64,000 nt of DNA, taken from an uncultured bacterium (GTDB taxonomy: Bacteria > Bdellovibrionota > Bacteriovoracia > Bacteriovoracales > CAZZBM01). The position numbers and the translations under genes were made by a program. How positions within the stretch are numbered: the stretch's first letter is position 1; each line of letters begins with the position of its first letter. Below, piece by piece: positions 1 to 64,000 of the stretch. Location: contig CAZZBM010000001.1 in assembly GCA_964652255.1 (NCBI GenBank), positions 604,489 to 668,488 on the forward strand, given 5' to 3'. The notes below the pieces were generated by a model that saw nothing but the letters and a program-made list of their open reading frames with translations, did not search any database and was not told the origin of the DNA.

Positions 1-88
1 AGATAAAATTCAAAAAATTTTAGATGATATGAATCATAAGATTGATGAATTAGCTCAAAAAAAAGAAAAGGATATTCTTCAAGTTTAA
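1..88 (+). CDS. frr: ribosome recycling factor, C-terminal fragment (5' end outside window)
   Basis: Frame from nt 2 reads DKIQKILDDMNHKIDELAQKKEKDILQV-stop (TAA 86-88), which looks like an Frr C-terminus. Fits the conserved frr-uppS-cdsA-rseP order. Confidence 0.55.
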   Translation, partial: DKIQKILDDMNHKIDELAQKKEKDILQV

Positions 89-93
89 TTCTC

Positions 94-753
94 ATGAAAC
101 AAACAATTCATCATATCGCCATCATTATGGATGGCAATGGACGTTGGGCTACTAAACAAAATTTAGCCCGGGCTTTTGGACATAAAAAAGGGGCGGAAAC
201 TTTAAAATTATTCTTAAATGAAATAGTCAATTTACCTTTTAAAAGCCTAACTTTATTTGCTCTTTCTGAAGATAATCTCAGCAGACCAAGAGAAGAAGTT
301 GATCTTCTTTTTTTTCTCATGGAATCTTATTTAAGAAAAGAATTAAATAAACTTATTGAAAATAAAGTTAAAATAAGAATCATAGGAGAAGAATCTTACT
401 GGAGTCAAAGTCAAAAAGATCTTTTTTATGAAGCAGCTGAAAAAACAAAAAATTTTAATTATAAAGAACTTTATTTAGCTTTTTGTTACTCTTCTCAACA
501 AGAAATTTTTCAAGCTATGAAAAAATCCCAAGATTATACTCAAGTTGAACAATTTCTTTATATGCCCCATGCTCTTGATCTTGTCATTAGAACAGGAGGA
601 GACCAACGATTATCTAATTTTTTACTCTGGCAATCAAGCTATGCAGAACTCTACTTTACTCAAACTCTGTGGCCGGATTTTAGCGAAGAAGAATTTAGAA
701 AAATCTTAAAAGAAGTGGAATTAAGAGAAAGACGTTTTGGTAAACTTCCATGA
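94..753 (+). CDS. uppS: undecaprenyl diphosphate synthase (cis-prenyltransferase)
   Basis: HHIAIIMDGNGRWA and RTGGDQRLSNFLLWQSSYAELYF signature motifs; length typical. Confidence 0.9.
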   Translation: MKQTIHHIAIIMDGNGRWATKQNLARAFGHKKGAETLKLFLNEIVNLPFKSLTLFALSEDNLSRPREEVDLLFFLMESYLRKELNKLIENKVKIRIIGEESYWSQSQKDLFYEAAEKTKNFNYKELYLAFCYSSQQEIFQAMKKSQDYTQVEQFLYMPHALDLVIRTGGDQRLSNFLLWQSSYAELYFTQTLWPDFSEEEFRKILKEVELRERRFGKLP

Positions 754-1520
754 AAGAAAAAGATAGAATCTATTTTGGAATTATGATGAGTGCAGGTTTT
801 TTAACCTGTCTTTTTCTTTTTGGAAAAATCTTAACAGCTTTTCTAGCTTGTATGCTTTACTTAATGGTTTATGATGAACTACAAGTCTCTTTTTTAAAAA
901 GAGAACGATTTAGCTCTCTTTATTTTAAGGAAAGATACGCTCTTTATATCTTTTTTTTTTCTTTCTTTTTTTTAGTTTTATTTCCTGTGATGAAAAACTT
1001 TTTCTTTATTTTAAGTTTTTTACTTACTTTTATTTTATTAATTCAATTTTTTAGAAAAGAAACTTTAAAGATAGAAATTATCTTTTTATCAACAGCACTC
1101 AATATGAGTCTTTTTTCTCTTTTTCTGCAACAAGAACGCTGGATACAAGATCTTTTAGGTTTAGTTATCTTAACAGCTCTTACTGACACGGGTGGTTTTC
1201 TTTTTGGAAAGTTTTTTGGAGAATATCTTTTAGCCCCTCAAATTAGTCCTAAAAAAACTTGGGAAGGTTTTGTAGGAGGTATTTTTTTAGGAACTATCGG
1301 AGCTGTTTTAGTAACAGGAAAATTTAGATTGTTTTTTCTTTTTATTATTTTAACTATCCTAGCTCAACTAGGAGATCTTTTAGAATCTTATCTAAAAAGA
1401 CAATATGAAATTAAAGATAGTGCTAATTTAATTCCAGGTCATGGTGGGATTTATGACCGACTAGATTCTATTATCTTTGTTTTACCTTTTTATCTTGCTA
1501 TAATAACAGGAAACTTATGA
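750..1520 (+). CDS. cdsA: phosphatidate cytidylyltransferase
   Basis: Multi-TM protein with C-terminal signature LKRQYEIKDSANLIPGHGGIYDRLDS. ATGA overlap with uppS. Confidence 0.85.
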   Translation: MKEKDRIYFGIMMSAGFLTCLFLFGKILTAFLACMLYLMVYDELQVSFLKRERFSSLYFKERYALYIFFFSFFFLVLFPVMKNFFFILSFLLTFILLIQFFRKETLKIEIIFLSTALNMSLFSLFLQQERWIQDLLGLVILTALTDTGGFLFGKFFGEYLLAPQISPKKTWEGFVGGIFLGTIGAVLVTGKFRLFFLFIILTILAQLGDLLESYLKRQYEIKDSANLIPGHGGIYDRLDSIIFVLPFYLAIITGNL

Positions 1521-2968
1521 TGTCTTTAGCCATTTTTTTTCTTTTTTTTACTCCCTTAGTGTTTTTTCATGAATTAGGACACTTTCTTGTGGCACGTCTT
1601 TTTGGTGTAAAAGTCGAAAAGTTTTCTATTGGTATAGGACCAAAGCTTTGGGGTTTTACTAAAGGTGAAACAGAATATATTTTTGCCCTCTTTCCTATTG
1701 GTGGCTATATTAAAATGTTTGGGGAAGATCTCTTAAAAAGAGATGAAGTCCCTGAACTGGAAAGAAAAAAAGCCTATAATCATCAAAGCCCTTGGGCGAG
1801 ATTTTGGATTGTCCTAGCTGGTCCTTTGGCTAATTTTATTTTAGCTTTTTTCTTGTTTTTGTTCTTAGTTTTTAAAGGACAAAATCTTCCTGAATCAAGA
1901 TTTGTAGCTTGGAAAGAGCCCCTAATTTTACAAGAATGGAACTTAAAATTAGGAGATAAACTTTTACAAGTGAATAATAAAGAAGTGAGAGCTTTTGAAC
2001 AACTTCTTCTTGTTCAAGAACCTATTGAAAAAATCATCGTCGAAAGGGATGGAAAAGAAAAAATAATTTATTTTAACAATAAACCTGTAGAAGAATTTTC
2101 AAAGGCTTTAAAAGAAAATTTAGAAGTAGGTATTAAACCTTTTGTTGTCAATTCCTTGGGAGATAAAATTTTACTACATGAAAAGGATTCACAACAAATT
2201 CTTCTTGCAAATTTCAAAGAAGAAATTATTCTTCAAAATAAGAAAATTTTTTGTAAAGATTCTTTTTGGCTTTGTTTAAGACAACAAGGATATTACCCTC
2301 AAGAATTAAAAATAAAAAATATTCTTATCGGAGAAGCTGCCGATGAACTAGGACTCAAGGTGGGAGATATTTTATTAAGGGTTCAAAATAAGAACATCTT
2401 TAGCTTAGAAGAATTAAAAGAGGCAATTAAAGATCAAAAAGAGTTGGACTTGCTTCTTTTAAGAGAAGGAAAAGAATTAACTTTAAAAGGAAGTTTTCAA
2501 GGTACAAGACTGGGCATTGAAACAGAACTAGAGTACAGCGAAGAGCCTCAAATTTTACTTCGAGCAAAATCATTACCAGAAGGTTTTTTATGGGCATTTA
2601 AATATACCTATAAAATGACATTAGCTATTTTAGAAGCTTTAAGAGATCTTATTTTTAAAAAATTTGATTTAGCTCAATTAGGTGGACCTATTGCTATTGG
2701 TAAAATGGCTAATAAAACCTTCGAAATGGGAGCTAATCTTTTTTTAAAATTTATGGCTATTTTTTCAGTGAATTTAGCCGTGATGAATTTACTCCCTATT
2801 CCTGTTTTAGACGGTGGACATATTGTTATTCTTACCATTGAATCAATTATTAGAAGACCTCTTCCAGAAAAAGTGATTCGATTTATTTTTTCTCTAGGTT
2901 TTATTCTTATTTTTTACTTAATGCTTCAGGGTCTTTTTAATGATCTTAAAAAAAGTTTTTTCAAATGA
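1517..2968 (+). CDS. rseP: RIP site-2 metalloprotease (M50) RseP
   Basis: N-terminal HELGHF zinc motif, PDZ-like central region, C-terminal NLLPIPVLDGGH motif. Synteny after cdsA. Confidence 0.85.
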   Translation: MMSLAIFFLFFTPLVFFHELGHFLVARLFGVKVEKFSIGIGPKLWGFTKGETEYIFALFPIGGYIKMFGEDLLKRDEVPELERKKAYNHQSPWARFWIVLAGPLANFILAFFLFLFLVFKGQNLPESRFVAWKEPLILQEWNLKLGDKLLQVNNKEVRAFEQLLLVQEPIEKIIVERDGKEKIIYFNNKPVEEFSKALKENLEVGIKPFVVNSLGDKILLHEKDSQQILLANFKEEIILQNKKIFCKDSFWLCLRQQGYYPQELKIKNILIGEAADELGLKVGDILLRVQNKNIFSLEELKEAIKDQKELDLLLLREGKELTLKGSFQGTRLGIETELEYSEEPQILLRAKSLPEGFLWAFKYTYKMTLAILEALRDLIFKKFDLAQLGGPIAIGKMANKTFEMGANLFLKFMAIFSVNLAVMNLLPIPVLDGGHIVILTIESIIRRPLPEKVIRFIFSLGFILIFYLMLQGLFNDLKKSFFK

Positions 2969-3522
2969 TTCTCTATTGTGATGTGGTGAGTAAAAAAAGT
3001 AAACTTGCTCTTCTTGATCAAGATTGTAATGTCTTAAAAGAACATGATTTTGGTGAAAAGGTTTCAGAAGAATTTCATGAAGCTATTTATGAAATATCTT
3101 CAAATCAAGAAATTCATCATTTAATAAGCCCCATGGGACCAGGGTCTTATACTGGTCTTAGGCTTATTGATTTATTTTCTTATTTATGGATGGAAGAGAA
3201 AAAAAAATTCTCTTCTTTTTATTTTTTTGAATATGCTCATTTTTTGAAAAAAAAATTTATCTCTTATGCTTATAAACAAGAAAGTTTTCTTGTAGAAAAT
3301 GAAATTAAAAGACTCATTCCTTATGAAGAAAAGAATTATCAAGATTATACTATTTTACCTGGAGAAGAATCTTATTATCTAAGTGGAGAAGTGCTCTATC
3401 CTTTTAAGAATAAAGACTTTTTACAAGAAGTGATGGCTCAAAATAGACAATTAGACCCTTATTATTATAGAAGAATTGATGATGAATTTAAAAAATCTTC
3501 CCAAAAAATATCTCATTCCTAA
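2965..3522 (+). CDS. tsaB: TsaB/YeaZ-like tRNA t6A biosynthesis protein (short, divergent)
   Basis: GPGSYTGLRL motif typical of TsaB; only 185 aa. Confidence 0.5.
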   Translation: MILYCDVVSKKSKLALLDQDCNVLKEHDFGEKVSEEFHEAIYEISSNQEIHHLISPMGPGSYTGLRLIDLFSYLWMEEKKKFSSFYFFEYAHFLKKKFISYAYKQESFLVENEIKRLIPYEEKNYQDYTILPGEESYYLSGEVLYPFKNKDFLQEVMAQNRQLDPYYYRRIDDEFKKSSQKISHS

Positions 3523-4144
3523 TATTTTCACAGCCATGAATCTTATTTTTGGCTATTTGAGTTTTTGTGTAGAACCTACCACAGGTATTTATCTTGTTTT
3601 TTTAGCAGCCATTTTAGATGGTTTAGATGGCTATACTGCAAGATTACTCCAAGCTCAATCCTCTTTTGGTGAACAATTTGATTCTTTAAGTGATTTTTTA
3701 AGTTTTGGTGTAGCTCCTGCTTTTTTGTTTTCTCGTTATATCAATACTCCTTGGTTTAATGTTCTTTCTATGATCTATGTTTTAGCTGTAGCTATAAGAT
3801 TAGCTCGGTTTAATGTGGTAAAAACTGATAAGTCAATTTTTCAGGGACTTCCAAGTCCAGCTGCAGCTGTGATGCTCATGAGTTTAATTCTTTTTCATGA
3901 AGAAGTGGCGTTAAAGTATTTTCAAATAGTGAGTCCTGTTTTTATTCTTCTACTTTCATTCTTAATGATGAGTTCTTTAAAATTTCCAGCTCTTTTTAAA
4001 GGATATTTTAAAAATAAAGTTCTTGTTATCGCTCTCATAACTATATCTTTGATCAGTCTTTTTTTAGGAGGAATTTATCCTTTTCTTCTTATGATGACTT
4101 ATCTTCTTTACTCTCTTCTTTATGGACTTAAAAATTATCTATAA
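3476..4144 (+). CDS. pssA: CDP-diacylglycerol-serine O-phosphatidyltransferase (CDP-alcohol phosphatidyltransferase family)
   Basis: DGLDGYTAR-x8-GEQFDSLSD motif; multi-TM. The 47-nt overlap with tsaB suggests the true start may be slightly downstream. Confidence 0.75.
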   Translation: MMMNLKNLPKKYLIPNIFTAMNLIFGYLSFCVEPTTGIYLVFLAAILDGLDGYTARLLQAQSSFGEQFDSLSDFLSFGVAPAFLFSRYINTPWFNVLSMIYVLAVAIRLARFNVVKTDKSIFQGLPSPAAAVMLMSLILFHEEVALKYFQIVSPVFILLLSFLMMSSLKFPALFKGYFKNKVLVIALITISLISLFLGGIYPFLLMMTYLLYSLLYGLKNYL

Positions 4145-4853
4145 AGCTTGTTTCTCTTATGAGGGGACAAATTTTTTTGGATGGCAATTTCAGCCAAATA
4201 AAAGAACCGTTCAAGGTGAAATTCTCTCTATCTTAAAAAAAATTTCTCCTAATAATAATATCAAAATACTAGCTTCTAGTAGAACCGACAGAGGAGTTCA
4301 TGCCAGAGAACAATGGGTTAGGATTGAATTAGAAAAAGATATTCCTCATTTAGAAAGAAGCCTAGAATCTCTTCTCCCTGAAGATCTCTTATTGCTTTCT
4401 TTGGTACAAGAAGACTTTCATCCTTTTTCTTATCAATATAAAGAATATCGTTATTTTTTTTCTCAAAAAAAACAATTATTTAAAAGAAACTGTGTGACAA
4501 CTTTACCCAAAAATATTTCTGTGGAAAAATTTAAAGAAGCTTGGTTTTTTTTTCTGGGAAAAAAAAGTTTTCATAATTATAAAACAAGAGGACAAGTCTA
4601 TAAAAGTCATATCAGAAATTGTTTTTTTATCTCCGTGGAAGAAAAAAAAGATCTTATTATGGTTAAAATTAAAGCTAATGGTTTTTTAAAACAAATGATT
4701 AGATTAATAGCTGGTGCTTGTTTATCTTATGCTAAAAATCAGATTAGTGAAAAAGATATTCAAAAAAGTTTTGATCCTAAAATAAGTAAAAGGCTTGGAG
4801 TGGTTACCCCACCTCAGGGTCTGTTTTTATGGAAAACTTTTTTCATCAACTAG
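4122..4853 (+). CDS. truA: tRNA pseudouridine(38-40) synthase
   Basis: FFGWQFQP and SSRTDRGVHA (catalytic Asp) motifs. Confidence 0.8.
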   Translation: MDLKIIYKACFSYEGTNFFGWQFQPNKRTVQGEILSILKKISPNNNIKILASSRTDRGVHAREQWVRIELEKDIPHLERSLESLLPEDLLLLSLVQEDFHPFSYQYKEYRYFFSQKKQLFKRNCVTTLPKNISVEKFKEAWFFFLGKKSFHNYKTRGQVYKSHIRNCFFISVEEKKDLIMVKIKANGFLKQMIRLIAGACLSYAKNQISEKDIQKSFDPKISKRLGVVTPPQGLFLWKTFFIN

Positions 4854-4885
4854 ACGAAAGCTCTTTTTTTAGATAAGGGAAGAGA

Positions 4886-5866
4886 ATGAATAAAATGAGT
4901 CCTTGTATCTATGAAGAAAGTTTTCATTTTGAGTCTCAAGATGAATTTTTGATGCAAATTATGCATAAGGAATTAATGTCCATTAATCAACAAATTCAAA
5001 TTCCAGGCTTTAGAAAAGGACACGCTCCCTTAGAAACTGTGGTTAAAATGCACGGAGCTCAAGTTATTAGAGATGCCCTTTATGAAAGATCTCTCTTGGA
5101 ATTGAAAAAGAATTTACCAAAAGAATACTTTTTTTTAAATGAATCTTTATTGAAAATTAAAAAAACTTCTCAAGAAGAAAGTTATGAAATTGATTTAGCT
5201 TTTTTAGCTATTGATGAAAAAGATTTAAATCCAGTTTTAATTGAAGATGTTATTGAAAAGTGGTCTCAACTAAAATCTTCTGAAACTAAAACTTTAAAGA
5301 ATACTTTTTATTTAAGATTCTTTCCAGAAGCTTTTTCTTCTTTAAAAAAAGAAGAACTTAAGGATGAAGATTATCTCCTTTGGCACAATGGACAAGATTT
5401 AAAACTTTATGAAGTTAAATATTTTGATTTTTATCAAAAAAAAGAAGATCTTTCTGAAGAAGTTAAAAAATATTTTGTAGATTTTTTAAGATTAGATGCT
5501 AATAAAATCAATAAAGACTACTTTATTAATAAAGGAGATGAAAATCTTTATTTAAGCTCTCTAGAATCTTATTCTAAAGCGACTCAAAATCTACTTAAAG
5601 AATCCTTTGGAGAAGAATTCTTACAACTCTATTGGAATGATTTTCTTGAAAAGAATAAAGAAATTTTAAAATTAGAAGACACTCCTTTTGCTTACCTTTT
5701 AGAAAAGAAATCTCTTCAAGCTATCTTTTTACCTTGTGTTCACAGACTACTTTTAAAAACCCTTAATCTTCCTTTCCCAGAAAAAGAAACTTCTATTAAC
5801 TATATTACTGAGCCTCTTAAAGAACAGTACGCTGAAAAATATATTCAAGAGCTGTCTTCTATCTAA
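4886..5866 (+). CDS. trigger factor-like protein (ribosome-binding N-domain present; too short for a full PPIase-containing Tig)
   Basis: IPGFRKGHAP matches the trigger factor GFRxGxxP ribosome-binding signature. 326 aa versus about 430 aa for canonical Tig. Confidence 0.5.
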   Translation: MNKMSPCIYEESFHFESQDEFLMQIMHKELMSINQQIQIPGFRKGHAPLETVVKMHGAQVIRDALYERSLLELKKNLPKEYFFLNESLLKIKKTSQEESYEIDLAFLAIDEKDLNPVLIEDVIEKWSQLKSSETKTLKNTFYLRFFPEAFSSLKKEELKDEDYLLWHNGQDLKLYEVKYFDFYQKKEDLSEEVKKYFVDFLRLDANKINKDYFINKGDENLYLSSLESYSKATQNLLKESFGEEFLQLYWNDFLEKNKEILKLEDTPFAYLLEKKSLQAIFLPCVHRLLLKTLNLPFPEKETSINYITEPLKEQYAEKYIQELSSI

Positions 5867-5883
5867 TTTTCTAATAAGTTTAG

Positions 5884-5919
5884 AAGATCATAAACACAGT
5901 AGGTCTTGTTTCTTTTTTT
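5884..5919 (+). terminator. weak candidate intrinsic terminator after the tig-like gene
   Basis: aagatc (5884-5889) pairs with ggtctt (5902-5907) including one G-U, 12-nt loop, followed by gtttcttttttt. Confidence 0.3.
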
Positions 5920-6010
5920 AGAAGAGGTTTTTTTAATCATATTTTCCTTTTTCTAAATTTCTTTGAGTTATTCTTTGACACTCCACCTATCTAAAGACAG
6001 GGGATTTTTT

Positions 6011-6069
6011 CTTATTAGTCACTAATAAGATTTTTCATTATGATCGTTTTTGGTGGAAATCGATCATAA
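6011..6069. repeat. two adjacent inverted repeats between convergent genes
   Basis: Perfect 19-nt palindrome cttattagt-c-actaataag (6011-6029). Also ttatgatcg (6039-6047) / cgatcataa (6061-6069), 9-bp stem with 13-nt loop. Confidence 0.7.
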
Positions 6070-6070
6070 G

Positions 6071-6901
6071 TTAAAAAAGATTTTGCGCTCTAAAAAGAAG
6101 AAAATAAGGAGTTTTTTTAGGAAAAAACAGAAAGAGAAGATCAAAGAAGTAGAGTTTGATTTTTAAAGAGAAAGAAAAGAGTTGAAGAAGTTTATAAAGA
6201 TAGTTCATACTCATTTCAACAAAAAAATCTTGTAAAAAAGAAAAACTAAACCAATAGTTAAAAAAAATCCAAGGGAAGAGCTTTAAAAATAAAGGTGTTA
6301 ATAGAAAGTTTGTGAAACAAGATAAAGGATAAATAAAACCTTGTAAAAAATAAGCAACTAAAAATTGAGCTCTAATCAGATTGATCCATAAAGAAAAAGG
6401 TTGCATGAAAGATTTTTTACTAAGAAATAAACCAAAAAAAAGAAAACTAAGATTAAAACTTATAGGGCTTTCTTGGAAAGATCCTACAAAAAAATCTAAT
6501 AAAAAAGTTAAGTAAAAACTAGTAAGCGAAGAAAAAGAAAAAAAAATTCTAAAGATTTTAAAAATAAGAACTCTTTTTAAAGAAAAAAATCCTTCTAAAG
6601 AAGCAATGAAAATAGAAAAAAAAGCTAAGAGTACTTTTCTACGAAATAAAAAAGCTAAAGGCATTAAATGCATTCCAGAAGGTGTAAGAAGATGATAAAG
6701 ACCTGTTTTTAATAGAAGTGTTTTTGGAAGATTTTCTTTATAACCAGACATTAAAGCTAAAAGTAAAGACTGTTCAGGCAAGTTTAAAGAATAAGAAATT
6801 TTTTTATCTAAAAGAAAAGAAGGAGTCTCAGAAAGAGAAAAAGAAGAATCACTGAAAAAAAATAAAATACAAGTGATTAAGAAAAGATAAGATGAAGACA
6901 T
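6071..6901 (-). CDS. ComEC/Rec2-like integral membrane protein (competence-domain only)
   Basis: Polytopic. KTGLYHLLTPSGMHLMPLAF resembles the ComEC G-x-x-H-L-L-x-x-SG-x-H motif. 276 aa is about the size of the competence domain alone. Confidence 0.45.
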   Translation of the reverse strand: MSSSYLFLITCILFFFSDSSFSLSETPSFLLDKKISYSLNLPEQSLLLALMSGYKENLPKTLLLKTGLYHLLTPSGMHLMPLAFLFRRKVLLAFFSIFIASLEGFFSLKRVLIFKIFRIFFSFSSLTSFYLTFLLDFFVGSFQESPISFNLSFLFFGLFLSKKSFMQPFSLWINLIRAQFLVAYFLQGFIYPLSCFTNFLLTPLFLKLFPWIFFNYWFSFSFLQDFFVEMSMNYLYKLLQLFSFSLKIKLYFFDLLFLFFPKKTPYFLLFRAQNLF

Positions 6902-6951
6902 AATGTTTTTATAAAAGAAAAGAATTTAAGAGTGATAGAAAAAAAGATACT

Positions 6952-7881
6952 TTATTCAAAAAAGAAAGATTCTTGCTTTTCAATACTAAAAAATAATCTT
7001 TCAAGTCCTATAGCAATTCCAGTACAAAAAGGAAGACCTCTTTCTAAAGCTTCATAGAAAAGTTTTGGCTCATTGAGTTCATAATGATAGAGTTCTTTTT
7101 TTAAAGAAGCTTGTTCTTGAAATCTTTTTTTATGCTCAGAAAGATCTTGTAATTCTAAAAAACCATTGGCAATCTCATAGCCATGAACATAAAATTCAAA
7201 ACGATAAGAAACATCTTTATTTTTTAACTGAGATAAAGCTGCAAATTCAGCAGGAAATTCTTCTAATAAAAAAATGGGATATTTTTTTAATTCTGGTTCA
7301 ATCTTGTTGAGAAAAAGAAGAAAAAATAAATCTTCTTTTAAAAGATTTTTTTGAAAAACTTCAGGTAAAATTTTCTGTACATACTCTTCAAGTTTTTCTT
7401 TTTTCTTTAAAAGAAAGAATAAATCTTGATTTAAGATCTCTTGAAAAAGTTCAGCCATGGTTTTTCTGACTAAAGGAGGTTGTTCTTGGTTAAACTCTTC
7501 AAAGGCTTTTCTAATAAGATCATAAGTGAGATCTTGAACTTTTTTAAAATGATTCTTTCTTCTTTCATAGATTTCTAAGAGTAAAAATTGATTTCTATGA
7601 ATAGGGCTCATAGGCTCGTCTCTAAAAGCATATTGAAGACTATAAAGAGAAGAAAGAGAACTTTGAGAGAGAAATCTCTTTAAATTAAACTCAGGAGAAG
7701 TATGAAGATAAAAAGGAAGTAGTTTTTTTTCATAAGGACTATAGACTTGATAAGGATGAATATGAGTCTCCATGCCTGGATTTTCTACCAAAGGAGGAGG
7801 ATAAACCTCTAAAAAGCCTTCACGATGAAGAAAATTCTTGATTTTAGAGATGTAAAGGTAGAATTTTTCAAGATTTTTCAT
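6952..7881 (-). CDS. epmA: EF-P lysine-lysyl ligase (GenX/PoxA, class II aaRS paralog)
   Basis: RFEFYVHGYEIANGFLELQDLSEHKKRFQ and GIAIGLERL closely parallel E. coli EpmA segments; about 309 aa. Confidence 0.75.
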   Translation of the reverse strand: MKNLEKFYLYISKIKNFLHREGFLEVYPPPLVENPGMETHIHPYQVYSPYEKKLLPFYLHTSPEFNLKRFLSQSSLSSLYSLQYAFRDEPMSPIHRNQFLLLEIYERRKNHFKKVQDLTYDLIRKAFEEFNQEQPPLVRKTMAELFQEILNQDLFFLLKKKEKLEEYVQKILPEVFQKNLLKEDLFFLLFLNKIEPELKKYPIFLLEEFPAEFAALSQLKNKDVSYRFEFYVHGYEIANGFLELQDLSEHKKRFQEQASLKKELYHYELNEPKLFYEALERGLPFCTGIAIGLERLFFSIEKQESFFFE

Positions 7882-7924
7882 GGAAAATTCTTGAATATAT
7901 CCATCTTTTTATGTAAAGTGTCTA

Positions 7925-8815
7925 GTGATGAGCCTAATCATACTTGCTCTTTTGATAGTGCTCTTTTTAGCCACTATTTTCTTTCTCTTTAAGAAAAAAA
8001 AAACAAGAAAAAAAATTTTTCAACCTTTGTTTCAAGGACATTCTCTTACAGAAGCTGAAGAAATTTTTTATAGTAGTGATTTAGGTCCCAAAATGACTAA
8101 AAAACTTCTTGAAGTACTCTATCAAGAAGGTTCTTTTGAAGGATTAAAAAAATATCTTTTTCAAGAACTATCTCCCGTTCAAAAAACCCTAGAGGGAAAA
8201 ATTTATTTTCCTTTTGTAGGTCTTTTTATTGGAATGAACGGTGTAGGAAAAACGACAACCATTGGAAAATTAGCCCATAGATTCCAAGAAGAAGGTAAAA
8301 AAGGTGTTCTTATTGCTGGGGATACTTTTAGAGCTGGAGCTAAAGATCAACTAAAATTTTGGGCTGAAAAAACTCAAAGCCACTTTATTGAAGGAGATTC
8401 AGGAGATGATCCAGCAACGGTTGTTTACAAAGGAGTTGATTTTTTTCTAAAAAATCAACTTGATTATTGCTTAATTGATACAGCAGGAAGACTTCAAAAC
8501 AATGAAAATCTCATTGCTGAACTAAAAAAAATAAAAAAAGTGATGACAAAACTTCTTCCTCAACTTAAAACTCATTCTTTTCTAGTTATTGATGCCATGA
8601 ATGGTTTACACGCTTTAAGACAAATTAAAAGCTTTCATGAAGATATTGGAATAACCTCAGCTATTTATACAAAAGTTGATGGTTCAAGTAAGGCAGGAAG
8701 TCTTATTTCTTTACTGGGAGACTTTAAAATTCCAGTAGCTTACATAGGAATGGGAGAAGGATTAAAAGATCTAACAAGATTTCATTTAAAATCTTATCTA
8801 GATCAATTATTTTGA
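7925..8815 (+). CDS. ftsY: signal recognition particle receptor
   Basis: NG domain: GMNGVGKTTTIGKLA, DTAGR, TKVDGSSKAG motifs; short N-terminal membrane anchor. Confidence 0.9.
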   Translation: MMSLIILALLIVLFLATIFFLFKKKKTRKKIFQPLFQGHSLTEAEEIFYSSDLGPKMTKKLLEVLYQEGSFEGLKKYLFQELSPVQKTLEGKIYFPFVGLFIGMNGVGKTTTIGKLAHRFQEEGKKGVLIAGDTFRAGAKDQLKFWAEKTQSHFIEGDSGDDPATVVYKGVDFFLKNQLDYCLIDTAGRLQNNENLIAELKKIKKVMTKLLPQLKTHSFLVIDAMNGLHALRQIKSFHEDIGITSAIYTKVDGSSKAGSLISLLGDFKIPVAYIGMGEGLKDLTRFHLKSYLDQLF

Positions 8816-8846
8816 GGATTAAAAGTCATCTCAAGAAGGAGATGTT

Positions 8847-10388
8847 ATGAATATATTACTAGGATTTGTTTCAGGGATGCTGATTACTCTTCCTTTTATC
8901 TTTTTTCTTCAAAGAAAAAAAAGTCTTCTTTTGTTTAAAGAAGGAGAATCTTTTTTAGAAAAAACAAAAAAAGAAGCTCAAGAACTTAAAGAACAAACAT
9001 TAAAAGATGCTAGATTTACTATTAGAGAACAAAGAGAACAACTAGAACAAGAATATAAACAAAAACAACAACAACTTTTAGAACAGGAAAAACAATTTTT
9101 AAGAAAAGATGTCATCTTAGGTCAAAGGGAAGAAAAACTTAATTTAGAAGAAAAAAAATATCAACAACGTGAACAAGATCAAATTAAAAAACAAGAACAA
9201 TTAGAAGAAGAAGAAAAAAATATTACTTCCTTAAAAGAAGATTTTACTATTAAACTTTCTCATTTAGCTATGATGAGTAAAGAACAGGCAAAGCAAGAAT
9301 TAGTCAATCAAATTGAACAAGAAGCAAAATTAGAGGCTAGTAAAAAAATAAAAAAAATAGAAGAAGAAACTCAAGAGGAATCAGAACGATTAGCTAAAAA
9401 AATTATTTCAGTGGCTATTCAAAGATTTGCTTCTGAATACGTAGCAGAATCAACCATTACTTCTGTTGAACTCCAAGGAGATGAAGTAAAGGGTCGTCTT
9501 ATCGGTCGAGAAGGTAGAAATATTAGAGCCTTTGAACAAATTTGTGGAGTAGATCTTATTATTGATGATACTCCAGGAGTTGTAGTGATCTCTTCTTTTA
9601 ATGTTTTAAGAAGAGAAATTGCTCGTTTAACTATAGAAAAATTAATCTCTGATGAAAGAATTCATCCAGCAAGAATTGAAGAATTTCATGAAAGATCACG
9701 TCAAGAAATTGAACATAGAATTAAACAACTAGGTGAAAGAGCTCAAATGGAAATTGGTGTGCATGGAATCCATCCTGAAATTTTAAGAATGATAGGAGCT
9801 CTTAATTATCGAACCAGTTATACTCAAAATCAATATCAACATTCTTTAGAAGTTGCTTTTCTTTGTGGAGCTATGGCAGCAGAGCTAAAACTTAATGTTA
9901 AACAAGCTCGGAGAGCAGGATTACTTCATGATATTGGAAAAGTGATGGATCTTTCTCAAGAAGCTTCACATGCTGTTGTAGGAGCTGATTTTGCTAAAAA
10001 ATATGGAGAAAGTCCTGATATTGTTCATGCTATTAGAGCTCATCATGAAGATGAAAGACCTGAAACAGTTTTAGCTCATCTAGTGATTGCTGCTGATGCT
10101 CTTTCTGGAGCTAGACCAGGAATTAGAAAAGCTATGATGCAGTCTTATGTAAATCGTTTAGTTGATATTGAAAGAATTGTTGCTTCTTTTCCTGGAGTAG
10201 AAAAATGTTATGCCCTTTCAGGAGGAAGAGAAGTGAGGGTTCTCGTTCAAAATGAAAAAATTTCAGATGAACAAACTTTAATTCTTTCTCAAGAAATCGC
10301 TAAAAAGATAGAACAAGAAATGTCTTACCCTGGAACGATTAAAATCGCTGTGGTCAGAGAAACTAAAGCCATAGGGTATGCTCGGTGA
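8847..10388 (+). CDS. rny: ribonuclease Y
   Basis: N-terminal TM helix, long coiled coil, KH domain (GREGRNIRAFE), HD domain (LLHDIGK, HHE). Confidence 0.9.
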   Translation: MNILLGFVSGMLITLPFIFFLQRKKSLLLFKEGESFLEKTKKEAQELKEQTLKDARFTIREQREQLEQEYKQKQQQLLEQEKQFLRKDVILGQREEKLNLEEKKYQQREQDQIKKQEQLEEEEKNITSLKEDFTIKLSHLAMMSKEQAKQELVNQIEQEAKLEASKKIKKIEEETQEESERLAKKIISVAIQRFASEYVAESTITSVELQGDEVKGRLIGREGRNIRAFEQICGVDLIIDDTPGVVVISSFNVLRREIARLTIEKLISDERIHPARIEEFHERSRQEIEHRIKQLGERAQMEIGVHGIHPEILRMIGALNYRTSYTQNQYQHSLEVAFLCGAMAAELKLNVKQARRAGLLHDIGKVMDLSQEASHAVVGADFAKKYGESPDIVHAIRAHHEDERPETVLAHLVIAADALSGARPGIRKAMMQSYVNRLVDIERIVASFPGVEKCYALSGGREVRVLVQNEKISDEQTLILSQEIAKKIEQEMSYPGTIKIAVVRETKAIGYAR

Positions 10389-10981
10389 GAGAATATTTTT
10401 TATCTCTTTCTTTTTTTTCTTTTCTACCTCTCTTACTTGTCTCTATTAAAGATGTTGGACTTGGTTTCTATCGATTGGTTTGTATCATTTCAGCTTTGCT
10501 CTCTCTTGCTTCACAAAACTTTTTACCTTTTTTCCTTTTTTGCTCCTTTCTTGTTCTCTTAAAAGAAAATGAAACCTATGCTAGGTTTTTTTATTATCTT
10601 CAACTTTTAAGTTTTTTTCCCTATCAACTTCAATCCATGAGTCCAGGATTAAGCCTTTTTTGTCTTCTTTTAGGACACTATCATCTTGTTGTTCCTAAAT
10701 TAAGTCAATGGCCGCTTTTTTCCGCTCAGTGTCTTTTAATGACTTCTTTAATTTATGAACTTACTCAACATAGATCTTTTTCTTCATGGTTAGAAATTTG
10801 GACTTTTGTTTCTCTGTATTGTCTGCCTATCATTCTTCTCTCTATGAGTTTATATTTGACTAAAATAAGATCACTTCAAAGTGCAACAGGTTTTTTATAT
10901 GTTATTTTCTTTTTTATTTTATCAGGGAGTGCTCTAAAATGGATATCACAACCTATTGTCCAAAGTGCCAAAAACTTTTAA
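10385..10981 (+). CDS. hypothetical polytopic membrane protein
   Basis: ORF with several hydrophobic segments; GTGA overlap with rny; no motif recognised. Confidence 0.4.
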   Translation: MREYFLSLSFFSFLPLLLVSIKDVGLGFYRLVCIISALLSLASQNFLPFFLFCSFLVLLKENETYARFFYYLQLLSFFPYQLQSMSPGLSLFCLLLGHYHLVVPKLSQWPLFSAQCLLMTSLIYELTQHRSFSSWLEIWTFVSLYCLPIILLSMSLYLTKIRSLQSATGFLYVIFFFILSGSALKWISQPIVQSAKNF

Positions 10982-11337
10982 CTGGATCACTTAATAAAGA
11001 TCTTCACTGTTCCTGTTCTTATGTTCTTCATGACCAAAAAAATCTCACAACTTGTCCAATTTGTCAGAAACAAGATTTTTATCGACAAAAAGATTTTAAC
11101 CCAAAAATTGGAATAGGACTCTTTATTTTAGCTTCTATTTTATCTATTTTTACCTATGGTTTAAGTTTTATTGCTCTTTATTTGATTGATTTATGGCTTT
11201 ATAAAAAAATTCCTCCTTTAATTATCTGTTACCATTGTCAAAGTCAATTCAGAAATGTCTTAGAAGAAAAAAATATAGATGAATTTGATCATTACAAGCA
11301 TGATATGTTAAAGTACAACTCTCAAGAGGAATTATGA
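10939..11337 (+). CDS. zinc-ribbon membrane protein (hypothetical)
   Basis: CPKC...C-x-C, CPIC and CYHC Cys pairs flank a central TM segment. Confidence 0.45.
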   Translation: MDITTYCPKCQKLLTGSLNKDLHCSCSYVLHDQKNLTTCPICQKQDFYRQKDFNPKIGIGLFILASILSIFTYGLSFIALYLIDLWLYKKIPPLIICYHCQSQFRNVLEEKNIDEFDHYKHDMLKYNSQEEL

Positions 11338-12557
11338 ATCATTACTCAACATGGATTTATGTTTTTTTATTTTTAATATCTTTTGCCCTTTCTTTTCTTT
11401 TTTCCATGACTGAAATTGCTCTCTTATCCATAGGGCAAGATAGAGTAAAACAATTAGTGGAAGAAGGTGGAAAAATAGGAAAATTACTCTCTTTTTGGGA
11501 TAAAAAATCTAATGGCATCTTAATTTCTATTCTTTTATGGGATACTTTTGTGAATACTTTTGTGACCAGTTTAGCAACTTTTTTAACTAGTCATATTTTT
11601 GGCGAGAATACTCTACTTTATGTAGTAACAGTCATGAGTGCTTTAGTTTTCTTTTTTGGAGAGGTTTTTCCAAAAACAGTTGCTAAAAATCATGCAGAAC
11701 TTCTTGCACCCTATGGTATTATTTTTTTTAAACCTTTTTATTATTTTGCTTATCCTCTAACAACTTTGGTCGAATTTATTTTAAGAATTTTTTTAGGAAA
11801 AAAAGCTAATCCAACAGAGAGAATGACTACTCAAGATGACATTGAATATTTAGTACATAAAGCCGAACGAGAACAAACTCTTAATGAAATTCAAATAGAT
11901 TTACTTAATTCCGCTTTAGAATTTCCCTTGTTAAGAGTTCAAGATGTGATGGTAGCTCAATCTAGTACTGTCATCATCTTTATTGATGATAATTATGATG
12001 AAATTGTAGAAAAAATTAAGGATTATTCCTATGATTATTATTCTGTTTATGATCAAGATGATTTTTTAGGAGTTATCCAAGTCAAAGATCTTCTTTTAAA
12101 ATTTAAAGATTCAGATTTTTCTTTACAAAAAATAATACAAAAACCTCTTCATGTTTTTCAGAAAGTGAGAATTCAAAGACTTTTTGAAGAAATGAGAGAA
12201 AAAGAAATTGATATCGCTACTGTCTATGATGAAAATCATAATCTTGTTGGTCTTATCACTATTGATGATATTGTTCATCAAATCTCAGGATCAAAAAGAG
12301 AAATTCAAGAAGGTGAAAAAATAGATCGAGGATGGATTATTCCTGGAACTATCTCTTTGTTAGATCTTTATTCTGAATATGATATAGATCTTCCTCAAGA
12401 AGAACATTATGCAACGCTGAATGGTTTTTTATTAGATATTTTAGGGAATGATTTTCCTAAGAAAGGTCAAATTATTTACTTTCAAAACTACATTTTTGAA
12501 ATCTACAAGGTTGTAGATTATAAAATCATTGAAGTTTTAGTCAGAAAAAAAGACTAA
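11334..12557 (+). CDS. CNNM/CorC/TlyC-family protein (DUF21 TM domain + CBS pair + CorC_HlyC)
   Basis: N-terminal 4-TM DUF21-like region, central CBS-like region and C-terminal transporter-associated-like domain. Architecture recognised by eye. Confidence 0.7.
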   Translation: MNHYSTWIYVFLFLISFALSFLFSMTEIALLSIGQDRVKQLVEEGGKIGKLLSFWDKKSNGILISILLWDTFVNTFVTSLATFLTSHIFGENTLLYVVTVMSALVFFFGEVFPKTVAKNHAELLAPYGIIFFKPFYYFAYPLTTLVEFILRIFLGKKANPTERMTTQDDIEYLVHKAEREQTLNEIQIDLLNSALEFPLLRVQDVMVAQSSTVIIFIDDNYDEIVEKIKDYSYDYYSVYDQDDFLGVIQVKDLLLKFKDSDFSLQKIIQKPLHVFQKVRIQRLFEEMREKEIDIATVYDENHNLVGLITIDDIVHQISGSKREIQEGEKIDRGWIIPGTISLLDLYSEYDIDLPQEEHYATLNGFLLDILGNDFPKKGQIIYFQNYIFEIYKVVDYKIIEVLVRKKD

Positions 12558-13330
12558 CTCTTCTTTTCTTCTACACAACAATGAGGATTGTTTGGAGGAC
12601 AACAATTTTGACAATCTTCACAACAAAGAAAGTGATACAGAAGCCCTGATAGAGAAGCTCCTAAAAATTGAGCTCCTAAAGCTACAAGATAAAAAAGTAT
12701 CGTATCAGAAGAAGTCAAAAAACTTTCAGTAAGCTTCCAAAGAGTGAGAGCAGGATTGACTAACATAAGTGGATGTAAAAAACTAATGACTGTTAAACTT
12801 AGACCAATACTTAAACCATAAAAACTGTTGGGTTGATTCTTAGGACAAGTAGCAACTTGTAAAACAACAAAGGTAAAAAAGAAAGTAAAAAGACTTTCTT
12901 TGAGAAAAAATTCTAAAGAAAGAATAGGTTCAGCTAATAGTCCAAGATTTTTCATGAGAGGAGATAACAAAGCAAGCTCTTGATTCATATTTAAAAGTTC
13001 TAATAAATTAGAAAAACTTGGAACTGCAATAAAATGAAAACATAAAAATCCCGCTAAAAGGGCACCTAATAGTTGTGCACCAAAATAAGCAATAAAATGA
13101 GAAAAATTTACTCCTCGACGAATAAAAATACTCCAACTAATAGCAGGATTGTAATGTGCCCCTGAAATATGACCTCCTGCATAGACTAAAATCATGAGCA
13201 TGAGTCCTACTCCAAAATGAGAAGTGGGTTGTAAAACATTAGAGACACTAAAAACAAAAAGAGCTAAAAAAAACGTTCCTAAAAATTCCATGACAAGTTT
13301 TCTTGACATTGTTAAATCCTTCCTTTTCAA
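12554..13330 (-). CDS. MIP/aquaporin-family channel, atypical
   Basis: SGAHYNPAIS (first NPA) and VNPALT (second NPA, followed by Leu not Arg). C-terminal tail CCEDCQNCCPPNNPHCC. Confidence 0.8.
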   Translation of the reverse strand: MKRKDLTMSRKLVMEFLGTFFLALFVFSVSNVLQPTSHFGVGLMLMILVYAGGHISGAHYNPAISWSIFIRRGVNFSHFIAYFGAQLLGALLAGFLCFHFIAVPSFSNLLELLNMNQELALLSPLMKNLGLLAEPILSLEFFLKESLFTFFFTFVVLQVATCPKNQPNSFYGLSIGLSLTVISFLHPLMLVNPALTLWKLTESFLTSSDTILFYLVALGAQFLGASLSGLLYHFLCCEDCQNCCPPNNPHCCVEEKKS

Positions 13331-13359
13331 TACATTATTTTCACTAAAGGAGAATAAAA

Positions 13360-13794
13360 ATGCAAGATAAATTAATCTTAAAAGATATCCATAACAAAGA
13401 AATTACTTTTAAAAAATTTCTAGGAAAAAAAACTCTTCTTATCTTCTTTCCCTTTGCTTTTACAGGAGTTTGTACAAAAGAACTTTGTGGTATTAAAAAA
13501 AAAGATTACCCTGAGGTGAATTTAGTAGGGATATCAGTAGATAGCCCGTTTACTTTAAAGGTTTTTCAAGAACAATACAAAATAGAAGTGGATCTTTATT
13601 CCGATTTTAATAAAGATGTTTCTAGATATTTTTCTATTCTTAATGAAAATTTTTTAGGATTTAAAGGAGTAAGCAAAAGAGGACTTATTCTTCTAAATGA
13701 ACAATTAGAAAAAATTTATGAAGATATCTTAGAAGATGCTAGCGTGATTCCTGATTTTCAACCTTTAGAAAGTTTTTTAGAAAATCCCTCTTGA
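13360..13794 (+). CDS. bcp: peroxiredoxin, BCP/PrxQ-like (Cp-x4-Cr)
   Basis: FPFAFTGVCTKELC contains the PxxxTxxC peroxidatic motif with a second Cys five residues later. Confidence 0.75.
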   Translation: MQDKLILKDIHNKEITFKKFLGKKTLLIFFPFAFTGVCTKELCGIKKKDYPEVNLVGISVDSPFTLKVFQEQYKIEVDLYSDFNKDVSRYFSILNENFLGFKGVSKRGLILLNEQLEKIYEDILEDASVIPDFQPLESFLENPS

Positions 13795-13819
13795 AGGTTC
13801 GTCCTGATCATTAAGAGGG
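13786..13819. terminator. weak inverted repeat between convergent bcp and H1-like genes (possible bidirectional terminator)
   Basis: ccctctt (13786-13792) / aagaggg (13813-13819), 20-nt loop. T-rich sequence follows on both strands. Confidence 0.3.
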
Positions 13820-13825
13820 AATTTT

Positions 13826-14050
13826 TTATTGCCTAGTATAGTCATCTTCATCATCTTCATTTTCTTCTTCTGTAGAATCAAATAAGTCTGATTCCCAATC
13901 GTAATCATCCTCATCGTCTTCGTCTAAAGAAGATTCATCATAGGATTCAAATTGATCTTCATCAAGTTCATTGTCATCCAAAGATGAAAAAGAATTTTTT
14001 TCCTGTGATTTAGGCTGAAGATTCTTAGATAGGACTACTTTCGGTGCCGA
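13826..14050 (-). CDS. acidic C-terminal extension (+1 frame relative to the H1-like ORF)
   Basis: About 74 stop-free codons in an AT-rich genome, strongly Asp/Glu-rich (SLDDNELDEDQFESYDESSLDEDDEDDYDWESDLFDSTEEENEDDEDDY). Its only in-frame start is a TTG at 14212 without a usable SD. Confidence 0.45.
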   Translation of the reverse strand, partial: SAPKVVLSKNLQPKSQEKNSFSSLDDNELDEDQFESYDESSLDEDDEDDYDWESDLFDSTEEENEDDEDDYTRQ

Positions 14051-14249
14051 TTTTTTTTTTGGCCGCCCTTCTCGGGGCAGCCTTTTTAGCAGCTTTTTTA
14101 GCAGGTCTTCTAGTGGCTTTTTTTCTTGTAGCCTTTTTTCTAGCAGGTCTTCTTGCTGTTGTTTTTTTAGCAACTTTTCTAGCAGGTCTTCTTGCTGTTG
14201 TTTTCTTAGCAACTCTCTTAGTCGCTTTTCTACGTGCTTTCTTTTTCAT
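14025..14249 (-). CDS. histone H1-like Lys/Ala/Arg/Pro-rich DNA-binding protein (frame A; probably continues into 13826-14050 after a shift)
   Basis: ATG at 14249 preceded by AAGGAAG about 9 nt upstream. KKTTARRPARK repeats. Frame terminates 8 codons after an A10 tract (14051-14060). Confidence 0.65.
   Translation of the reverse strand: MKKKARRKATKRVAKKTTARRPARKVAKKTTARRPARKKATRKKATRRPAKKAAKKAAPRRAAKKKIGTESSPI
14142..14219. repeat. 39-nt tandem repeat x2 (35/39 identical) inside the H1-like gene, with a degenerate third copy upstream (about 14100-14141)
   Basis: agcaggtcttcttgctgttgtttttttagcaacttttct followed by agcaggtcttcttgctgttgttttcttagcaactctctt. Encodes repeated KKTTARRPARK units. 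Confidence 0.85.
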
Positions 14250-14331
14250 GTGTTTAAACTTCCTTTTTTAATAATTTTTATTTTCGTACTTTTAGTATAT
14301 TCTTCTTATTTATTTTTTCAATAAGAATTTT

Positions 14332-16794
14332 TTAAAACTTACTATTTTTTTTTGTCGGTGTTTCTTTTAAAAAATTTAAAAAGAATTTTTGCCTAGTTGA
14401 ATCACTACTTGATCCTTCAAAATAAATAGATTCATTAGAAAGATTTTCGTTATAAGCTTTAGATGTTTGTAAAACATCATCTAAAGAAATAAATTTAACA
14501 GAATAAAAATTTCTAGAAGTTTGTTCTTCTACTCCTGTGAAAGGATGAATAAAACTACCATCACTAGCCACTCCTTGATTTAAAGTGGGATGAAAAGCTG
14601 AAAAATATTTTTTTGATTGAGCTAAATTTGCCTCATAAGAAATAATATGATGTTTTTTTAAATCTAAAGAAAGATTTTGAGACCAATAAGAAAAAAGCCT
14701 CTCTTTAAAAGATAGAGGACAAGGATGATCTGCAGAAATCAAAGAATCATCTCCTGTATAAAAGTATAAAAAACTTCCTGCTAAACTCTTACAACTAGGT
14801 TTTGTATTACTATCATAGATCATTTCAGCAGAACTCAAATAAGGTTGTTGATTACTTCCTGTAGCTGAACTTAAAATGGCATCTCTCATCTTTTTTAAGG
14901 CAAGAATATAAGTTTCAACAGAAGGAATTTGAGATTGAATAAAATCATGAATACTTTGAATAAGAATATCTTTATTAGGATATAAAGGTGTTTCATAAAG
15001 AGGAGCTGAAAGAAGAAATTTTTTATCTGTTAAAGGAGTTAATCCAAAATGATTAATTTTTAAAGCTTCATGAAGAGTATGAGAAGTAGGAATTAAATAA
15101 TTTAACTGATCCCAAGTCGTGGGACTTCTTACTTGATCAATAGCTTTTTCAATAAGATCTGAAGTAATACTCTCTTCAGTGTTAAGAAGTTTCCTTAGTA
15201 GGTTAAACTGAGTAGATAAATATAAGCCATCTTTAATCTCTTGAATTTCGCTTGGACGTAAAATAGTTAAAGGCAAAATATTCACTAAAGAGTAATTAGA
15301 ATTTGTAAAATCATACATCATATTAGGAATATAAAATTTTGTAAGAGAAGTCGTACCTCCAAGAGCATGAACAGGATTATTAACAAAAAACTCATTATTA
15401 AAAGGAAGAGGAAGTCCAGGCATGTAATTATTAGAAGTATAAAGTTGGCTAGGTTGAAAAGGATTTTTTAAACTAGAGAAATCTAAACCTAAAACAAAAT
15501 TTGCGCTTCTTTTTTCAATAGTCCTTACCTTTAAAGCTTCTTGTTCTATTTGAAATAATTGAGGACCTATTCTTCCACCAAAAGGTTTAGCAACACTATA
15601 AGCAATAAGTTTCATGGGCTTAGTAAAAGGATGAAATAATCCTTTATAATAAGCCTCTCCTGAAACAGCATAATAAGTAATGAGATCAGGATTTTTAATA
15701 AATCCTAAAGGAAAACCTGGAATAGGAAGTCCTGTTTTAGTCATATCACATTGTGCAACACTGCCTGGTTGGTCGTTAGCTACAAAAGAACTATAAAATA
15801 AAACAATGTTATTAAGATAAAGTTTTAAATCTAGGTAATATTTAACCTGTTTATCTACTGGAATTAAAATATTACTTAAACTTCTTGGATTAGAATCTCT
15901 ATATTCTACAGGAGAGAGTTCTTTTAAAGTAAAGCTTCTTTTCATCTCTTCATCTAAATGATTTCCTAAATTTCTATAACCTGAATAAAAAGCTTTAATG
16001 AGTCTTTCAAAGGCTGGATTAGAAGAAGTTTCATAATTAGAAATAGATTCCTGACAAAATTCTACATTAGGATCTAAACAAACGCCCTGATTTTTAGGTT
16101 GTTCATTCACTATATATTCTAAGTTTCTGATTCTAAAAGCTAACTCTAATGCTTGAGGGTAAGCCCCTAATCTTTCAGCTTGAATTTGAGGCAACCCTTG
16201 AAATAATTTAGGATCATCATCTGCAGAAGGAACATGATAAGACCATAAAAGAGTAGTAAGATAGTTTAAACGTGATTGTTTCGTACAATTTAAAGAGGTG
16301 AGTTCATAGAGACTTTCATAAAAATCTTTTAAAGTATCTCCAGCCCCAGGAATAGGCAGATCAGCAAACTTAGGAATCCCTGCCACAGAATAAAGAGAAC
16401 AAATATTACCCTTTTGGTTTTTTGCAAAAAATAAACAAATAGATGGAAAGTTAAATTGATCCTGAGCCTGTCCAGCACTTTTCACTCTAAAATCAACCAT
16501 TTGGTTATTATCTAAAGTTGATTTTTGTCCATCAATAGTATTTAAAGAACCTAAAACATAGTACTTGAACATAAGCTCTTTATAATTGTTTCTCATTTCA
16601 AAATTTAACCAAGCAATCTTAGATAAATAACGAGCCTGAACACTGGCTCCAGAAAAAGCAGCGGCATCAGTGGCATTTTGTAAATTAATACGCGCTTTTA
16701 CTAGAAGACCTAGGTGAATTAACATCACCATACCTGAAACAAAAGAAAGAAAGAAAAAGATAAGAAAAAAGCTAATTTGACCCTTTTGGTTCAT
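14332..16794 (-). CDS. large TadG-like (Flp pilus-assembly TadE/G-like N-terminus) envelope protein
   Basis: N-terminus: TM helix followed by ARINLQNATDAAAFSGASVQ, matching the Tad-like LQxAxDAAALAGA pattern. Remaining ~750 aa unrecognised. Confidence 0.55.
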   Translation of the reverse strand: MNQKGQISFFLIFFFLSFVSGMVMLIHLGLLVKARINLQNATDAAAFSGASVQARYLSKIAWLNFEMRNNYKELMFKYYVLGSLNTIDGQKSTLDNNQMVDFRVKSAGQAQDQFNFPSICLFFAKNQKGNICSLYSVAGIPKFADLPIPGAGDTLKDFYESLYELTSLNCTKQSRLNYLTTLLWSYHVPSADDDPKLFQGLPQIQAERLGAYPQALELAFRIRNLEYIVNEQPKNQGVCLDPNVEFCQESISNYETSSNPAFERLIKAFYSGYRNLGNHLDEEMKRSFTLKELSPVEYRDSNPRSLSNILIPVDKQVKYYLDLKLYLNNIVLFYSSFVANDQPGSVAQCDMTKTGLPIPGFPLGFIKNPDLITYYAVSGEAYYKGLFHPFTKPMKLIAYSVAKPFGGRIGPQLFQIEQEALKVRTIEKRSANFVLGLDFSSLKNPFQPSQLYTSNNYMPGLPLPFNNEFFVNNPVHALGGTTSLTKFYIPNMMYDFTNSNYSLVNILPLTILRPSEIQEIKDGLYLSTQFNLLRKLLNTEESITSDLIEKAIDQVRSPTTWDQLNYLIPTSHTLHEALKINHFGLTPLTDKKFLLSAPLYETPLYPNKDILIQSIHDFIQSQIPSVETYILALKKMRDAILSSATGSNQQPYLSSAEMIYDSNTKPSCKSLAGSFLYFYTGDDSLISADHPCPLSFKERLFSYWSQNLSLDLKKHHIISYEANLAQSKKYFSAFHPTLNQGVASDGSFIHPFTGVEEQTSRNFYSVKFISLDDVLQTSKAYNENLSNESIYFEGSSSDSTRQKFFLNFLKETPTKKNSKF

Positions 16795-16893
16795 TTAAGT
16801 TAATAGAATAGCTCAAAAAAGAAGTTTTCGTGAAATCTTTCTTGTGAAAAAAAGAAAAAATAAGGTATAAGGCTTCTAGATAAGGAGAAAATT

Positions 16894-17301
16894 ATGAGTG
16901 TTAATAAAGTGATTTTAGTAGGAAGATTAGGACAAGATCCAGAGCTAAAGCAAACTTCAGCAGGAGCAGTTTGTAAATTTTCAATTGCTACAAGTGAGTC
17001 TTGGACAAAGGATGGTCAAAAACAAGAAAAAGTAGAATGGCATAAAATTGTTGTTTGGAATAAATTAGCTGAAATTTGCTCTAAGTTTCTTCAAAAAGGA
17101 AAACAAGTTTATGTAGAAGGAAAAATTCAAACCCAACAATGGGAAGATCAAGAAGGAAAAAAAAGAACAAGTACAGAAATTCTAGCTAATACAGTGCAAT
17201 TTCTTTCAGCTCAAGAAAATCAATCAGAAAATTCTACTCCTGAAGTCCAAAATAATTTTTTTAAAAATGAAGAATTTCTCTCAGAAGAAATTCCTTTCTA
17301 A
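16894..17301 (+). CDS. ssb: single-stranded DNA-binding protein
   Basis: [21 protein letters not shown]-fold start; acidic tail ending EEIPF. Confidence 0.9.
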
Positions 17302-20300
17302 AAATATTCTACCTTTCCAAAGGATCTTAAAGAAGAAGTAAGATCCTTGGAAGGAAAAACATCAAAATTCTTTAAAGACATCTTATATCTTCCTTGAGGT
17401 CTCTCAATAATAAGATGAGTCTGAACTAGCCCTTTATGATTTAATAAAATTTTTTTTAACTCTTCAAAAGATTCTTCTTTTTGAAGATAAATTTTAAGTC
17501 CTTTAATCCTATTTTTTAAATATTCCTGAAAAGTAAAACAAGATTCAACAAAGATCTTTCCTTGCTCTTCTTTTCCTTCAACAATATAAACTTCATGAAG
17601 AGTGAGATCAGAATATTTTTCATGAATCTTTGGAAAAAAAATAAGCTCTTTTTTTGAAGATAATTCTTCAAATCCTACAAAAGACATAGGACCCTTTCTA
17701 GAAAGAATTACTTTTTTACTAATAACTAATCCACAATAGGTATTTAAAGGTAGTTTAAAATCTTGCATGAAATCTTTAATTTCATCTAAAGGATGTGCTG
17801 AAAGATAAGACCCTAAAAATTCTAATTCAAATTGTAATTTTTCTTTATTGGTAAAATCTACCACATCTTTTAACACTTCTTCTTCTTCAAATGTCATTAA
17901 GGAAGCTAAATGAGATGTTTTTTTATCTTTTTGTAGTTTCTGAACAATCTCTGGAAAAGTTTCAAAAAGACTCTTCCTATTAGAATGAATCTCATCAAAA
18001 GCTCCTACAAAAATTAAAGCTTCTATAACTTTTTTATTAAACAGAAAAAGATCAACTCTTTTTAAAAAATCTTCTAGGGATTTAAATAATCCTGATTTTC
18101 GTACTTGCAAAAGATTTTCAATAGCTTTTTCACCAACATTTTTAATAGCACCTAAACCAAAATGAATCTTATTATTAGTTAAAGTAAAAGTAAGTTCAGA
18201 ATAATTCACAGAAGGAAGAACAACCTCAAATCCAAAATGACGAGCTTCTTCTATATAAATTAAAAGCTTGTCTAAATCATCCATCTCAGAAGATAGAAGA
18301 GCAGCAAAGAATTCTCCTGGATAATGAGCTTTTAAATAAGCTGTTTGATAAGCTATAAAAGCATAAGCTGCAGCATGACTCTTATTAAAACCATATTCAG
18401 CAAATTTTTCCATTAAATTAAAAAGCTCTAAACTCTTTTCTTTAGGATAACCTTTTTTTAAAGCTCCTTCTAAAAAGATAGAACGATGTTGTTCCATTTC
18501 TTCTGGTTTTTTCTTACCCATAGCTCTTCTTAAAAGATCAGCCTGAGCTAAACTATAGCCAGCAATTTCTCTAGCAATATTCATCACCTGTTCTTGGTAA
18601 ATAATAATTCCATAGGTATCTTTTAAATAAGGTTCTAATTCTTGAAAAAGATAATCTATTTTTTTCTTACCATGCTTTCTTTCACTAAATTCTTTATCCA
18701 TTTGTGATCCCAATGGACCAGGTCTAAATAAAGCATTAATAGCTGTGATGTCTTCTAAAGAAGAAGGTCGAACATTTTTACATAATTCCATCATTCCATC
18801 AGATTCAAGTTGAAATACTCCTTTGCATTTTCCAGAAGCAATCAATTTAAAAGTAAGTTCATCCTTGAAAGAAATCTCTTCTAAATCAAAAGAAGGATCT
18901 TTTTGATGAATAAGCTTAACAGCATTATCTAAAACAGTAAGAGTTTTTAAACCTAGAAAATCAAATTTAACAAGACCAATCATTTCACAAAAGTCTTTAT
19001 CAAATTGAACAACTTGTTCTCCGTTTTTTCCTTTAAATAAAGGAGAATAATGATCAAGGGGTTCATTAGTAATAATAACCCCTGCAGCATGAATACTAGC
19101 ATGCCTAAATAAACCCTCTAGTCTTTCACTGATTTCAACAATTTTTTTAATTCTAGAGTCTTGATTCATCCATTCTAAAATTTTTGGTTCTTTCTCCAAG
19201 GCTTCCTTTAAACTAATTCCTAATTCTTCTGGAACTAATTTTGCTAATTCATCTGCCTCTTTATAAGCCAATCCAAAAACCCTAGAAACATCTCTTAAAA
19301 CAGCTTTAGCTTGTAATTTTCCAAAAGTGATAATTTGACCCACTTTGTCAGAACCATACTTTTGAGTGACATAACGAATGACTTCATCTCTTCTAATTTT
19401 ACAAAAATCAATATCAAAATCTGGCAGAGAAATTCTTTCAGGGTTAATAAATCTTTCAAAAAGTAATTGAAATTCAATAGGATCTAAATTGGTGATCTCT
19501 AAAGAATAAGCTACTAAAGATCCAGCTCCAGAACCTCGACCTGGACCAACAGGAATCTTCTCTTTTTTAGCCCACTGAATAAAATCAGCAACTATAAGAA
19601 AATATCCTGTAAAACCCATCTTAATAATAAGAGATAATTCTTCTTCTAGTCTTTGAGAATAAAGATCAAAACTTTTATCCTTAAAATCTTTTCTTCTAAA
19701 TCTTTTTTTTAAACCTTCTCTTGCTAAGTTTTTGAAATGATCTTCAGGATTTGTTACCTCAAACTGAGGTAAATGATAAATTTGACGACCCTGTTCATCT
19801 TTCCAGTTAAAATTTAAATTACATTGATCAGCAATCTTTAAAGTTGTATCACAAGCTTCTTCTAAATAAGAAAAAGCCTCTCTCATCTCTTGAGCAGTTT
19901 TAAAATAAAACTCTTGAGTCGTCATCTTCATTCTATCTTCTGCTTCAAAAGTTTTTCCTGTTTGAATACAAAGTAAAACTTCTTGAGCAATAGCATCATC
20001 TTTTTCTAGATAATGAGCATCACAAGTAGCGACTAAATTAAAATTTTCTTTTTTAGCAAACTTAATAACTTTTTCATTGGTCTTTTTTTGTTCTTGTAAT
20101 CCGTTTTCTTGTAACTCTAAGTAAAAATTTTCTTGAAAAATATCCTGAAGCTTATAAATAGCTTCAATAGCTTTTTCATCTTCATCAATGAAAAAGTTAT
20201 AATTTACCTCTCCTTTTAAACAAGCTGTAGTCGCAATAAGACCTTTGTTGTATTGCTTAAGAAGATCTAAATCAATTCTTGGTTTATAATAGAATCCTTC

Positions 20301-20717
20301 TAAATAAGCTTTTGAAATTAATTTACACAAATTACGATAACCAACTTCATCCTTACAAAGTAAAACCAAATGATGAATTCGATGTTTATTCTCTTCTCCA
20401 TCTTGATTAGAAATTCTTTGTCCCTTATTTTGAGAACGTCGTTCAAAACGTGATCCTGGTGTGAAATAAACTTCAGACCCTATTAAGGGTTTAATTCCAT
20501 TTTTAATAGCTTTAGTATAAAAATCAATAGCACCAAACATATTTCCATGATCAGTACAAGCTACTGCAGGCATATTATCTTTTTTAGCTTTCTTAAATAA
20601 ATCATCTAGCCTTAAGGCTCCATCTAAAAGAGAATATTGAGTATGTAAATGTAGATGAACAAAACTTTTTGGGTGAGTCTTTAAAAAAGACTCTTGACCA
20701 ATAAAAGGGTTTTTCAT
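17298..20717 (-). CDS. dnaE: DNA polymerase III alpha subunit
   Basis: PHP domain [14 protein letters not shown], polymerase core motifs ([20 protein letters not shown]-like), 1139 aa. Confidence 0.95.
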
Positions 20718-22106
20718 AGGGTCTTTGTATCAGGAAATTTTAAAGAGGTGAATGTGGTTTTTTTAGGAATTCTTCTCTCTAGTTTTATAACAGCTCTTGG
20801 TTATGGTACTTTTTATTATCATCATCCAGTTCCACTAGCCTCTCTTATAGGTTTTGCTCTCTTTTTTTATCTCTTAAAAGATTTTACTTGGAAAAAACGT
20901 CTTCCTTATTTTCTTCTCTGGTCCTTTTCTTTAACTCTGCAATGTATCTACTGGATTCCTCATGTTTTACAAGTTTATGGAGGGGTTCCAAAAACCCTCT
21001 CTTTCTTAGCTCTTCTTATTTTTGCTCCCTTTAGTATGCTCTATTTTTATCCTTGGATTTTTTTAAAAAAGATTCAACGTCCTATCTTTCTTGCTTTTAT
21101 CTTTACTCTCTTAGAACAATTTATCCCTACTTTTTTTCCTACTTATATTAATCTTAACATCTATTCTTTCCTTCATTATTTTCCTGCAGTGTCTCAAGGA
21201 TTTTACTTGACCCTCTCTTTTGTTCTTTACTACTTTGTCTTCTCTCTTGCTTATAAAAGAGATAGAGAAAATAGTATTACTAATGGTCTTTTGGTTTTTT
21301 TTGTTTTAAATTTTTGGTTTCTTCCTCCAAAACCTTCTCAAACAACACCCATTACTTTAGTTCAACATAATAATGAAGTGAATGTCCTTTGGTCCTTATC
21401 AAAAAATATTCCTGAACATCAAAAAATTATTTTCTGGCCGGAAAGTGTTTTTAATTTTTACCCTAATTTTAAAGCTGATTTTTTAAAACCTCATCAACAT
21501 CTTATCTTTGGAACCAGTGAAAAGACTTATAATAGTGTTTTTCATTATCATCAAAATGAAATTAAAAATAAATATTATAAAATGTTTTTAATGCCCTTTG
21601 GAGAAAAAATTCCTTTTTTTCTTCTTCCCTTGAAATCTTTTTTTCTTCAATATTTTACTCCTAGAGAAGCAGGAACCTCTTGGACTATTTTTAATATAGA
21701 CGGACTTAAGTTTTTAACACCTATTTGTTATGAAGTTTTAAAACCTCTTTCTCTTGGTTGGATCATGGAAAAAGAATCTCTAGATTTTCTTGTGGCTCCT
21801 ACAGATGATTCTTGGTATGGAAAAAGTGCTGAGCTTCAACAACATAAATACTTAGCTCATTTAACAGGAATTTTTTTAGGACTCCCTATCGTAAGACCTA
21901 CAAGCACAGGAATTACACAAGTTCTTTATCCTACAGGAAAAATGTCCTCTTTTGTTGGTTATGAAGAAAAAAACAATCTTCATCATGATTTAGAAACAAC
22001 TCCAGTAAAATATCCTCTCAGAAAAAACTTTTTTTATTTATTATTAGCTTTCTTGATCTTATGGGGTTCAGAATATCTCTCTTTTTTTAAAAAGAAAAAG
22101 ACATGA
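20694..22106 (+). CDS. lnt: apolipoprotein N-acyltransferase
   Basis: N-terminal polytopic domain plus C-terminal CN-hydrolase with WPE and TPICYE motifs. True start probably downstream of 20694 (in-frame GTGs near 20750 after AAAGAGG). Confidence 0.75.
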   Translation: MTNKRVFHRVFVSGNFKEVNVVFLGILLSSFITALGYGTFYYHHPVPLASLIGFALFFYLLKDFTWKKRLPYFLLWSFSLTLQCIYWIPHVLQVYGGVPKTLSFLALLIFAPFSMLYFYPWIFLKKIQRPIFLAFIFTLLEQFIPTFFPTYINLNIYSFLHYFPAVSQGFYLTLSFVLYYFVFSLAYKRDRENSITNGLLVFFVLNFWFLPPKPSQTTPITLVQHNNEVNVLWSLSKNIPEHQKIIFWPESVFNFYPNFKADFLKPHQHLIFGTSEKTYNSVFHYHQNEIKNKYYKMFLMPFGEKIPFFLLPLKSFFLQYFTPREAGTSWTIFNIDGLKFLTPICYEVLKPLSLGWIMEKESLDFLVAPTDDSWYGKSAELQQHKYLAHLTGIFLGLPIVRPTSTGITQVLYPTGKMSSFVGYEEKNNLHHDLETTPVKYPLRKNFFYLLLAFLILWGSEYLSFFKKKKT

Positions 22107-22582
22107 AGTTTTTCTTATTATTTCTTATCTCTTGTACTTCCTATGAAAATTATAAAAATGATCCCCTTAAATTTGAAACAAAGACTTTTAATGTATCCAA
22201 AAAAGAAATATTTCCTCTCATTATTACTCACTTAGGATCTTACCCACTTAAACAAGCTGATCTAGATTACGGTGTTATTGAAACTGATTGGGTAGATTAT
22301 ACTCTTGAATCAAATTTAACAGAAGTTTTTGATCCTACCTTTGCTTTTCAACTTTCAAAAGTGCGCTATAGTATTAGAATTGATGAAGAATATAATCTTC
22401 AAGGTAAAGAACAAACTCGAGTTGCACTAAAAATTTATCGACTAAGTCAAAAAAATCAAGTTCCAGGATTAAGAGAAGAACCTAGTGATGGGGTCTTGGA
22501 AAAAATATTTTTTTATCGCCTCAAAAGAATGATTCTTTTAAAAAAACACTTTCCTATTAAAGAAGAAAAACCTCGAGAATGA
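22103..22582 (+). CDS. putative lipoprotein
   Basis: MKFFLLFLISC lipobox-type N-terminus; ATGA overlap with lnt. Confidence 0.5.
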   Translation: MKFFLLFLISCTSYENYKNDPLKFETKTFNVSKKEIFPLIITHLGSYPLKQADLDYGVIETDWVDYTLESNLTEVFDPTFAFQLSKVRYSIRIDEEYNLQGKEQTRVALKIYRLSQKNQVPGLREEPSDGVLEKIFFYRLKRMILLKKHFPIKEEKPRE

Positions 22583-22625
22583 AGTTGATAGAAGCTCTAA
22601 GCTTATGTTATAGCTGAGCATTATT

Positions 22626-24968
22626 ATGTCTAAAATTCAAGAACGAGAACAAAAGTGGCAGAAGCGTTGGATTGATGAAAAAGCATTTCAAGCACAAGAA
22701 GATTCTTCTAAAAAAAAATATTATGTCTTAGATATGTTTCCTTATCCTTCAGGAGATGGACTTCATGTCGGACATGTAGAAGGTTATACTGCCACAGATA
22801 TCGTTGCTCGATACAAAAGAATGCAAGGGTATAATGTTTTACACCCTATGGGTTGGGATAGCTTTGGTCTTCCTGCAGAAAATCATGCTCTTAAAACTGG
22901 TATTCATCCAGAAATCAGTACAAAAAAAAATATTGCTAATTTTAAAAGACAATTACAATCAATTGGTTTTTCTTATGATTGGTCTAGAGAAATCGCCACT
23001 TCAGATCCTTCTTACTATAAATGGACACAGTGGATTTTTTTAAAACTTTATGAACAAGGATTGGCTTATGAAGCTGAAATGGTTGTGAATTGGTGCCCTG
23101 CTCTTAAAACAGTCTTAGCTAATGAAGAAGTCATTGATGGAAAATCTGAAGTAGGAGGACATGAAGTGATTCAAAAACCCATGAAGCAATGGGTTTTAAA
23201 AATTACAGATTATGCTGAGGCACTCTTACAAGATCTTGATGAATTAGACTGGCCATCATCAGTAAAAGAAATGCAAAGACAATGGATTGGAAAAAGTGAA
23301 GGAGCCCTTATTGATTTTTTCTTTGGTAAAGAAAAATTTTCAGTTTATACCACACGTCCTGAAACTCTTTTTGGAGTTGAAGCTATTGTTTTTTCTCCTG
23401 AACATGAATTTTTAAAAAAAATAAATCTTAGCGAAGAAGCAAAAAATTATCAAGAAATAACACGAAGAAAAACTTATCTTGAAAGACAAAGTAAAGAAAA
23501 AACTGCAGTTAAACTCAATATAGAAGTGAGTCATCCTTACTTATCAAAAAAAATTCCTGTTTATATAGCTGATTATGTTTTACCTCATTATGGAACTGGA
23601 ATTGTGATGTGTGTACCTGCTCATGATGAAAGAGATTTTGAATTAGCTAAAAAATTAAATTTAACTGTAACAAAGGTTATTGAATCTTCTGAACCTTGTT
23701 ATACTGAATCTGGGACAATGATTAATGCTTCATTTTTAACAGGTCTTTTTAGTGAAGAAGCTAAAGAAATTTTGATTAAAAAATTAGAAGAAGAAAAATT
23801 AGGAATAAGAAAAGTTTCTTATAAGTTAAGAGATTGGCTCTTTTCAAGACAACGTTATTGGGGAGAACCCTTTCCTTTAATTAAACTTTCTGACGGGAAA
23901 GTCATTCCCTTAAAAGAAGAAGACCTTCCTTTGATTTTACCTGAAGTAGATAAAATAGAACTCTCTGAAACTGGTGAATCTCCTTTAGCTAATATTCAAG
24001 ATTGGGTAAAAATATCTTATCAGGGAGAAAAAGCTTATCGCGAAACTCATACGATGCCTCAATGGGCAGGTTCTTGCTGGTATTATTTAAGATTTTTAGA
24101 TCCAACTAATAATGATTCTGCTTTTGATCCTAAAAAAGAGCAATACTGGATGCCCGTAGATCTCTATATTGGAGGAATGGAACACGCAGTACTGCATCTT
24201 TTATATGCTCGTTTTTGGCATAAAGTTTTATATAAATTAGGCTTGGTTTCAACTAAAGAACCTTTTAAAAAACTTTTTAATCAAGGACTAATTCTAGGTC
24301 CTGATGGTGAAAAAATGTCAAAATCAAGAGGCAATGTGGTCAACCCTGATGAACTTATCCAAAACGTAGGAGCAGATGCTTTAAGACTTTTTGAAATGTT
24401 TTTAGGTCCACTAGAAAAAGCTAAACCTTGGAATCCGCAAGCCATCAAAGGGATCAGCTCTTTTTTAAAAAGAGTAGAGGAATTTCAACCAACAAAAGAT
24501 TCAACTTTGTCTTTAAAAATTTTGCATCAAAGCATTAAAAAAGTCACTCAGGATGTTGAAGAATTAAAATTTAATACTGCTATTAGTCAAATGATGATCT
24601 GTCTTAACACAGCAGAAAAAGAAGGACTTAGTCCTGAATCTTTTATTCAGTTTTTAAAACTTCTTGCTCCCTTTGCTCCTCACTTAGCTGAAGAACGTTA
24701 TGCTGAATTTTCTACTAACTTCATCTCTCTTTCTTCCTGGCCATCTTATAATGAAGAATTAGCAAAAGAGGAGGAAGTTACTATTGCTTTTCAACTTCAA
24801 GGAAAAACAAAACATACAGTGACTATTCCTATAGATGCTTCCTTAGAAGAAGTAAAAAAAATTCTAGAGCAAGATGAAAAATCTCAAAAGCTATTAATGA
24901 ATAAAATTATTATAAAAGAAATTTTTGTTCCTAATAAGATTATTAATTTTATTCTTAAACAAGACTAA
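22626..24968 (+). CDS. leuS: leucine-tRNA ligase
   Basis: HVGH and KMSKS class I motifs; CP1 editing region; 780 aa. Confidence 0.95.
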   Translation: MSKIQEREQKWQKRWIDEKAFQAQEDSSKKKYYVLDMFPYPSGDGLHVGHVEGYTATDIVARYKRMQGYNVLHPMGWDSFGLPAENHALKTGIHPEISTKKNIANFKRQLQSIGFSYDWSREIATSDPSYYKWTQWIFLKLYEQGLAYEAEMVVNWCPALKTVLANEEVIDGKSEVGGHEVIQKPMKQWVLKITDYAEALLQDLDELDWPSSVKEMQRQWIGKSEGALIDFFFGKEKFSVYTTRPETLFGVEAIVFSPEHEFLKKINLSEEAKNYQEITRRKTYLERQSKEKTAVKLNIEVSHPYLSKKIPVYIADYVLPHYGTGIVMCVPAHDERDFELAKKLNLTVTKVIESSEPCYTESGTMINASFLTGLFSEEAKEILIKKLEEEKLGIRKVSYKLRDWLFSRQRYWGEPFPLIKLSDGKVIPLKEEDLPLILPEVDKIELSETGESPLANIQDWVKISYQGEKAYRETHTMPQWAGSCWYYLRFLDPTNNDSAFDPKKEQYWMPVDLYIGGMEHAVLHLLYARFWHKVLYKLGLVSTKEPFKKLFNQGLILGPDGEKMSKSRGNVVNPDELIQNVGADALRLFEMFLGPLEKAKPWNPQAIKGISSFLKRVEEFQPTKDSTLSLKILHQSIKKVTQDVEELKFNTAISQMMICLNTAEKEGLSPESFIQFLKLLAPFAPHLAEERYAEFSTNFISLSSWPSYNEELAKEEEVTIAFQLQGKTKHTVTIPIDASLEEVKKILEQDEKSQKLLMNKIIIKEIFVPNKIINFILKQD

Positions 24969-25563
24969 GAAAAATTTTTAAGCTTACAGAAGTCACAATA
25001 GGTAAGATTAAGTTATCATCAATTCCTGTAAAAGAGAGCATTTCACCTAAAAAAACACTGGTAGCAATAATAAAAGAAAAAAAGATTCCATGCTCTGGAA
25101 AAGAGAGATAACTAATAAGAAAACCAACACTAAAACAGGTTAAACTGCCAATATAAGATTTGTTGGGAAGAAATTTTTTTTTACCAAAAAGATTTCCCAT
25201 TAAAGAAGCCATAGGATCAGCAAAAGCAACAATCAGAAAAGTTGGGTAAGCAATCTTTTCATCAAAGAGTAAAATAGTAAAAGTTAAACCTATAGAATAG
25301 TAAAGCAAACTACTATAACTTTTAACTTCATAAGTTCTCATAAGAGGTGCAAAAAAAATCATGATAAATTGATTGAATTTTTCTGATTGGAGTCTTAGAA
25401 ACTCACAAAGAAAGATAATAAGAGAAATACTAGTAACACTATATTGAATAGTCTTATAGGTAAAAAAATAAGAGAATAGAACATAAATAACAGGATAACC
25501 TGCATGGAACATTTTTCTGGATAAATGCAGATCTTTTCTGTCACGAAAGACTTTTCTAATCAT
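24955..25563 (-). CDS. polytopic membrane protein, CdsA/dolichol(phytol)-kinase-like
   Basis: AFADPMASLMGNLFGKKKF...KSYIGSL resembles the CTP-transferase family D-x-x-A-x-x-x-G-x-x-x-G-x-x-K...K-S-x-E-G-S region; weak. Confidence 0.3.
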   Translation of the reverse strand: MIRKVFRDRKDLHLSRKMFHAGYPVIYVLFSYFFTYKTIQYSVTSISLIIFLCEFLRLQSEKFNQFIMIFFAPLMRTYEVKSYSSLLYYSIGLTFTILLFDEKIAYPTFLIVAFADPMASLMGNLFGKKKFLPNKSYIGSLTCFSVGFLISYLSFPEHGIFFSFIIATSVFLGEMLSFTGIDDNLILPIVTSVSLKIFLSLV

Positions 25564-25630
25564 AAGCTAGGAGCATAACGAGAAAAAAATCTGTTGTCTA
25601 GATTGCATTGAAAAATGTATAAAACTAAAT

Positions 25631-26110
25631 ATGGAGTTTAATTTTAAGAGTTATCTTTTTATTACCTTAATTCTTAATATTTTTACAACTTCTTATATTC
25701 TAATAAGATGGTTAAAGAGTTCTAAAAAAATACTTTTTTTTCTTTTTTACCCCTTTTTATATCCCTTAACTCTTATCTTCATCTATACTTTTATGAAATT
25801 TAAAAGCAATCCTTTAGAGGTTTTATTAGCTTTAGTTTTTTTACTCTATCTTTATCTAAGATCAACTCAGTTTCTCTATGTTTTTATTTCAAAAAATCAT
25901 GTGGATTATTATGAAAAACTAGGAAAAAGTCTAAGTCAGGCATCTTCTTTTTCTATGTTTAGAATTTTAAAGAACCTTTTTAAAGAAATTCCTTTTCTTA
26001 AACCTAAAATAGAACAACTAGAAATATTTTTAAAAAAACACTGGCTTATAGGAGCTATAGTGGATATTAGTGTTATTCTTTTTACTTTCTATCTTTTACG
26101 AAGAATTTAA
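25631..26110 (+). CDS. hypothetical membrane protein
   Basis: ORF with several TM-like segments; no motif recognised. Confidence 0.35.
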   Translation: MEFNFKSYLFITLILNIFTTSYILIRWLKSSKKILFFLFYPFLYPLTLIFIYTFMKFKSNPLEVLLALVFLLYLYLRSTQFLYVFISKNHVDYYEKLGKSLSQASSFSMFRILKNLFKEIPFLKPKIEQLEIFLKKHWLIGAIVDISVILFTFYLLRRI

Positions 26111-26148
26111 ATTCATCTTGCCTAAGAACAAGAAACTTAGTTTAATCG

Positions 26149-26487
26149 TTGTTTATGAGTTATGAAGTCTATAAAATATTACATTTAATAAGTTTATTTC
26201 TATTTTTTTCTATGGTGAGTCTTTCTTTTTTTATCCCTAGACATAGAGTATTAAGTACTTTAATTGGCTTAACGAGTTTAATTATTCTTATCTCTGGTTT
26301 TGGACTGATGGGAAAATTACAACTCATGCATTTTCCTACTTGGACTATTGTAAAAATTTCTTTATGGTTATTACTCACAACATTACTGCCTATCTTAAGA
26401 AAAAGAACTCTGTTGATAACAGAACCTTTAATTCTCATGGTTCTACTTATGATCCTGAGTGTTGTTACAGCTATATACAAGTATTAA
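26149..26487 (+). CDS. small 4-TM membrane protein (SirB-like?)
   Basis: 112 aa with four hydrophobic segments. N-terminus YKILHLISLFLFF resembles the SirB family; weak. Confidence 0.3.
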   Translation: MFMSYEVYKILHLISLFLFFSMVSLSFFIPRHRVLSTLIGLTSLIILISGFGLMGKLQLMHFPTWTIVKISLWLLLTTLLPILRKRTLLITEPLILMVLLMILSVVTAIYKY

Positions 26488-26741
26488 CTAAATTTAACTA
26501 AAAATTTAATTTCTTTTAACAAAGAACGGCTCTGTGGAAATTTCTTATGAAGAGTCTTTAGAAGTTGTTTTTTTTTAAAAGAATAATCAAAAAGTACAGC
26601 AGGACTAGATGATGAAAGTATAAGGGTGTCTCCTCTTAATCCTTCAAAATGAAGATCTTCAAATGGCCACTGATGAAGAAGATTATTTAAGAGGGAAATT
26701 TCTGGCGTTTCATGAAAAAAAGTGCTAATTTTTTTCATCAA
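26484..26741 (-). CDS. DUF721/DciA-like small protein (tentative)
   Basis: 85 aa. The pattern W...L.GDTLIL.SSSPAVL......K..LL..L resembles DUF721; not verifiable here. Confidence 0.3.
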   Translation of the reverse strand: MMKKISTFFHETPEISLLNNLLHQWPFEDLHFEGLRGDTLILSSSSPAVLFDYSFKKKQLLKTLHKKFPQSRSLLKEIKFLVKFS

Positions 26742-26754
26742 TTAGGACTATAGA

Positions 26755-27468
26755 ATGGATTTAATAGATTTTCTAGTAAAAAAACAATCTGTTGATTATC
26801 TTTGGATTGACTCACTCAGTTATCTTCCTTATTTAAAAGAATTTTACCCGAAAATAACCTTTGTTGAAGATACTTATAAAGAGATGTCCCTAACGATGGA
26901 TGATAAAGTTCCAGTCTTCTTAAAAGATTATAAACACTTACCTAAAAGAGCAATTTTAACTCAAAAAAAGAAACCAGAAGGATGCCTAGAGATTAAACTT
27001 CCTTTTCAATTAAAACCTTTTTTAAAGAAATTTTTTAGTTATTTTAAAATAACTATCAATGACGAAGAATTAGAGCAGTTATTAATGATGGAAAAAAAAT
27101 TTGATTTTTATCATGAATATCTACAAAAAGAACTCTTATTAGATAAAAAAATGAAAACTGAAAATCAATTAAATGTTTTTCAAGTGATGGAAATCTTTCT
27201 TCAAAAAAAATTTGAAGCTCTTCCTGAAATGGGTCTTAAAGAGTTGAGATTTTTTCAACAACACTTCTATAAAACATTTTTTCATGATCATACTGGATCT
27301 TTTTATGATAAACTCATTCAAAAAACAGAAAAAATTTTTTCTCAAGAAGAGCGTTCTTTTTTTCTTCATCTCTTTACTCGTCTTGAAATTTTAAAAAAGA
27401 ATCAACAAAGTATAAAAAATTATTTAATATGGACTCTTAGGCAGTATTATGTTGGCAAATTTTTTTAA
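26755..27468 (+). CDS. hypothetical protein (possibly a reduced DNA polymerase III delta-like clamp-loader subunit)
   Basis: 237-aa helical protein. The C-terminal half loosely resembles HolA domain III; speculative. Confidence 0.4.
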   Translation: MDLIDFLVKKQSVDYLWIDSLSYLPYLKEFYPKITFVEDTYKEMSLTMDDKVPVFLKDYKHLPKRAILTQKKKPEGCLEIKLPFQLKPFLKKFFSYFKITINDEELEQLLMMEKKFDFYHEYLQKELLLDKKMKTENQLNVFQVMEIFLQKKFEALPEMGLKELRFFQQHFYKTFFHDHTGSFYDKLIQKTEKIFSQEERSFFLHLFTRLEILKKNQQSIKNYLIWTLRQYYVGKFF

Positions 27469-27964
27469 TCAACTTAAAAAAGGATTAATCCTTCTGTTCT
27501 TAACAGCTTTTTTTTCTCTTTCTAGCTATTATATTCTTTTTAAACACATTACCTCTGAAGGAAAAGCCCAAGGAGTTCTCTTTAAAGTGACCAAAAGGAA
27601 AAAACTTTTTTTTATTCATACTTGGGAGGGAACACTTAACTTTTCTGGAGGAAAAATTTTAAATTTTTCAATAAAAGATCCTTCTGTAGCTGATGAACTT
27701 TTTAAATATGAAGGAAAAGAAATAGTGATCTTCTATGAAAATCCTATTATCTATTTTCCTCATAATTATAATGAACTTGTCTATGATTGGAGACCAGTCC
27801 CTGAAGAAGAACATAAAAAAAATGATAAGATTAGTCTTTGTTTTATTTTTTATACTCTTAAAAAAAATGAAGGTCTTTTTTATCAAGTGAAAGATTTTCT
27901 ATTTAAAGAGAATACCTATATTAAAAATATATTACAAGATTGTGGTCTTGATTTGACTGAGTGA
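27449..27964 (+). CDS. hypothetical N-terminally anchored protein
   Basis: One N-terminal TM/signal segment; no motif recognised. Confidence 0.4.
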   Translation: MLANFFNQLKKGLILLFLTAFFSLSSYYILFKHITSEGKAQGVLFKVTKRKKLFFIHTWEGTLNFSGGKILNFSIKDPSVADELFKYEGKEIVIFYENPIIYFPHNYNELVYDWRPVPEEEHKKNDKISLCFIFYTLKKNEGLFYQVKDFLFKENTYIKNILQDCGLDLTE

Positions 27965-28010
27965 ATAGTAAAGATCTAGTATTAAAAAAATAATTTTTTA
28001 GGATTTTTTT

Positions 28011-29027
28011 ATGTCATTAAAAACATTAATCTTATCTCTTTCTATTTTCTTTTTTTCAGCTACTTTTGGATCATTCTCTCTTAATAAAAAACAAGAAGAT
28101 GAACCTAATGAACTTATTTGTGAGGATCGTGAACCTCCTCTTACAAGCCCTAAAGGTAATCAAGAACAAGGAAAAAAAGAAGGAACACCTCCAGAAAAAC
28201 AATTGGAACAAGAAGGAAGATTTTCTAGTGAAGCTGTGATTCAACAAAGTTCACATGCTCCTACAGAAAAAGTTAAAAATATTACTGATATTATTTCAAA
28301 TGAAACATTATGTTGGCCACTTGATTCCAGATACCCTATTACTTCTACCTTTCACTCAAAACATCGTCCTAACCATGATGGTATTGATTTTGGAAGAGAT
28401 GGATCTTATGCAATTGAAGGAGCAGATGTCTATGCTGTTTTTTCAGGTCAAGTCATCTTTGCAAAAAATAGTCAGGATTCTTATGGTAAGATGATTGTTT
28501 TAAAACATGAGCAAGAAGATAAGATGTTTCTATCTGTTTATGCTCATTTAAAAAATTTTCATGTTAAAGCAGGGGAGTTAGTGACGAGGGGTCAAAAAAT
28601 TGGGAATGTAGGAGGAACTGGGCATGTTAAAGATGACCACCCTCCACATCTACATTTTGAGATAAGAAAAATAATGAGAGAATATGGTTTATCCTCTTTC
28701 AAAAAAGGGATTATTATAGGAAAACTTGTAAGAGAAGGAATTTTAGTAGGAGAATATAATGATATTGATCAAAATAATTTTTTCTTAGAAGATATTGAAC
28801 CTATAGCAATAAAAAATCGTGATCTTTCCAAAGAAGAAAGAAATTTATTTTTTCAATTTCTTGAGCATGTCACTATACCTGTAGATCCTTTAAATTTAGA
28901 ATACAGCTATGTTTATAGAGAAACTTTAAACAATGGGCCTTTTGTAGCTCCTTCTTCTCAGCTTGCTCAAGGACGGGAAGACAATCCTCCTGCAAGAGCG
29001 ACATCATCTAGATCACCTGCCAATTGA
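28011..29027 (+). CDS. secreted M23 (LytM-type) metallopeptidase
   Basis: Signal peptide, HRPNHDGIDF (HxxxD) and PPHLHFEIR (HxH) motifs. Confidence 0.8.
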   Translation: MSLKTLILSLSIFFFSATFGSFSLNKKQEDEPNELICEDREPPLTSPKGNQEQGKKEGTPPEKQLEQEGRFSSEAVIQQSSHAPTEKVKNITDIISNETLCWPLDSRYPITSTFHSKHRPNHDGIDFGRDGSYAIEGADVYAVFSGQVIFAKNSQDSYGKMIVLKHEQEDKMFLSVYAHLKNFHVKAGELVTRGQKIGNVGGTGHVKDDHPPHLHFEIRKIMREYGLSSFKKGIIIGKLVREGILVGEYNDIDQNNFFLEDIEPIAIKNRDLSKEERNLFFQFLEHVTIPVDPLNLEYSYVYRETLNNGPFVAPSSQLAQGREDNPPARATSSRSPAN

Positions 29028-29625
29028 TAGGAGGATTTAGCTGATTATTAATCAATTTAAAATGATCGCAGCCTAAAAAAGCTCCTCTAGCTAGAGGAGA
29101 GGGATGAGCAGCTTTTAGAATAAGATGTCTAGGGTGAAGAAAAGAAGCAACTTCTTGAGCTTTTTGTCCCCAAAGACAAAAAATGAGAAATTCTTTTTCA
29201 TCATTAAGTTTTTTTAAAATATTTTCAGTGAAGATTTCCCAACCTTTGTTCTTATGAGAAAGAGCTTCTCCTTCTCTTACTGTGAGAATTCTATTTAACA
29301 GAAGAACTCCTTGTTGAGCCCAAGAGGTTAAATTAGCATGAGTGGGACTTATTTGAAGTTCTTTATAAATTGTTTTTAAAGAAGCAGGAATTTTTTTATC
29401 TAAAGAAGAAAAAGCTAAACCATGAGCATGATTTTTATTAGGATAAGGATCTTGACCTAAAATAATGACTCGAACTTGATCAAAGGGAGTTAGGTAAAAA
29501 GCTTGAAAAGGAGTTTTTGGGAGAAGAGAATGATCTGCTTTTTTTTCTTCTTTTAAGAAGAAGAGAAGGTCTTGAAAGTACTTTTTTTTTTCTTCTTCTT
29601 GAAAAATCTTTGCCCAAGTTAACAT
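29008..29625 (-). CDS. ung: uracil-DNA glycosylase
   Basis: ILGQDPYP, GVLLLN, HPSPLA motifs. Confidence 0.9.
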   Translation of the reverse strand: MLTWAKIFQEEEKKKYFQDLLFFLKEEKKADHSLLPKTPFQAFYLTPFDQVRVIILGQDPYPNKNHAHGLAFSSLDKKIPASLKTIYKELQISPTHANLTSWAQQGVLLLNRILTVREGEALSHKNKGWEIFTENILKKLNDEKEFLIFCLWGQKAQEVASFLHPRHLILKAAHPSPLARGAFLGCDHFKLINNQLNPPINWQVI

Positions 29626-29644
29626 TTTTATATATATAAATTTT

Positions 29645-30355
29645 ATGGCGGGACATAGTAAATGGGCAAATATTAAACATAAAAAAGCTCTTCAAGATAA
29701 GAAAAAAGGAAAGTTATTCACTAAAATTTTAAAAGAAATTAGCGTAGCTGCTCAAATTAATCCTGATCCAGAAGCCAATCCTAGGTTAAGAGCAGCAATT
29801 CATTTAGCAAAAAAAAATTCTTTGCCTAAAGATAATATTGAAAAAGCTTTAAAAAAAGATCAGGATAAAAGTCAATTACAAGAAGTTGTTTATGAAGCTT
29901 ATGGACCAAATGGGATAGGTCTTATTATTCAATGTGCAACAGATAATTTAACCAGAACAGTAGCCAATATTAGATCTTATTTAAATAAGTATGAAGGATC
30001 TTTAGCTAAAGACGGAGCCCTGAATTTTGTCTTTGAAACAAAGGCTTTATTCATTCTTTATGAAAAGGAAATCTCTCAAGATTTGGAACTGAAAATGATG
30101 GAAAAGGGATTAGAAGAGATAGAAAATCAAGAGGATCATCTATACTGTACAGTAGATAGGGATTATTTTGGAGAGTTTCATGAATTGGTTGAAAAAGAAG
30201 ACTTGCAGTTAGAAGAAGCGAGTTTAGAAAAAATTCCTCTTCTTAAAAAAGAAATTACTCCAGAAATGAACATAAAATTTGAAAAGTTATTACAAGCCTT
30301 AGAAGATGATCATGATGTTCAAGAAGTTTATCATAATGCTGTAGTTTCTATCTGA
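29645..30355 (+). CDS. yebC: YebC/PmpR-family transcriptional regulator
   Basis: MAGHSKWANIKHKK N-terminus; typical length. Confidence 0.9.
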   Translation: MAGHSKWANIKHKKALQDKKKGKLFTKILKEISVAAQINPDPEANPRLRAAIHLAKKNSLPKDNIEKALKKDQDKSQLQEVVYEAYGPNGIGLIIQCATDNLTRTVANIRSYLNKYEGSLAKDGALNFVFETKALFILYEKEISQDLELKMMEKGLEEIENQEDHLYCTVDRDYFGEFHELVEKEDLQLEEASLEKIPLLKKEITPEMNIKFEKLLQALEDDHDVQEVYHNAVVSI

Positions 30356-31380
30356 TGAACAAGAGATCTGAGTCCTGGAAAAGATAAATAAGATCCTAAA
30401 AAATGAATATTTTTTTCTTTCTTTTTTAAAAGAGATTCACGAAGAAGATAATGCTTTTTATTATAAAGGGGAAAAGCTTTGAGATAAGGAGTATGATGAA
30501 TATAAAGAATGTTATCTGAAGAAGTAAAAAATAAAAGATCTTTTTCAAGATGTTCTTTTTTATAATTTTCATTATAGAAAAAAATAAAATGATTATTTTT
30601 TTTTATAATACCTTTGACATGAAGATTTAATCTATTAGAGAAAAGATAAGCATCATAATTTTTTAATAAAGAAGGCTCTTTTTTGAAGAAGATATGAACT
30701 TGATGCAGATCAATAAAAGGAAAAGAGCTTAATTCTTTTAGATGAGGAAAATAAGAGATAAGAGAAGAAGGGGGAAGACAAAAGTAATGTTCATGTTGAG
30801 TTAATTTTGAGAAGGATTCATTGAGTCTAATCTTATCTTTAAAAGGTTCAGCAAGTTGTAATAAAAACCGATGAAGAGATTTGGCATGAGAATAAGATTT
30901 TAAAAAAGAAAATTGTTGTAAAAATTGAAAAAAATTTTTATGAGGAAAAATAAAATCTTGAGTTAAAAGAGAACTAGAAGTAGAAAAAATTCCTTGCAGG
31001 ATTGGATCTAAATAATCATCAATAGTTTCTTGTGAGAAGACTTCCTGCAAACTTTCAAGTAGGGTTTCCCTTTTTTTTAAAGGATGAAAAAAATTTTTTA
31101 AAAAAGGAAAAAGAAGAGAAAACTTATTTTTAAACCCATTGGGAGTGAAAAAAGTTTTTTTTTTCAAGGAATCTTGTTTGAAAAAAGAAGTTAAGAAATG
31201 ATTATTTTTTAATAAGATAGACTGAGGACCTAGTTGAATAAGTCCATAAGGTGTTGACTTTTCTTGAATAAGTCCACCTAATTTAGAACTTGATTCAAAG
31301 AGAAGAAAAGGAATCTTTTTCTGATGAAAAACATGAGCTAAAACTAAACCCGTGAATCCACCTCCGTGGATAATCTTCAT
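30331..31380 (-). CDS. FAD-dependent oxidoreductase, protoporphyrinogen/coproporphyrinogen oxidase (HemY)-like, short
   Basis: N-terminal dinucleotide fold, then FESSSKLGGLIQEK....GLIQLGPQS, matching the E-x-s-x-r-x-GG...GP-x-s pattern of the PPO/amine oxidase family. Confidence 0.4.
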   Translation of the reverse strand: MKIIHGGGFTGLVLAHVFHQKKIPFLLFESSSKLGGLIQEKSTPYGLIQLGPQSILLKNNHFLTSFFKQDSLKKKTFFTPNGFKNKFSLLFPFLKNFFHPLKKRETLLESLQEVFSQETIDDYLDPILQGIFSTSSSLLTQDFIFPHKNFFQFLQQFSFLKSYSHAKSLHRFLLQLAEPFKDKIRLNESFSKLTQHEHYFCLPPSSLISYFPHLKELSSFPFIDLHQVHIFFKKEPSLLKNYDAYLFSNRLNLHVKGIIKKNNHFIFFYNENYKKEHLEKDLLFFTSSDNILYIHHTPYLKAFPLYNKKHYLLRESLLKKKEKNIHFLGSYLSFPGLRSLVHQIETTAL

Positions 31381-31757
31381 TTAAGAACTTGACTAGTTTT
31401 TTCAGAACAGATGTAAGTATCACAACTACAACGAAGAAGAAGAGAGGTTTCTCCTGAAGCACACTCTTGAATGAATTTTAAATAAGAAGGATTAAAAACT
31501 TGAGGAGGACACTTGTTACTTAAGGTTTCTCTAAAAGGAGCACAGGGGCGAACTTGTTGCCCAGTAAAAGTATAAAAAATAGTGGGTAGTTGATCTTTGT
31601 AAACAGATTTAATTTTTTTTGATCTCTCTTCTCTGTTTTTAGCATCAATTTCAAAGAGATTTCCCACTTTCTGCGTTTTTGGTTGATCTTTACTTTGAGA
31701 CTGACAAGAGATCAATAAATTAAAAATAATTAAAATATACATAAAAATTCCTCTCAT
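31377..31757 (-). CDS. Cys-rich putative lipoprotein
   Basis: NLLISC lipobox; 8 further Cys in the mature part; ATGA overlap with the downstream oxidoreductase. Confidence 0.5.
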   Translation of the reverse strand: MRGIFMYILIIFNLLISCQSQSKDQPKTQKVGNLFEIDAKNREERSKKIKSVYKDQLPTIFYTFTGQQVRPCAPFRETLSNKCPPQVFNPSYLKFIQECASGETSLLLRCSCDTYICSEKTSQVLK

Positions 31758-31775
31758 TATGTTAACATAAAAATT

Positions 31776-33002
31776 ATGATTTTATCACTTTTTGTTTTCT
31801 TTTATTTTTTAATTGTTTTAGAACATGTTATTAAAATTTCAAAAACACCTAGTGCTCTTATTTTGGGGATGTCTTTGTGGTTAGTTGTTTTCTTAGAAAG
31901 AGATGTTTCTCAAGGTTTTTTACATCACTTACAAGAGATTTCTGAAATTATCTTTTTTATTCTGGCTGCTATGCTTATTGTAGAAACTATTTACGAACAT
32001 AAGGGTTTTGATCTTTTAACTCAAGGTTTGTATCATGAGAGCAAAAAAATAACATATTTTAAGGTTTTGTTTTTAACCTTTTTTCTTTCAAGTTTATTAG
32101 ATAATTTAACTACAACTATAGTCATGATTACCTTGACAAGAAATCTCTTTACTATAAGAGATGAAAGATTATTAGTCTCTGGAATGATTGTTCTTGCTGC
32201 AAATTTTGGTGGGGTTTGGTCTCCTATGGGAGATGTCACCACAACTATGCTTTGGCTGGGAGGACAAATTTCTCCTTTGGGGATTATAAAAAAATTATTT
32301 ATTCCTACTTTTCTTGCTTTTTTAATTGGAATCAGTGTTATTTCTTTTTTTATTAAAGGAACTTTTCAAGAAAAAATGCTAGAAACTCCAGGGGAAGTTA
32401 AAAAAGATATTTTTATCTTAGGTCTACTAGCCTTAATAGCAACTCCTGCTTTAAAAATTATTTTTGGGATTAGACCTTTAGTGGCTATTTATTTTAATCT
32501 CTCTATTCTCTGGTTTTATTTAGAACTTAGAACCAGAGAAGAGGAAACTTCTTATATTAAAGTGGGAAAAATTTTTAAAAAATTAGATTTTGAAGGATTA
32601 TTTTTCTTTTTTGGATTATTACTTGCAGTAGCCTTGCTTCAAGAACAGGGTTATCTCAAAAGTTTAGCTCTTTTTTTAAAAAATTATTTTAGTTATGAAC
32701 CCTTAAGAGCTGCTCTTATAGGTCTAATTTCTGCTGTAGTAGATAATGTTCCTGTGACTTCTGCAGTTCAAAAAATGTATAGTTTAAAAACTTATCCTAA
32801 AGATCATCCTTTCTGGGAACTTCTTGTTTTTTGTGTTGGAGTGGGCGGAAATCTTCTGGTCATTGGTTCTGTAGCAGGAGTGATTGCTATGAATATGGTG
32901 AAAATTGACTTTTTTTGGTATCTAAGAAAAATTACTCCTGTTGCTTTTTTAACTTATCTTCTAGGCATTCTTTTTTATATGGCTGTTAACCATTATTATT
33001 GA
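31776..33002 (+). CDS. NhaD/ArsB-superfamily ion transporter (Na+/H+ antiporter NhaD-like)
   Basis: Polytopic; LDNLTTTIVM motif typical of NhaD-type antiporters. Confidence 0.65.
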   Translation: MILSLFVFFYFLIVLEHVIKISKTPSALILGMSLWLVVFLERDVSQGFLHHLQEISEIIFFILAAMLIVETIYEHKGFDLLTQGLYHESKKITYFKVLFLTFFLSSLLDNLTTTIVMITLTRNLFTIRDERLLVSGMIVLAANFGGVWSPMGDVTTTMLWLGGQISPLGIIKKLFIPTFLAFLIGISVISFFIKGTFQEKMLETPGEVKKDIFILGLLALIATPALKIIFGIRPLVAIYFNLSILWFYLELRTREEETSYIKVGKIFKKLDFEGLFFFFGLLLAVALLQEQGYLKSLALFLKNYFSYEPLRAALIGLISAVVDNVPVTSAVQKMYSLKTYPKDHPFWELLVFCVGVGGNLLVIGSVAGVIAMNMVKIDFFWYLRKITPVAFLTYLLGILFYMAVNHYY

Positions 33003-33237
33003 TAGATCCCACGGGACAAAGATCTAATTGTTCTAGACAAAGATCAATTTCAGAAGGAGTTTCAGGTTGTCTGTGAACATAAGCATTACCATATTGATCT
33101 TCTTTGAAAAAATCAGGAGCTCCAGAATAACAAACTCCACAAGCAATACATCCATGACCTGTAGAATCACTAGGATCAGTGCAGTAAAAAGCCCCTGGAA
33201 CATTTTTAACATGCTTTTTTAGGCTTTTCTTTATCAT
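32986..33237 (-). CDS. small ferredoxin (single Fe-S cluster)
   Basis: CIACGVC (CxxCxxC) plus distal CP (LCPVGSI). Confidence 0.7.
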   Translation of the reverse strand: MIKKSLKKHVKNVPGAFYCTDPSDSTGHGCIACGVCYSGAPDFFKEDQYGNAYVHRQPETPSEIDLCLEQLDLCPVGSINNNG

Positions 33238-33316
33238 GAAGCTGTGTTATCAGACATAAATTAAGGTTGTAAAGTTCAACTAAAGATGTTAAGAGTTGTC
33301 TTCTTAGAGAAGATAA

Positions 33317-33393
<77 letters not shown>

Positions 33394-33405
33394 AAAGGAA
33401 GATTT

Positions 33406-33609
33406 ATGGCAGTTCCAAAGAAAAAAACAAGCGTATCAAGAAAAGGCTTAAGAAGAGCCGGTCAGCATCATAAATTATATCCAAAATTTACGACTAAGTG
33501 TTCTAATTGTCAGGATATCTTACTACCTCACAGAGTTTGTCCAACTTGTGGATTTTATAGAGGTAAACAAGTGCTTACTATTAAAAGTAAAAAAGTTGCT
33601 GAGGAATAA
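33406..33609 (+). CDS. rpmF: 50S ribosomal protein L32
   Basis: MAVPKKKTSVSRKGLRRA start; CxxC...CxxC zinc ribbon. Confidence 0.9.
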   Translation: MAVPKKKTSVSRKGLRRAGQHHKLYPKFTTKCSNCQDILLPHRVCPTCGFYRGKQVLTIKSKKVAEE

Positions 33610-33615
33610 AATCTC

Positions 33616-34494
33616 TTGAATATTGTGACAAGTGGTCATTATATTCCTCAAAAAATTGTTCATAATAAAGATCTGGAAAAAATTTTAGATACTAGTGATG
33701 AATGGATTCAGGAAAGAACAGGGATCCAAGAAAGAAGAATTTCTCAACTTTCTTCTCTTGAAATGGCAAAAAAATTAAGTGAAGAGTTAAAAGATCAAAA
33801 AATTGATTATATTCTTTGCTGCTCTTCTTATTTTCAACAATCCTTTCCTAGTATAGCTAGTGAAGTCGCTGCTCATTTAGGGCTTACTTGTCCTGCACTT
33901 GATATTCAAGCTGCTTGTAGTGGTTTTATTTACGGATTAGATCTCTCTTGTGCTCTTTTAAATCATTATGAAAGAGTTCTTTTAATAGCTAGTGAACAAA
34001 CATCTGCTTTTTTAAACTGGAAAGATAGAAATAGTGCTGTTTTGTTTGGAGACGGAGCTGGTTATTTTCTTTTAGAGCGTAGTGAAAAAAAAGCTAAGTT
34101 TCAACTTTATTCAGATGGATCTAAAGGATCTATTTTAAGTCTTGAAGCTGGTTCAAGTATTAAAATGAATGGAAGAGAAGTTTTTAAAGAAGCTGTGATG
34201 ATTTTAACTCATCTTATAGAATCTTTTTTAAAAGAAGAAAAAATAACTCATATAGATTATTTTGTTTTTCATCAAGCTAATAAAAGAATTCTCTCACTTG
34301 TTGCTGAGAAATTAAAATTAGAAGAGAATAAAATTTTGATGAATGTTCATTCTTATGCCAATACAGCTTCAGCTTCTATACCTATTTTATTTCATGAAGA
34401 GGTAATGAAAGGGACAATAAAAAGAGGAGATAAAATTCTTTTTGCTGCTTTTGGTGGTGGAGTCACTGCTGGAGTAGGATCTATGGAGTATTAA
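33616..34494 (+). CDS. fabH: 3-oxoacyl-ACP synthase III
   Basis: AACSGF active-site Cys, FHQAN and NTASASIP motifs; TTG start in the track. Confidence 0.85.
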   Translation: MNIVTSGHYIPQKIVHNKDLEKILDTSDEWIQERTGIQERRISQLSSLEMAKKLSEELKDQKIDYILCCSSYFQQSFPSIASEVAAHLGLTCPALDIQAACSGFIYGLDLSCALLNHYERVLLIASEQTSAFLNWKDRNSAVLFGDGAGYFLLERSEKKAKFQLYSDGSKGSILSLEAGSSIKMNGREVFKEAVMILTHLIESFLKEEKITHIDYFVFHQANKRILSLVAEKLKLEENKILMNVHSYANTASASIPILFHEEVMKGTIKRGDKILFAAFGGGVTAGVGSMEY

Positions 34495-35342
34495 TGAATG
34501 TTTTTATCTTTCCCGGTCAAGGATCTCAGTTTTTAGAGATGAAAAAATATATTGATCCAGATGATCTTTTTTTCGCTCAAAATTTTTTAAATTTTAATTT
34601 AGAAGAAGCTTTCTCTTCTCATCAAATAAATCAGACTGAGTACTCTCAGTTATTAATTTTTCTTCATAGTGTGAGTGTTTTAAAAAATATTCCTTTGAAT
34701 TTTGATTTAGCTTTGGGGCATTCCCTGGGTGAATATAGTGCTCTTTATGCTTGTGGTGTTTGGTCCTTTGAAACAACCTTAAAAATTATCAGGGAGCGTT
34801 CAAAGCTGATGGCGAGTTGTAAGAAAGGATCCATGTGGGTTTTTTTAACTAAAGAAGATCTTACCTCTTTGAGTGAGCAATTAAAAAATAACAATAGTTT
34901 GGATCAATGGATTTTTTCTGGATTAGAGGAAGATTTTTTAAGCTTAAAAGAAAAAGTTTTACAAATCTTTCCTGAAGTTAAGGTGATACCCTTGAAGGTT
35001 TCCGGAGCTTTTCATTCAAAGTACATGAAAGAGATTTCAAATGAATTTAAAATTTTCTTAGAACAACAAGAGTTTTTATCTTTAAAAAAACCTTTTATTA
35101 GTAATGTTACAGCTCAAATAATTAAGGAGATTGATAAAAAAGATCTTATTGATCTTTTAACAAGGCAACTTTCTGAAAGTGTTTTATGGAGACAAAGTTT
35201 AGCTTTATTAAAAGAAAATGATGAAGTCTATGAAATTGGTCCAGGAAAGATTTTAACGGGACTAATGAAAAAAAATCGACCAGAAATAAAAGTTTCTTCT
35301 TTTCAATCAAGAGAAGATTATCTATCTTTAAGCTTCTTATGA
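34494..35342 (+). CDS. fabD: malonyl-CoA-ACP transacylase
   Basis: FPGQGSQ and GHSLGEYSAL motifs. Confidence 0.85.
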   Translation: MNVFIFPGQGSQFLEMKKYIDPDDLFFAQNFLNFNLEEAFSSHQINQTEYSQLLIFLHSVSVLKNIPLNFDLALGHSLGEYSALYACGVWSFETTLKIIRERSKLMASCKKGSMWVFLTKEDLTSLSEQLKNNNSLDQWIFSGLEEDFLSLKEKVLQIFPEVKVIPLKVSGAFHSKYMKEISNEFKIFLEQQEFLSLKKPFISNVTAQIIKEIDKKDLIDLLTRQLSESVLWRQSLALLKENDEVYEIGPGKILTGLMKKNRPEIKVSSFQSREDYLSLSFL

Positions 35343-36037
35343 AAATTCTCATTACTGGTGCTAAAAGAGGGATTGGTTATGCGATTGCTAGAGCTTTAAA
35401 AGAAAATTATGAGCTCATCCTTCATGTGAGAAAAGAAGAAGATGTTGATGAATTAAAAAAAGAAATTCCAAATTTTGAACCTTTGATTCTTGATTTAGAA
35501 GATAAAAATCTTTTAAATCAATTGAAAGAAAAAAAAGATCTTTTTGAGAATTTATCTGGTGTTGTTTTTAATGCTGGTTTAACTCACGCAGAATTAGCTT
35601 TAAAAACAAAAGAAGAAGATCGTGAACGATTATTTCAAGTTAATGTTTTTAGTGTCATGACAATGACAGAGTTCTTATTAAGATTTTTATTAAAACAATC
35701 TTCTAGTATCACTTTTATTTCTTCTGTTTTAGCCCATATGGGTAATACTGGATCAAGTTTATATGGAGCTACAAAAGGATCTCTTCTTTCTTATAAAAAT
35801 CATTTAGCTAGAGAATATGGTCTTAAGGGATTAAGAGTGAATAGTGTGAGCCCAGGCTTTATTCAGACTCAGATGACTCAGTCTTTAGATCCTATGAAAC
35901 AAGACGAATACCTTTCAAGAATAGCTTTAAAAAGATTTGGAACTAGTGAAGAAGTTGCTCATTGTGTAAAATTTCTCATAGAATCTAGCTACATCACAGG
36001 AATTGATTTAAGGTGTGATGGTGGGCTTTATTTATAA
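35339..36037 (+). CDS. fabG: 3-oxoacyl-ACP reductase (SDR)
   Basis: ITGAKRGIG cofactor motif, YGATKGS catalytic motif; position within the fab cluster. Confidence 0.75.
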   Translation: MKILITGAKRGIGYAIARALKENYELILHVRKEEDVDELKKEIPNFEPLILDLEDKNLLNQLKEKKDLFENLSGVVFNAGLTHAELALKTKEEDRERLFQVNVFSVMTMTEFLLRFLLKQSSSITFISSVLAHMGNTGSSLYGATKGSLLSYKNHLAREYGLKGLRVNSVSPGFIQTQMTQSLDPMKQDEYLSRIALKRFGTSEEVAHCVKFLIESSYITGIDLRCDGGLYL

Positions 36038-36054
36038 AAAAGGAGTAAATAATC

Positions 36055-36291
36055 ATGAATAAAGAAGAAATTGAAAAAAAAGTTTTTGAAATTGTAAGTA
36101 AAACATCAAAAAAACCAGTTGAAGAATTAAATGAAAATAATACTTTTGAAGAATTAAAACTAGATTCACTGGATACTGTTGATATTATGATGAATCTTAG
36201 TGATACTTTTGGTAAAGATATTCCTGATGAGGAAGCAAAACATTTTAAAAACCTAAAAGATATTACTCATTATATTCAAAATAATCTATGA
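36055..36291 (+). CDS. acpP: acyl carrier protein
   Basis: LDSLDTVDIMM phosphopantetheine-attachment motif; 78 aa. Confidence 0.9.
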   Translation: MNKEEIEKKVFEIVSKTSKKPVEELNENNTFEELKLDSLDTVDIMMNLSDTFGKDIPDEEAKHFKNLKDITHYIQNNL

Positions 36292-37520
36292 AAAGAAGAG
36301 TTGTTGTGACTGCTATGGGGACAGTGAATCCTTTGGGATCTACTGTTGCTGAAACTTGGACGAAGGCTAAAAATGGAGTTTCAGGAGTTGATTTTTTAAA
36401 ATCAACTTTTGAAAAAGAACATAGTCCTATTAAAATTGCTGGTGAAGTTAAAAATTTTTCATTAGATGAACATTTTTTTTCAGCGAAAGAAGCTGCTAAA
36501 TATGATCGTTTTAATCTTCTTGCTTTAAAAGCAGCACAAGAAGCTTTGAAAGATTTTTCTTTTTTAGACCCTGAAACTACAGGGTGTATTATGGGAACAG
36601 GTATTGGTGGTTTCCAAACCATTGAAGAGCAACATCAAATTTATAGAGACAGAGGGGCAACAAGAGTATCGCCTTTCTTTATTCCCTCTATACATCCTAA
36701 TACTCCCGAAGGTCTCATTACTATTTTATATAAATTAAATGGTCCTAATTTTGCTGTTTCAAGTGCTTGTGCTTCCAGTTTACATGCTCAGGCTTTAGCC
36801 TATGAAATGATTTTATCTGGTAAAGCAAAGACTATGGTTACTGGTGGTGTAGAATCGGTTTTAACAGCTATGACTATAGCTTCTTTTAATTCCATGAGAG
36901 CGCTTTCAAAAAGAGAAGACGACCCAAGAAAAGCTTCTAGACCTTTTGATCAAGATAGAGATGGTTTTATCATGTCTGAAGGAGCGACTGTTTTTGTTTT
37001 TGAAGATTATGAACAAGCTTTAAAAAGAGGAGCAGTTATTTATGGTGAAGTAATTGGTTATGGAGCTAGTAGTGATGCTTATCATATGACTGCACCAGAA
37101 AAAGAAGGGTTTGGGGCTTCTTTAGCCATGGAAAGGGCTTTAAAAGATGCTCAGATTTCTAAAGATCAAGTTGATTATATTAATATGCATGGAACAAGCA
37201 CTCCTTTAGGAGATATTGCTGAAACAAAAGCTGTAAAAAGAGTTTTTCAAGATCAAGCTTATCAACTAAGTTTAAATTCAACAAAATCAATGACAGGACA
37301 TCTTTTAGGGGGAGCTGGCGCCTTGGAAACTCTTTTTTGTTTAAAGTCTCTTGAAGAAAATATTATTACTCCAACTATTAATTTAGATCAAGCTGATCCT
37401 GAATGTGATTTAGACTATACTCCTTTAAAAGCCAAAGAAAAAAAGATTACTTATGCTTTAAATAATTCTTTTGGCTTTGGTGGAACAAATTGTACGATGG
37501 TATTTAAAAAATTTTTATGA
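36288..37520 (+). CDS. fabF: 3-oxoacyl-ACP synthase II
   Basis: SSACASS, HGTSTPLGD, GHLLGGAG motifs. Confidence 0.9.
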   Translation: MKRRVVVTAMGTVNPLGSTVAETWTKAKNGVSGVDFLKSTFEKEHSPIKIAGEVKNFSLDEHFFSAKEAAKYDRFNLLALKAAQEALKDFSFLDPETTGCIMGTGIGGFQTIEEQHQIYRDRGATRVSPFFIPSIHPNTPEGLITILYKLNGPNFAVSSACASSLHAQALAYEMILSGKAKTMVTGGVESVLTAMTIASFNSMRALSKREDDPRKASRPFDQDRDGFIMSEGATVFVFEDYEQALKRGAVIYGEVIGYGASSDAYHMTAPEKEGFGASLAMERALKDAQISKDQVDYINMHGTSTPLGDIAETKAVKRVFQDQAYQLSLNSTKSMTGHLLGGAGALETLFCLKSLEENIITPTINLDQADPECDLDYTPLKAKEKKITYALNNSFGFGGTNCTMVFKKFL

Positions 37521-38728
37521 AAGATTCTATTTTCTTTTCTTATTTAGAGCAAGAACAATTAAGACAAAAAGCAGGGCTTGAACTCATTGCTTCAGAAAAC
37601 TATGTTTCTGATGAAGTGCTCTTAGCCCAAGGTTCTCTTCTTACTAACAAGTATGCTGAAGGATATCCCCATCGTCGCTACTATCATGGTTGTGAACATA
37701 TTGATCAAATAGAAGATCTAGCTATCACAAGAGCTCTAGAGCTTTTTCAAGCTCAAGATTATGGAGTTAATGTTCAGGCACATTCAGGAACAACAGCAAA
37801 TTTAGCTGTTTATTTTTCTTGCTTAAAACCTGGAGATAAAATTTTAGCCATGGGTTTAAAAGAAGGAGGTCATCTTAGTCACGGTTCTTCTTTAAGTATT
37901 GCTAGTAGTGTTTTTCCTACTTCTTTCTATACACTTAATCCTCAAAATCATTTCTTAGATTATGATGCCATTAGAGAACAAGCTCTAAAAGAAAGACCAA
38001 GATTAATTATTGCTGGAGCTTCAGCTTATCCTAGAGTGATTGATTTTAAAAAATTTGCTTCTATTGCTCAAGAAATAGGAGCTTTTCTTTTAGCTGACAT
38101 TGCTCATGTTGCTGGACTTATTGCAAAAAAATTACACCCAAGTCCTTTTGGTTTAGCTGATTTTATTACAAGTACAACACATAAAACTTTAAGAGGTCCG
38201 CGAGGAGGACTTATTTTTTTTAAAAAAGATTTTGAAAAAAATCTTCAAAGAAGTGTTTTTCCTGGACTTCAAGGTGGACCACTCATGCATGCTATTGGAG
38301 CTAAAGCTGTTGCTTTTTATGAAGCCTTGCAACCTTCTTTTCAAGTTTATCAAGAACAGGTTTTAAAAAATGCTCAAGCTTTATCTCAACAACTTAAAGA
38401 TTTAGGAGTTCATTTGATTACTGAAGGAACTGATAATCATCTCATGCTTGTAGATGTAAAAAAAACTTATGATCTTACAGGAAAAGAAGCAGCTGATCTT
38501 TTACACCAATCTCATATCACGTGTAATCAAAACTCTATTCCTTTTGATTCTCTTTCTGCTTTAATCACTTCAGGAATTAGGCTTGGAACTCCAGCGCTGA
38601 CAACAAGAGGGCTGAAAGAAAATCATATGCAACAAATAGGATTTTGGATTCATGAAGTATTGTTGCATAAAAAATCTTTAGCAACTGAAGTTAAAGAATT
38701 TAGTTTAGGTTTTCCTCTTTATGTCTAG
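37517..38728 (+). CDS. glyA: serine hydroxymethyltransferase
   Basis: TSTTHKTLRGPRGG PLP-lysine motif. Confidence 0.95.
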   Translation: MKDSIFFSYLEQEQLRQKAGLELIASENYVSDEVLLAQGSLLTNKYAEGYPHRRYYHGCEHIDQIEDLAITRALELFQAQDYGVNVQAHSGTTANLAVYFSCLKPGDKILAMGLKEGGHLSHGSSLSIASSVFPTSFYTLNPQNHFLDYDAIREQALKERPRLIIAGASAYPRVIDFKKFASIAQEIGAFLLADIAHVAGLIAKKLHPSPFGLADFITSTTHKTLRGPRGGLIFFKKDFEKNLQRSVFPGLQGGPLMHAIGAKAVAFYEALQPSFQVYQEQVLKNAQALSQQLKDLGVHLITEGTDNHLMLVDVKKTYDLTGKEAADLLHQSHITCNQNSIPFDSLSALITSGIRLGTPALTTRGLKENHMQQIGFWIHEVLLHKKSLATEVKEFSLGFPLYV

Positions 38729-39104
38729 TAGCGCTAAACAAAGCCGAGAGCTTCTTCTTTTTTATGCTTATCAAGATTATTTTCAAAAACAATCATTAAA
38801 AGATTTTGATCTTTTTTTTAATCATTTTGCTAAAAAATCTTTTTCTAAAGATTTTTTAACTTCTTTTATTGCTCTCTATGATTTAAAAAAAGAAACTTTA
38901 AATCAAATTCTAGCTAAAGAAAATTTAGATAAGTTTAATCTTATAGATGCTCTTCTTATTAAACTCATGCTCTGTGAAAGACTTTATTTATTTACTAAAA
39001 GCCAAAATCTTCTTCATTATATTAACCTTTCAAAGGAATATAGTACTAAAGAAGCTTATAAAGTTATTCACGTGCTGATGGATAGATTTTTAAAAATTAC
39101 ATAA
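38721..39104 (+). CDS. nusB: NusB-like antitermination factor (divergent)
   Basis: 127 aa. SRELLLFYAYQ N-terminus and KVIHVLMDRF C-terminus parallel the NusB patterns (AREx-ALQ-LYQ; FVNGVLDK). Confidence 0.45.
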   Translation: MSSSAKQSRELLLFYAYQDYFQKQSLKDFDLFFNHFAKKSFSKDFLTSFIALYDLKKETLNQILAKENLDKFNLIDALLIKLMLCERLYLFTKSQNLLHYINLSKEYSTKEAYKVIHVLMDRFLKIT

Positions 39105-39110
39105 AAATTC

Positions 39111-39140
39111 TTGACATAAAAAAATAAAAAAACATAGTTT
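39111..39140 (+). promoter_or_regulatory. candidate sigma70-type promoter for the small-ORF array
   Basis: Perfect TTGACA (39111-39116), 18-nt spacer, TAGTTT (39135-39140). About 20 nt upstream of the first small ORF's SD. Confidence 0.3.
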
Positions 39141-39159
39141 TATAAGGAGAATATTTAAT

Positions 39160-39321
39160 ATGATTTTTTTATTATCAATGAATTTATTGGCAACAAAACC
39201 ACCAGGTCCAGCTGATAATCCAGATGGTGATTGGAATGAGTTTAAAAATGAACAAGAAGCTTTGATAGCTGTAGGAGAGAAAGAACAGAAGGAAGAAAAC
39301 GAAATAAGAAATAAAAAATAA
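39160..39321 (+). CDS. small acidic mini-protein 1 (53 aa): MIFLLSMNLLATKPPGPADNPDGDWNEFKNEQEALIAVGEKEQKEENEIRNKK
   Basis: Hand translation. ATG lies 9 nt after AAGGAGA (39144-39150). Below the ORF-track length cutoff. Confidence 0.55.
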   Translation: MIFLLSMNLLATKPPGPADNPDGDWNEFKNEQEALIAVGEKEQKEENEIRNKK

Positions 39322-39336
39322 AAAGGAGGTGAAGTG

Positions 39337-39432
39337 ATGTTGAATTTAATTTTTTTACAATGTATCCCGGGTGATCATTGGGATGAGTATGGAGATGATG
39401 GAGATGATGGAGATGATGGAGATGATGCATAG
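39337..39432 (+). CDS. small acidic mini-protein 2 (31 aa): MLNLIFLQCIPGDHWDEYGDDGDDGDDGDDA
   Basis: Hand translation. ATG lies 7 nt after GGAGG (39325-39329). The SD sits just after the stop of ORF1. Confidence 0.55.
   Translation: MLNLIFLQCIPGDHWDEYGDDGDDGDDGDDA
39391..39426. repeat. perfect 9-nt tandem repeat (ggagatgat)x4 encoding (GDD)4
   Basis: Read directly from the sequence, within small ORF 2. Confidence 0.95.
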
Positions 39433-39461
39433 AAAATCTTTTTAAATAGTAGGAAATTTTT

Positions 39462-39563
39462 ATGTTAAATTTTTTTTTAATGATGTCTTTACTAAGTCTT
39501 GATTTTAAACTATTTCAGGAAGAAGATGATCTATCAGTGATGGAAGATGTTATAATAGGGTAA
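39462..39563 (+). CDS. small acidic mini-protein 3 (33 aa): MLNFFLMMSLLSLDFKLFQEEDDLSVMEDVIIG
   Basis: Hand translation. Weak SD: AGGA (39451-39454) 7 nt before the ATG. Confidence 0.4.
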   Translation: MLNFFLMMSLLSLDFKLFQEEDDLSVMEDVIIG

Positions 39564-39585
39564 TAAAAATAAAAGGAGTAAAAAT

Positions 39586-39750
39586 ATGTTGATATCTATT
39601 TTAATTAATTATTTAATGGCAATACCTGGTGGTCCAGATGATTATGATTTTGATCCGCAGGATACAGATGGGCATAGATTGTGTCCAGGTGGTCCAGATG
39701 ATAGAGGAGATGATGGTTTAGGAAATGGTCCTGGTAATACAGGAGTATAA
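39586..39750 (+). CDS. small acidic mini-protein 4 (54 aa): MLISILINYLMAIPGGPDDYDFDPQDTDGHRLCPGGPDDRGDDGLGNGPGNTGV
   Basis: Hand translation. AAGGAG (39573-39578) lies 7 nt before the ATG. Internal 15-nt perfect direct repeat ggtggtccagatgat at 39628 and 39688. Confidence 0.55.
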   Translation: MLISILINYLMAIPGGPDDYDFDPQDTDGHRLCPGGPDDRGDDGLGNGPGNTGV

Positions 39751-39760
39751 TAAAAGCGTG

Positions 39761-39795
39761 TTTTTTGGTTGAGTTTTTTAAGCTTGACCAAAAAA
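39761..39795. other. 13-bp stem-loop between small ORFs 4 and 5 (not terminator-shaped)
   Basis: ttttttggttgag (39761-39773) pairs with cttgaccaaaaaa (39783-39795) including two G-U pairs; 9-nt loop. The U-tract is 5' and the A-tract 3' on both strands. Confidence 0.5.
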
Positions 39796-39811
39796 TTTAA
39801 AAAGGTAAAAA

Positions 39812-40027
39812 ATGTTTGTTATATTGTTTTTAATGGCACAAGAAAGTCAACTTAGTGATACTGAAGGAGTGAAAGATTCTTTTGGTAGATTGATATTTTA
39901 TGGGGAAAATGGATCAGTATATGTGAAGGATCCAGATGATGAAAAAGGTACTGTTTATCCTCTTTTGGTTCCTGTAGATTATCATCCTAATAACGATATT
40001 GATTTTAAGGAAGAATTTTATTTTTAA
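39812..40027 (+). CDS. small acidic mini-protein 5 (71 aa)
   Basis: ORF track entry MFVILFLMAQESQLSD...KDPDDEKG...FKEEFYF. Same short hydrophobic N-terminus as ORFs 1-4; weak SD (AAAGGT). Confidence 0.5.
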   Translation: MFVILFLMAQESQLSDTEGVKDSFGRLIFYGENGSVYVKDPDDEKGTVYPLLVPVDYHPNNDIDFKEEFYF

Positions 40028-40191
40028 AAAAATTAAGATTAAGATTGATTTGAAAAAAGTCATAGTAAGATTTTAATAACCTTATTATTTTTTTATTAAA
40101 TCTAATAGTAATTATGTTAGATTTGAGATAGTAGAACTTGTAGATAAGTCACTAAATAAAATGACTAGGTAAAAATAAAAAAACTCTATGA

Positions 40192-41841
40192 CTAGAGATT
40201 AAATAACAACTTTTCTAAATCCATTTCAAAATTATTATGTATAAAGAGAGAAGGAACATGAGGAATATATTTAAATTCTTCTTTTTCTTGTAAGATTCTT
40301 TGCTCAGTTTCAGGGGAAGTTAAACAAGATTGAGTGTCTTTTAAAGAAAGTTTTTTTAAAAGTACATCCTCTTTTTCTTTAACAAGAGTAGGATCTTGAA
40401 AGAATTTGAGAACAGTTTCAGGAAAACAAGTTGTTATCTTTGAAAGATAAAGCTCTTGGCGATGAAGATTTTTAAAACTAATACTTTTATGCTTTTTTTT
40501 GAGTTTTGGATAAATTTCTTGAAAGAAAAATGGACACTGAGGACAATTAAAATCATAAAAGATCACTAAATCTTCTTTAAAATCACCTTGTAAGGTGATT
40601 GGTTTTTCTAAGTAAAGATCAAGAGGAGAAGAACCTAAGGCTTCATTTTTGACTTCTTCGTAAAGTTCATTTCTTTTTAAAGAAGTTACATAGTTTTCAG
40701 CTTGATGATAAGCTTCATTAGGTAAACTATATTGCTTCATAATCTCTCGAACTTCTTTTTCTGTTACTTGAAAAGTAGCTGAAGCTAGATAAGAATCTAA
40801 GGTTTTTTTTTCTTTTTTCTCTAAGTATTTTTGAGTTACAAGTTTAAAGAGTTCTTGTCTTAAAGATTTATAAACATCAAAATCAAAAGCATAGAAAAAA
40901 TACTGAAATTTTTTTAAATCTTTTTTTGATATTTTTAAGTCTTTATAAGAAGCTAAGAATTCTGAATTTTGTTGATAAATAAATCTAGGTTTTGAAAGAT
41001 AATCTTCAATTCTTTCTCCTAAGTCATAGATAGAGCCTAAATAAAGCTCATCATCGATAAAAATAGTAGGAGTTGTAAAAACTTTTAAAGCTCTTGTTTG
41101 AGCAATGAGATTTTTTAATTCTTGTTGTTTTTCTTTAAAACAAAGATTTTCATTAATATTGAATTTTTTAGCTAAAGCTTCAACAAAAATTTTTGGATTA
41201 GAAATTTGTTGTTGATTTTTAAAAACCTCTTCCTGAAATTCAAAATAACGATTTTTATCCTTGGCGCATAAGTGCAAGAGTTCAATAGGATGAAGTTGTT
41301 CATAAAAATAAGCACTTTGGGTTTGAAGAGTGATTTTGGAACCAAATCTTTTCTCTAAAAGAGGAAGCTCTGTTTTGATAAAATTTCCACAATGACCACA
41401 AGAATAATCTAAAAAAATAGTTACTTTTAAAGATCCAGAACCCTTGTTTTGATTTTTAATAAAAGAAAGATCTTTCTTTAGAGTTAAAGGAGGGTGCTTG
41501 TAAAAAATAACAGGATTTTTTCTAAAAAGTGTATTAAAATAAGCCTGAATAGCTAATTGTCTTTTACTAGGAGCTTCCTCTGTTTGAGCTGGAAAACGAT
41601 TTAAAAACTTCTCTTGCCCCCCTTCTGTGCTAATAATAAGACGTTCTATCTCATGAAGAAGTAACCTTTCTTTTTGCAACTCAGCTTCAATCTTTTTTTT
41701 AAGATAATCTTCTTGAAAAGAATAAAGATCCTTCCAAGTGAGAGTCAAATCACTTTGTTTTAATAAAAGTGAATCCTGAGGTTTATGTTCATGAACAATA
41801 ATTTTTTGAGCACAAGATATTAACAATAATAACAAAATCAT
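40192..41841 (-). CDS. lipoprotein with two DsbA/thioredoxin-like modules (internally duplicated)
   Basis: MILLLLLISC lipobox. Two CxxC sites (YSCGHCGNF and FNCPQCPFF), each preceded by a helical chaperone-like segment. ATGA overlap with the S8 gene. Confidence 0.65.
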   Translation of the reverse strand: MILLLLLISCAQKIIVHEHKPQDSLLLKQSDLTLTWKDLYSFQEDYLKKKIEAELQKERLLLHEIERLIISTEGGQEKFLNRFPAQTEEAPSKRQLAIQAYFNTLFRKNPVIFYKHPPLTLKKDLSFIKNQNKGSGSLKVTIFLDYSCGHCGNFIKTELPLLEKRFGSKITLQTQSAYFYEQLHPIELLHLCAKDKNRYFEFQEEVFKNQQQISNPKIFVEALAKKFNINENLCFKEKQQELKNLIAQTRALKVFTTPTIFIDDELYLGSIYDLGERIEDYLSKPRFIYQQNSEFLASYKDLKISKKDLKKFQYFFYAFDFDVYKSLRQELFKLVTQKYLEKKEKKTLDSYLASATFQVTEKEVREIMKQYSLPNEAYHQAENYVTSLKRNELYEEVKNEALGSSPLDLYLEKPITLQGDFKEDLVIFYDFNCPQCPFFFQEIYPKLKKKHKSISFKNLHRQELYLSKITTCFPETVLKFFQDPTLVKEKEDVLLKKLSLKDTQSCLTSPETEQRILQEKEEFKYIPHVPSLFIHNNFEMDLEKLLFNL

Positions 41842-42836
41842 AATTGAGCTAAATTTAACAAATATTCATTATAAATTCTACCTGATAAAGTGATTTCTCT
41901 AGAACTTCCTTTTAAAACCTTATCAATAAGTTGTAAGTAGTTGTCTTGAGGATAAAAATATTTTGCAATAGCCATAGCTCCTGTGACAAAAGGAGTTGCT
42001 TGACTTGTTCCTGTCATGTGACCATAACCAGAAAAGGGAAGAGTTGAGCGGATAGAATCTCCTGGAGCAGCAATATGGACATATTGAGAACTAAAATTAG
42101 AAGTTGGATGAAGCCTTTTTTCAGCAGTAATATTACCTACTTGAACAATGTTTTTTAGACCATAAGATCCAGGATAGTAAAAATAATTTGTTCCGATAGA
42201 TTGTCCATCATTGCCAGCAGCACTGACAAAAATAATATTACGACTAAGAGCTAATTCAATGGCAGCTCTTTCTTTAGGAGATGGATCTTTTCCACCAGCA
42301 GAGTAATTAATAATATGAACACCGTGCTGTATAGCAAGATTTATAGCTCTAATAGTAGAATCTAAAGTTGAAATATTATTGTTTTTTTGATTGGCATAGT
42401 ACTTATAAATAACAATTTTGATATCTGGATATTGTTTAATAAGCTCCGTAATAATTCCAGCAACATGACTACCATGACCAACATCATCAAAAGGAGTTTT
42501 TAAAATTAATTTCGAATCTTTGGTAAAATCATAGCCATAAAAGTTGGAAGTAGCAGGAATCAAATTATTATTATCATCAAAAACAAAGAGTTTATTTTTT
42601 AATAAAGGATGATTAGGATCAACTCCTGTATCAATAATACCTACAATAATAGGTTGATTGCTTTTTTTAGGAATTTTATTGTAATTAATAATCTCTAACC
42701 ACCAAGGAGTTGAAGAATCTCTTTGTGTAGATGGAGAAAATGCTGTTCTGGAGGCTGAATGAGCTTTTTTTTCAGTTACTCTTGTTTGAGCTAAATCTCT
42801 TTCACAAGAAAGGAGAAAAAATAATAATTTTTTCAA
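41838..42836 (-). CDS. subtilisin-like serine protease (S8), lipoprotein
   Basis: MKKLLFFLLSC lipobox. Catalytic triad motifs IIDTGVD, HGSHVAG, GTSQATPFVTG. Confidence 0.85.
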   Translation of the reverse strand: MKKLLFFLLSCERDLAQTRVTEKKAHSASRTAFSPSTQRDSSTPWWLEIINYNKIPKKSNQPIIVGIIDTGVDPNHPLLKNKLFVFDDNNNLIPATSNFYGYDFTKDSKLILKTPFDDVGHGSHVAGIITELIKQYPDIKIVIYKYYANQKNNNISTLDSTIRAINLAIQHGVHIINYSAGGKDPSPKERAAIELALSRNIIFVSAAGNDGQSIGTNYFYYPGSYGLKNIVQVGNITAEKRLHPTSNFSSQYVHIAAPGDSIRSTLPFSGYGHMTGTSQATPFVTGAMAIAKYFYPQDNYLQLIDKVLKGSSREITLSGRIYNEYLLNLAQL

Positions 42837-43201
42837 GCAAGACCTCCTTTTTTATAAAAGTTTTGTGCTCTTTCTTCCTCCTCTGCATGAAAAATACAAA
42901 GAGTAGCTAAAGGTTGATTCTGTAATCTTTTTTCTTCAATCATTTCACCACAAGACTCACAAATACCAAAGGTTCCTTTTTCTAATCTTTCTAAAGCAGC
43001 TCCTATATTTCTTAAACGCATTAGATCTCTCTGTTTCATGGAAAAAGAAAGTTCTTGCGCTAATGTACTAGAAGCAAAATCACTCTCATCAGCTAAATCG
43101 TCTTTAGTCACTTGAGCAATTTCTTGTTCATGGTTCAGAATTGAAGCTCTAAGTTCAAGTAGTTTTTTTCTAAAAAAATCCTTTTCTTTTTGATTTAACA
43201 T
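42833..43201 (-). CDS. dksA: DksA/TraR-family zinc-finger protein
   Basis: Coiled-coil tip DESDFA (DxxDxA). C-terminal CESCG...x17...CIFH zinc finger, with the fourth ligand His instead of Cys. Confidence 0.75.
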   Translation of the reverse strand: MLNQKEKDFFRKKLLELRASILNHEQEIAQVTKDDLADESDFASSTLAQELSFSMKQRDLMRLRNIGAALERLEKGTFGICESCGEMIEEKRLQNQPLATLCIFHAEEEERAQNFYKKGGLA

Positions 43202-43267
43202 AATTACTTTCCTCCTTGAAAGTCTAATCTATAGTGTAACTGATTTTAAAAAAAAACAAAGAATTTT

Positions 43268-44227
43268 TTAATTGCTATTTTTTTTTCTCTGATACTCATC
43301 TACATAAAAATTATGTTCGTGGTAATGAGTGGTAAAAATATGAGTCCCATCATTACGACTTACAAAAAAAAGATAAGAGTGCTGTTCTGGATTAAGAACT
43401 GCTTCAATAGATTTTAACCCCGGAGAACAAATAGGCCCAGGGGGAAGCCCTTGATGAACATAAGTATTATAGGGGTGAGGATCAAGAAGATGTTTTTTTC
43501 TGAGTCTTTCTTTGAGATTTGGTAAAAAACCATAGATCACTGTAGGGTCCGATTGAAATTTTATTTTTTTCTTTAAACGATTAAAAAAAACTCCAGCAAT
43601 TTTTCTGTGTTCTTCAAAACCTGTTTCTTTTTCAATCATGGAAGCTAAGGTGATAACCTCATGAAAAGATAAAAAAGAATGCTTTATAAACTTTGTTCTT
43701 AAAAAAAATTCATCAATAAAAATACTTAAAATCTCTTCTTCGGCTAATCCTAAAGGAATAAAATAAGTAGAAGGAAAAAGATAACCTTCTAAGCTAGGGG
43801 TTACATGAGAGTATTTGTGAACAAAATGAGGAGCTTTAGTGAGATAAATAAATTTTTCATAAGATCCTAAATTTGAATCAGCAAGAGATTTAGCTATGTC
43901 AAAAGTTGTAGATCCTTCTTTGATAGTGATTTTTTTCTTTAAAAAAAGACCTTCAGTAAACATCTCTTCTAAATTTATAAAAGAAGTTCCTGATGAAATC
44001 TTATAAAGACCTTGTTTGAAATTATTCATAGAATTTTTATATCTGGTATATCTGTAAAATAAACTTCTAGAGCGAATAATTTTAGATTGATAGAGACGTT
44101 CATTAATACTAGGAAAGGACTCTCCTTTTCTAATTTGAAAAACAACAGTTGGACCTAAATAGGGTTGAAAAAAATAAAAAGTAATTAACAAAAAAACAAA
44201 AAATAAAAAAAGAATAATTTTTTTCAC
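43268..44227 (-). CDS. mltG: endolytic murein transglycosylase
   Basis: YceG-like: N-terminal TM, LASMIEKET, DPTVIYG, YNTYVHQGLPPGPICSPG motifs. Confidence 0.85.
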   Translation of the reverse strand: MKKIILFLFFVFLLITFYFFQPYLGPTVVFQIRKGESFPSINERLYQSKIIRSRSLFYRYTRYKNSMNNFKQGLYKISSGTSFINLEEMFTEGLFLKKKITIKEGSTTFDIAKSLADSNLGSYEKFIYLTKAPHFVHKYSHVTPSLEGYLFPSTYFIPLGLAEEEILSIFIDEFFLRTKFIKHSFLSFHEVITLASMIEKETGFEEHRKIAGVFFNRLKKKIKFQSDPTVIYGFLPNLKERLRKKHLLDPHPYNTYVHQGLPPGPICSPGLKSIEAVLNPEQHSYLFFVSRNDGTHIFTTHYHEHNFYVDEYQRKKNSN

Positions 44228-44646
44228 AGGTTATGATCAATTATTTCAAAATTTTCCTTTAAAAGAAAGTCTCTTAAAATAATCATAGCAGAAAGACTAT
44301 GAAGAGAATTTTTTAAATAATCTTTTTTTTTTTTGTAAATCTTAGCTTCTTCACTACTAAGTCCCTCATCTTGTAAAAAAATAGGAATAGATAATTCTTT
44401 TTTTAATTCTTCATAAAATTTCAAGTAAAGCTCTGCTTGAATTGTTTTTTGACCTTCAAGTCCATAAGGAATTCCTAAAACAAAATGAGTAAAGCCTTCC
44501 TCTGAAATAATTCTTTTTAAAAATAAGATAAAATTTTTATCCACAAGACCCTCTTTATAAGGTTTTGGAAAATAGTCTAGAGAAGAGCAAAAACGAGCTA
44601 AACCATAATACTTGGACCCATAATCAAGGGCTAAAAAAGATTTCAT
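44224..44646 (-). CDS. ruvX: YqgF/RuvX-family putative pre-16S rRNA nuclease
   Basis: LALDYGSKYYGLA N-terminus; conserved ruvX-mltG pairing. Confidence 0.8.
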   Translation of the reverse strand: MKSFLALDYGSKYYGLARFCSSLDYFPKPYKEGLVDKNFILFLKRIISEEGFTHFVLGIPYGLEGQKTIQAELYLKFYEELKKELSIPIFLQDEGLSSEEAKIYKKKKDYLKNSLHSLSAMIILRDFLLKENFEIIDHNL

Positions 44647-44649
44647 ATC

Positions 44650-44679
44650 TTGACAAAAATGAGATATAGCCTATAGGAT
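44650..44679 (+). promoter_or_regulatory. candidate sigma70-type promoter upstream of rho
   Basis: TTGACA (44650-44655), 18-nt spacer, TAGGAT (44674-44679). About 50 nt upstream of the rho ATG. Confidence 0.3.
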
Positions 44680-44731
44680 AGGTGAAATCAATTATTGATA
44701 TAAAAATAATCCCTCATAATTTAGGAGTTTC

Positions 44732-45979
44732 ATGCATTTAAATCATTTAAGAGAAAAGAATATAGAAGAACTTATAGAAATGGCTGTTAAGCAAAGTATT
44801 GAAAATGCTAGTGCTTTAAAAAAACATGAATTAATTTTTGCTCTTCTTAATAAACACGCCAAAAATGATGAAGTCATTACAGGTGAAGGTGTCTTAGAAA
44901 TCTTAAGTGATGGCTTTGGATTCTTAAGATCTCCAGCTTACAACTATCTTCCTGGGGCTGATGATCTTTATGTTAGTCCTAATCAAATGAGAAAATTTGC
45001 CTTCAAAACAGGTGATACTGTTGTGGGAGAAATTAGACCTCCTAAAGAAGGAGAAAGATATTTTGCTCTTTCAAAAGTCACTACCATTAATGGAAAAAGT
45101 CCTGAAGAACATAAACAAACAGTTCTTTTTGATAACTTAACTCCACTTTACCCTGAAGAAAAAATTAATTTGGAATTTTTTCCAACAAATTATTCTACAA
45201 GAATCATTGATCTTTTTGTTCCACAAGGTTTTGGTCAGCGTTGTCTTATTGTAGCTCCACCTAAAGCTGGAAAAACCATGTTGCTTCAAAATATAGCCAA
45301 TGCTATTAGTGTCAATCATCCTGATGTAACACTCATTGTTCTTCTCATTGATGAAAGACCAGAAGAAGTTACTGATATGAAAAGAAGTGTAAAAGCTGAA
45401 GTGATTTCATCTACTTTTGACGAACCTCCTACAAGACACGTTCAAGTGGCTGAAATGGTCATTGAAAAATCTAAAAGATTAGTTGAGTCAGGTAAAAATG
45501 TTGTTATTTTATTAGATTCTATTACAAGATTAGCTAGAGCTTATAATACGGTCATTCCTCCTTCAGGAAAAATTTTATCTGGTGGGGTTGATTCTAATGC
45601 TTTGCATAAGCCAAAAAGATTTTTTGGTGCTGCTAGAAATATTGAGAATGGTGGGTCTTTAACTATAATTGCCACAGCCTTAATTGATACAGGATCAAGA
45701 ATGGATGAAGTCATCTTTGAAGAATTTAAAGGGACAGGAAATTCTGAAATTCAACTAGATAGAAAACTTATGGAAAAAAGAATCTTTCCGTGTTTGGATC
45801 TTAATAAATCTTCTACAAGAAAAGAAGAATTACTTTTAGATCAACAAAATCTTCAAAAAAGTTATGTTCTAAGAAAAGTTTTACAACCTATGAATACTAT
45901 TGATTCTATGGAATTTATTTTAGAAAGAATTAAAAAGACAAAGACAAATAAAGAATTTTTAGATTCAATGAATAAATAA
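44732..45979 (+). CDS. rho: transcription termination factor Rho
   Basis: N-terminal RNA-binding domain, Walker A PPKAGKT, conserved Q- and R-loop regions. Confidence 0.95.
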
Positions 45980-45980
45980 A

Positions 45981-47045
45981 ATGTTTTCTAAATTAGAAGA
46001 AGTTTTTAAACATTATCAAAAATTAGAAGAACAATTACAAGATCCTTCTCTTTACAGTGATAATCTTTTGTTGAAAAAAATTTCACAGGAAAAAGCTTCT
46101 TTAGATGAACTTATTGAAATTTATCTTCTCTATAAAAAAAAAGAACAAGCTTTTACTGAAGCGAAAAAATCTTTAGAAGAAGAAAAAGAAGAAGAATTAA
46201 GATCTCTTTTCAAAGAAGAAATTAAAATCTTAGAACCAGAACTCTCTCTCTTAGAAGAAAAATTAAAACAACTTCTCATCCCCAAAGATCCTCTTGATCA
46301 AAAAGATATCTATCTAGAGATTAGAGCAGGAGCTGGTGGAGTTGAAGCCTCTCTTTTTGTTCAAGAAATAGCTAGAATGTATCAAAATTATATTAAGAAA
46401 AAAAATTATAAATTTGAATTAGTTTCCTTTAGTGAAGGAGAAGAAGGGCTAAGGGAAATTATTTTACATATTAAAGGCTTAGGAGCTTATGGTCTTTTAA
46501 GGTATGAATCGGGAGTTCACCGAGTTCAAAGAGTGCCAAAAACAGAAACGCAGGGTCGAATTCATACTTCTACTATTACCATTGCTGTTATGCCCGAAGC
46601 TGATGAAATTGATTTTAAATTGGATCTTAATGATGTCAGAATTGATGTTTACCGAGCTAGTGGCAATGGTGGACAATCAGTCAATACCACTGATTCTGCC
46701 GTGAGAGTGACACATATCCCTACGAATATTGTTGTTGCTATTCAAGATGAAAAATCTCAACTTAAAAATAAAGATAAAGCTCTAAAAATTTTAACTCAAA
46801 AAATTTATAATAATAAAATAGAAGAAGCTCGCTTAAAAGAAGCTAATGAAAGAAAAAATTTAGTAGGAACTGCAGACAGGTCTGAACGCATTAGAACTTA
46901 TAATTTTCCTCAAGGACGAGTGACTGATCATAGAATTAATCTTACTCTCTACTCTCTTGAATCTATCTTAGAAGGAGATTTAGATGAACTTACAAATGCT
47001 TTAATTTCCCATTATCAAGCTGAAAAATTACAACATTCAGAATGA
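45981..47045 (+). CDS. prfA: peptide chain release factor 1
   Basis: GGQSVNTT motif and P-K-T tripeptide region (RVPKTETQGRIHTS). Confidence 0.95.
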   Translation: MFSKLEEVFKHYQKLEEQLQDPSLYSDNLLLKKISQEKASLDELIEIYLLYKKKEQAFTEAKKSLEEEKEEELRSLFKEEIKILEPELSLLEEKLKQLLIPKDPLDQKDIYLEIRAGAGGVEASLFVQEIARMYQNYIKKKNYKFELVSFSEGEEGLREIILHIKGLGAYGLLRYESGVHRVQRVPKTETQGRIHTSTITIAVMPEADEIDFKLDLNDVRIDVYRASGNGGQSVNTTDSAVRVTHIPTNIVVAIQDEKSQLKNKDKALKILTQKIYNNKIEEARLKEANERKNLVGTADRSERIRTYNFPQGRVTDHRINLTLYSLESILEGDLDELTNALISHYQAEKLQHSE

Positions 47046-47749
47046 ACTTTTTTGATCATTTACAAGAATTAAGAACAAGACTTTTTTATTGCCTCATCTT
47101 CTTTTTTCTTATGTTTATTCTCTCTTCCTTCTTTATTGAATCCTTAATTCATTTTTTACTACAACCCACTCTTCTTTTTATTAAAAATCACGATCTCATC
47201 ACTCTTCATCTTCTAGATCAAGTTCTTATTTATTTTAAAATGAGTGCTGGATTTGCTTTTATCTTTTCTATCCCTTTTATTCTTTGGCAGCTTTTTTTAT
47301 TTGTGATTCCTGCTCTTTCAAAAAAAGAAAAATTTATTCTTTATGGTGCTACTATTTTATCTTCTTTTTTTTTTATTTTAGGATTATTTCTTGGTTTTTA
47401 TCTCATCCTTCCTCTTATGTTAAAAATTTTTCTCTCTTTTCAACTCTTTGAAGGAACTCATTTCTTTTCTCTCAAAGAACACCTCTTCCTCACTTTGAAA
47501 ATTCTTTTTTTATCAGGACTTCTTATGATCTCTCCTCTGATTCTTATAATTCTAGATTTTTTTAATGATTTTTTCTTAAATTTTATAAAAAAATATCATG
47601 GACCAATCATTATTGGTTTAGCTATTTTTTCAGCACTCATCACTCCTAGTGATCTTTTAAGTCTTCTTCTTCTTTGGATACCTTTAGTTCTCTTGTTTGA
47701 ATTTTCTATTTTTTTAATTACATTAAGAAGAAAATTTTTCCCTCGGTAA
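47042..47749 (+). CDS. tatC: twin-arginine translocase subunit TatC
   Basis: FDHLQELRTRL N-terminus; six TM segments. Confidence 0.8.
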   Translation: MNFFDHLQELRTRLFYCLIFFFLMFILSSFFIESLIHFLLQPTLLFIKNHDLITLHLLDQVLIYFKMSAGFAFIFSIPFILWQLFLFVIPALSKKEKFILYGATILSSFFFILGLFLGFYLILPLMLKIFLSFQLFEGTHFFSLKEHLFLTLKILFLSGLLMISPLILIILDFFNDFFLNFIKKYHGPIIIGLAIFSALITPSDLLSLLLLWIPLVLLFEFSIFLITLRRKFFPR

Positions 47750-47795
47750 AAAACTATCTTTTATTAATTTCTTAGAATCTTTCTAGAATTTTACT

Positions 47796-49169
47796 ATGAC
47801 TTATTTATTGTTCTTAATTCTTGTATCTTGTGGTCGAAATGTTGGCTTTGTTGCTGATAGTAAAACAAAAATTAATGATGATGCTCCACCAGCTCCCCCA
47901 ACCACACCCAATATAAATCCTAATGATAATCCAACTACTAATCCTCCAGGGATGACGTTGTATACTCAAACTTTTGATATTTATTCAGGTAATATCAGTT
48001 CAAAACATATCTATGTTTTGCTTCTAGATCATTCAGGATCCATGTGCCCACATTTACAAAAAGTAAGAGCGCATTTTAATCATTTTCTTCATAACTATCT
48101 TCCAAGTATTAATCCCTCTATTGATTGGATGGTAAAATTAGTTTGGACTTCAAATAATACTTTTGATCAAACTTGTGCTGTAGGAGGTATGCCTGGAAAT
48201 TTTCAGCAAGCTCATTGGGGTAATTTTAATGATCAAAGTAAAACCTTTGGAATGATTGGAAGTGCTTTAAAGCCACCAGGTAATTCTTCTTATTTTAATT
48301 TTACTAAAGAAAATTACTTAGCTAATAGCAATCTTTTTAAAGATAAAATGAATGAACTTTATGCAGCTCTAGAAACTCCTTATTATGGTTGCTCTTGTGG
48401 TTACCTTGAAAGTTCATCTTTAGCTATGCATGCTTTTTTAAAAGATCAATTACAAGAAAGAATCTTTTCTGGTGAAACTTCTATTTTTGATTCTAACTGG
48501 CAAGATGCTACTATTTTTGCTCTTAATATGACAGATGAACCAGATCAATTACCAAAAAATGATTATTACAACTTGAAAAATATGGTTGAAAAATTATCTG
48601 ACCCAGCTAATACTGCTGGTCCTGGTAATGTAAGAACTTATCATACGAATGAAGTTGTTTCAGCGCAGGAACGTTACGGAGTTCTTATTCAATCTGAATC
48701 AAATTTTGGAAATGTACCATCTACAAAAAATGATCCCGCAAATATAGCTAAGGCTAATTTTATAAAGAATGCTTTTATGAACGTCTTAAGCTTTGAAAAC
48801 AGAAACCTTGTCTGGATTAATTTTATACCTACTCCTTATAATAGTCTATTCTCCTATGAAAAGTTAGCAGATGTCACAGGTGGTTATACAGTAGATATTA
48901 ACTCAGTCCCTAGTAATATTAATACTGGAACCTCAGTCATTGGTACTACTGTCAATGCTTACTTAAATGGTTTTACTTTAACTCATCAACCTAATTTAAC
49001 AGTAATACCAAATTTCACAGTTAAAATTTTTTATACTGGCTCTGGTACTCCTACCACTCTTAATCCTGGACAATACACTTTTAATGCTTCGACAAAAATT
49101 TTAACTTTAAATAATCAACAAACCTTGTTAAATAATGCTTATAAGGTTGAAATTAGTTATAAGTATTAA
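47796..49169 (+). CDS. lipoprotein with Pro/Asn/Thr-rich linker and vWA-like (MIDAS) domain
   Basis: LILVSC lipobox; linker APPAPPTTPNINPNDNPTTNPP; YVLLLDHSGSM DxSxS motif. Confidence 0.5.
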   Translation: MTYLLFLILVSCGRNVGFVADSKTKINDDAPPAPPTTPNINPNDNPTTNPPGMTLYTQTFDIYSGNISSKHIYVLLLDHSGSMCPHLQKVRAHFNHFLHNYLPSINPSIDWMVKLVWTSNNTFDQTCAVGGMPGNFQQAHWGNFNDQSKTFGMIGSALKPPGNSSYFNFTKENYLANSNLFKDKMNELYAALETPYYGCSCGYLESSSLAMHAFLKDQLQERIFSGETSIFDSNWQDATIFALNMTDEPDQLPKNDYYNLKNMVEKLSDPANTAGPGNVRTYHTNEVVSAQERYGVLIQSESNFGNVPSTKNDPANIAKANFIKNAFMNVLSFENRNLVWINFIPTPYNSLFSYEKLADVTGGYTVDINSVPSNINTGTSVIGTTVNAYLNGFTLTHQPNLTVIPNFTVKIFYTGSGTPTTLNPGQYTFNASTKILTLNNQQTLLNNAYKVEISYKY

Positions 49170-49231
49170 AATTGTAAAAAATACTAATAATCTATATTAT
49201 ATTTAATAATTGAACTATTATATTAGCTCAA

Positions 49232-50173
49232 ATGTTTGATTTTTTTTTATTATTAAATAATATATTAATAAGTGATGCAGAGATATATGATGAATATCAA
49301 ACAAAAGCTCATTTTATTTTTCCAACTTTAAAAAAAGTTGCTAAACAAGTTTTAGATCAAGCTCCTGAAAATTCAAACATTGTTTTAATAGGGCATTCAC
49401 CTTCTTATCTAAAACCATTTTTAGAAGAAAAAAGAAATGTTGTGAATATTGCTATTTCTGGTATTTCTAAGTTTAAAGAATTGAACTTTGATCAATACTC
49501 TGATCAATACTCTTTTTTTCCTGAAAATTTAGAATGTTATTGTTCTTATTTGAAAGAAAATATCTTTTTTGATCGTGAAATTTTTTTTGTAGATGTTTCT
49601 TTGAAAGGTGATAGCATTATCTCTTTTTTAAAAATTCTTAAATATTGTTTTAAAGATCAGTATGAAAAAAATAAAATAAATTTGATGATTTTTCAACAAA
49701 ATTCAAAAGACTTACAAGATTTTTTATCCTCATATATTAAAAAAAAATTTTATGATGACACTAACTTAGTTGATTACTACCCTCTTGATGAAAAAAGAGA
49801 AGAGGCAATAAAGATAAGAAATGAATTTGATGATTACAGCTTACTTTTTAATATTTTAAATAATATTAAAGATCTTGAGCAAGGGTATCAATATTATATA
49901 GTTGAAACCCCTAAAGAATTAAATGAAAATTTACAAAATTTTCAAAAAGAAGGTTTTTTTAAAAGATACTACTGTATTGATATGGATCTTTTTTATATGA
50001 ATATAATATTTAGTTCACAAGAAAATTCCAGCAGTTTTATTCCTAGATATGTTCCTTCATATGGACCTTCTTTGTGGGATAAAAATCCTGATTTTGATTC
50101 TTTACATTTAGAAAATGGAAAAAAATTTTTAAATATTTTAAAAGAAATGGTTGAAAAAAATCAGTCAGAATAA
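49232..50173 (+). CDS. hypothetical protein (orphan, very AT-rich)
   Basis: 313-aa ORF; no motif recognised. Confidence 0.45.
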   Translation: MFDFFLLLNNILISDAEIYDEYQTKAHFIFPTLKKVAKQVLDQAPENSNIVLIGHSPSYLKPFLEEKRNVVNIAISGISKFKELNFDQYSDQYSFFPENLECYCSYLKENIFFDREIFFVDVSLKGDSIISFLKILKYCFKDQYEKNKINLMIFQQNSKDLQDFLSSYIKKKFYDDTNLVDYYPLDEKREEAIKIRNEFDDYSLLFNILNNIKDLEQGYQYYIVETPKELNENLQNFQKEGFFKRYYCIDMDLFYMNIIFSSQENSSSFIPRYVPSYGPSLWDKNPDFDSLHLENGKKFLNILKEMVEKNQSE

Positions 50174-50203
50174 CTTAGGAATATTTTTCTTGAATTCTTT
50201 TTG

Positions 50204-50280
50204 TGGCGGGAGCGACGAGACTCGAACTCGCGGCCTTCTGCGTGACAGGCAGACGTTATAACCAACTTAACTACGCCCCC
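50204..50280 (-). tRNA. tRNA-Asp (GTC), CCA encoded
   Basis: Hand-folded cloverleaf: GGGGGCG/CGCTCCC acceptor (one G-U), anticodon loop CTGTCAC, TTCGAGT T-loop. Confidence 0.9.
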
Positions 50281-50344
50281 AAGAGTCTATCTTTGTAAGA
50301 AAAAGTCTTTATTTCGTCAAGTCAAAGCTCTATAATAAAAAAAT

Positions 50345-50473
50345 ATGTACTTAATCTTATTTTTAATCTTGAGTTGCACTAAGTCAAAACCAGCAAGCTA
50401 TTCCCCTTCTTTTAACTCAGATCAAAAAAAAGACGATAACTGCAAAATAGAAGAACCATGCTCTATAGAGTAG
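50345..50473 (+). CDS. candidate 42-aa mini-lipoprotein: MYLILFLILSCTKSKPASYSPSFNSDQKKDDNCKIEEPCSIE
   Basis: Hand translation. ILSC lipobox like other lipoproteins in the window. Lies between two minus-strand tRNAs; no clear SD. Confidence 0.35.
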   Translation: MYLILFLILSCTKSKPASYSPSFNSDQKKDDNCKIEEPCSIE

Positions 50474-50475
50474 GT

Positions 50476-50561
50476 TGGTAGCCCTGGGGGGACTTGAACC
50501 CCCATGCCCGTGAAGGCGCTTGATTTTGAATCAAGTGCGTCTGCCATTCCGCCACAGAGCT
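50476..50561 (-). tRNA. tRNA-Leu (CAA), long variable arm, CCA encoded
   Basis: Hand-folded: AGCTCTG/CAGGGCT acceptor (one G-U), anticodon loop TTCAAAA, GGGGG-TTCAAGT-CCCCC T-arm. Confidence 0.85.
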
Positions 50562-50592
50562 GTTAAAAAAGATATAAGGAGAAAAAAAGAAA

Positions 50593-50865
50593 GTGTCTAG
50601 CCTTAAAAAATTTTTAGATAAAACAAGATACACTCTGCTCATTGGAAAAAATTTATTTTTTTCTTCTGCTAAAACACAAAAGTTAAAAATGACCTATAGT
50701 GAATTAGGAGAAAAACTTTTTGAACTTTTTCTTCATGGAGAAGTTGTTCATCCTTTGTTAAAAGATTATGAAGATAATATAAAAACTCAGTTAAAAGATC
50801 TTAATCTTTTAAAGGAAGAATTAAAAGATCTTCAAGAAGAATCTACAAAAATAAAAATTTTTTGA
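50593..50865 (+). CDS. hypothetical small coiled-coil protein
   Basis: GTG start 11 nt after AAGGAG (50576-50581); no motif recognised. Confidence 0.4.
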   Translation: MSSLKKFLDKTRYTLLIGKNLFFSSAKTQKLKMTYSELGEKLFELFLHGEVVHPLLKDYEDNIKTQLKDLNLLKEELKDLQEESTKIKIF

Positions 50866-50868
50866 AAT

Positions 50869-51429
50869 TTAAGATTGTTTAAGTAAATGATCTTTTAATT
50901 GATCAATGTCTTTATTTTTTCCAGAAACAGTAAAAATAAGAGGAATTTTTTTATAAAAACTACTCATGACTAAAAGATTTTTTTGAAATTGAGCTCTCTC
51001 TTTTTGGGTTTTTAATTGATCTATTTTATTAAAAACAAGAATTTTTTTATGTCCACTTGATTGAATAAATTCATAAAAAAGCTGGTCACTCTTTTGATGA
51101 GGATTAACAGCATCTTGAATAAAAATGAGGGTAGCTTCATGAAGATTTTCTAAAGCATTAAGGATAAGATCAGTCCATTGCTTTTGCTCTTTTTTTGATC
51201 TTACTGAGTAACCAAATCCTGGTAAATCTAAAATATAGAAGTTGTCTTTTTTAAAAAGATTTAAAGCTCTTGTTTTTCCTGGGGTTTTAGAAGTTCTTGC
51301 CATAAAACCAAAAAGAGCATTGATAAGAGTGGATTTACCTACATTACTTCTTCCAAAAAAACAAAAAATAGGACTCCTTCTTTGAAGATCAGGAAGTTGA
51401 TGAAGCTCTTGATAAGAAGTAATAAACAT
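50869..51429 (-). CDS. engB: ribosome biogenesis GTPase EngB/YsxC/YihA
   Basis: FFGRSNVGKSTLINALF (G1), DLPGFGY (G3), NKID (G4). Confidence 0.85.
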   Translation of the reverse strand: MFITSYQELHQLPDLQRRSPIFCFFGRSNVGKSTLINALFGFMARTSKTPGKTRALNLFKKDNFYILDLPGFGYSVRSKKEQKQWTDLILNALENLHEATLIFIQDAVNPHQKSDQLFYEFIQSSGHKKILVFNKIDQLKTQKERAQFQKNLLVMSSFYKKIPLIFTVSGKNKDIDQLKDHLLKQS

Positions 51430-51487
51430 AGCTTTTTTTAAACTATAAGAACTTGCTAGTCAAAGAAAAGCAGTGTAGATAAAGAAA

Positions 51488-52234
51488 ATGTTGGCTTATT
51501 GGCAGGAAGTCTTAAAAGCTAGAAATCCTTCTAATCCTCAATCTGATGATTATATTCAAGATCTTTTTAGCACTTTTGAAGTTATACAAGGAGATGGTCT
51601 TTTTAGAGATGATCCAAGTATTATAGCTGGTTTTGGGTATATAGATGATCAAAAATGGGCTTTTTTAGGTATTAAAAAAGGAAAGAAAACAAAAGAAAAA
51701 GTTGAGTGTCAATTTGGAATGCCCAATCCTGAAGGCTACAGAAAAGCACAAAAACTTATGAATTTAGCTCAAAGATTTTCCATCCCTTTAGTGACTTTTA
51801 TAGATACACCAGGGGCTTATCCTGGCATCGAAGCGGAAGAGAGAGGGCAATCAAGAGCCATTGCTGAAATCTTAGAATTTTCCTCTTCTTTAACTATTCC
51901 TATGGTGAGTTTTATTATTGGTGAAGGTGGTTCTGGTGGTGCTTTAGCACTAGCTCTTGGCAATAAAGTTTATATGCTAGAACACTCCATCTATTCTGTG
52001 ATTTCACCAGAATCTTGTGCTGCTATTTTGTGGCCAGGGGAATTAAAAGAAAAAGAAGCTGCTTATTATTTAAAAATTCTTCCTCAAGATCTTTTAGAGA
52101 TGAAACTTATTGACGGTATTGTCAAAAAAGAGGAGATAAAAAAGATTTTAAAAAAAGATTTAAAAGAAATTGTTCATCCTCAACAAGAAAGACTTATTAA
52201 ATTTAGGAATATAGATGCTCATGTTTTTCGCTGA
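51488..52234 (+). CDS. accA: acetyl-CoA carboxylase carboxyltransferase alpha subunit (N-terminally short)
   Basis: FGMPNPEGYRKAQKLM, FIDTPGAYPGIEAEERGQSRAIA, GEGGSGGALA motifs. 248 aa. Confidence 0.85.
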   Translation: MLAYWQEVLKARNPSNPQSDDYIQDLFSTFEVIQGDGLFRDDPSIIAGFGYIDDQKWAFLGIKKGKKTKEKVECQFGMPNPEGYRKAQKLMNLAQRFSIPLVTFIDTPGAYPGIEAEERGQSRAIAEILEFSSSLTIPMVSFIIGEGGSGGALALALGNKVYMLEHSIYSVISPESCAAILWPGELKEKEAAYYLKILPQDLLEMKLIDGIVKKEEIKKILKKDLKEIVHPQQERLIKFRNIDAHVFR

Positions 52235-52853
52235 AATTATTACTCTTACGGGTGATTTAGGAAGTGGTAAAGGAACCAGCGCTAAACTTTTAGAAAAAAA
52301 ATTAGGTTATGATTATTTTTCTATTGGATCTCTTCAAAGAGCTATGGCTGAAGAAAGAGATATGGGAGTTTTAGAGTTTAATCAACTATCTCTTGTTGAT
52401 CCTAGTATTGATAAAGCTTTAGATGCTAGATTAAAAGAATTTAATCAAAGAAATAAACTGATTATTGACGGAAGAATGGCTTTCTATTTTATTCCTCAAT
52501 CATTTAAAGTTTATCTTAGAGTTGATCCTAGGGTAGCTGCAGAAAGAATTTTTAAAGATAAAGTCAGAAAAGGGGAAGAGAGAACAAGTATTGAGGAAAC
52601 TCTTTCAAAAAATCAAGAAAGAAAAAAAATAGAAACTATGAGGTATGAAAAAATCTATGGAGTTAATGTTGATGATTTGACTCATTATGATTTTATTCTT
52701 GATACAACTCATTTAAGACCAGAAGAAGTTAGTGAAAAAATTATTCAAGCTTATCAAGGACATTTAAAAAAAGAAAAAATAAAAAAAAGTCTGATTTTAT
52801 TCATTTTAGCCTTATCTATTATAGGGATTCTGGTCTATATTTATAAAAAATAA
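52215..52853 (+). CDS. archaeal-type cytidylate kinase-like P-loop kinase with C-terminal TM helix
   Basis: LTGDLGSGKGTSAKLL P-loop. Collinear by eye with short (d)CMP kinases (IDGRMA, YGVNVDDLTHYDFILDT). C-terminal LILFILALSIIGILVYIY. Confidence 0.55.
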   Translation: MLMFFAEIITLTGDLGSGKGTSAKLLEKKLGYDYFSIGSLQRAMAEERDMGVLEFNQLSLVDPSIDKALDARLKEFNQRNKLIIDGRMAFYFIPQSFKVYLRVDPRVAAERIFKDKVRKGEERTSIEETLSKNQERKKIETMRYEKIYGVNVDDLTHYDFILDTTHLRPEEVSEKIIQAYQGHLKKEKIKKSLILFILALSIIGILVYIYKK

Positions 52854-54988
52854 TGATTTTTAAACATGATGAATTTCTTAGTTTTGAAAAATTTCAAGAA
52901 ACTGTTTTAAGTTACAATTCTAAAGCTAATATAGATCTTTTAAAAAAAGGTTACGATTATGCTGAAAAAAAACATCAAGGACAAAAAAGAGTTTCAGGAG
53001 AGAACTATATTATACATCCGCTGCATGTAGCTTATTATGCAGCGTTATTAAAAATGGATGAAGAAACTCTTGTTTCTTGTTTTCTTCATGATGTTATTGA
53101 AGATAGTGAAGTAACCAAAGCAGAACTAGAGTTTGAATTTAATAAAAATATTGCTGAAATTGTTGAAGCCTGCACTAAAGTCTCTAAAATTATTTTTAAA
53201 GATAGTAAGAATGAAAATTTTAAAAAAATGTTTATTGCTATGGCAAAAGATTTTAGAGTGATTATTGTTAAAATTTTAGATCGGCTTCATAATATGAAGA
53301 CTTTGAGATTTCTACATCCAGAAAAAAGACTTATGATTGCTAAAGAAACTTTGGAAGTCTATGTTCCTTTAACAGCAAGACTTGGGCTTCAGATTATTAA
53401 AAATGAATTAGAAGATCTTTCTTTTTACTATACTAATACACCAGCTTATTACCGACTTTCTGAAAAAGTCGCCATGAAAAAAATAGAAAGAGAACAATAT
53501 ATTTTATTTACAGCTCAAGAACTTAGTGATCATTTAAGAAGTTATGGGATTGATGGAATTATTACAGGTCGAAGTAAAAATCTTTTTTCTATCTATAAAA
53601 AAATGAAAAAAAGAGAGGTAGATTTTGAACAAATTCAAGATCTTCTTGCTTTTAGAATTTTAGTCAACAATATTACAGAGTGCTATAAAACCTTAGGAAT
53701 TATTCACTCAGAATATACTCCTATCCCAGGTCGATTTAAAGACTATATCGCTATTCCTAAAGCTAATAAATATCAGAGTTTACATACTACCATTATGGGA
53801 CCAAAGACTCAAAAAATTGAAATTCAAATTAGAACTCATGAAATGCAAGAAGTTGCTGAAAGAGGAATTGCTGCCCATTGGTATTACAAAGATAATGGCT
53901 CTGTTGCTGTGAAAAAAAGTTGGCTAGATGATCTTTTAGAAGATACAAAATTAGATAAAGAAGATCTTGGTCTTTTATCTAAAATTAAAGAAGATTTTCA
54001 TCAAAAATCTGTTTTTGTTTTTACCCCTCAAGGAGATATTAAAGAACTTCCTCAAAATGCTACTATTTTAGATTTTGCTTATGCTATTCACTCAGATATT
54101 GGACATCATTGTGAGGGTGGTAAAATTAATAATAAGATGATGCCTTTAAAAACAAAATTAAAAACAGGAGATATTGTTGAGATTCATACAAATAAAAATC
54201 AACAACCTTCAAAAGATTGGCTTAAGATTGCAAAAACGAGTCGAGCTATTAATAAAATCAATCAATGGTTTTTAAAAGAAGATAGAGAAAAACAACAAGC
54301 TTCTGGAGAAAAAATTCTAGAAAAAGCTTTAAAATCAGAAAACTTGACAGTAAAAATATTAGAAAAAAAACAAGAATTAAAAATTCTTTTGGATCAAGCT
54401 CATGTTCAAACCCTTGAAGAACTCTATTATTTGCTTGGAAGTGGAAAGATTGCTTTATCTTTTATTTTACAAAAGTTACCTTTTTTTGCTTTAAAAGAAG
54501 AAGTGAAGGAGACCATCACTCCTTTAAAAGAATCTTCTTTTAAAAAAGAAAATTCACATTTTATTATTGTTGATCATCTTCAAAATATTGAAACTAAATT
54601 AAGCAAATGTTGTCTCCCTATTCCTTTTGATGATATTATTTGTTTTGTCACAAAAAATCATGGAATTACTGTTCATAGAGAACAATGTCCTAGAGTTCAA
54701 GAATTTGAAAAAAAACAAGAAGTCTTTGCTGAATGGAATCCACAATATCAAAACCTCTATGAAACAAGATTAAAAATTATGACTCAAAATAATCCTGGGG
54801 TCATGGCTGATTTATCAAAATCTCTAGAAAGATTAAAAGTGAATATAGTAGAAGCTTCCATTAAGAGTCTTTCCTCACAGACAGCATTGTTTTTGATGAT
54901 GATTCAGGTAAAAAATGACCTAGAACTCTCTCAAGTCATGTCCCAGTTAAGTCTCTTGCCTACTGTCATCACTATAGAAAGGGTTTAG
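52853..54988 (+). CDS. spoT: bifunctional (p)ppGpp synthetase/hydrolase
   Basis: HD hydrolase domain (HPLHVA, HDVIEDS), synthetase motifs (RSKNLFSIYKKM, YQSLHTTI), TGS and ACT regions. Confidence 0.9.
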   Translation: MIFKHDEFLSFEKFQETVLSYNSKANIDLLKKGYDYAEKKHQGQKRVSGENYIIHPLHVAYYAALLKMDEETLVSCFLHDVIEDSEVTKAELEFEFNKNIAEIVEACTKVSKIIFKDSKNENFKKMFIAMAKDFRVIIVKILDRLHNMKTLRFLHPEKRLMIAKETLEVYVPLTARLGLQIIKNELEDLSFYYTNTPAYYRLSEKVAMKKIEREQYILFTAQELSDHLRSYGIDGIITGRSKNLFSIYKKMKKREVDFEQIQDLLAFRILVNNITECYKTLGIIHSEYTPIPGRFKDYIAIPKANKYQSLHTTIMGPKTQKIEIQIRTHEMQEVAERGIAAHWYYKDNGSVAVKKSWLDDLLEDTKLDKEDLGLLSKIKEDFHQKSVFVFTPQGDIKELPQNATILDFAYAIHSDIGHHCEGGKINNKMMPLKTKLKTGDIVEIHTNKNQQPSKDWLKIAKTSRAINKINQWFLKEDREKQQASGEKILEKALKSENLTVKILEKKQELKILLDQAHVQTLEELYYLLGSGKIALSFILQKLPFFALKEEVKETITPLKESSFKKENSHFIIVDHLQNIETKLSKCCLPIPFDDIICFVTKNHGITVHREQCPRVQEFEKKQEVFAEWNPQYQNLYETRLKIMTQNNPGVMADLSKSLERLKVNIVEASIKSLSSQTALFLMMIQVKNDLELSQVMSQLSLLPTVITIERV

Positions 54989-55136
54989 ACCTCTTTTTAT
55001 TCCTAACTCTATTTTTTTCCAAGAGAATAAATACTTTTATTTTTTGATCCAGTATTTTTTTGTACACTAAAAACAGACTTATTCTGTCGGGTAAGTCGCC
55101 AGGGAGGGTAAGGTGTAGAGTTACACATTGCCAAGG

Positions 55137-55167
55137 AAAACAGGTTGTTTGCGTAACAACCTGTTTT
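55137..55167. terminator. perfect 13-bp hairpin, terminator-shaped on both strands
   Basis: aaaacaggttgtt-tgcgt-aacaacctgtttt. A 9-bp G/C-containing core is flanked by A4 upstream and T4 downstream. Confidence 0.45.
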
Positions 55168-55204
55168 GAAAAAAAGGAAGAAAAAAAACAAGGAGTAAGT
55201 TGAC

Positions 55205-55666
55205 ATGAAGAAATTATTAATTTTAACTACACTAATGTTCTCTAATACAGCATTTGCTGATACAGAAGAGATAAAAAATTTAGCTTTTGTAACAGTAGAA
55301 GGTGTTGGAGTGCTAGCTGCACAACATCAAGGAACTGATGATTTTAAAGCAACCGTTGAAGCATTTATGGATGAAGTGATCAATGGCTTAAATAAAGTTT
55401 TTGGTCCTGGATTTTATGCTAATCTATTAATGAACAAAATTGAGCCTAAATTAAATGAGTTAAGTGGTAGGTTAACAACAATGATTACTGATAGATTATC
55501 AAAAATTGAACCTAAAAAGAAATTTTGGAAAACTGTTTTTCTTCTTTTTCCAGGATTGCCTGAATTTTTATCTGAAGAAGTTGTTGCACCACTTTTAAAC
55601 AATCAGCTAAAGAAGATAATTTTAGATGTACTTGATGGGTCAGCAACAACATCATCTGGTAGATAA
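55205..55666 (+). CDS. secreted hypothetical protein
   Basis: Signal peptide MKKLLILTTLMFSNTAFA-DTEE; AAGGAG 8 nt upstream; followed by a strong terminator. Confidence 0.55.
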   Translation: MKKLLILTTLMFSNTAFADTEEIKNLAFVTVEGVGVLAAQHQGTDDFKATVEAFMDEVINGLNKVFGPGFYANLLMNKIEPKLNELSGRLTTMITDRLSKIEPKKKFWKTVFLLFPGLPEFLSEEVVAPLLNNQLKKIILDVLDGSATTSSGR

Positions 55667-55707
55667 AATAAATTAAACAAAAAATCCTTTTTTTCAAAAA
55701 CCACCTT

Positions 55708-55741
55708 ACCCCTACCTAAAAAGTAGGGGTTTTTCTTTTTT
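55708..55741 (+). terminator. rho-independent terminator
   Basis: acccctac (55708-55715) / gtaggggt (55723-55730), 7-nt loop, then ttttctttttt. Confidence 0.75.
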
Positions 55742-55766
55742 AAAACAATGAGTACAATAAATTGGC

Positions 55767-57023
55767 ATGTCATCATTATTTGAAGGAGAGTTTTTTGAAG
55801 GAACTCTTAATTTTGTTCAAGATTCAGCTCAATTTTTAAAATTAGAAAAAGATTTTATTCAAAGATTACTAACTCCTGAGAGAAGTTTACAAGTATCACT
55901 TCCTATTACTATGGACAATGGAACTGTTAAGGTTTTTCAAGGATACCGAGTTCATTACTCTACAACACTTGGTCCAGGTAAAGGAGGTGTTAGATATCAT
56001 GAAGATGTCTCTCTTTCTGAAACAGCAGCTCTAGCACTTTTAATGACCTTAAAATGTGCTCTAGTGGGATTACCTTTAGGAGGAGCTAAAGGGGGCATTA
56101 AAGTCAATCCTAAAGAATTATCTTTGTCAGAACTAGAAAGATTATCAAGAAGATATATTCTTGAAATTCATCCGATTATAGGTCCAGCAAGAGATATTCC
56201 TGCTCCTGATATTGGAACAGATGAACAAGTGATGGCTTGGTATATGGATGCTTATTCAGAATTACAAGGTTATGCTGTTCCTGGAATTATCACTGGTAAA
56301 CCCATAGAGCTAGGAGGATCTTTAGGAAGACAAGAAGCTACAGGTCTGGGTGTTGTTTATTGTTTAGACTTTGCTTTAAATCATTTAAAAAAAAATCTTC
56401 TTGGTATGACTATTGCTCTTCAAGGTTTTGGAAAGGTAGCTATCCCAGCAGCTCTAGAACTTTATAAAAAAGGATGTAAGATTGTGGCTGTATCAGATAA
56501 CTTGGGTGGTCTTTATGATGAAAAAGGTCTTCCTGTTGAAGAACTTGTTCGTTTTGTAAGAAGTGGTTCTTCTTTACAAAATTTTTCTCAAGGAAAAAAA
56601 ATATCTAATGAAGAATTATTAACCCTGCCTGTTGATATTCTTATTCCTGCTGCTATTGATGGAGTGATTACCTTAAAAAATGCTTCTCATATTCAAGCAA
56701 AAATTATTGCTGAAGGAGCTAATGGTCCTATTGTGAACGAAGCTATGACTGTTTTAGAGAAAAAAAATATTTTTATTATTCCTGATATCTTATGCAATGC
56801 TGGAGGAGTGATTGTTTCTTATATGGAATGGGTTCAAAATAGTCAAAGATTTTTATGGCGACTAGAAACTATTCAAAAAGAACTTCATCATATTTTGGAG
56901 CAATCTTTTAAGGAAGTTTTAAAGACTCAAGAAGAATATAAGGTTTCTTTTAAAAAAGCAGCGCAATTATTAGCTTTAAAAAAATTAATCAAAGCTATGA
57001 AACTAAGAGGTCTTTCTTCTTAA
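55767..57023 (+). CDS. gdhA: glutamate dehydrogenase (Glu/Leu/Phe/Val dehydrogenase family)
   Basis: GPGKGGVRYH and LGGAKGG motifs; GFGKVA Rossmann motif. Confidence 0.9.
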   Translation: MSSLFEGEFFEGTLNFVQDSAQFLKLEKDFIQRLLTPERSLQVSLPITMDNGTVKVFQGYRVHYSTTLGPGKGGVRYHEDVSLSETAALALLMTLKCALVGLPLGGAKGGIKVNPKELSLSELERLSRRYILEIHPIIGPARDIPAPDIGTDEQVMAWYMDAYSELQGYAVPGIITGKPIELGGSLGRQEATGLGVVYCLDFALNHLKKNLLGMTIALQGFGKVAIPAALELYKKGCKIVAVSDNLGGLYDEKGLPVEELVRFVRSGSSLQNFSQGKKISNEELLTLPVDILIPAAIDGVITLKNASHIQAKIIAEGANGPIVNEAMTVLEKKNIFIIPDILCNAGGVIVSYMEWVQNSQRFLWRLETIQKELHHILEQSFKEVLKTQEEYKVSFKKAAQLLALKKLIKAMKLRGLSS

Positions 57024-59233
57024 ATTCTTTCTTGTTCTTCTAAGTTAAAACCTTTCTTTAAAGAAACCTTTAAAGGTATCTTTAAAGGATAAATAGATTC
57101 CATAATCTTCTTCACTTGAAATGAAAAATCTTGAAGTTTTTCTTCAGGACATTCAAAAATAAGTTCATCATGAATTTGAAGAAGAAGAAAAGTATCCTTG
57201 GGAAGAATTTCATAAATTTTAATCATACTTAATTTGATAAGATCAGCTGCTGTTCCTTGAATAGGAGTGTTCACTGCTGCTCTTTCAGCAAAAGAACGAA
57301 TAAAGGCTTGAGAAGAGTTAATTTCAGGAAGATAACGCCTTCTTCCTAAAAGGGTCTCAACATAAGAATCATGTCGGCATTGGTCCTTTAACGATTCTAT
57401 AAAACTTTTTACTTTAGTAAATTTTTGAAAATAATTTTGAATAAAAGATTTAGCTTCTTCATAAGAAACTTTTAAGTTTTCAGCTAAAGACTGAGCGCCT
57501 TGACCATAAAGAAGAGAAAAATTAATCATTTTGGCAAAATTTCTTTTTTGATCATCTACTTCATCAAAAAGAATTTTAGCTGTAGCGAGATGGATATCTC
57601 CATCTTTTTGAAAAGTTTCAATAAGGTAAGGATCTTCACTAAAATGAGCTAGAATTCTTAACTCTATTTGTGAATAATCAGCTGAGAGAAAAATTTTATG
57701 TGCAGGTGCTATAAAGCCTTTTCTGAGTGAACGACCTAAAGAGGACTTAATGGGAATATTTTGTAAGTTAGGTTTTTCACATGAAAGCCTCCCTGTGACA
57801 ACTTTTGTTTGTAAAAAAGTAGGGTGTAATCTATGTTTTTCATCTTGCAGTTGAAGAAAGTTTCTTACATAAGTAGTAAGAAGTTTTTCAATTTCTCGAT
57901 ATTGTAATAATAAATCAAAAATTTCATGATGAGTTTTTTCTTTAAGTTTTTCTAAAACATCACTATCTGTTGAATATCCTGTTTTTGTTTTTCTAACAAC
58001 AGGAAACTTCATTTCTTGAAAAAGAACTTCAGCAAGTTGTTTGGGTGAATTTAAATTAATTTCTTTTTGAAAAAAAGAAAAAATTTTTTTACTCAAGTTA
58101 TTTGATTCCTGAGTCCATTCATGATCTAGATTTTTATAAAATTTTTCATTAATTAAAATTCCATGAGTTTCCATTTTAGCAAGAATAAAAGAAATTTTTT
58201 TTTCTAAAAGATAAAGATTATAAAGCTTTTCATCTTTTTTTAATTCCAAAAAAAGATTTTCAATGTCAATTTGCTCATGATAGGCTTTATTAAGGATAAA
58301 ACAAATCAATTCTGAATCTTCAAAAGTTGTACTCCAGTTTTCTTGATTTTTAAAAAAATTTTTTAGACTAGGTTTAAAGACTAAATGATCTTTTTCTTCT
58401 ATTTTAAATAGTTTTTTTGAAAGAGAGAAAAATTCCATATTGGTTAAAAAATTCTTAAAAGAATCTAAATGTAAATTCACCTGCTCAGCTTTACTTAAAA
58501 GATGTAGATCTTTTTTTAATAAAACAAGTTCTTGTGTAAGATCCATATGAAGAAATTCCTGTAAAGCTTTTTGAATCTTTTTATTTTTAATTTGATTTAA
58601 ATCAATATCTTTAAGAGTAGAAAATTGTTGTAAAAGCTTTTTAGCTCCTTCTTTACCAATTCCAGGAACTCCAGGGATATGATCAGAGCTATCCCCTACA
58701 AGAGTGAGATAATCTCCCATTTGATGTGGATGAACTCCAAATTTTTCAAAAACTTTTTTACTATCAATAATTTGATCATCTTTTAAAGACCATAAAAAAG
58801 TTTTTTCATCAATAAGTTGATACAGATCTTTATCCTCTGAAAGGATTAAAAATCGATCAAAATTATTTTTATTTTGGATTACAAAAGAAGCAATAATATC
58901 ATCTGCTTCATAACCTTTGACCTTAATAATAGGTAATTCTAGACTTTTAAAAAAATCTTCAATGAGTTGAAACTGAGGAATAAGATCTTCGGGAGTTTCT
59001 CCTCTATTAGATTTATATTCTTGGTAAATTTCTTTTCTATAATTTTCTTCTCTTGGACCATCGGCGGCAATAACAATAAAAGCTTCTGGTTTTTTTTGAA
59101 CAACTTTAATAAAACTCGTAACGACTCCGTAGAGAGCCTGAACAGGCACTCCCTGAGAGGTTCTTAGTTCTTTTAAAGCATGATAAGATCTAAAAATTAA
59201 ATGTGATAGATCAAAAATTAAACATTCTTTCAC
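57020..59233 (-). CDS. polA: DNA polymerase I (5' nuclease + polymerase; 3'-5' exonuclease region largely missing)
   Basis: N-terminal 5'-3' exonuclease/FEN domain, pol motifs (DYSQIELR, KMINFSLLYG, LQIHDELIFE). Only 737 aa. Confidence 0.9.
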   Translation of the reverse strand: MKECLIFDLSHLIFRSYHALKELRTSQGVPVQALYGVVTSFIKVVQKKPEAFIVIAADGPREENYRKEIYQEYKSNRGETPEDLIPQFQLIEDFFKSLELPIIKVKGYEADDIIASFVIQNKNNFDRFLILSEDKDLYQLIDEKTFLWSLKDDQIIDSKKVFEKFGVHPHQMGDYLTLVGDSSDHIPGVPGIGKEGAKKLLQQFSTLKDIDLNQIKNKKIQKALQEFLHMDLTQELVLLKKDLHLLSKAEQVNLHLDSFKNFLTNMEFFSLSKKLFKIEEKDHLVFKPSLKNFFKNQENWSTTFEDSELICFILNKAYHEQIDIENLFLELKKDEKLYNLYLLEKKISFILAKMETHGILINEKFYKNLDHEWTQESNNLSKKIFSFFQKEINLNSPKQLAEVLFQEMKFPVVRKTKTGYSTDSDVLEKLKEKTHHEIFDLLLQYREIEKLLTTYVRNFLQLQDEKHRLHPTFLQTKVVTGRLSCEKPNLQNIPIKSSLGRSLRKGFIAPAHKIFLSADYSQIELRILAHFSEDPYLIETFQKDGDIHLATAKILFDEVDDQKRNFAKMINFSLLYGQGAQSLAENLKVSYEEAKSFIQNYFQKFTKVKSFIESLKDQCRHDSYVETLLGRRRYLPEINSSQAFIRSFAERAAVNTPIQGTAADLIKLSMIKIYEILPKDTFLLLQIHDELIFECPEEKLQDFSFQVKKIMESIYPLKIPLKVSLKKGFNLEEQERI

Positions 59234-59658
59234 TTCTTAAGAACTGTTGTATGAGAAATAAGGTCACTTAGTCTAGATTGAACACTCATTAAAAAAAAGA
59301 TTTCTAGAAGAGCAAAAGTTAAAAGAAGAAAACAACTTAAAATAAAACCCCAAAAGGTAAAAAGACCAAGAATCATGAAAATAATATAGAAAAGATTTCT
59401 TTCAGCTCCTTCCTTTAGATTCAAAGAGCTTTGTTCATTGTCTATTTTAATAGTTTTTAAAGAAAAGAGTCTTTTTCCTAAAGCAAATTGTTCTGTTTCA
59501 CTGGCTGCTAAAAAAAAAATAGCAACTAAGGTTCCAAATCGACCTAAAAAAATCATTAACAAAACAATGAAAGCAATATCAATAGACTTGGCTAAAAACC
59601 TTTCAATAAAAGAAGCTTGGCTTGCAAAAGTTTTACGATTGTCGTAAAATAAGGTCAC
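59230..59658 (-). CDS. small membrane protein (RDD-like?)
   Basis: FIERFLAKSIDIAF followed by TM segments loosely resembles the RDD family. Overlaps the polA start by 4 nt. Confidence 0.3.
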   Translation of the reverse strand: MTLFYDNRKTFASQASFIERFLAKSIDIAFIVLLMIFLGRFGTLVAIFFLAASETEQFALGKRLFSLKTIKIDNEQSSLNLKEGAERNLFYIIFMILGLFTFWGFILSCFLLLTFALLEIFFLMSVQSRLSDLISHTTVLKK

Positions 59659-59686
59659 TCTTTAAGAGTAAAAAGGAGCTAAGAAA

Positions 59687-60013
59687 ATGTCAATTCAAGA
59701 TCTTAATGAAAAAGATTTTAATGAAATCGTATTAAAAAGTGAAAAACCTGTCATTGTTGATTTTTGGGCTCCTTGGTGCGGTCCCTGCCGAGCACTACAT
59801 CCTATCCTAGAAGAAATGAGTCAAGACTTAAAAGAAGAAGCTCTTATTGTTAAAATTAATGTTGATAATAATCCTAATCTCTCCATGGCTTATCAAGTGA
59901 GAAGTATCCCTACTCTTGTTTTTTTTCATCAAGGACAATTAAAAGGAAGATTAGTTGGAGTGTTACCTAAAAATAATATTGTCGATGAATTTAGAAGAAC
60001 TATAAAATCTTAA
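59687..60013 (+). CDS. trxA: thioredoxin
   Basis: WAPWCGPC active site; 108 aa. Confidence 0.9.
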   Translation: MSIQDLNEKDFNEIVLKSEKPVIVDFWAPWCGPCRALHPILEEMSQDLKEEALIVKINVDNNPNLSMAYQVRSIPTLVFFHQGQLKGRLVGVLPKNNIVDEFRRTIKS

Positions 60014-60155
60014 AAAAGGAGATTTTATTTTTTTTATTTTTTTACTTTTTTCTACCAAACAAGAAATTTATTGGCAACCTTTTCCTGCTATATATAATAA
60101 ATTTTTTGTTGACTCTGATTTTTATAAGAAAAAATTAGAAAATATCCCTAGTCTT

Positions 60156-61079
60156 TTGTCAGAAATGATTTTTGGACAAGAGAACACTTATGAAATAGTA
60201 AAAAATGATCTAAATTTTTATTTTAAACAGCTTTTTTTTTACATAGAGAAAGAAAAAAATTCTCAGAAAAATTCTCAAAAAAAATTATTTTATTTTTTAT
60301 TACAAAAATATCTTTATCAAAATTTAAAGATATATTCCACTATTATAAAAAATAATAATCTTTTATATATGAATACTGATCAATCTATAAAAAAAATTCT
60401 TCAGAATTTAATTATTTCTGATTATGAAGAAAATTTTTCTATTTCAAAATTTATTTTATTTTTTTTAACATGTGCAGTAAATGATATTATTGAATCGGAA
60501 TATTTTGAAGAAAAGACTACTAATCGTTTTATTAAAAATTTATCTTCTTATTTGAATTCTTTTTTTCAAGAATATTTTAAAATTAATTTTTTTGAAAGTA
60601 GTGATGGTTTTAAAAAAACTATAGCTTCATTTCATGAGTCTTATTATTTTCAAAATTTTGAAGATATTAAAGAAAAATATATGTTTTTTTTAAGTTTTAT
60701 TTCACAGGAAAAAAAACTTATTAATGATAAAAAATATCTAGAAATAATTAAAAATAATCTTTATGAGAGATCGCTCATAGAGGTAGAAAATTATGTAGAT
60801 CAATTATTTGATCAAATCGAATATATTTTAACTATAAGACCTGACAAAGTAATGATTTATTTTTTTTATTCTTTAGGAAAAATATTAGAATCTTTAGAAG
60901 ATATTCATGGAAAAGATAAATTAAAAAATAATATTTTTTTAACAAGAGAAGCTTTTTTTCATGATCTTTTAATGGAGTTCTTATTTGATAATTTTTTATT
61001 ATATGAATTTGAAATAATAAGAATATTTAAAAAAGGTAATTATTCTCCTTTATTAAAAAAAAAGATTTCTTTAAATTAA
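60156..61079 (+). CDS. hypothetical protein (orphan, extremely AT-rich)
   Basis: 307-aa ORF. The track start is TTG; an ATG at 60165 is more likely. No motif recognised. Confidence 0.4.
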   Translation: MSEMIFGQENTYEIVKNDLNFYFKQLFFYIEKEKNSQKNSQKKLFYFLLQKYLYQNLKIYSTIIKNNNLLYMNTDQSIKKILQNLIISDYEENFSISKFILFFLTCAVNDIIESEYFEEKTTNRFIKNLSSYLNSFFQEYFKINFFESSDGFKKTIASFHESYYFQNFEDIKEKYMFFLSFISQEKKLINDKKYLEIIKNNLYERSLIEVENYVDQLFDQIEYILTIRPDKVMIYFFYSLGKILESLEDIHGKDKLKNNIFLTREAFFHDLLMEFLFDNFLLYEFEIIRIFKKGNYSPLLKKKISLN

Positions 61080-62014
61080 TGGTTTATAGTGAAAAGATAA
61101 AATCTTTGGGTTTTTCTGCTTGGGGATATACAGAAATTTTAGAACCAATATCTTATGATCTATTTCAAGAGTATAATAAAATATATCCTCATAAATTAAA
61201 ATATCTTCAAAATGAACGAGCTTTAAAAAGAAAATCTTTAAAATTAATTTATCCTGAAGTTCAAAGTGCTCTTGTTGTTCTTTGGGATTATAAGTCTTCA
61301 AAAAAAACTTTAAACAGATTCAATAAAATAGCTTCTTATGTTTTTGCTTTTGAAGAAGATTACCATACTGTTTTAAAAAGTAAGCTAAAAGAATTAGGAG
61401 ATTTTCTTCAGTGTGGTTATAAAATTTGTGTCGATACTGAAAGTCTTCTAGAAAAAGATCTTGCTGTAAGAGCTGGATTGGGCTGGATTGGTAAAAACTC
61501 TCTTCTTTTAAATTCGAAATTAGGTTCCTATACCCTCATAGGAAATCTTCTTTTAGATAAAAAATTAGAATTAAAACAACCTTCTCAAGAAAAAGATCAT
61601 TGCGGACAGTGTCAAAGATGTATTGAGTCTTGCCCCACTGAAGCTATTCATGAAGGAAGAAGTTTAAATATTAATCAATGCTTAAGTACCTTTACCATTG
61701 AAACCTTTAAAGATGAAAAACCTCCTCAAAATTACCTCAATAGTGAAAAATATTTTGGATGTGATATCTGTCAAGAAGTGTGCCCCTGGAATGATAAACC
61801 CCTAACAAGATCTTTAGAAGAAAATTTTGGATCTAGAAGAAATCAATTATTAACTTTTTTTCAACAAGATTTATCAGTTCTCTTTAAAAAAGTTCAACAA
61901 TTGTCTAAAAAACAATATGCCTTATTTTTTCAAAAAACTGCCTTTATTCGTTTGGGTAAAAAAGGTCTTATAAAGAATTTAAAACACTTTTTAACAAATC
62001 AGGAAGATAACTAG
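61079..62014 (+). CDS. queG: epoxyqueuosine reductase
   Basis: Two 4Fe-4S motifs, CGQCQRCIESCP and CDICQEVCPWN; GLGWIGKNSLL motif. Confidence 0.8.
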   Translation: MVYSEKIKSLGFSAWGYTEILEPISYDLFQEYNKIYPHKLKYLQNERALKRKSLKLIYPEVQSALVVLWDYKSSKKTLNRFNKIASYVFAFEEDYHTVLKSKLKELGDFLQCGYKICVDTESLLEKDLAVRAGLGWIGKNSLLLNSKLGSYTLIGNLLLDKKLELKQPSQEKDHCGQCQRCIESCPTEAIHEGRSLNINQCLSTFTIETFKDEKPPQNYLNSEKYFGCDICQEVCPWNDKPLTRSLEENFGSRRNQLLTFFQQDLSVLFKKVQQLSKKQYALFFQKTAFIRLGKKGLIKNLKHFLTNQEDN

Positions 62015-62687
62015 CCACTTGATGGGGTAAGTGATGAGGAAGATGTTGAGGTTTAATAACTTGATAAAAATTATCTGGTCCTAAAAGCTTGATTAATTCT
62101 TCCATCCCTTGCTTTCCTACAACTTGATCGTCTTCCCCTGAAATCAAAACAAGGTCTTGATTCTTTATTTGTAGTTTTTTTTTCTCCTCTTGAACCCACT
62201 GAAAAACTTTTTTTGTATCTAAGTTCTCAATAAGAGCACTCCTGAATTTTAATAAAAAAGCAAAGGGAGGATACTCATAGAGATGTTTTTCATAGTTGGG
62301 ATCATATCCTAGTCCAGCCACAAGAACTTTTAAAGGAGGTAAAATTGAAGCTGCTTTAAGTGCTAAAAGAGAACCAAGAGAAAATCCTCCGTATATAAAG
62401 TTTTGATGATTAAAAAATTTTCTTGCTTCTAAAAAGAGTAAATGACACTCTTGCTCGAAATTTTCTAAATTTACAGAGTTGGAATTTCCTAGAAGATGAT
62501 TAGGAAGATCAAAAATCACGCAAGACACATCAAGTTCAAGACATTTCATCATCCAAGCTACATGATCTTGTTTACTAGAGCTATAACCATGGGTAAATAA
62601 ACAGCATAAAGGCTTAGATCCCTCATAAACAAGAGCTGTTGTTTTAATATGATTGGTTTCTAGTAATTTTTTTTCGATTTTCATCAT
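61968..62687 (-). CDS. alpha/beta-fold hydrolase
   Basis: HGYSSSK and GFSLGS nucleophile elbow; about 240 aa. Confidence 0.55.
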   Translation of the reverse strand: MMKIEKKLLETNHIKTTALVYEGSKPLCCLFTHGYSSSKQDHVAWMMKCLELDVSCVIFDLPNHLLGNSNSVNLENFEQECHLLFLEARKFFNHQNFIYGGFSLGSLLALKAASILPPLKVLVAGLGYDPNYEKHLYEYPPFAFLLKFRSALIENLDTKKVFQWVQEEKKKLQIKNQDLVLISGEDDQVVGKQGMEELIKLLGPDNFYQVIKPQHLPHHLPHQVASYLPDLLKSVLNSL

Positions 62688-62731
62688 TGACTCTTATACC
62701 ATTTTTACGCTAAGTTAACATCGTCTCTTTT

Positions 62732-62807
62732 GCCCAGTTAGCTCAGTAGGTAGAGCAAAGGACTGAAAATCCTTGTGTCCGTGGTTCGATTCCGCGACTG
62801 GGCACCA
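62732..62807 (+). tRNA. tRNA-Phe (GAA), CCA encoded
   Basis: Hand-folded: GCCCAGT/ACTGGGC acceptor, anticodon loop CTGAAAA, TTCGATT T-loop. Confidence 0.9.
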
Positions 62808-62809
62808 AA

Positions 62810-63397
62810 TTAAAAATAAATATCACTCTCCTCTAATCTGATCTTGGGACTCTTAGATTCTTCTTTAGCATAGCCTACAGAACATAAAACAACTGTTCTA
62901 TAATCCTTTAAATCTAAGATTTTATTAAAGCCCTCCTCTTGAAATCCTTCCATGGGACAATGATTAATTTTCAGTAGAGAAGCTGTGCTCATTAAAAAAC
63001 CTAGGGCTAAATAAATTTGATTTTTTGCCCAAGCAAAGTGATCTTGTGGCAAAGTTTTTTCAATAAAACTTCTATAGTTTTTTTCTCTCTCTTCATTAAG
63101 CTCTCTTCTGGTAATCATTAACTGAAGACGTTTTTCTTTTTCTTCTTTACTAAATTTATCTTGAGCACAAAAAATAAAAAGATGAGAAGCTTCTAAAATT
63201 TGAGATTCATTTCCTTGGGCAAAATGAACTAATTCCTTTCTTCTTGAATCTTCACTTAAACAAAAGATCTTCCAAGGTTGAAAATTTAGAGAAGAAGGAC
63301 TCATTCTAATAGACTCTTTAAGTAAAAAAAGATTCTCTCTTGAAATTCTTTTAGAAGAATCAAATTTTTTACAAGAGTAACGTTCATAAAAAAACAT
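62810..63397 (-). CDS. NAD(P)H nitroreductase family protein
   Basis: RYSCKKFD and PSSLNFQPWKIF motifs typical of the nitroreductase fold. Confidence 0.7.
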   Translation of the reverse strand: MFFYERYSCKKFDSSKRISRENLFLLKESIRMSPSSLNFQPWKIFCLSEDSRRKELVHFAQGNESQILEASHLFIFCAQDKFSKEEKEKRLQLMITRRELNEEREKNYRSFIEKTLPQDHFAWAKNQIYLALGFLMSTASLLKINHCPMEGFQEEGFNKILDLKDYRTVVLCSVGYAKEESKSPKIRLEESDIYF

Positions 63398-63418
63398 AAT
63401 GTTTTTTATAAAATTTTT

Positions 63419-64000
63419 CTAAGGAAAACAAGTTTTATAATAAGGATGTTCTTCAAGCTCAAGATTATGTCTTGCAAAATTTTCATAAAGGTAAGCAATA
63501 TGATGACATTCTTGTTCAGAGGGAGGGTACTTTCTGGTATGTTCTTTGTGTGCCTTTTTTTTTGGATTTTTTAAACAGGAAAGATCTAAACAGTGAGAAT
63601 AGTTTTCAAGAAAAAAAAGAAGAGTTCTTGAATAAATAGCAAAGATTTCTTTTGGAACAAAAAAATATCTTTGACCTTGCAAAAGAGTCTTTGTAAGAAA
63701 TTTTCTTCGATCAGAAGTAGCTTTTAAAGAAAGGTTTCCTCGTAGATTATTGATCTTAACAAGTTCAGGGTAAAGATTATAAGGATGGTTTTTAACCTGA
63801 AAACAAAAGTCTGTTTTAGTAAAACAGGATTGAGGAATAATATGTTCAATGTTGGTAGAAGAAGGGAGAAATTTTTTATATTCTTTTTTTAGTTCATTTA
63901 AGTTCAAAGGATTGGGTAATCGAGAATAGAAAGTATAGGGGGCATTTAAGATAATATTTTTTAGAGTTTGAGGAAAAGAAAAGATAAAGAATATGAGCAT
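63419..64000 (-). CDS. endonuclease I (EndA)-like nuclease, possibly truncated by the window edge
   Basis: IEHIIPQS and HPYNLYPELVKINNLRGN parallel EndA EWEHVVPA and DMHNLQPSVGEVNGDRGN. An ATG sits exactly at the window end. Confidence 0.5.
   Translation of the reverse strand: MLIFFIFSFPQTLKNIILNAPYTFYSRLPNPLNLNELKKEYKKFLPSSTNIEHIIPQSCFTKTDFCFQVKNHPYNLYPELVKINNLRGNLSLKATSDRRKFLTKTLLQGQRYFFVPKEIFAIYSRTLLFFLENYSHCLDLSCLKNPKKKAHKEHTRKYPPSEQECHHIAYLYENFARHNLELEEHPYYKTCFP

Follow-up and report, generated by a model that had tools for sequence, protein, structure and literature searches.

Conotoxin superfamilies combine a conserved signal with a hypervariable mature region, and RiPP precursors a conserved leader with a variable core. 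Bacillus Phr pro-peptides are small secreted peptides that depend on Sec and SPase I; pheromone-like peptides include the streptococcal SHP peptides and the enterococcal pheromones, which an RseP-family protease releases from lipoprotein signals; and magnetosome Mms6 is an amphiphilic acidic protein associated with the membrane. The array of five small ORFs described here shares with conotoxin superfamilies and RiPP precursors a low N-terminal omega (~0.1), values of ~1 downstream and tandem gene copies, but it lacks cysteine frameworks as well as genes for processing or modification, its leader is far shorter and purely hydrophobic, and only two species are compared. Like Phr pro-peptides, each is a small ORF with its own ribosome-binding site, a hydrophobic N-terminus ending in L-x-A/S/C and a hydrophilic remainder; unlike them, the array has leaders with an uncharged n-region and 9-13 residues rather than ~20-25, no partner receptor or regulator gene, and a leader more conserved than the mature part. 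As in Mms6, a hydrophobic N-terminal part is followed by a strongly acidic C-terminal part potentially able to bind cations, although sequence similarity, magnetosome context and the Leu-Gly repeat are all missing from the array, whose cation binding is only putative.

We interpret this locus, with a probability of about 0.5, as a lineage-specific cluster in which five small-protein genes are translated and each product would join a minimal-signal N-terminus to a fast-evolving acidic tail. The five ORFs (53, 31, 33, 54 and 71 aa) occupy 39160-40027 on the + strand, 3' of a nusB-like gene and just where the original prediction had placed them, in a 1087-nt stretch that is the largest without an ORF of at least 100 aa in the window (the whole 64,000-nucleotide stretch analysed, 92.5% coding). 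This 1.1-kb gap is flanked 5' by a fab-glyA-nusB-like operon and 3' by a convergent operon, whose subtilisin-like S8 protease and double-thioredoxin DsbA-like lipoprotein adjoin the array; annotated neighbours within ~6-7 kb on either side are housekeeping genes (fabHDGF, glyA, DksA, MltG, RuvX, Rho, PrfA).

Just 3' of the nusB-like stop codon, the previously noted TTGACA (39111) is followed after 16 nt by CATAGT, forming a promoter-like site (39111..39138, + strand) that matches the consensus at 10/12 positions; the region shows no excess of such matches (10 observed against 10.9 expected). A 17-bp hairpin lies between ORF4 and ORF5 (39760..39796, + strand; -16 kcal/mol, z = -3.9). Its counterpart in a close relative is more stable (-21.5 kcal/mol, z = -4.7), with a U-run 3' of the hairpin and arm changes that keep pairing, and the element is likely a terminator or attenuator. 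Packed 15-29 nt apart behind the TTGACA site and ending at this conserved hairpin, ORF1-4 would form one transcription unit, with ORF5 after it. Rfam models run over the whole window matched four tRNAs only, none of them in the array region.

We scored codon usage against two yardsticks, pieces of real genes (0.32 +/- 0.11) and spurious nested small ORFs (-0.22 +/- 0.21), and found it gene-like in ORF1, 2, 4 and 5. ORF1 (39160-39321, + strand; 53 aa) encodes MIFLLSMNLLA followed by TKPPGPADNPDGDW..., with a tail of net charge -4, and has a log-odds of 0.27 (p = 0.002 against composition-matched shuffles, as throughout). ORF2 (31 aa; MLNLIFLQC followed by IPGDHWDEY(GDD)4A) runs from an ATG at 39337 to 39432 on the + strand, with an alternative GTG start at 39334; it shares the frame of ORF1, one TAA and four codons lying between them, and scores 0.50 (p < 0.001). 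Its predicted (GDD)4 end proved to be encoded by a 9-nt tandem repeat, ATGGAGATG, in 4.3 copies (39389..39427, + strand). A 62-aa His-rich ORF on the opposite strand (39242-39430) was rejected as a gene, having a codon score of 0.09 and being a mirror image of the GDD repeat. ORF3 (39462-39563, + strand; 33 aa; MLNFFLMMSLLS followed by LDFKLFQEEDDLSVMEDVIIG) is the weakest candidate among the five, with marginal codon usage (0.21, p = 0.06) and a weak AGGA site upstream in place of a strong Shine-Dalgarno sequence.

Strong Shine-Dalgarno sites precede three of the five ORFs, compared with ~7 of 62 long genes on a reading of their upstream sequences; AAGGAGA (39144-39150, ORF1), GGAGG (39325-39329, ORF2) and AAGGAG (39573-39578, ORF4) are present as predicted and correctly spaced, 7-10 nt 5' of the ATGs. 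The hydrophobic N-termini and acidic tails were likewise found in all five, with net charges of -4 to -11, and the combination occurs in 0 of 57 spurious ATG small ORFs. It had been expected that a length-filtered annotation would miss four of the ORFs; in fact ORF1, 3, 4 and 5 had already been called by the gene caller behind the public protein collection, and ORF2 alone is absent. The description of the ORFs as paralogous holds in part. The 5' regions (Shine-Dalgarno and start) are alike in DNA in several pairs (z = 3.2-4.8 against mononucleotide shuffles, the region of ORF2 resembling that of ORF4 at z = 4.8), but the five show no significant pairwise BLAST match, and protein shuffle tests reach p ~0.03-0.05 for ORF2/ORF4 and ORF1/ORF4 only; paralogy at the protein level is thus weakly supported and not significant. 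An alternative genetic code was also considered and rejected: TGA serves as stop codon for 17 of the 53 long ORFs, and the five of the array terminate with TAA or TAG. As judged from their sequences, the five appear to be real orphan small-protein genes, whose products are probably exported acidic peptides.

Comparison with the close relative shows, at the level of sequence, that ORF4 and ORF5 are genuine genes, the best supported of the five. The original prediction had proposed a search for homologues with conserved frames, and both turned up: a full HMMER search found one homologue of ORF5, P0129 (69 aa, 49% identity, E = 3.7e-9, full length), carried by a 1.1-kb contig (L009, from SRR7119518), and the frames of ORF4 and ORF5 are intact there. 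A word-indexed search with ORF5 returned the self-match only. The contig has the window's order (end of ORF3, ORF4, hairpin, ORF5, convergent DsbA-like gene) and is the one relative compared, for two species in total; it covers ORF4, ORF5 and the last six codons of ORF3, which are kept together with the TAA stop (EDVIAG*). ORF4 (39586-39750, + strand; 54 aa; MLISILINYLMA followed by IPGGPDDYDFDPQDTDGHRLCPGGPDDRGDDGLGNGPGNTGV; log-odds 0.43, p <= 0.002) has an orthologue of 53 aa at 70% identity, with Shine-Dalgarno site, ATG and stop kept and a single, in-frame 3-nt indel. ORF5 (39812-40027, + strand; 71 aa; MFVILFLMA followed by QESQ...PLLVPVDYHPNNDIDFKEEFYF; log-odds 0.34, p <= 0.002) is syntenic and differs by a single, in-frame 6-nt indel. 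Intergenic indels measure 2, 14, 2, 1, 3, 40 and 8 nt, six of the seven not in frame. Starts, stops, frames and Shine-Dalgarno sites of both ORFs are kept across a dS of ~0.3-0.4; under random substitutions the open frame would survive with a probability of 0.23 in ORF4 and 0.02 in ORF5.

Constraint in these two genes is a mosaic, with omega ~0.1-0.2 in the N-termini, ~1 in the middles and ~0.4 in the C-termini (0.11, 1.44 and 0.43 in ORF4; 0.16, 0.92 and 0.43 in ORF5); whole-gene dN/dS values of 0.59 and 0.64, from few sites, are apparently not significantly below 1. The N-terminal segments (11-12 codons) carry the replacements S>A, I>M, L>M and V>F, and their low omega in the presence of synonymous changes indicates constraint on the protein; in ORF5, where the first 33 nt are nearly identical, part of this could be due to constraint on the nucleotides. 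A start of ORF5 at Met8 (64 aa, the choice of one gene caller) was rejected, since P0129 conserves the protein sequence of the first 11 codons; the AAGG motif that both species have 6-7 nt 5' of the first ATG also counts against it. ORF4 carries the perfect 15-nt direct repeat already noted, GGTGGTCCAGATGAT, in two copies 60 nt apart (39628-39642 and 39688-39702, + strand) that encode GGPDD; the second copy alone is conserved in the relative.

More distant syntenic relatives, at ~64% GlyA identity, are without the array, so its function, if any, is either dispensable or of very recent origin, and they have other small genes in its slot, making the array lineage-specific: L010 and L008 have an ORF of 174-190 aa there, and L012 a version truncated to 75 aa. 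In sister-clade genomes the same slot holds a small gene built like those of the array, which begins MIFFI(I/V)TFIFA and continues into an acidic or polar tail. Genome contigs scanned with GlyA yielded only distant matches (48-53% identity), none syntenic; nothing came of scanning metagenomes with the nusB-like alignment, or metagenomes and viral sequences with the concatenated peptides; and a word-indexed search with the DsbA-like neighbour returned only itself among the candidates listed, a weak negative. Rapid turnover makes interaction with the environment or a host a likelier role than housekeeping.

The pattern of constraint supports the short hydrophobic N-terminus as a selected protein module. 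In all five ORFs and the two orthologues, positions 2-9 hold no charged residue, and, measured against 62 long ORFs, all five N-termini fall in the top 14 for hydrophobicity (Kyte-Doolittle means 1.6-3.2 over residues 2-9). None of the five has the Lys/Arg n-region of a canonical Sec (SPase I) signal. The uncharged hydrophobic runs of 9-13 residues fall within the ~7-15 residues of an h-region, and the putative c-regions have A, C, S, A and A at -1 and Leu at -3 in all five (LLA, LQC, LLS, LMA, LMA), for total lengths of 9-13; a canonical c-region has small residues at -1 and -3, total length is usually at least 15, and the clear SPase I-type signals in the window measure ~18-23 residues. A minimal export signal is nevertheless plausible because lipoprotein signal peptides in this lineage are only 9-11 residues long, a length conserved in orthologues of the distant relative L010, which upholds the likeness to ultra-short lipoprotein signals proposed earlier. 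These signals (MILLLLLIS|C, MKFFLLFLIS|C, MKYLFIFFIT|C) are Leu/Ile/Phe-rich like those of the array, and some (MILLLLLISC, MTYLLFLILVSC) also have no Lys or Arg. They differ in that genuine lipoproteins in the window have an LISC, LLSC or LVSC lipobox, whereas no Cys follows the hydrophobic run in ORF1, 3, 4 and 5 and the F-L-Q-C of ORF2, with Gln at -1, departs from [LVI][ASTVI][GAS]C. Nor do the five resemble toxins of type I toxin-antitoxin systems (<60 aa with a transmembrane helix of ~18-20 residues), as their runs span 9-13 residues and the remainder is acidic.

We suggest that each product has two modules. The first, the uncharged hydrophobic N-terminus ending in L-x-(A/S/C), would be under purifying selection and most likely provide a minimal signal for Sec-type export or for membrane targeting, with a putative cleavage site at its end. 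The second, the acidic tail, would evolve near-neutrally or faster apart from a moderately conserved C-terminal motif in ORF4 and ORF5. Mature products would be polyanionic peptides of 20-60 residues, presumably disordered and located in the periplasm or at the surface, and that of ORF5 may be a small beta-rich domain. A more specific and more tentative version holds that the lineage exports proteins with signals of only ~9-12 uncharged residues, far shorter than is usual, so that the five genes would be a new, fast-diversifying family of exported polyanionic mini-proteins in which the conserved leader is what is recognised; in a variant, the leader itself would be released as a hydrophobic signalling peptide.

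It is rather doubtful, by comparison, that the proteins are real but stay in the cell, with the N-terminus as an in-plane or partial membrane anchor or an interaction motif and the tail as a cytoplasmic regulator or cation buffer. The N-terminus is conserved in sequence and not merely in hydrophobicity, which is unusual for ordinary signal peptides, and it is only 9-13 residues long with no n-region charge; yet so short a segment cannot span the bilayer, the positive-inside rule favours acidic segments on the outer side and hence tails outside the cell, and lipoproteins of the same organism are exported behind equally short leaders.

That the ORFs are barely functional or non-functional, either young de novo ORFs or decayed debris of a secreted protein in a recombination-prone slot between convergent operons, we regard as improbable. 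Variation of the slot among relatives, omega ~0.9-1.4 in the middles of ORF4 and ORF5, the weak statistics of ORF3, the single stop between ORF1 and ORF2 in one frame, and a DNA identity of ORF5 to the relative (65%) below that of the flanking spacers (71-73%) all point in this direction. Against it stand the retention of frames, starts, stops and Shine-Dalgarno sites with in-frame indels only, the N-terminal omega of ~0.1, and the 92.5% coding density, since compact genomes are expected to lose debris. A single decayed long gene was rejected outright: each ORF has its own start context, many stops interrupt frame 0 from ORF2 to ORF4 on direct reading, and the relative keeps the same organisation.

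By analogy with enterococcal and streptococcal pheromones, the hydrophobic N-terminal peptide could itself be the active product of signal-peptide processing and the acidic tail a disposable carrier. The N-terminus is indeed the most conserved part and the tails are near-neutral, and an RseP-type site-2 protease motif (HELGH) occurs in the ORF at 1517-2968, though this enzyme is near-universal. We consider this reading, with analogy as its sole basis, very unlikely: no cognate receptor or regulator gene is found among the annotated neighbours, and conservation extends to the C-terminal motifs of ORF4 and ORF5 (omega 0.43).

The tails of ORF1, 2 and 4 are rich in Gly, Pro and Asp, and the original prediction had seen in segments of the array a likeness to calcium loops (DxDxDG or thrombospondin-type-3), with bacteriocin/RiPP-like precursors as another possible role. 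Pfam at E <= 1 gave no match for ORF1-4 and neither TSP_3 (PF02412) nor EF-hand; NCBIfam precursor families gave none, and the five peptides have no GG leader motif. In the relative, DTDGHRLCP of ORF4 reads DTGGHKLVP, losing both the DTDG and the sole Cys. Least probable of all is therefore a dedicated TSP3/EF-hand calcium-binding peptide or a bacteriocin/RiPP precursor, despite the Asp/Gly-rich tails, the adjoining S8 protease and DsbA-like lipoprotein, and a conserved leader with a variable core as in RiPP and toxin precursor families (omega 0.11-0.16, then 0.9-1.4, in ORF4 and ORF5 of two species), because the annotated genes within ~6-7 kb on either side include no modifying enzyme, C39 or other leader-peptidase ABC transporter or immunity gene of the kind linked to RiPPs and class II bacteriocins, and the S8 and DsbA-like genes are kept in relatives without the array. 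The view that no described family has this architecture has stood, with no match above threshold in Pfam, NCBIfam, PHROGs or PDB sequences.

The nearest approach to a known family is in ORF5, where a beta-hairpin-like stretch, GRLIFYGENGSVYVKDPDDE, matches 24/38 profile positions of PBCV_basic_adap (PF08789) at E = 9e-4, but the score of 19.7 bits is below the gathering threshold of 20.4, the stretch is acidic rather than basic, and no part of the protein is less conserved, P0129 having GREIVSNDENQLCVSYNDGG in its place. ORF5 has a predicted small beta-rich core; its AlphaFold2 model from the single sequence (pLDDT 62.8), with a best Foldseek match in the PDB of E = 1.3, is not usable.

If the N-termini act as export signals, this lineage would set a lower length limit for Sec/lipoprotein signal peptides, with leaders shorter than those to which standard predictors and annotation pipelines are tuned, and the array would be a compact natural test set, its five leaders lying beside lipoproteins whose signals measure 9-11 residues. 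The cluster also indicates that, in a compact bacterium with a small, 746-kb genome, fast-evolving small-protein genes fill the largest 'non-coding' gap, which bears on how reduced genomes retain a small pool of genes that are specific to the lineage and may serve interactions. Otherwise the locus is an orphan small-protein cluster in a closely related pair of uncultured bacteria, and its importance is local more than general. The two Logan contigs from SRR12404947 match the window at 100% identity and so offer no variation for analysis. Among the nearest relatives by GlyA, at 55-57% identity, are Bacteriovoracaceae and Oligoflexia MAGs as well as Erysipelotrichia.

The array downstream of the nusB-like gene is real: a cluster of orphan small-protein genes restricted to its lineage. 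It lies in the 1087-nt gap between the nusB-like and DsbA-like genes, the longest stretch without an ORF ≥100 aa in a compact window (~30% GC, standard genetic code, 92.5% in ORFs ≥100 aa, TGA as stop in 17/53 long ORFs). Leading up to it are L32, fabH, fabD, fabG, acpP, fabF, glyA and the very divergent nusB-like gene (38721-39104, +; 28 bits against TIGR01951, cut-off 88), which overlaps the glyA stop by 8 nt and encodes a C-terminal motif, LMLCERLxxFTKSQNLLHY, invariant among three aligned clade members. Past the array, a convergent minus-strand operon begins with a DsbA-like double-thioredoxin lipoprotein (40192-41841, -) and continues with an S8 subtilase lipoprotein, DksA, MltG and RuvX; Rho and PrfA (+) lie beyond. 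Exact-sequence look-up of the window's proteins led to one 745,960-bp NCBI contig and to Logan contigs of run SRR12404947 (100% identity to the window in the two contigs compared), and among the closest relatives by GlyA (55-57% identity) are Bacteriovoracaceae and Oligoflexia MAGs and Erysipelotrichia.

As originally noted, the gap holds five plus-strand ORFs of 53, 31, 33, 54 and 71 aa (ORF1 to ORF5; 39160-39321, 39337-39432, 39462-39563, 39586-39750 and 39812-40027). Three Shine-Dalgarno sites (AAGGAGA at 39144, GGAGG at 39325, AAGGAG at 39573) stand 7-10 nt 5' of ATGs; the TTGACA ahead of the array is at 39111, with a -10-like CATAGT at 16-nt spacing; the 15-nt repeat is perfect (39628 and 39688), and (GDD)4 is encoded by a 9-nt tandem repeat. 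Codon log-odds scores trained on the window's long ORFs were 0.27, 0.50, 0.21, 0.43 and 0.34 for ORF1 to ORF5, compared with 0.32 ± 0.11 for 50-codon pieces of real genes and -0.22 ± 0.21 for spurious gene-nested small ORFs; against shuffles of their own nucleotides, ORF1, 2, 4 and 5 gave p ≤0.002 and ORF3 p = 0.06. Strong Shine-Dalgarno sites are enriched in the array (3/5, versus ~7/62 long genes as read from upstream sequences), an enrichment tempered by how common the bare motif is within coding sequence. None of the five N-termini has a charged residue at positions 2-9, their hydrophobicity falls within the top 14 of 62 long ORFs, and net tail charges are -4, -11, -6, -8 and -8; hydrophobic N-terminus and acidic tail occurred together in 0 of 57 spurious ATG small ORFs. 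The five ORFs are more than chance. The expectation that length-filtered annotation would overlook four of them is not borne out: the gene caller of a public protein collection already calls ORF1, 3, 4 and 5. The antisense His-rich ORF exists; we reject it as a gene because its codon score is poor and it mirrors the GDD repeat.

The architecture common to the five is real; their description as paralogues is less secure. Pairwise BLAST among the peptides gave no significant alignment, and protein shuffle tests did no better than p ~0.03-0.05, in two pairs (ORF2/ORF4 and ORF1/ORF4). The 5' regions (Shine-Dalgarno site and first codons) are alike at the DNA level in ORF2/ORF4, ORF1/ORF4, ORF3/ORF5 and ORF4/ORF5, with z = 3.2-4.8 against a mononucleotide shuffle that is a lenient null for AT-rich sequence. 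A single descent for all five is plausible.

Very short export leaders appear to be a trait of the lineage. Lipoprotein signal peptides typically have ~15-25 residues; in the window only 9-11 precede the lipobox Cys (MILLLLLIS/C, MKKLLFFLLS/C, MKFFLLFLIS/C, MTYLLFLILVS/C; / marks the cut). GlyA homologues at 64-65% identity led to contigs of more distant relatives (L008, L010 and L012 to L019), and on L010 (69 kb, activated sludge) the orthologous leaders are equally short (MKYLFIFFIT/C, MKFLLYFLLFS/C, MKLFILFLISS/C), a length conserved despite only ~64% GlyA identity. The 4-nt overlap of the DsbA-like start with the S8 stop supports the short form of the DsbA-like leader. Short-leader lipoproteins lie at 41841(-), 42836(-), 22103(+), 47796(+) and 31757(-) in the window and at 14325(-), 15272(-) and 972(-) on L010, and some of the lineage's lipoprotein signal peptides wholly miss Lys/Arg. 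A 42-aa ORF between tRNA-Asp and tRNA-Leu (50345-50473, +), MYLILFLILSC/TKSKPASYSPSFNSDQKKDDNCKIEEPCSIE, likewise carries a perfect short leader as in the genuine lipoproteins, with a low codon score (-0.18).

The suggested resemblance of the mini-protein N-termini to these leaders holds for length, composition and an ending in L-x-(A/S/C), and fails for n-region charge, which is absent, and for the lipobox: ORF2 alone has a Cys at its N-terminal run, in the non-lipobox context FLQC. They are not canonical signals, and the clear SPase I-type signals of the window have ~18-23 residues. We regard export of the mini-proteins as the best-supported inference rather than a result; the five ORFs would encode pre-peptides that are probably exported. 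The same hydrophobic, uncharged N-termini might instead hold the mini-proteins at the membrane on its cytoplasmic face. What is novel is the unusually short leader and the family's orphan status, not a new kind of system.

Selection could be followed in a close relative. Word-indexed homologue searches returned only the window's own sequences, and an exhaustive HMMER search of 1.84 billion representative proteins with ORF5 found one true homologue, P0129 (69 aa, 49% identity, E = 3.7e-9, aligned from residue 1 to the end); two other matches, of short repeat motifs in large proteins, are taken to be fortuitous, since no part of ORF5 is less conserved than the stretch they match. P0129 is encoded on L009, a 1132-bp Logan contig of run SRR7119518, whose DsbA-like C-terminus (91% protein identity, dS 0.38, dN/dS 0.12) marks its source as a close relative. 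Order and orientation are as in the window: the end of ORF3 (last six codons and TAA, EDVIAG* versus EDVIIG*), an ORF4 homologue (53 aa, 70% identity, preceded by AAAGGAG), a hairpin, the ORF5 homologue and the convergent DsbA-like gene. Both homologues keep start and stop codons, and indels inside the ORFs measure only 3 nt (ORF4) and 6 nt (ORF5), those in spacers 2, 14, 2, 1, 3, 40 and 8 nt; with the observed differences placed at random, the open frame survived in 2% of simulations for ORF5 and 23% for ORF4. We conclude from this comparison that ORF4 and ORF5 are maintained as protein-coding genes. Support for these two as genes is good, ORF1 and ORF2 are likely genes and ORF3 is an uncertain one.

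Checked as originally proposed, purifying selection is found in part of each conserved frame. In small numbers from a single species pair, ORF4 and ORF5 show a like mosaic, with omega (dN/dS) of 0.11 and 0.16 in the hydrophobic N-terminus (11-12 codons), 1.44 and 0.92 in the middle and 0.43 in both C-terminal segments (PGGPDDxGDDGxGxGPGNxGV in ORF4, PLLxPVDYHPxNDxxFxEEFxF in ORF5). In the ORF4 N-terminus 3.5/6 synonymous and 3.5/30 non-synonymous sites changed, with replacements S>A, I>M and L>M; the constraint therefore falls on the peptide rather than on RNA alone. On the best explanation, the pre-peptides would combine a minimal, selected hydrophobic leader with fast-evolving acidic tails. 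That the leader peptide itself is bioactive is a rival reading of the constrained N-termini, to be set beside the conserved C-terminal segments. Whole-gene omega is 0.59 and 0.64, by raw counts apparently not significantly <1. That these are young, weakly functional ORFs would suit the DNA identity of ORF5 to L009 (65%, below the 71-73% of neighbouring spacers), and sits less easily with the kept frames and low N-terminal omega.

L010 is perfectly syntenic with the window from L32 through TatC, and the acidic array is absent from the slot between the nusB-like and DsbA-like genes of L010, L008 and L012. Because this slot holds other ORFs in the distant relatives, the array is confined to the window organism and the close relative behind L009, and the slot is variable, pointing to a hot spot between convergent operons where genes are gained and decay. 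The slot carries a plus-strand, family-less ORF of 174-190 aa in L010 (11793-12317) and L008 (1909-2481), truncated to 75 aa in L012 (5613-5840, +). All three sister-clade contigs also have, immediately past the 3' end of the DsbA-like gene, a minus-strand gene of 67-70 aa (L010 12341-12544, L012 6020-6232, L008 2512-2817), whose product, MIFFI(I/V)TFIFA-DQIKEN...KKDSLE (MMFFIITFIFA-NPVEED... in L008), shares the architecture of the window's mini-proteins: a run of eleven hydrophobic residues with Ala as the last, followed by an acidic/polar tail, with conserved ends and a variable middle. It lies on the opposite strand and has no obvious sequence similarity to them on inspection.

Two proposed functions are not supported. 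For RiPP or bacteriocin precursors, the one fitting trait is a variable core behind a conserved leader; neighbours annotated within ~6-7 kb have housekeeping roles, relatives without the array still keep the S8 and DsbA-like genes, and no precursor family matched. Calcium loops of the thrombospondin type 3 kind gave no TSP_3 or EF-hand match at E ≤1, and the ORF4 orthologue has DTGG for DTDG, Val for Cys and no first GGPDD copy. For ORF5, a PBCV_basic_adap match was rejected as below threshold and within the non-conserved part; its single-sequence AlphaFold2 model (N-terminal helix at residues 5-14, five short strands, pLDDT 62.8) found nothing in Foldseek.

ORF1 to ORF4 are spaced by 15, 29 and 22 nt. 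A 17-bp hairpin between ORF4 and ORF5 (39760-39796; -16 kcal/mol, z = -3.9) recurs in L009 (218-248; -21.5 kcal/mol, z = -4.7), where pairing is kept despite arm changes and a U-run, not present in the window, follows; this conservation suggests a terminator or attenuator that would close an ORF1-4 transcription unit. The promoter-like TTGACC 5' of ORF5 is not conserved in L009. ORF1 and ORF2 share one frame, and between them (39319-39339) lie one TAA and four sense codons, the latter containing the GGAGG of ORF2; this arrangement could result from coupled translation or from one ancestral ORF that a nonsense mutation divided in two. The Logan assembly of SRR12404947 breaks across ORF1-ORF3, its contigs stopping at 39187 and resuming at 39553, and the GDD repeat or low complexity could be the cause. 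Elsewhere in the window, a 128-aa ORF (13826-14212, -) encodes a low-complexity protein with repeated LLEKLLKKQQQEDLLEK units, and tblastn matches hint that this region also has a very acidic, DE-rich stretch (DESSLDEDDEDDYD).
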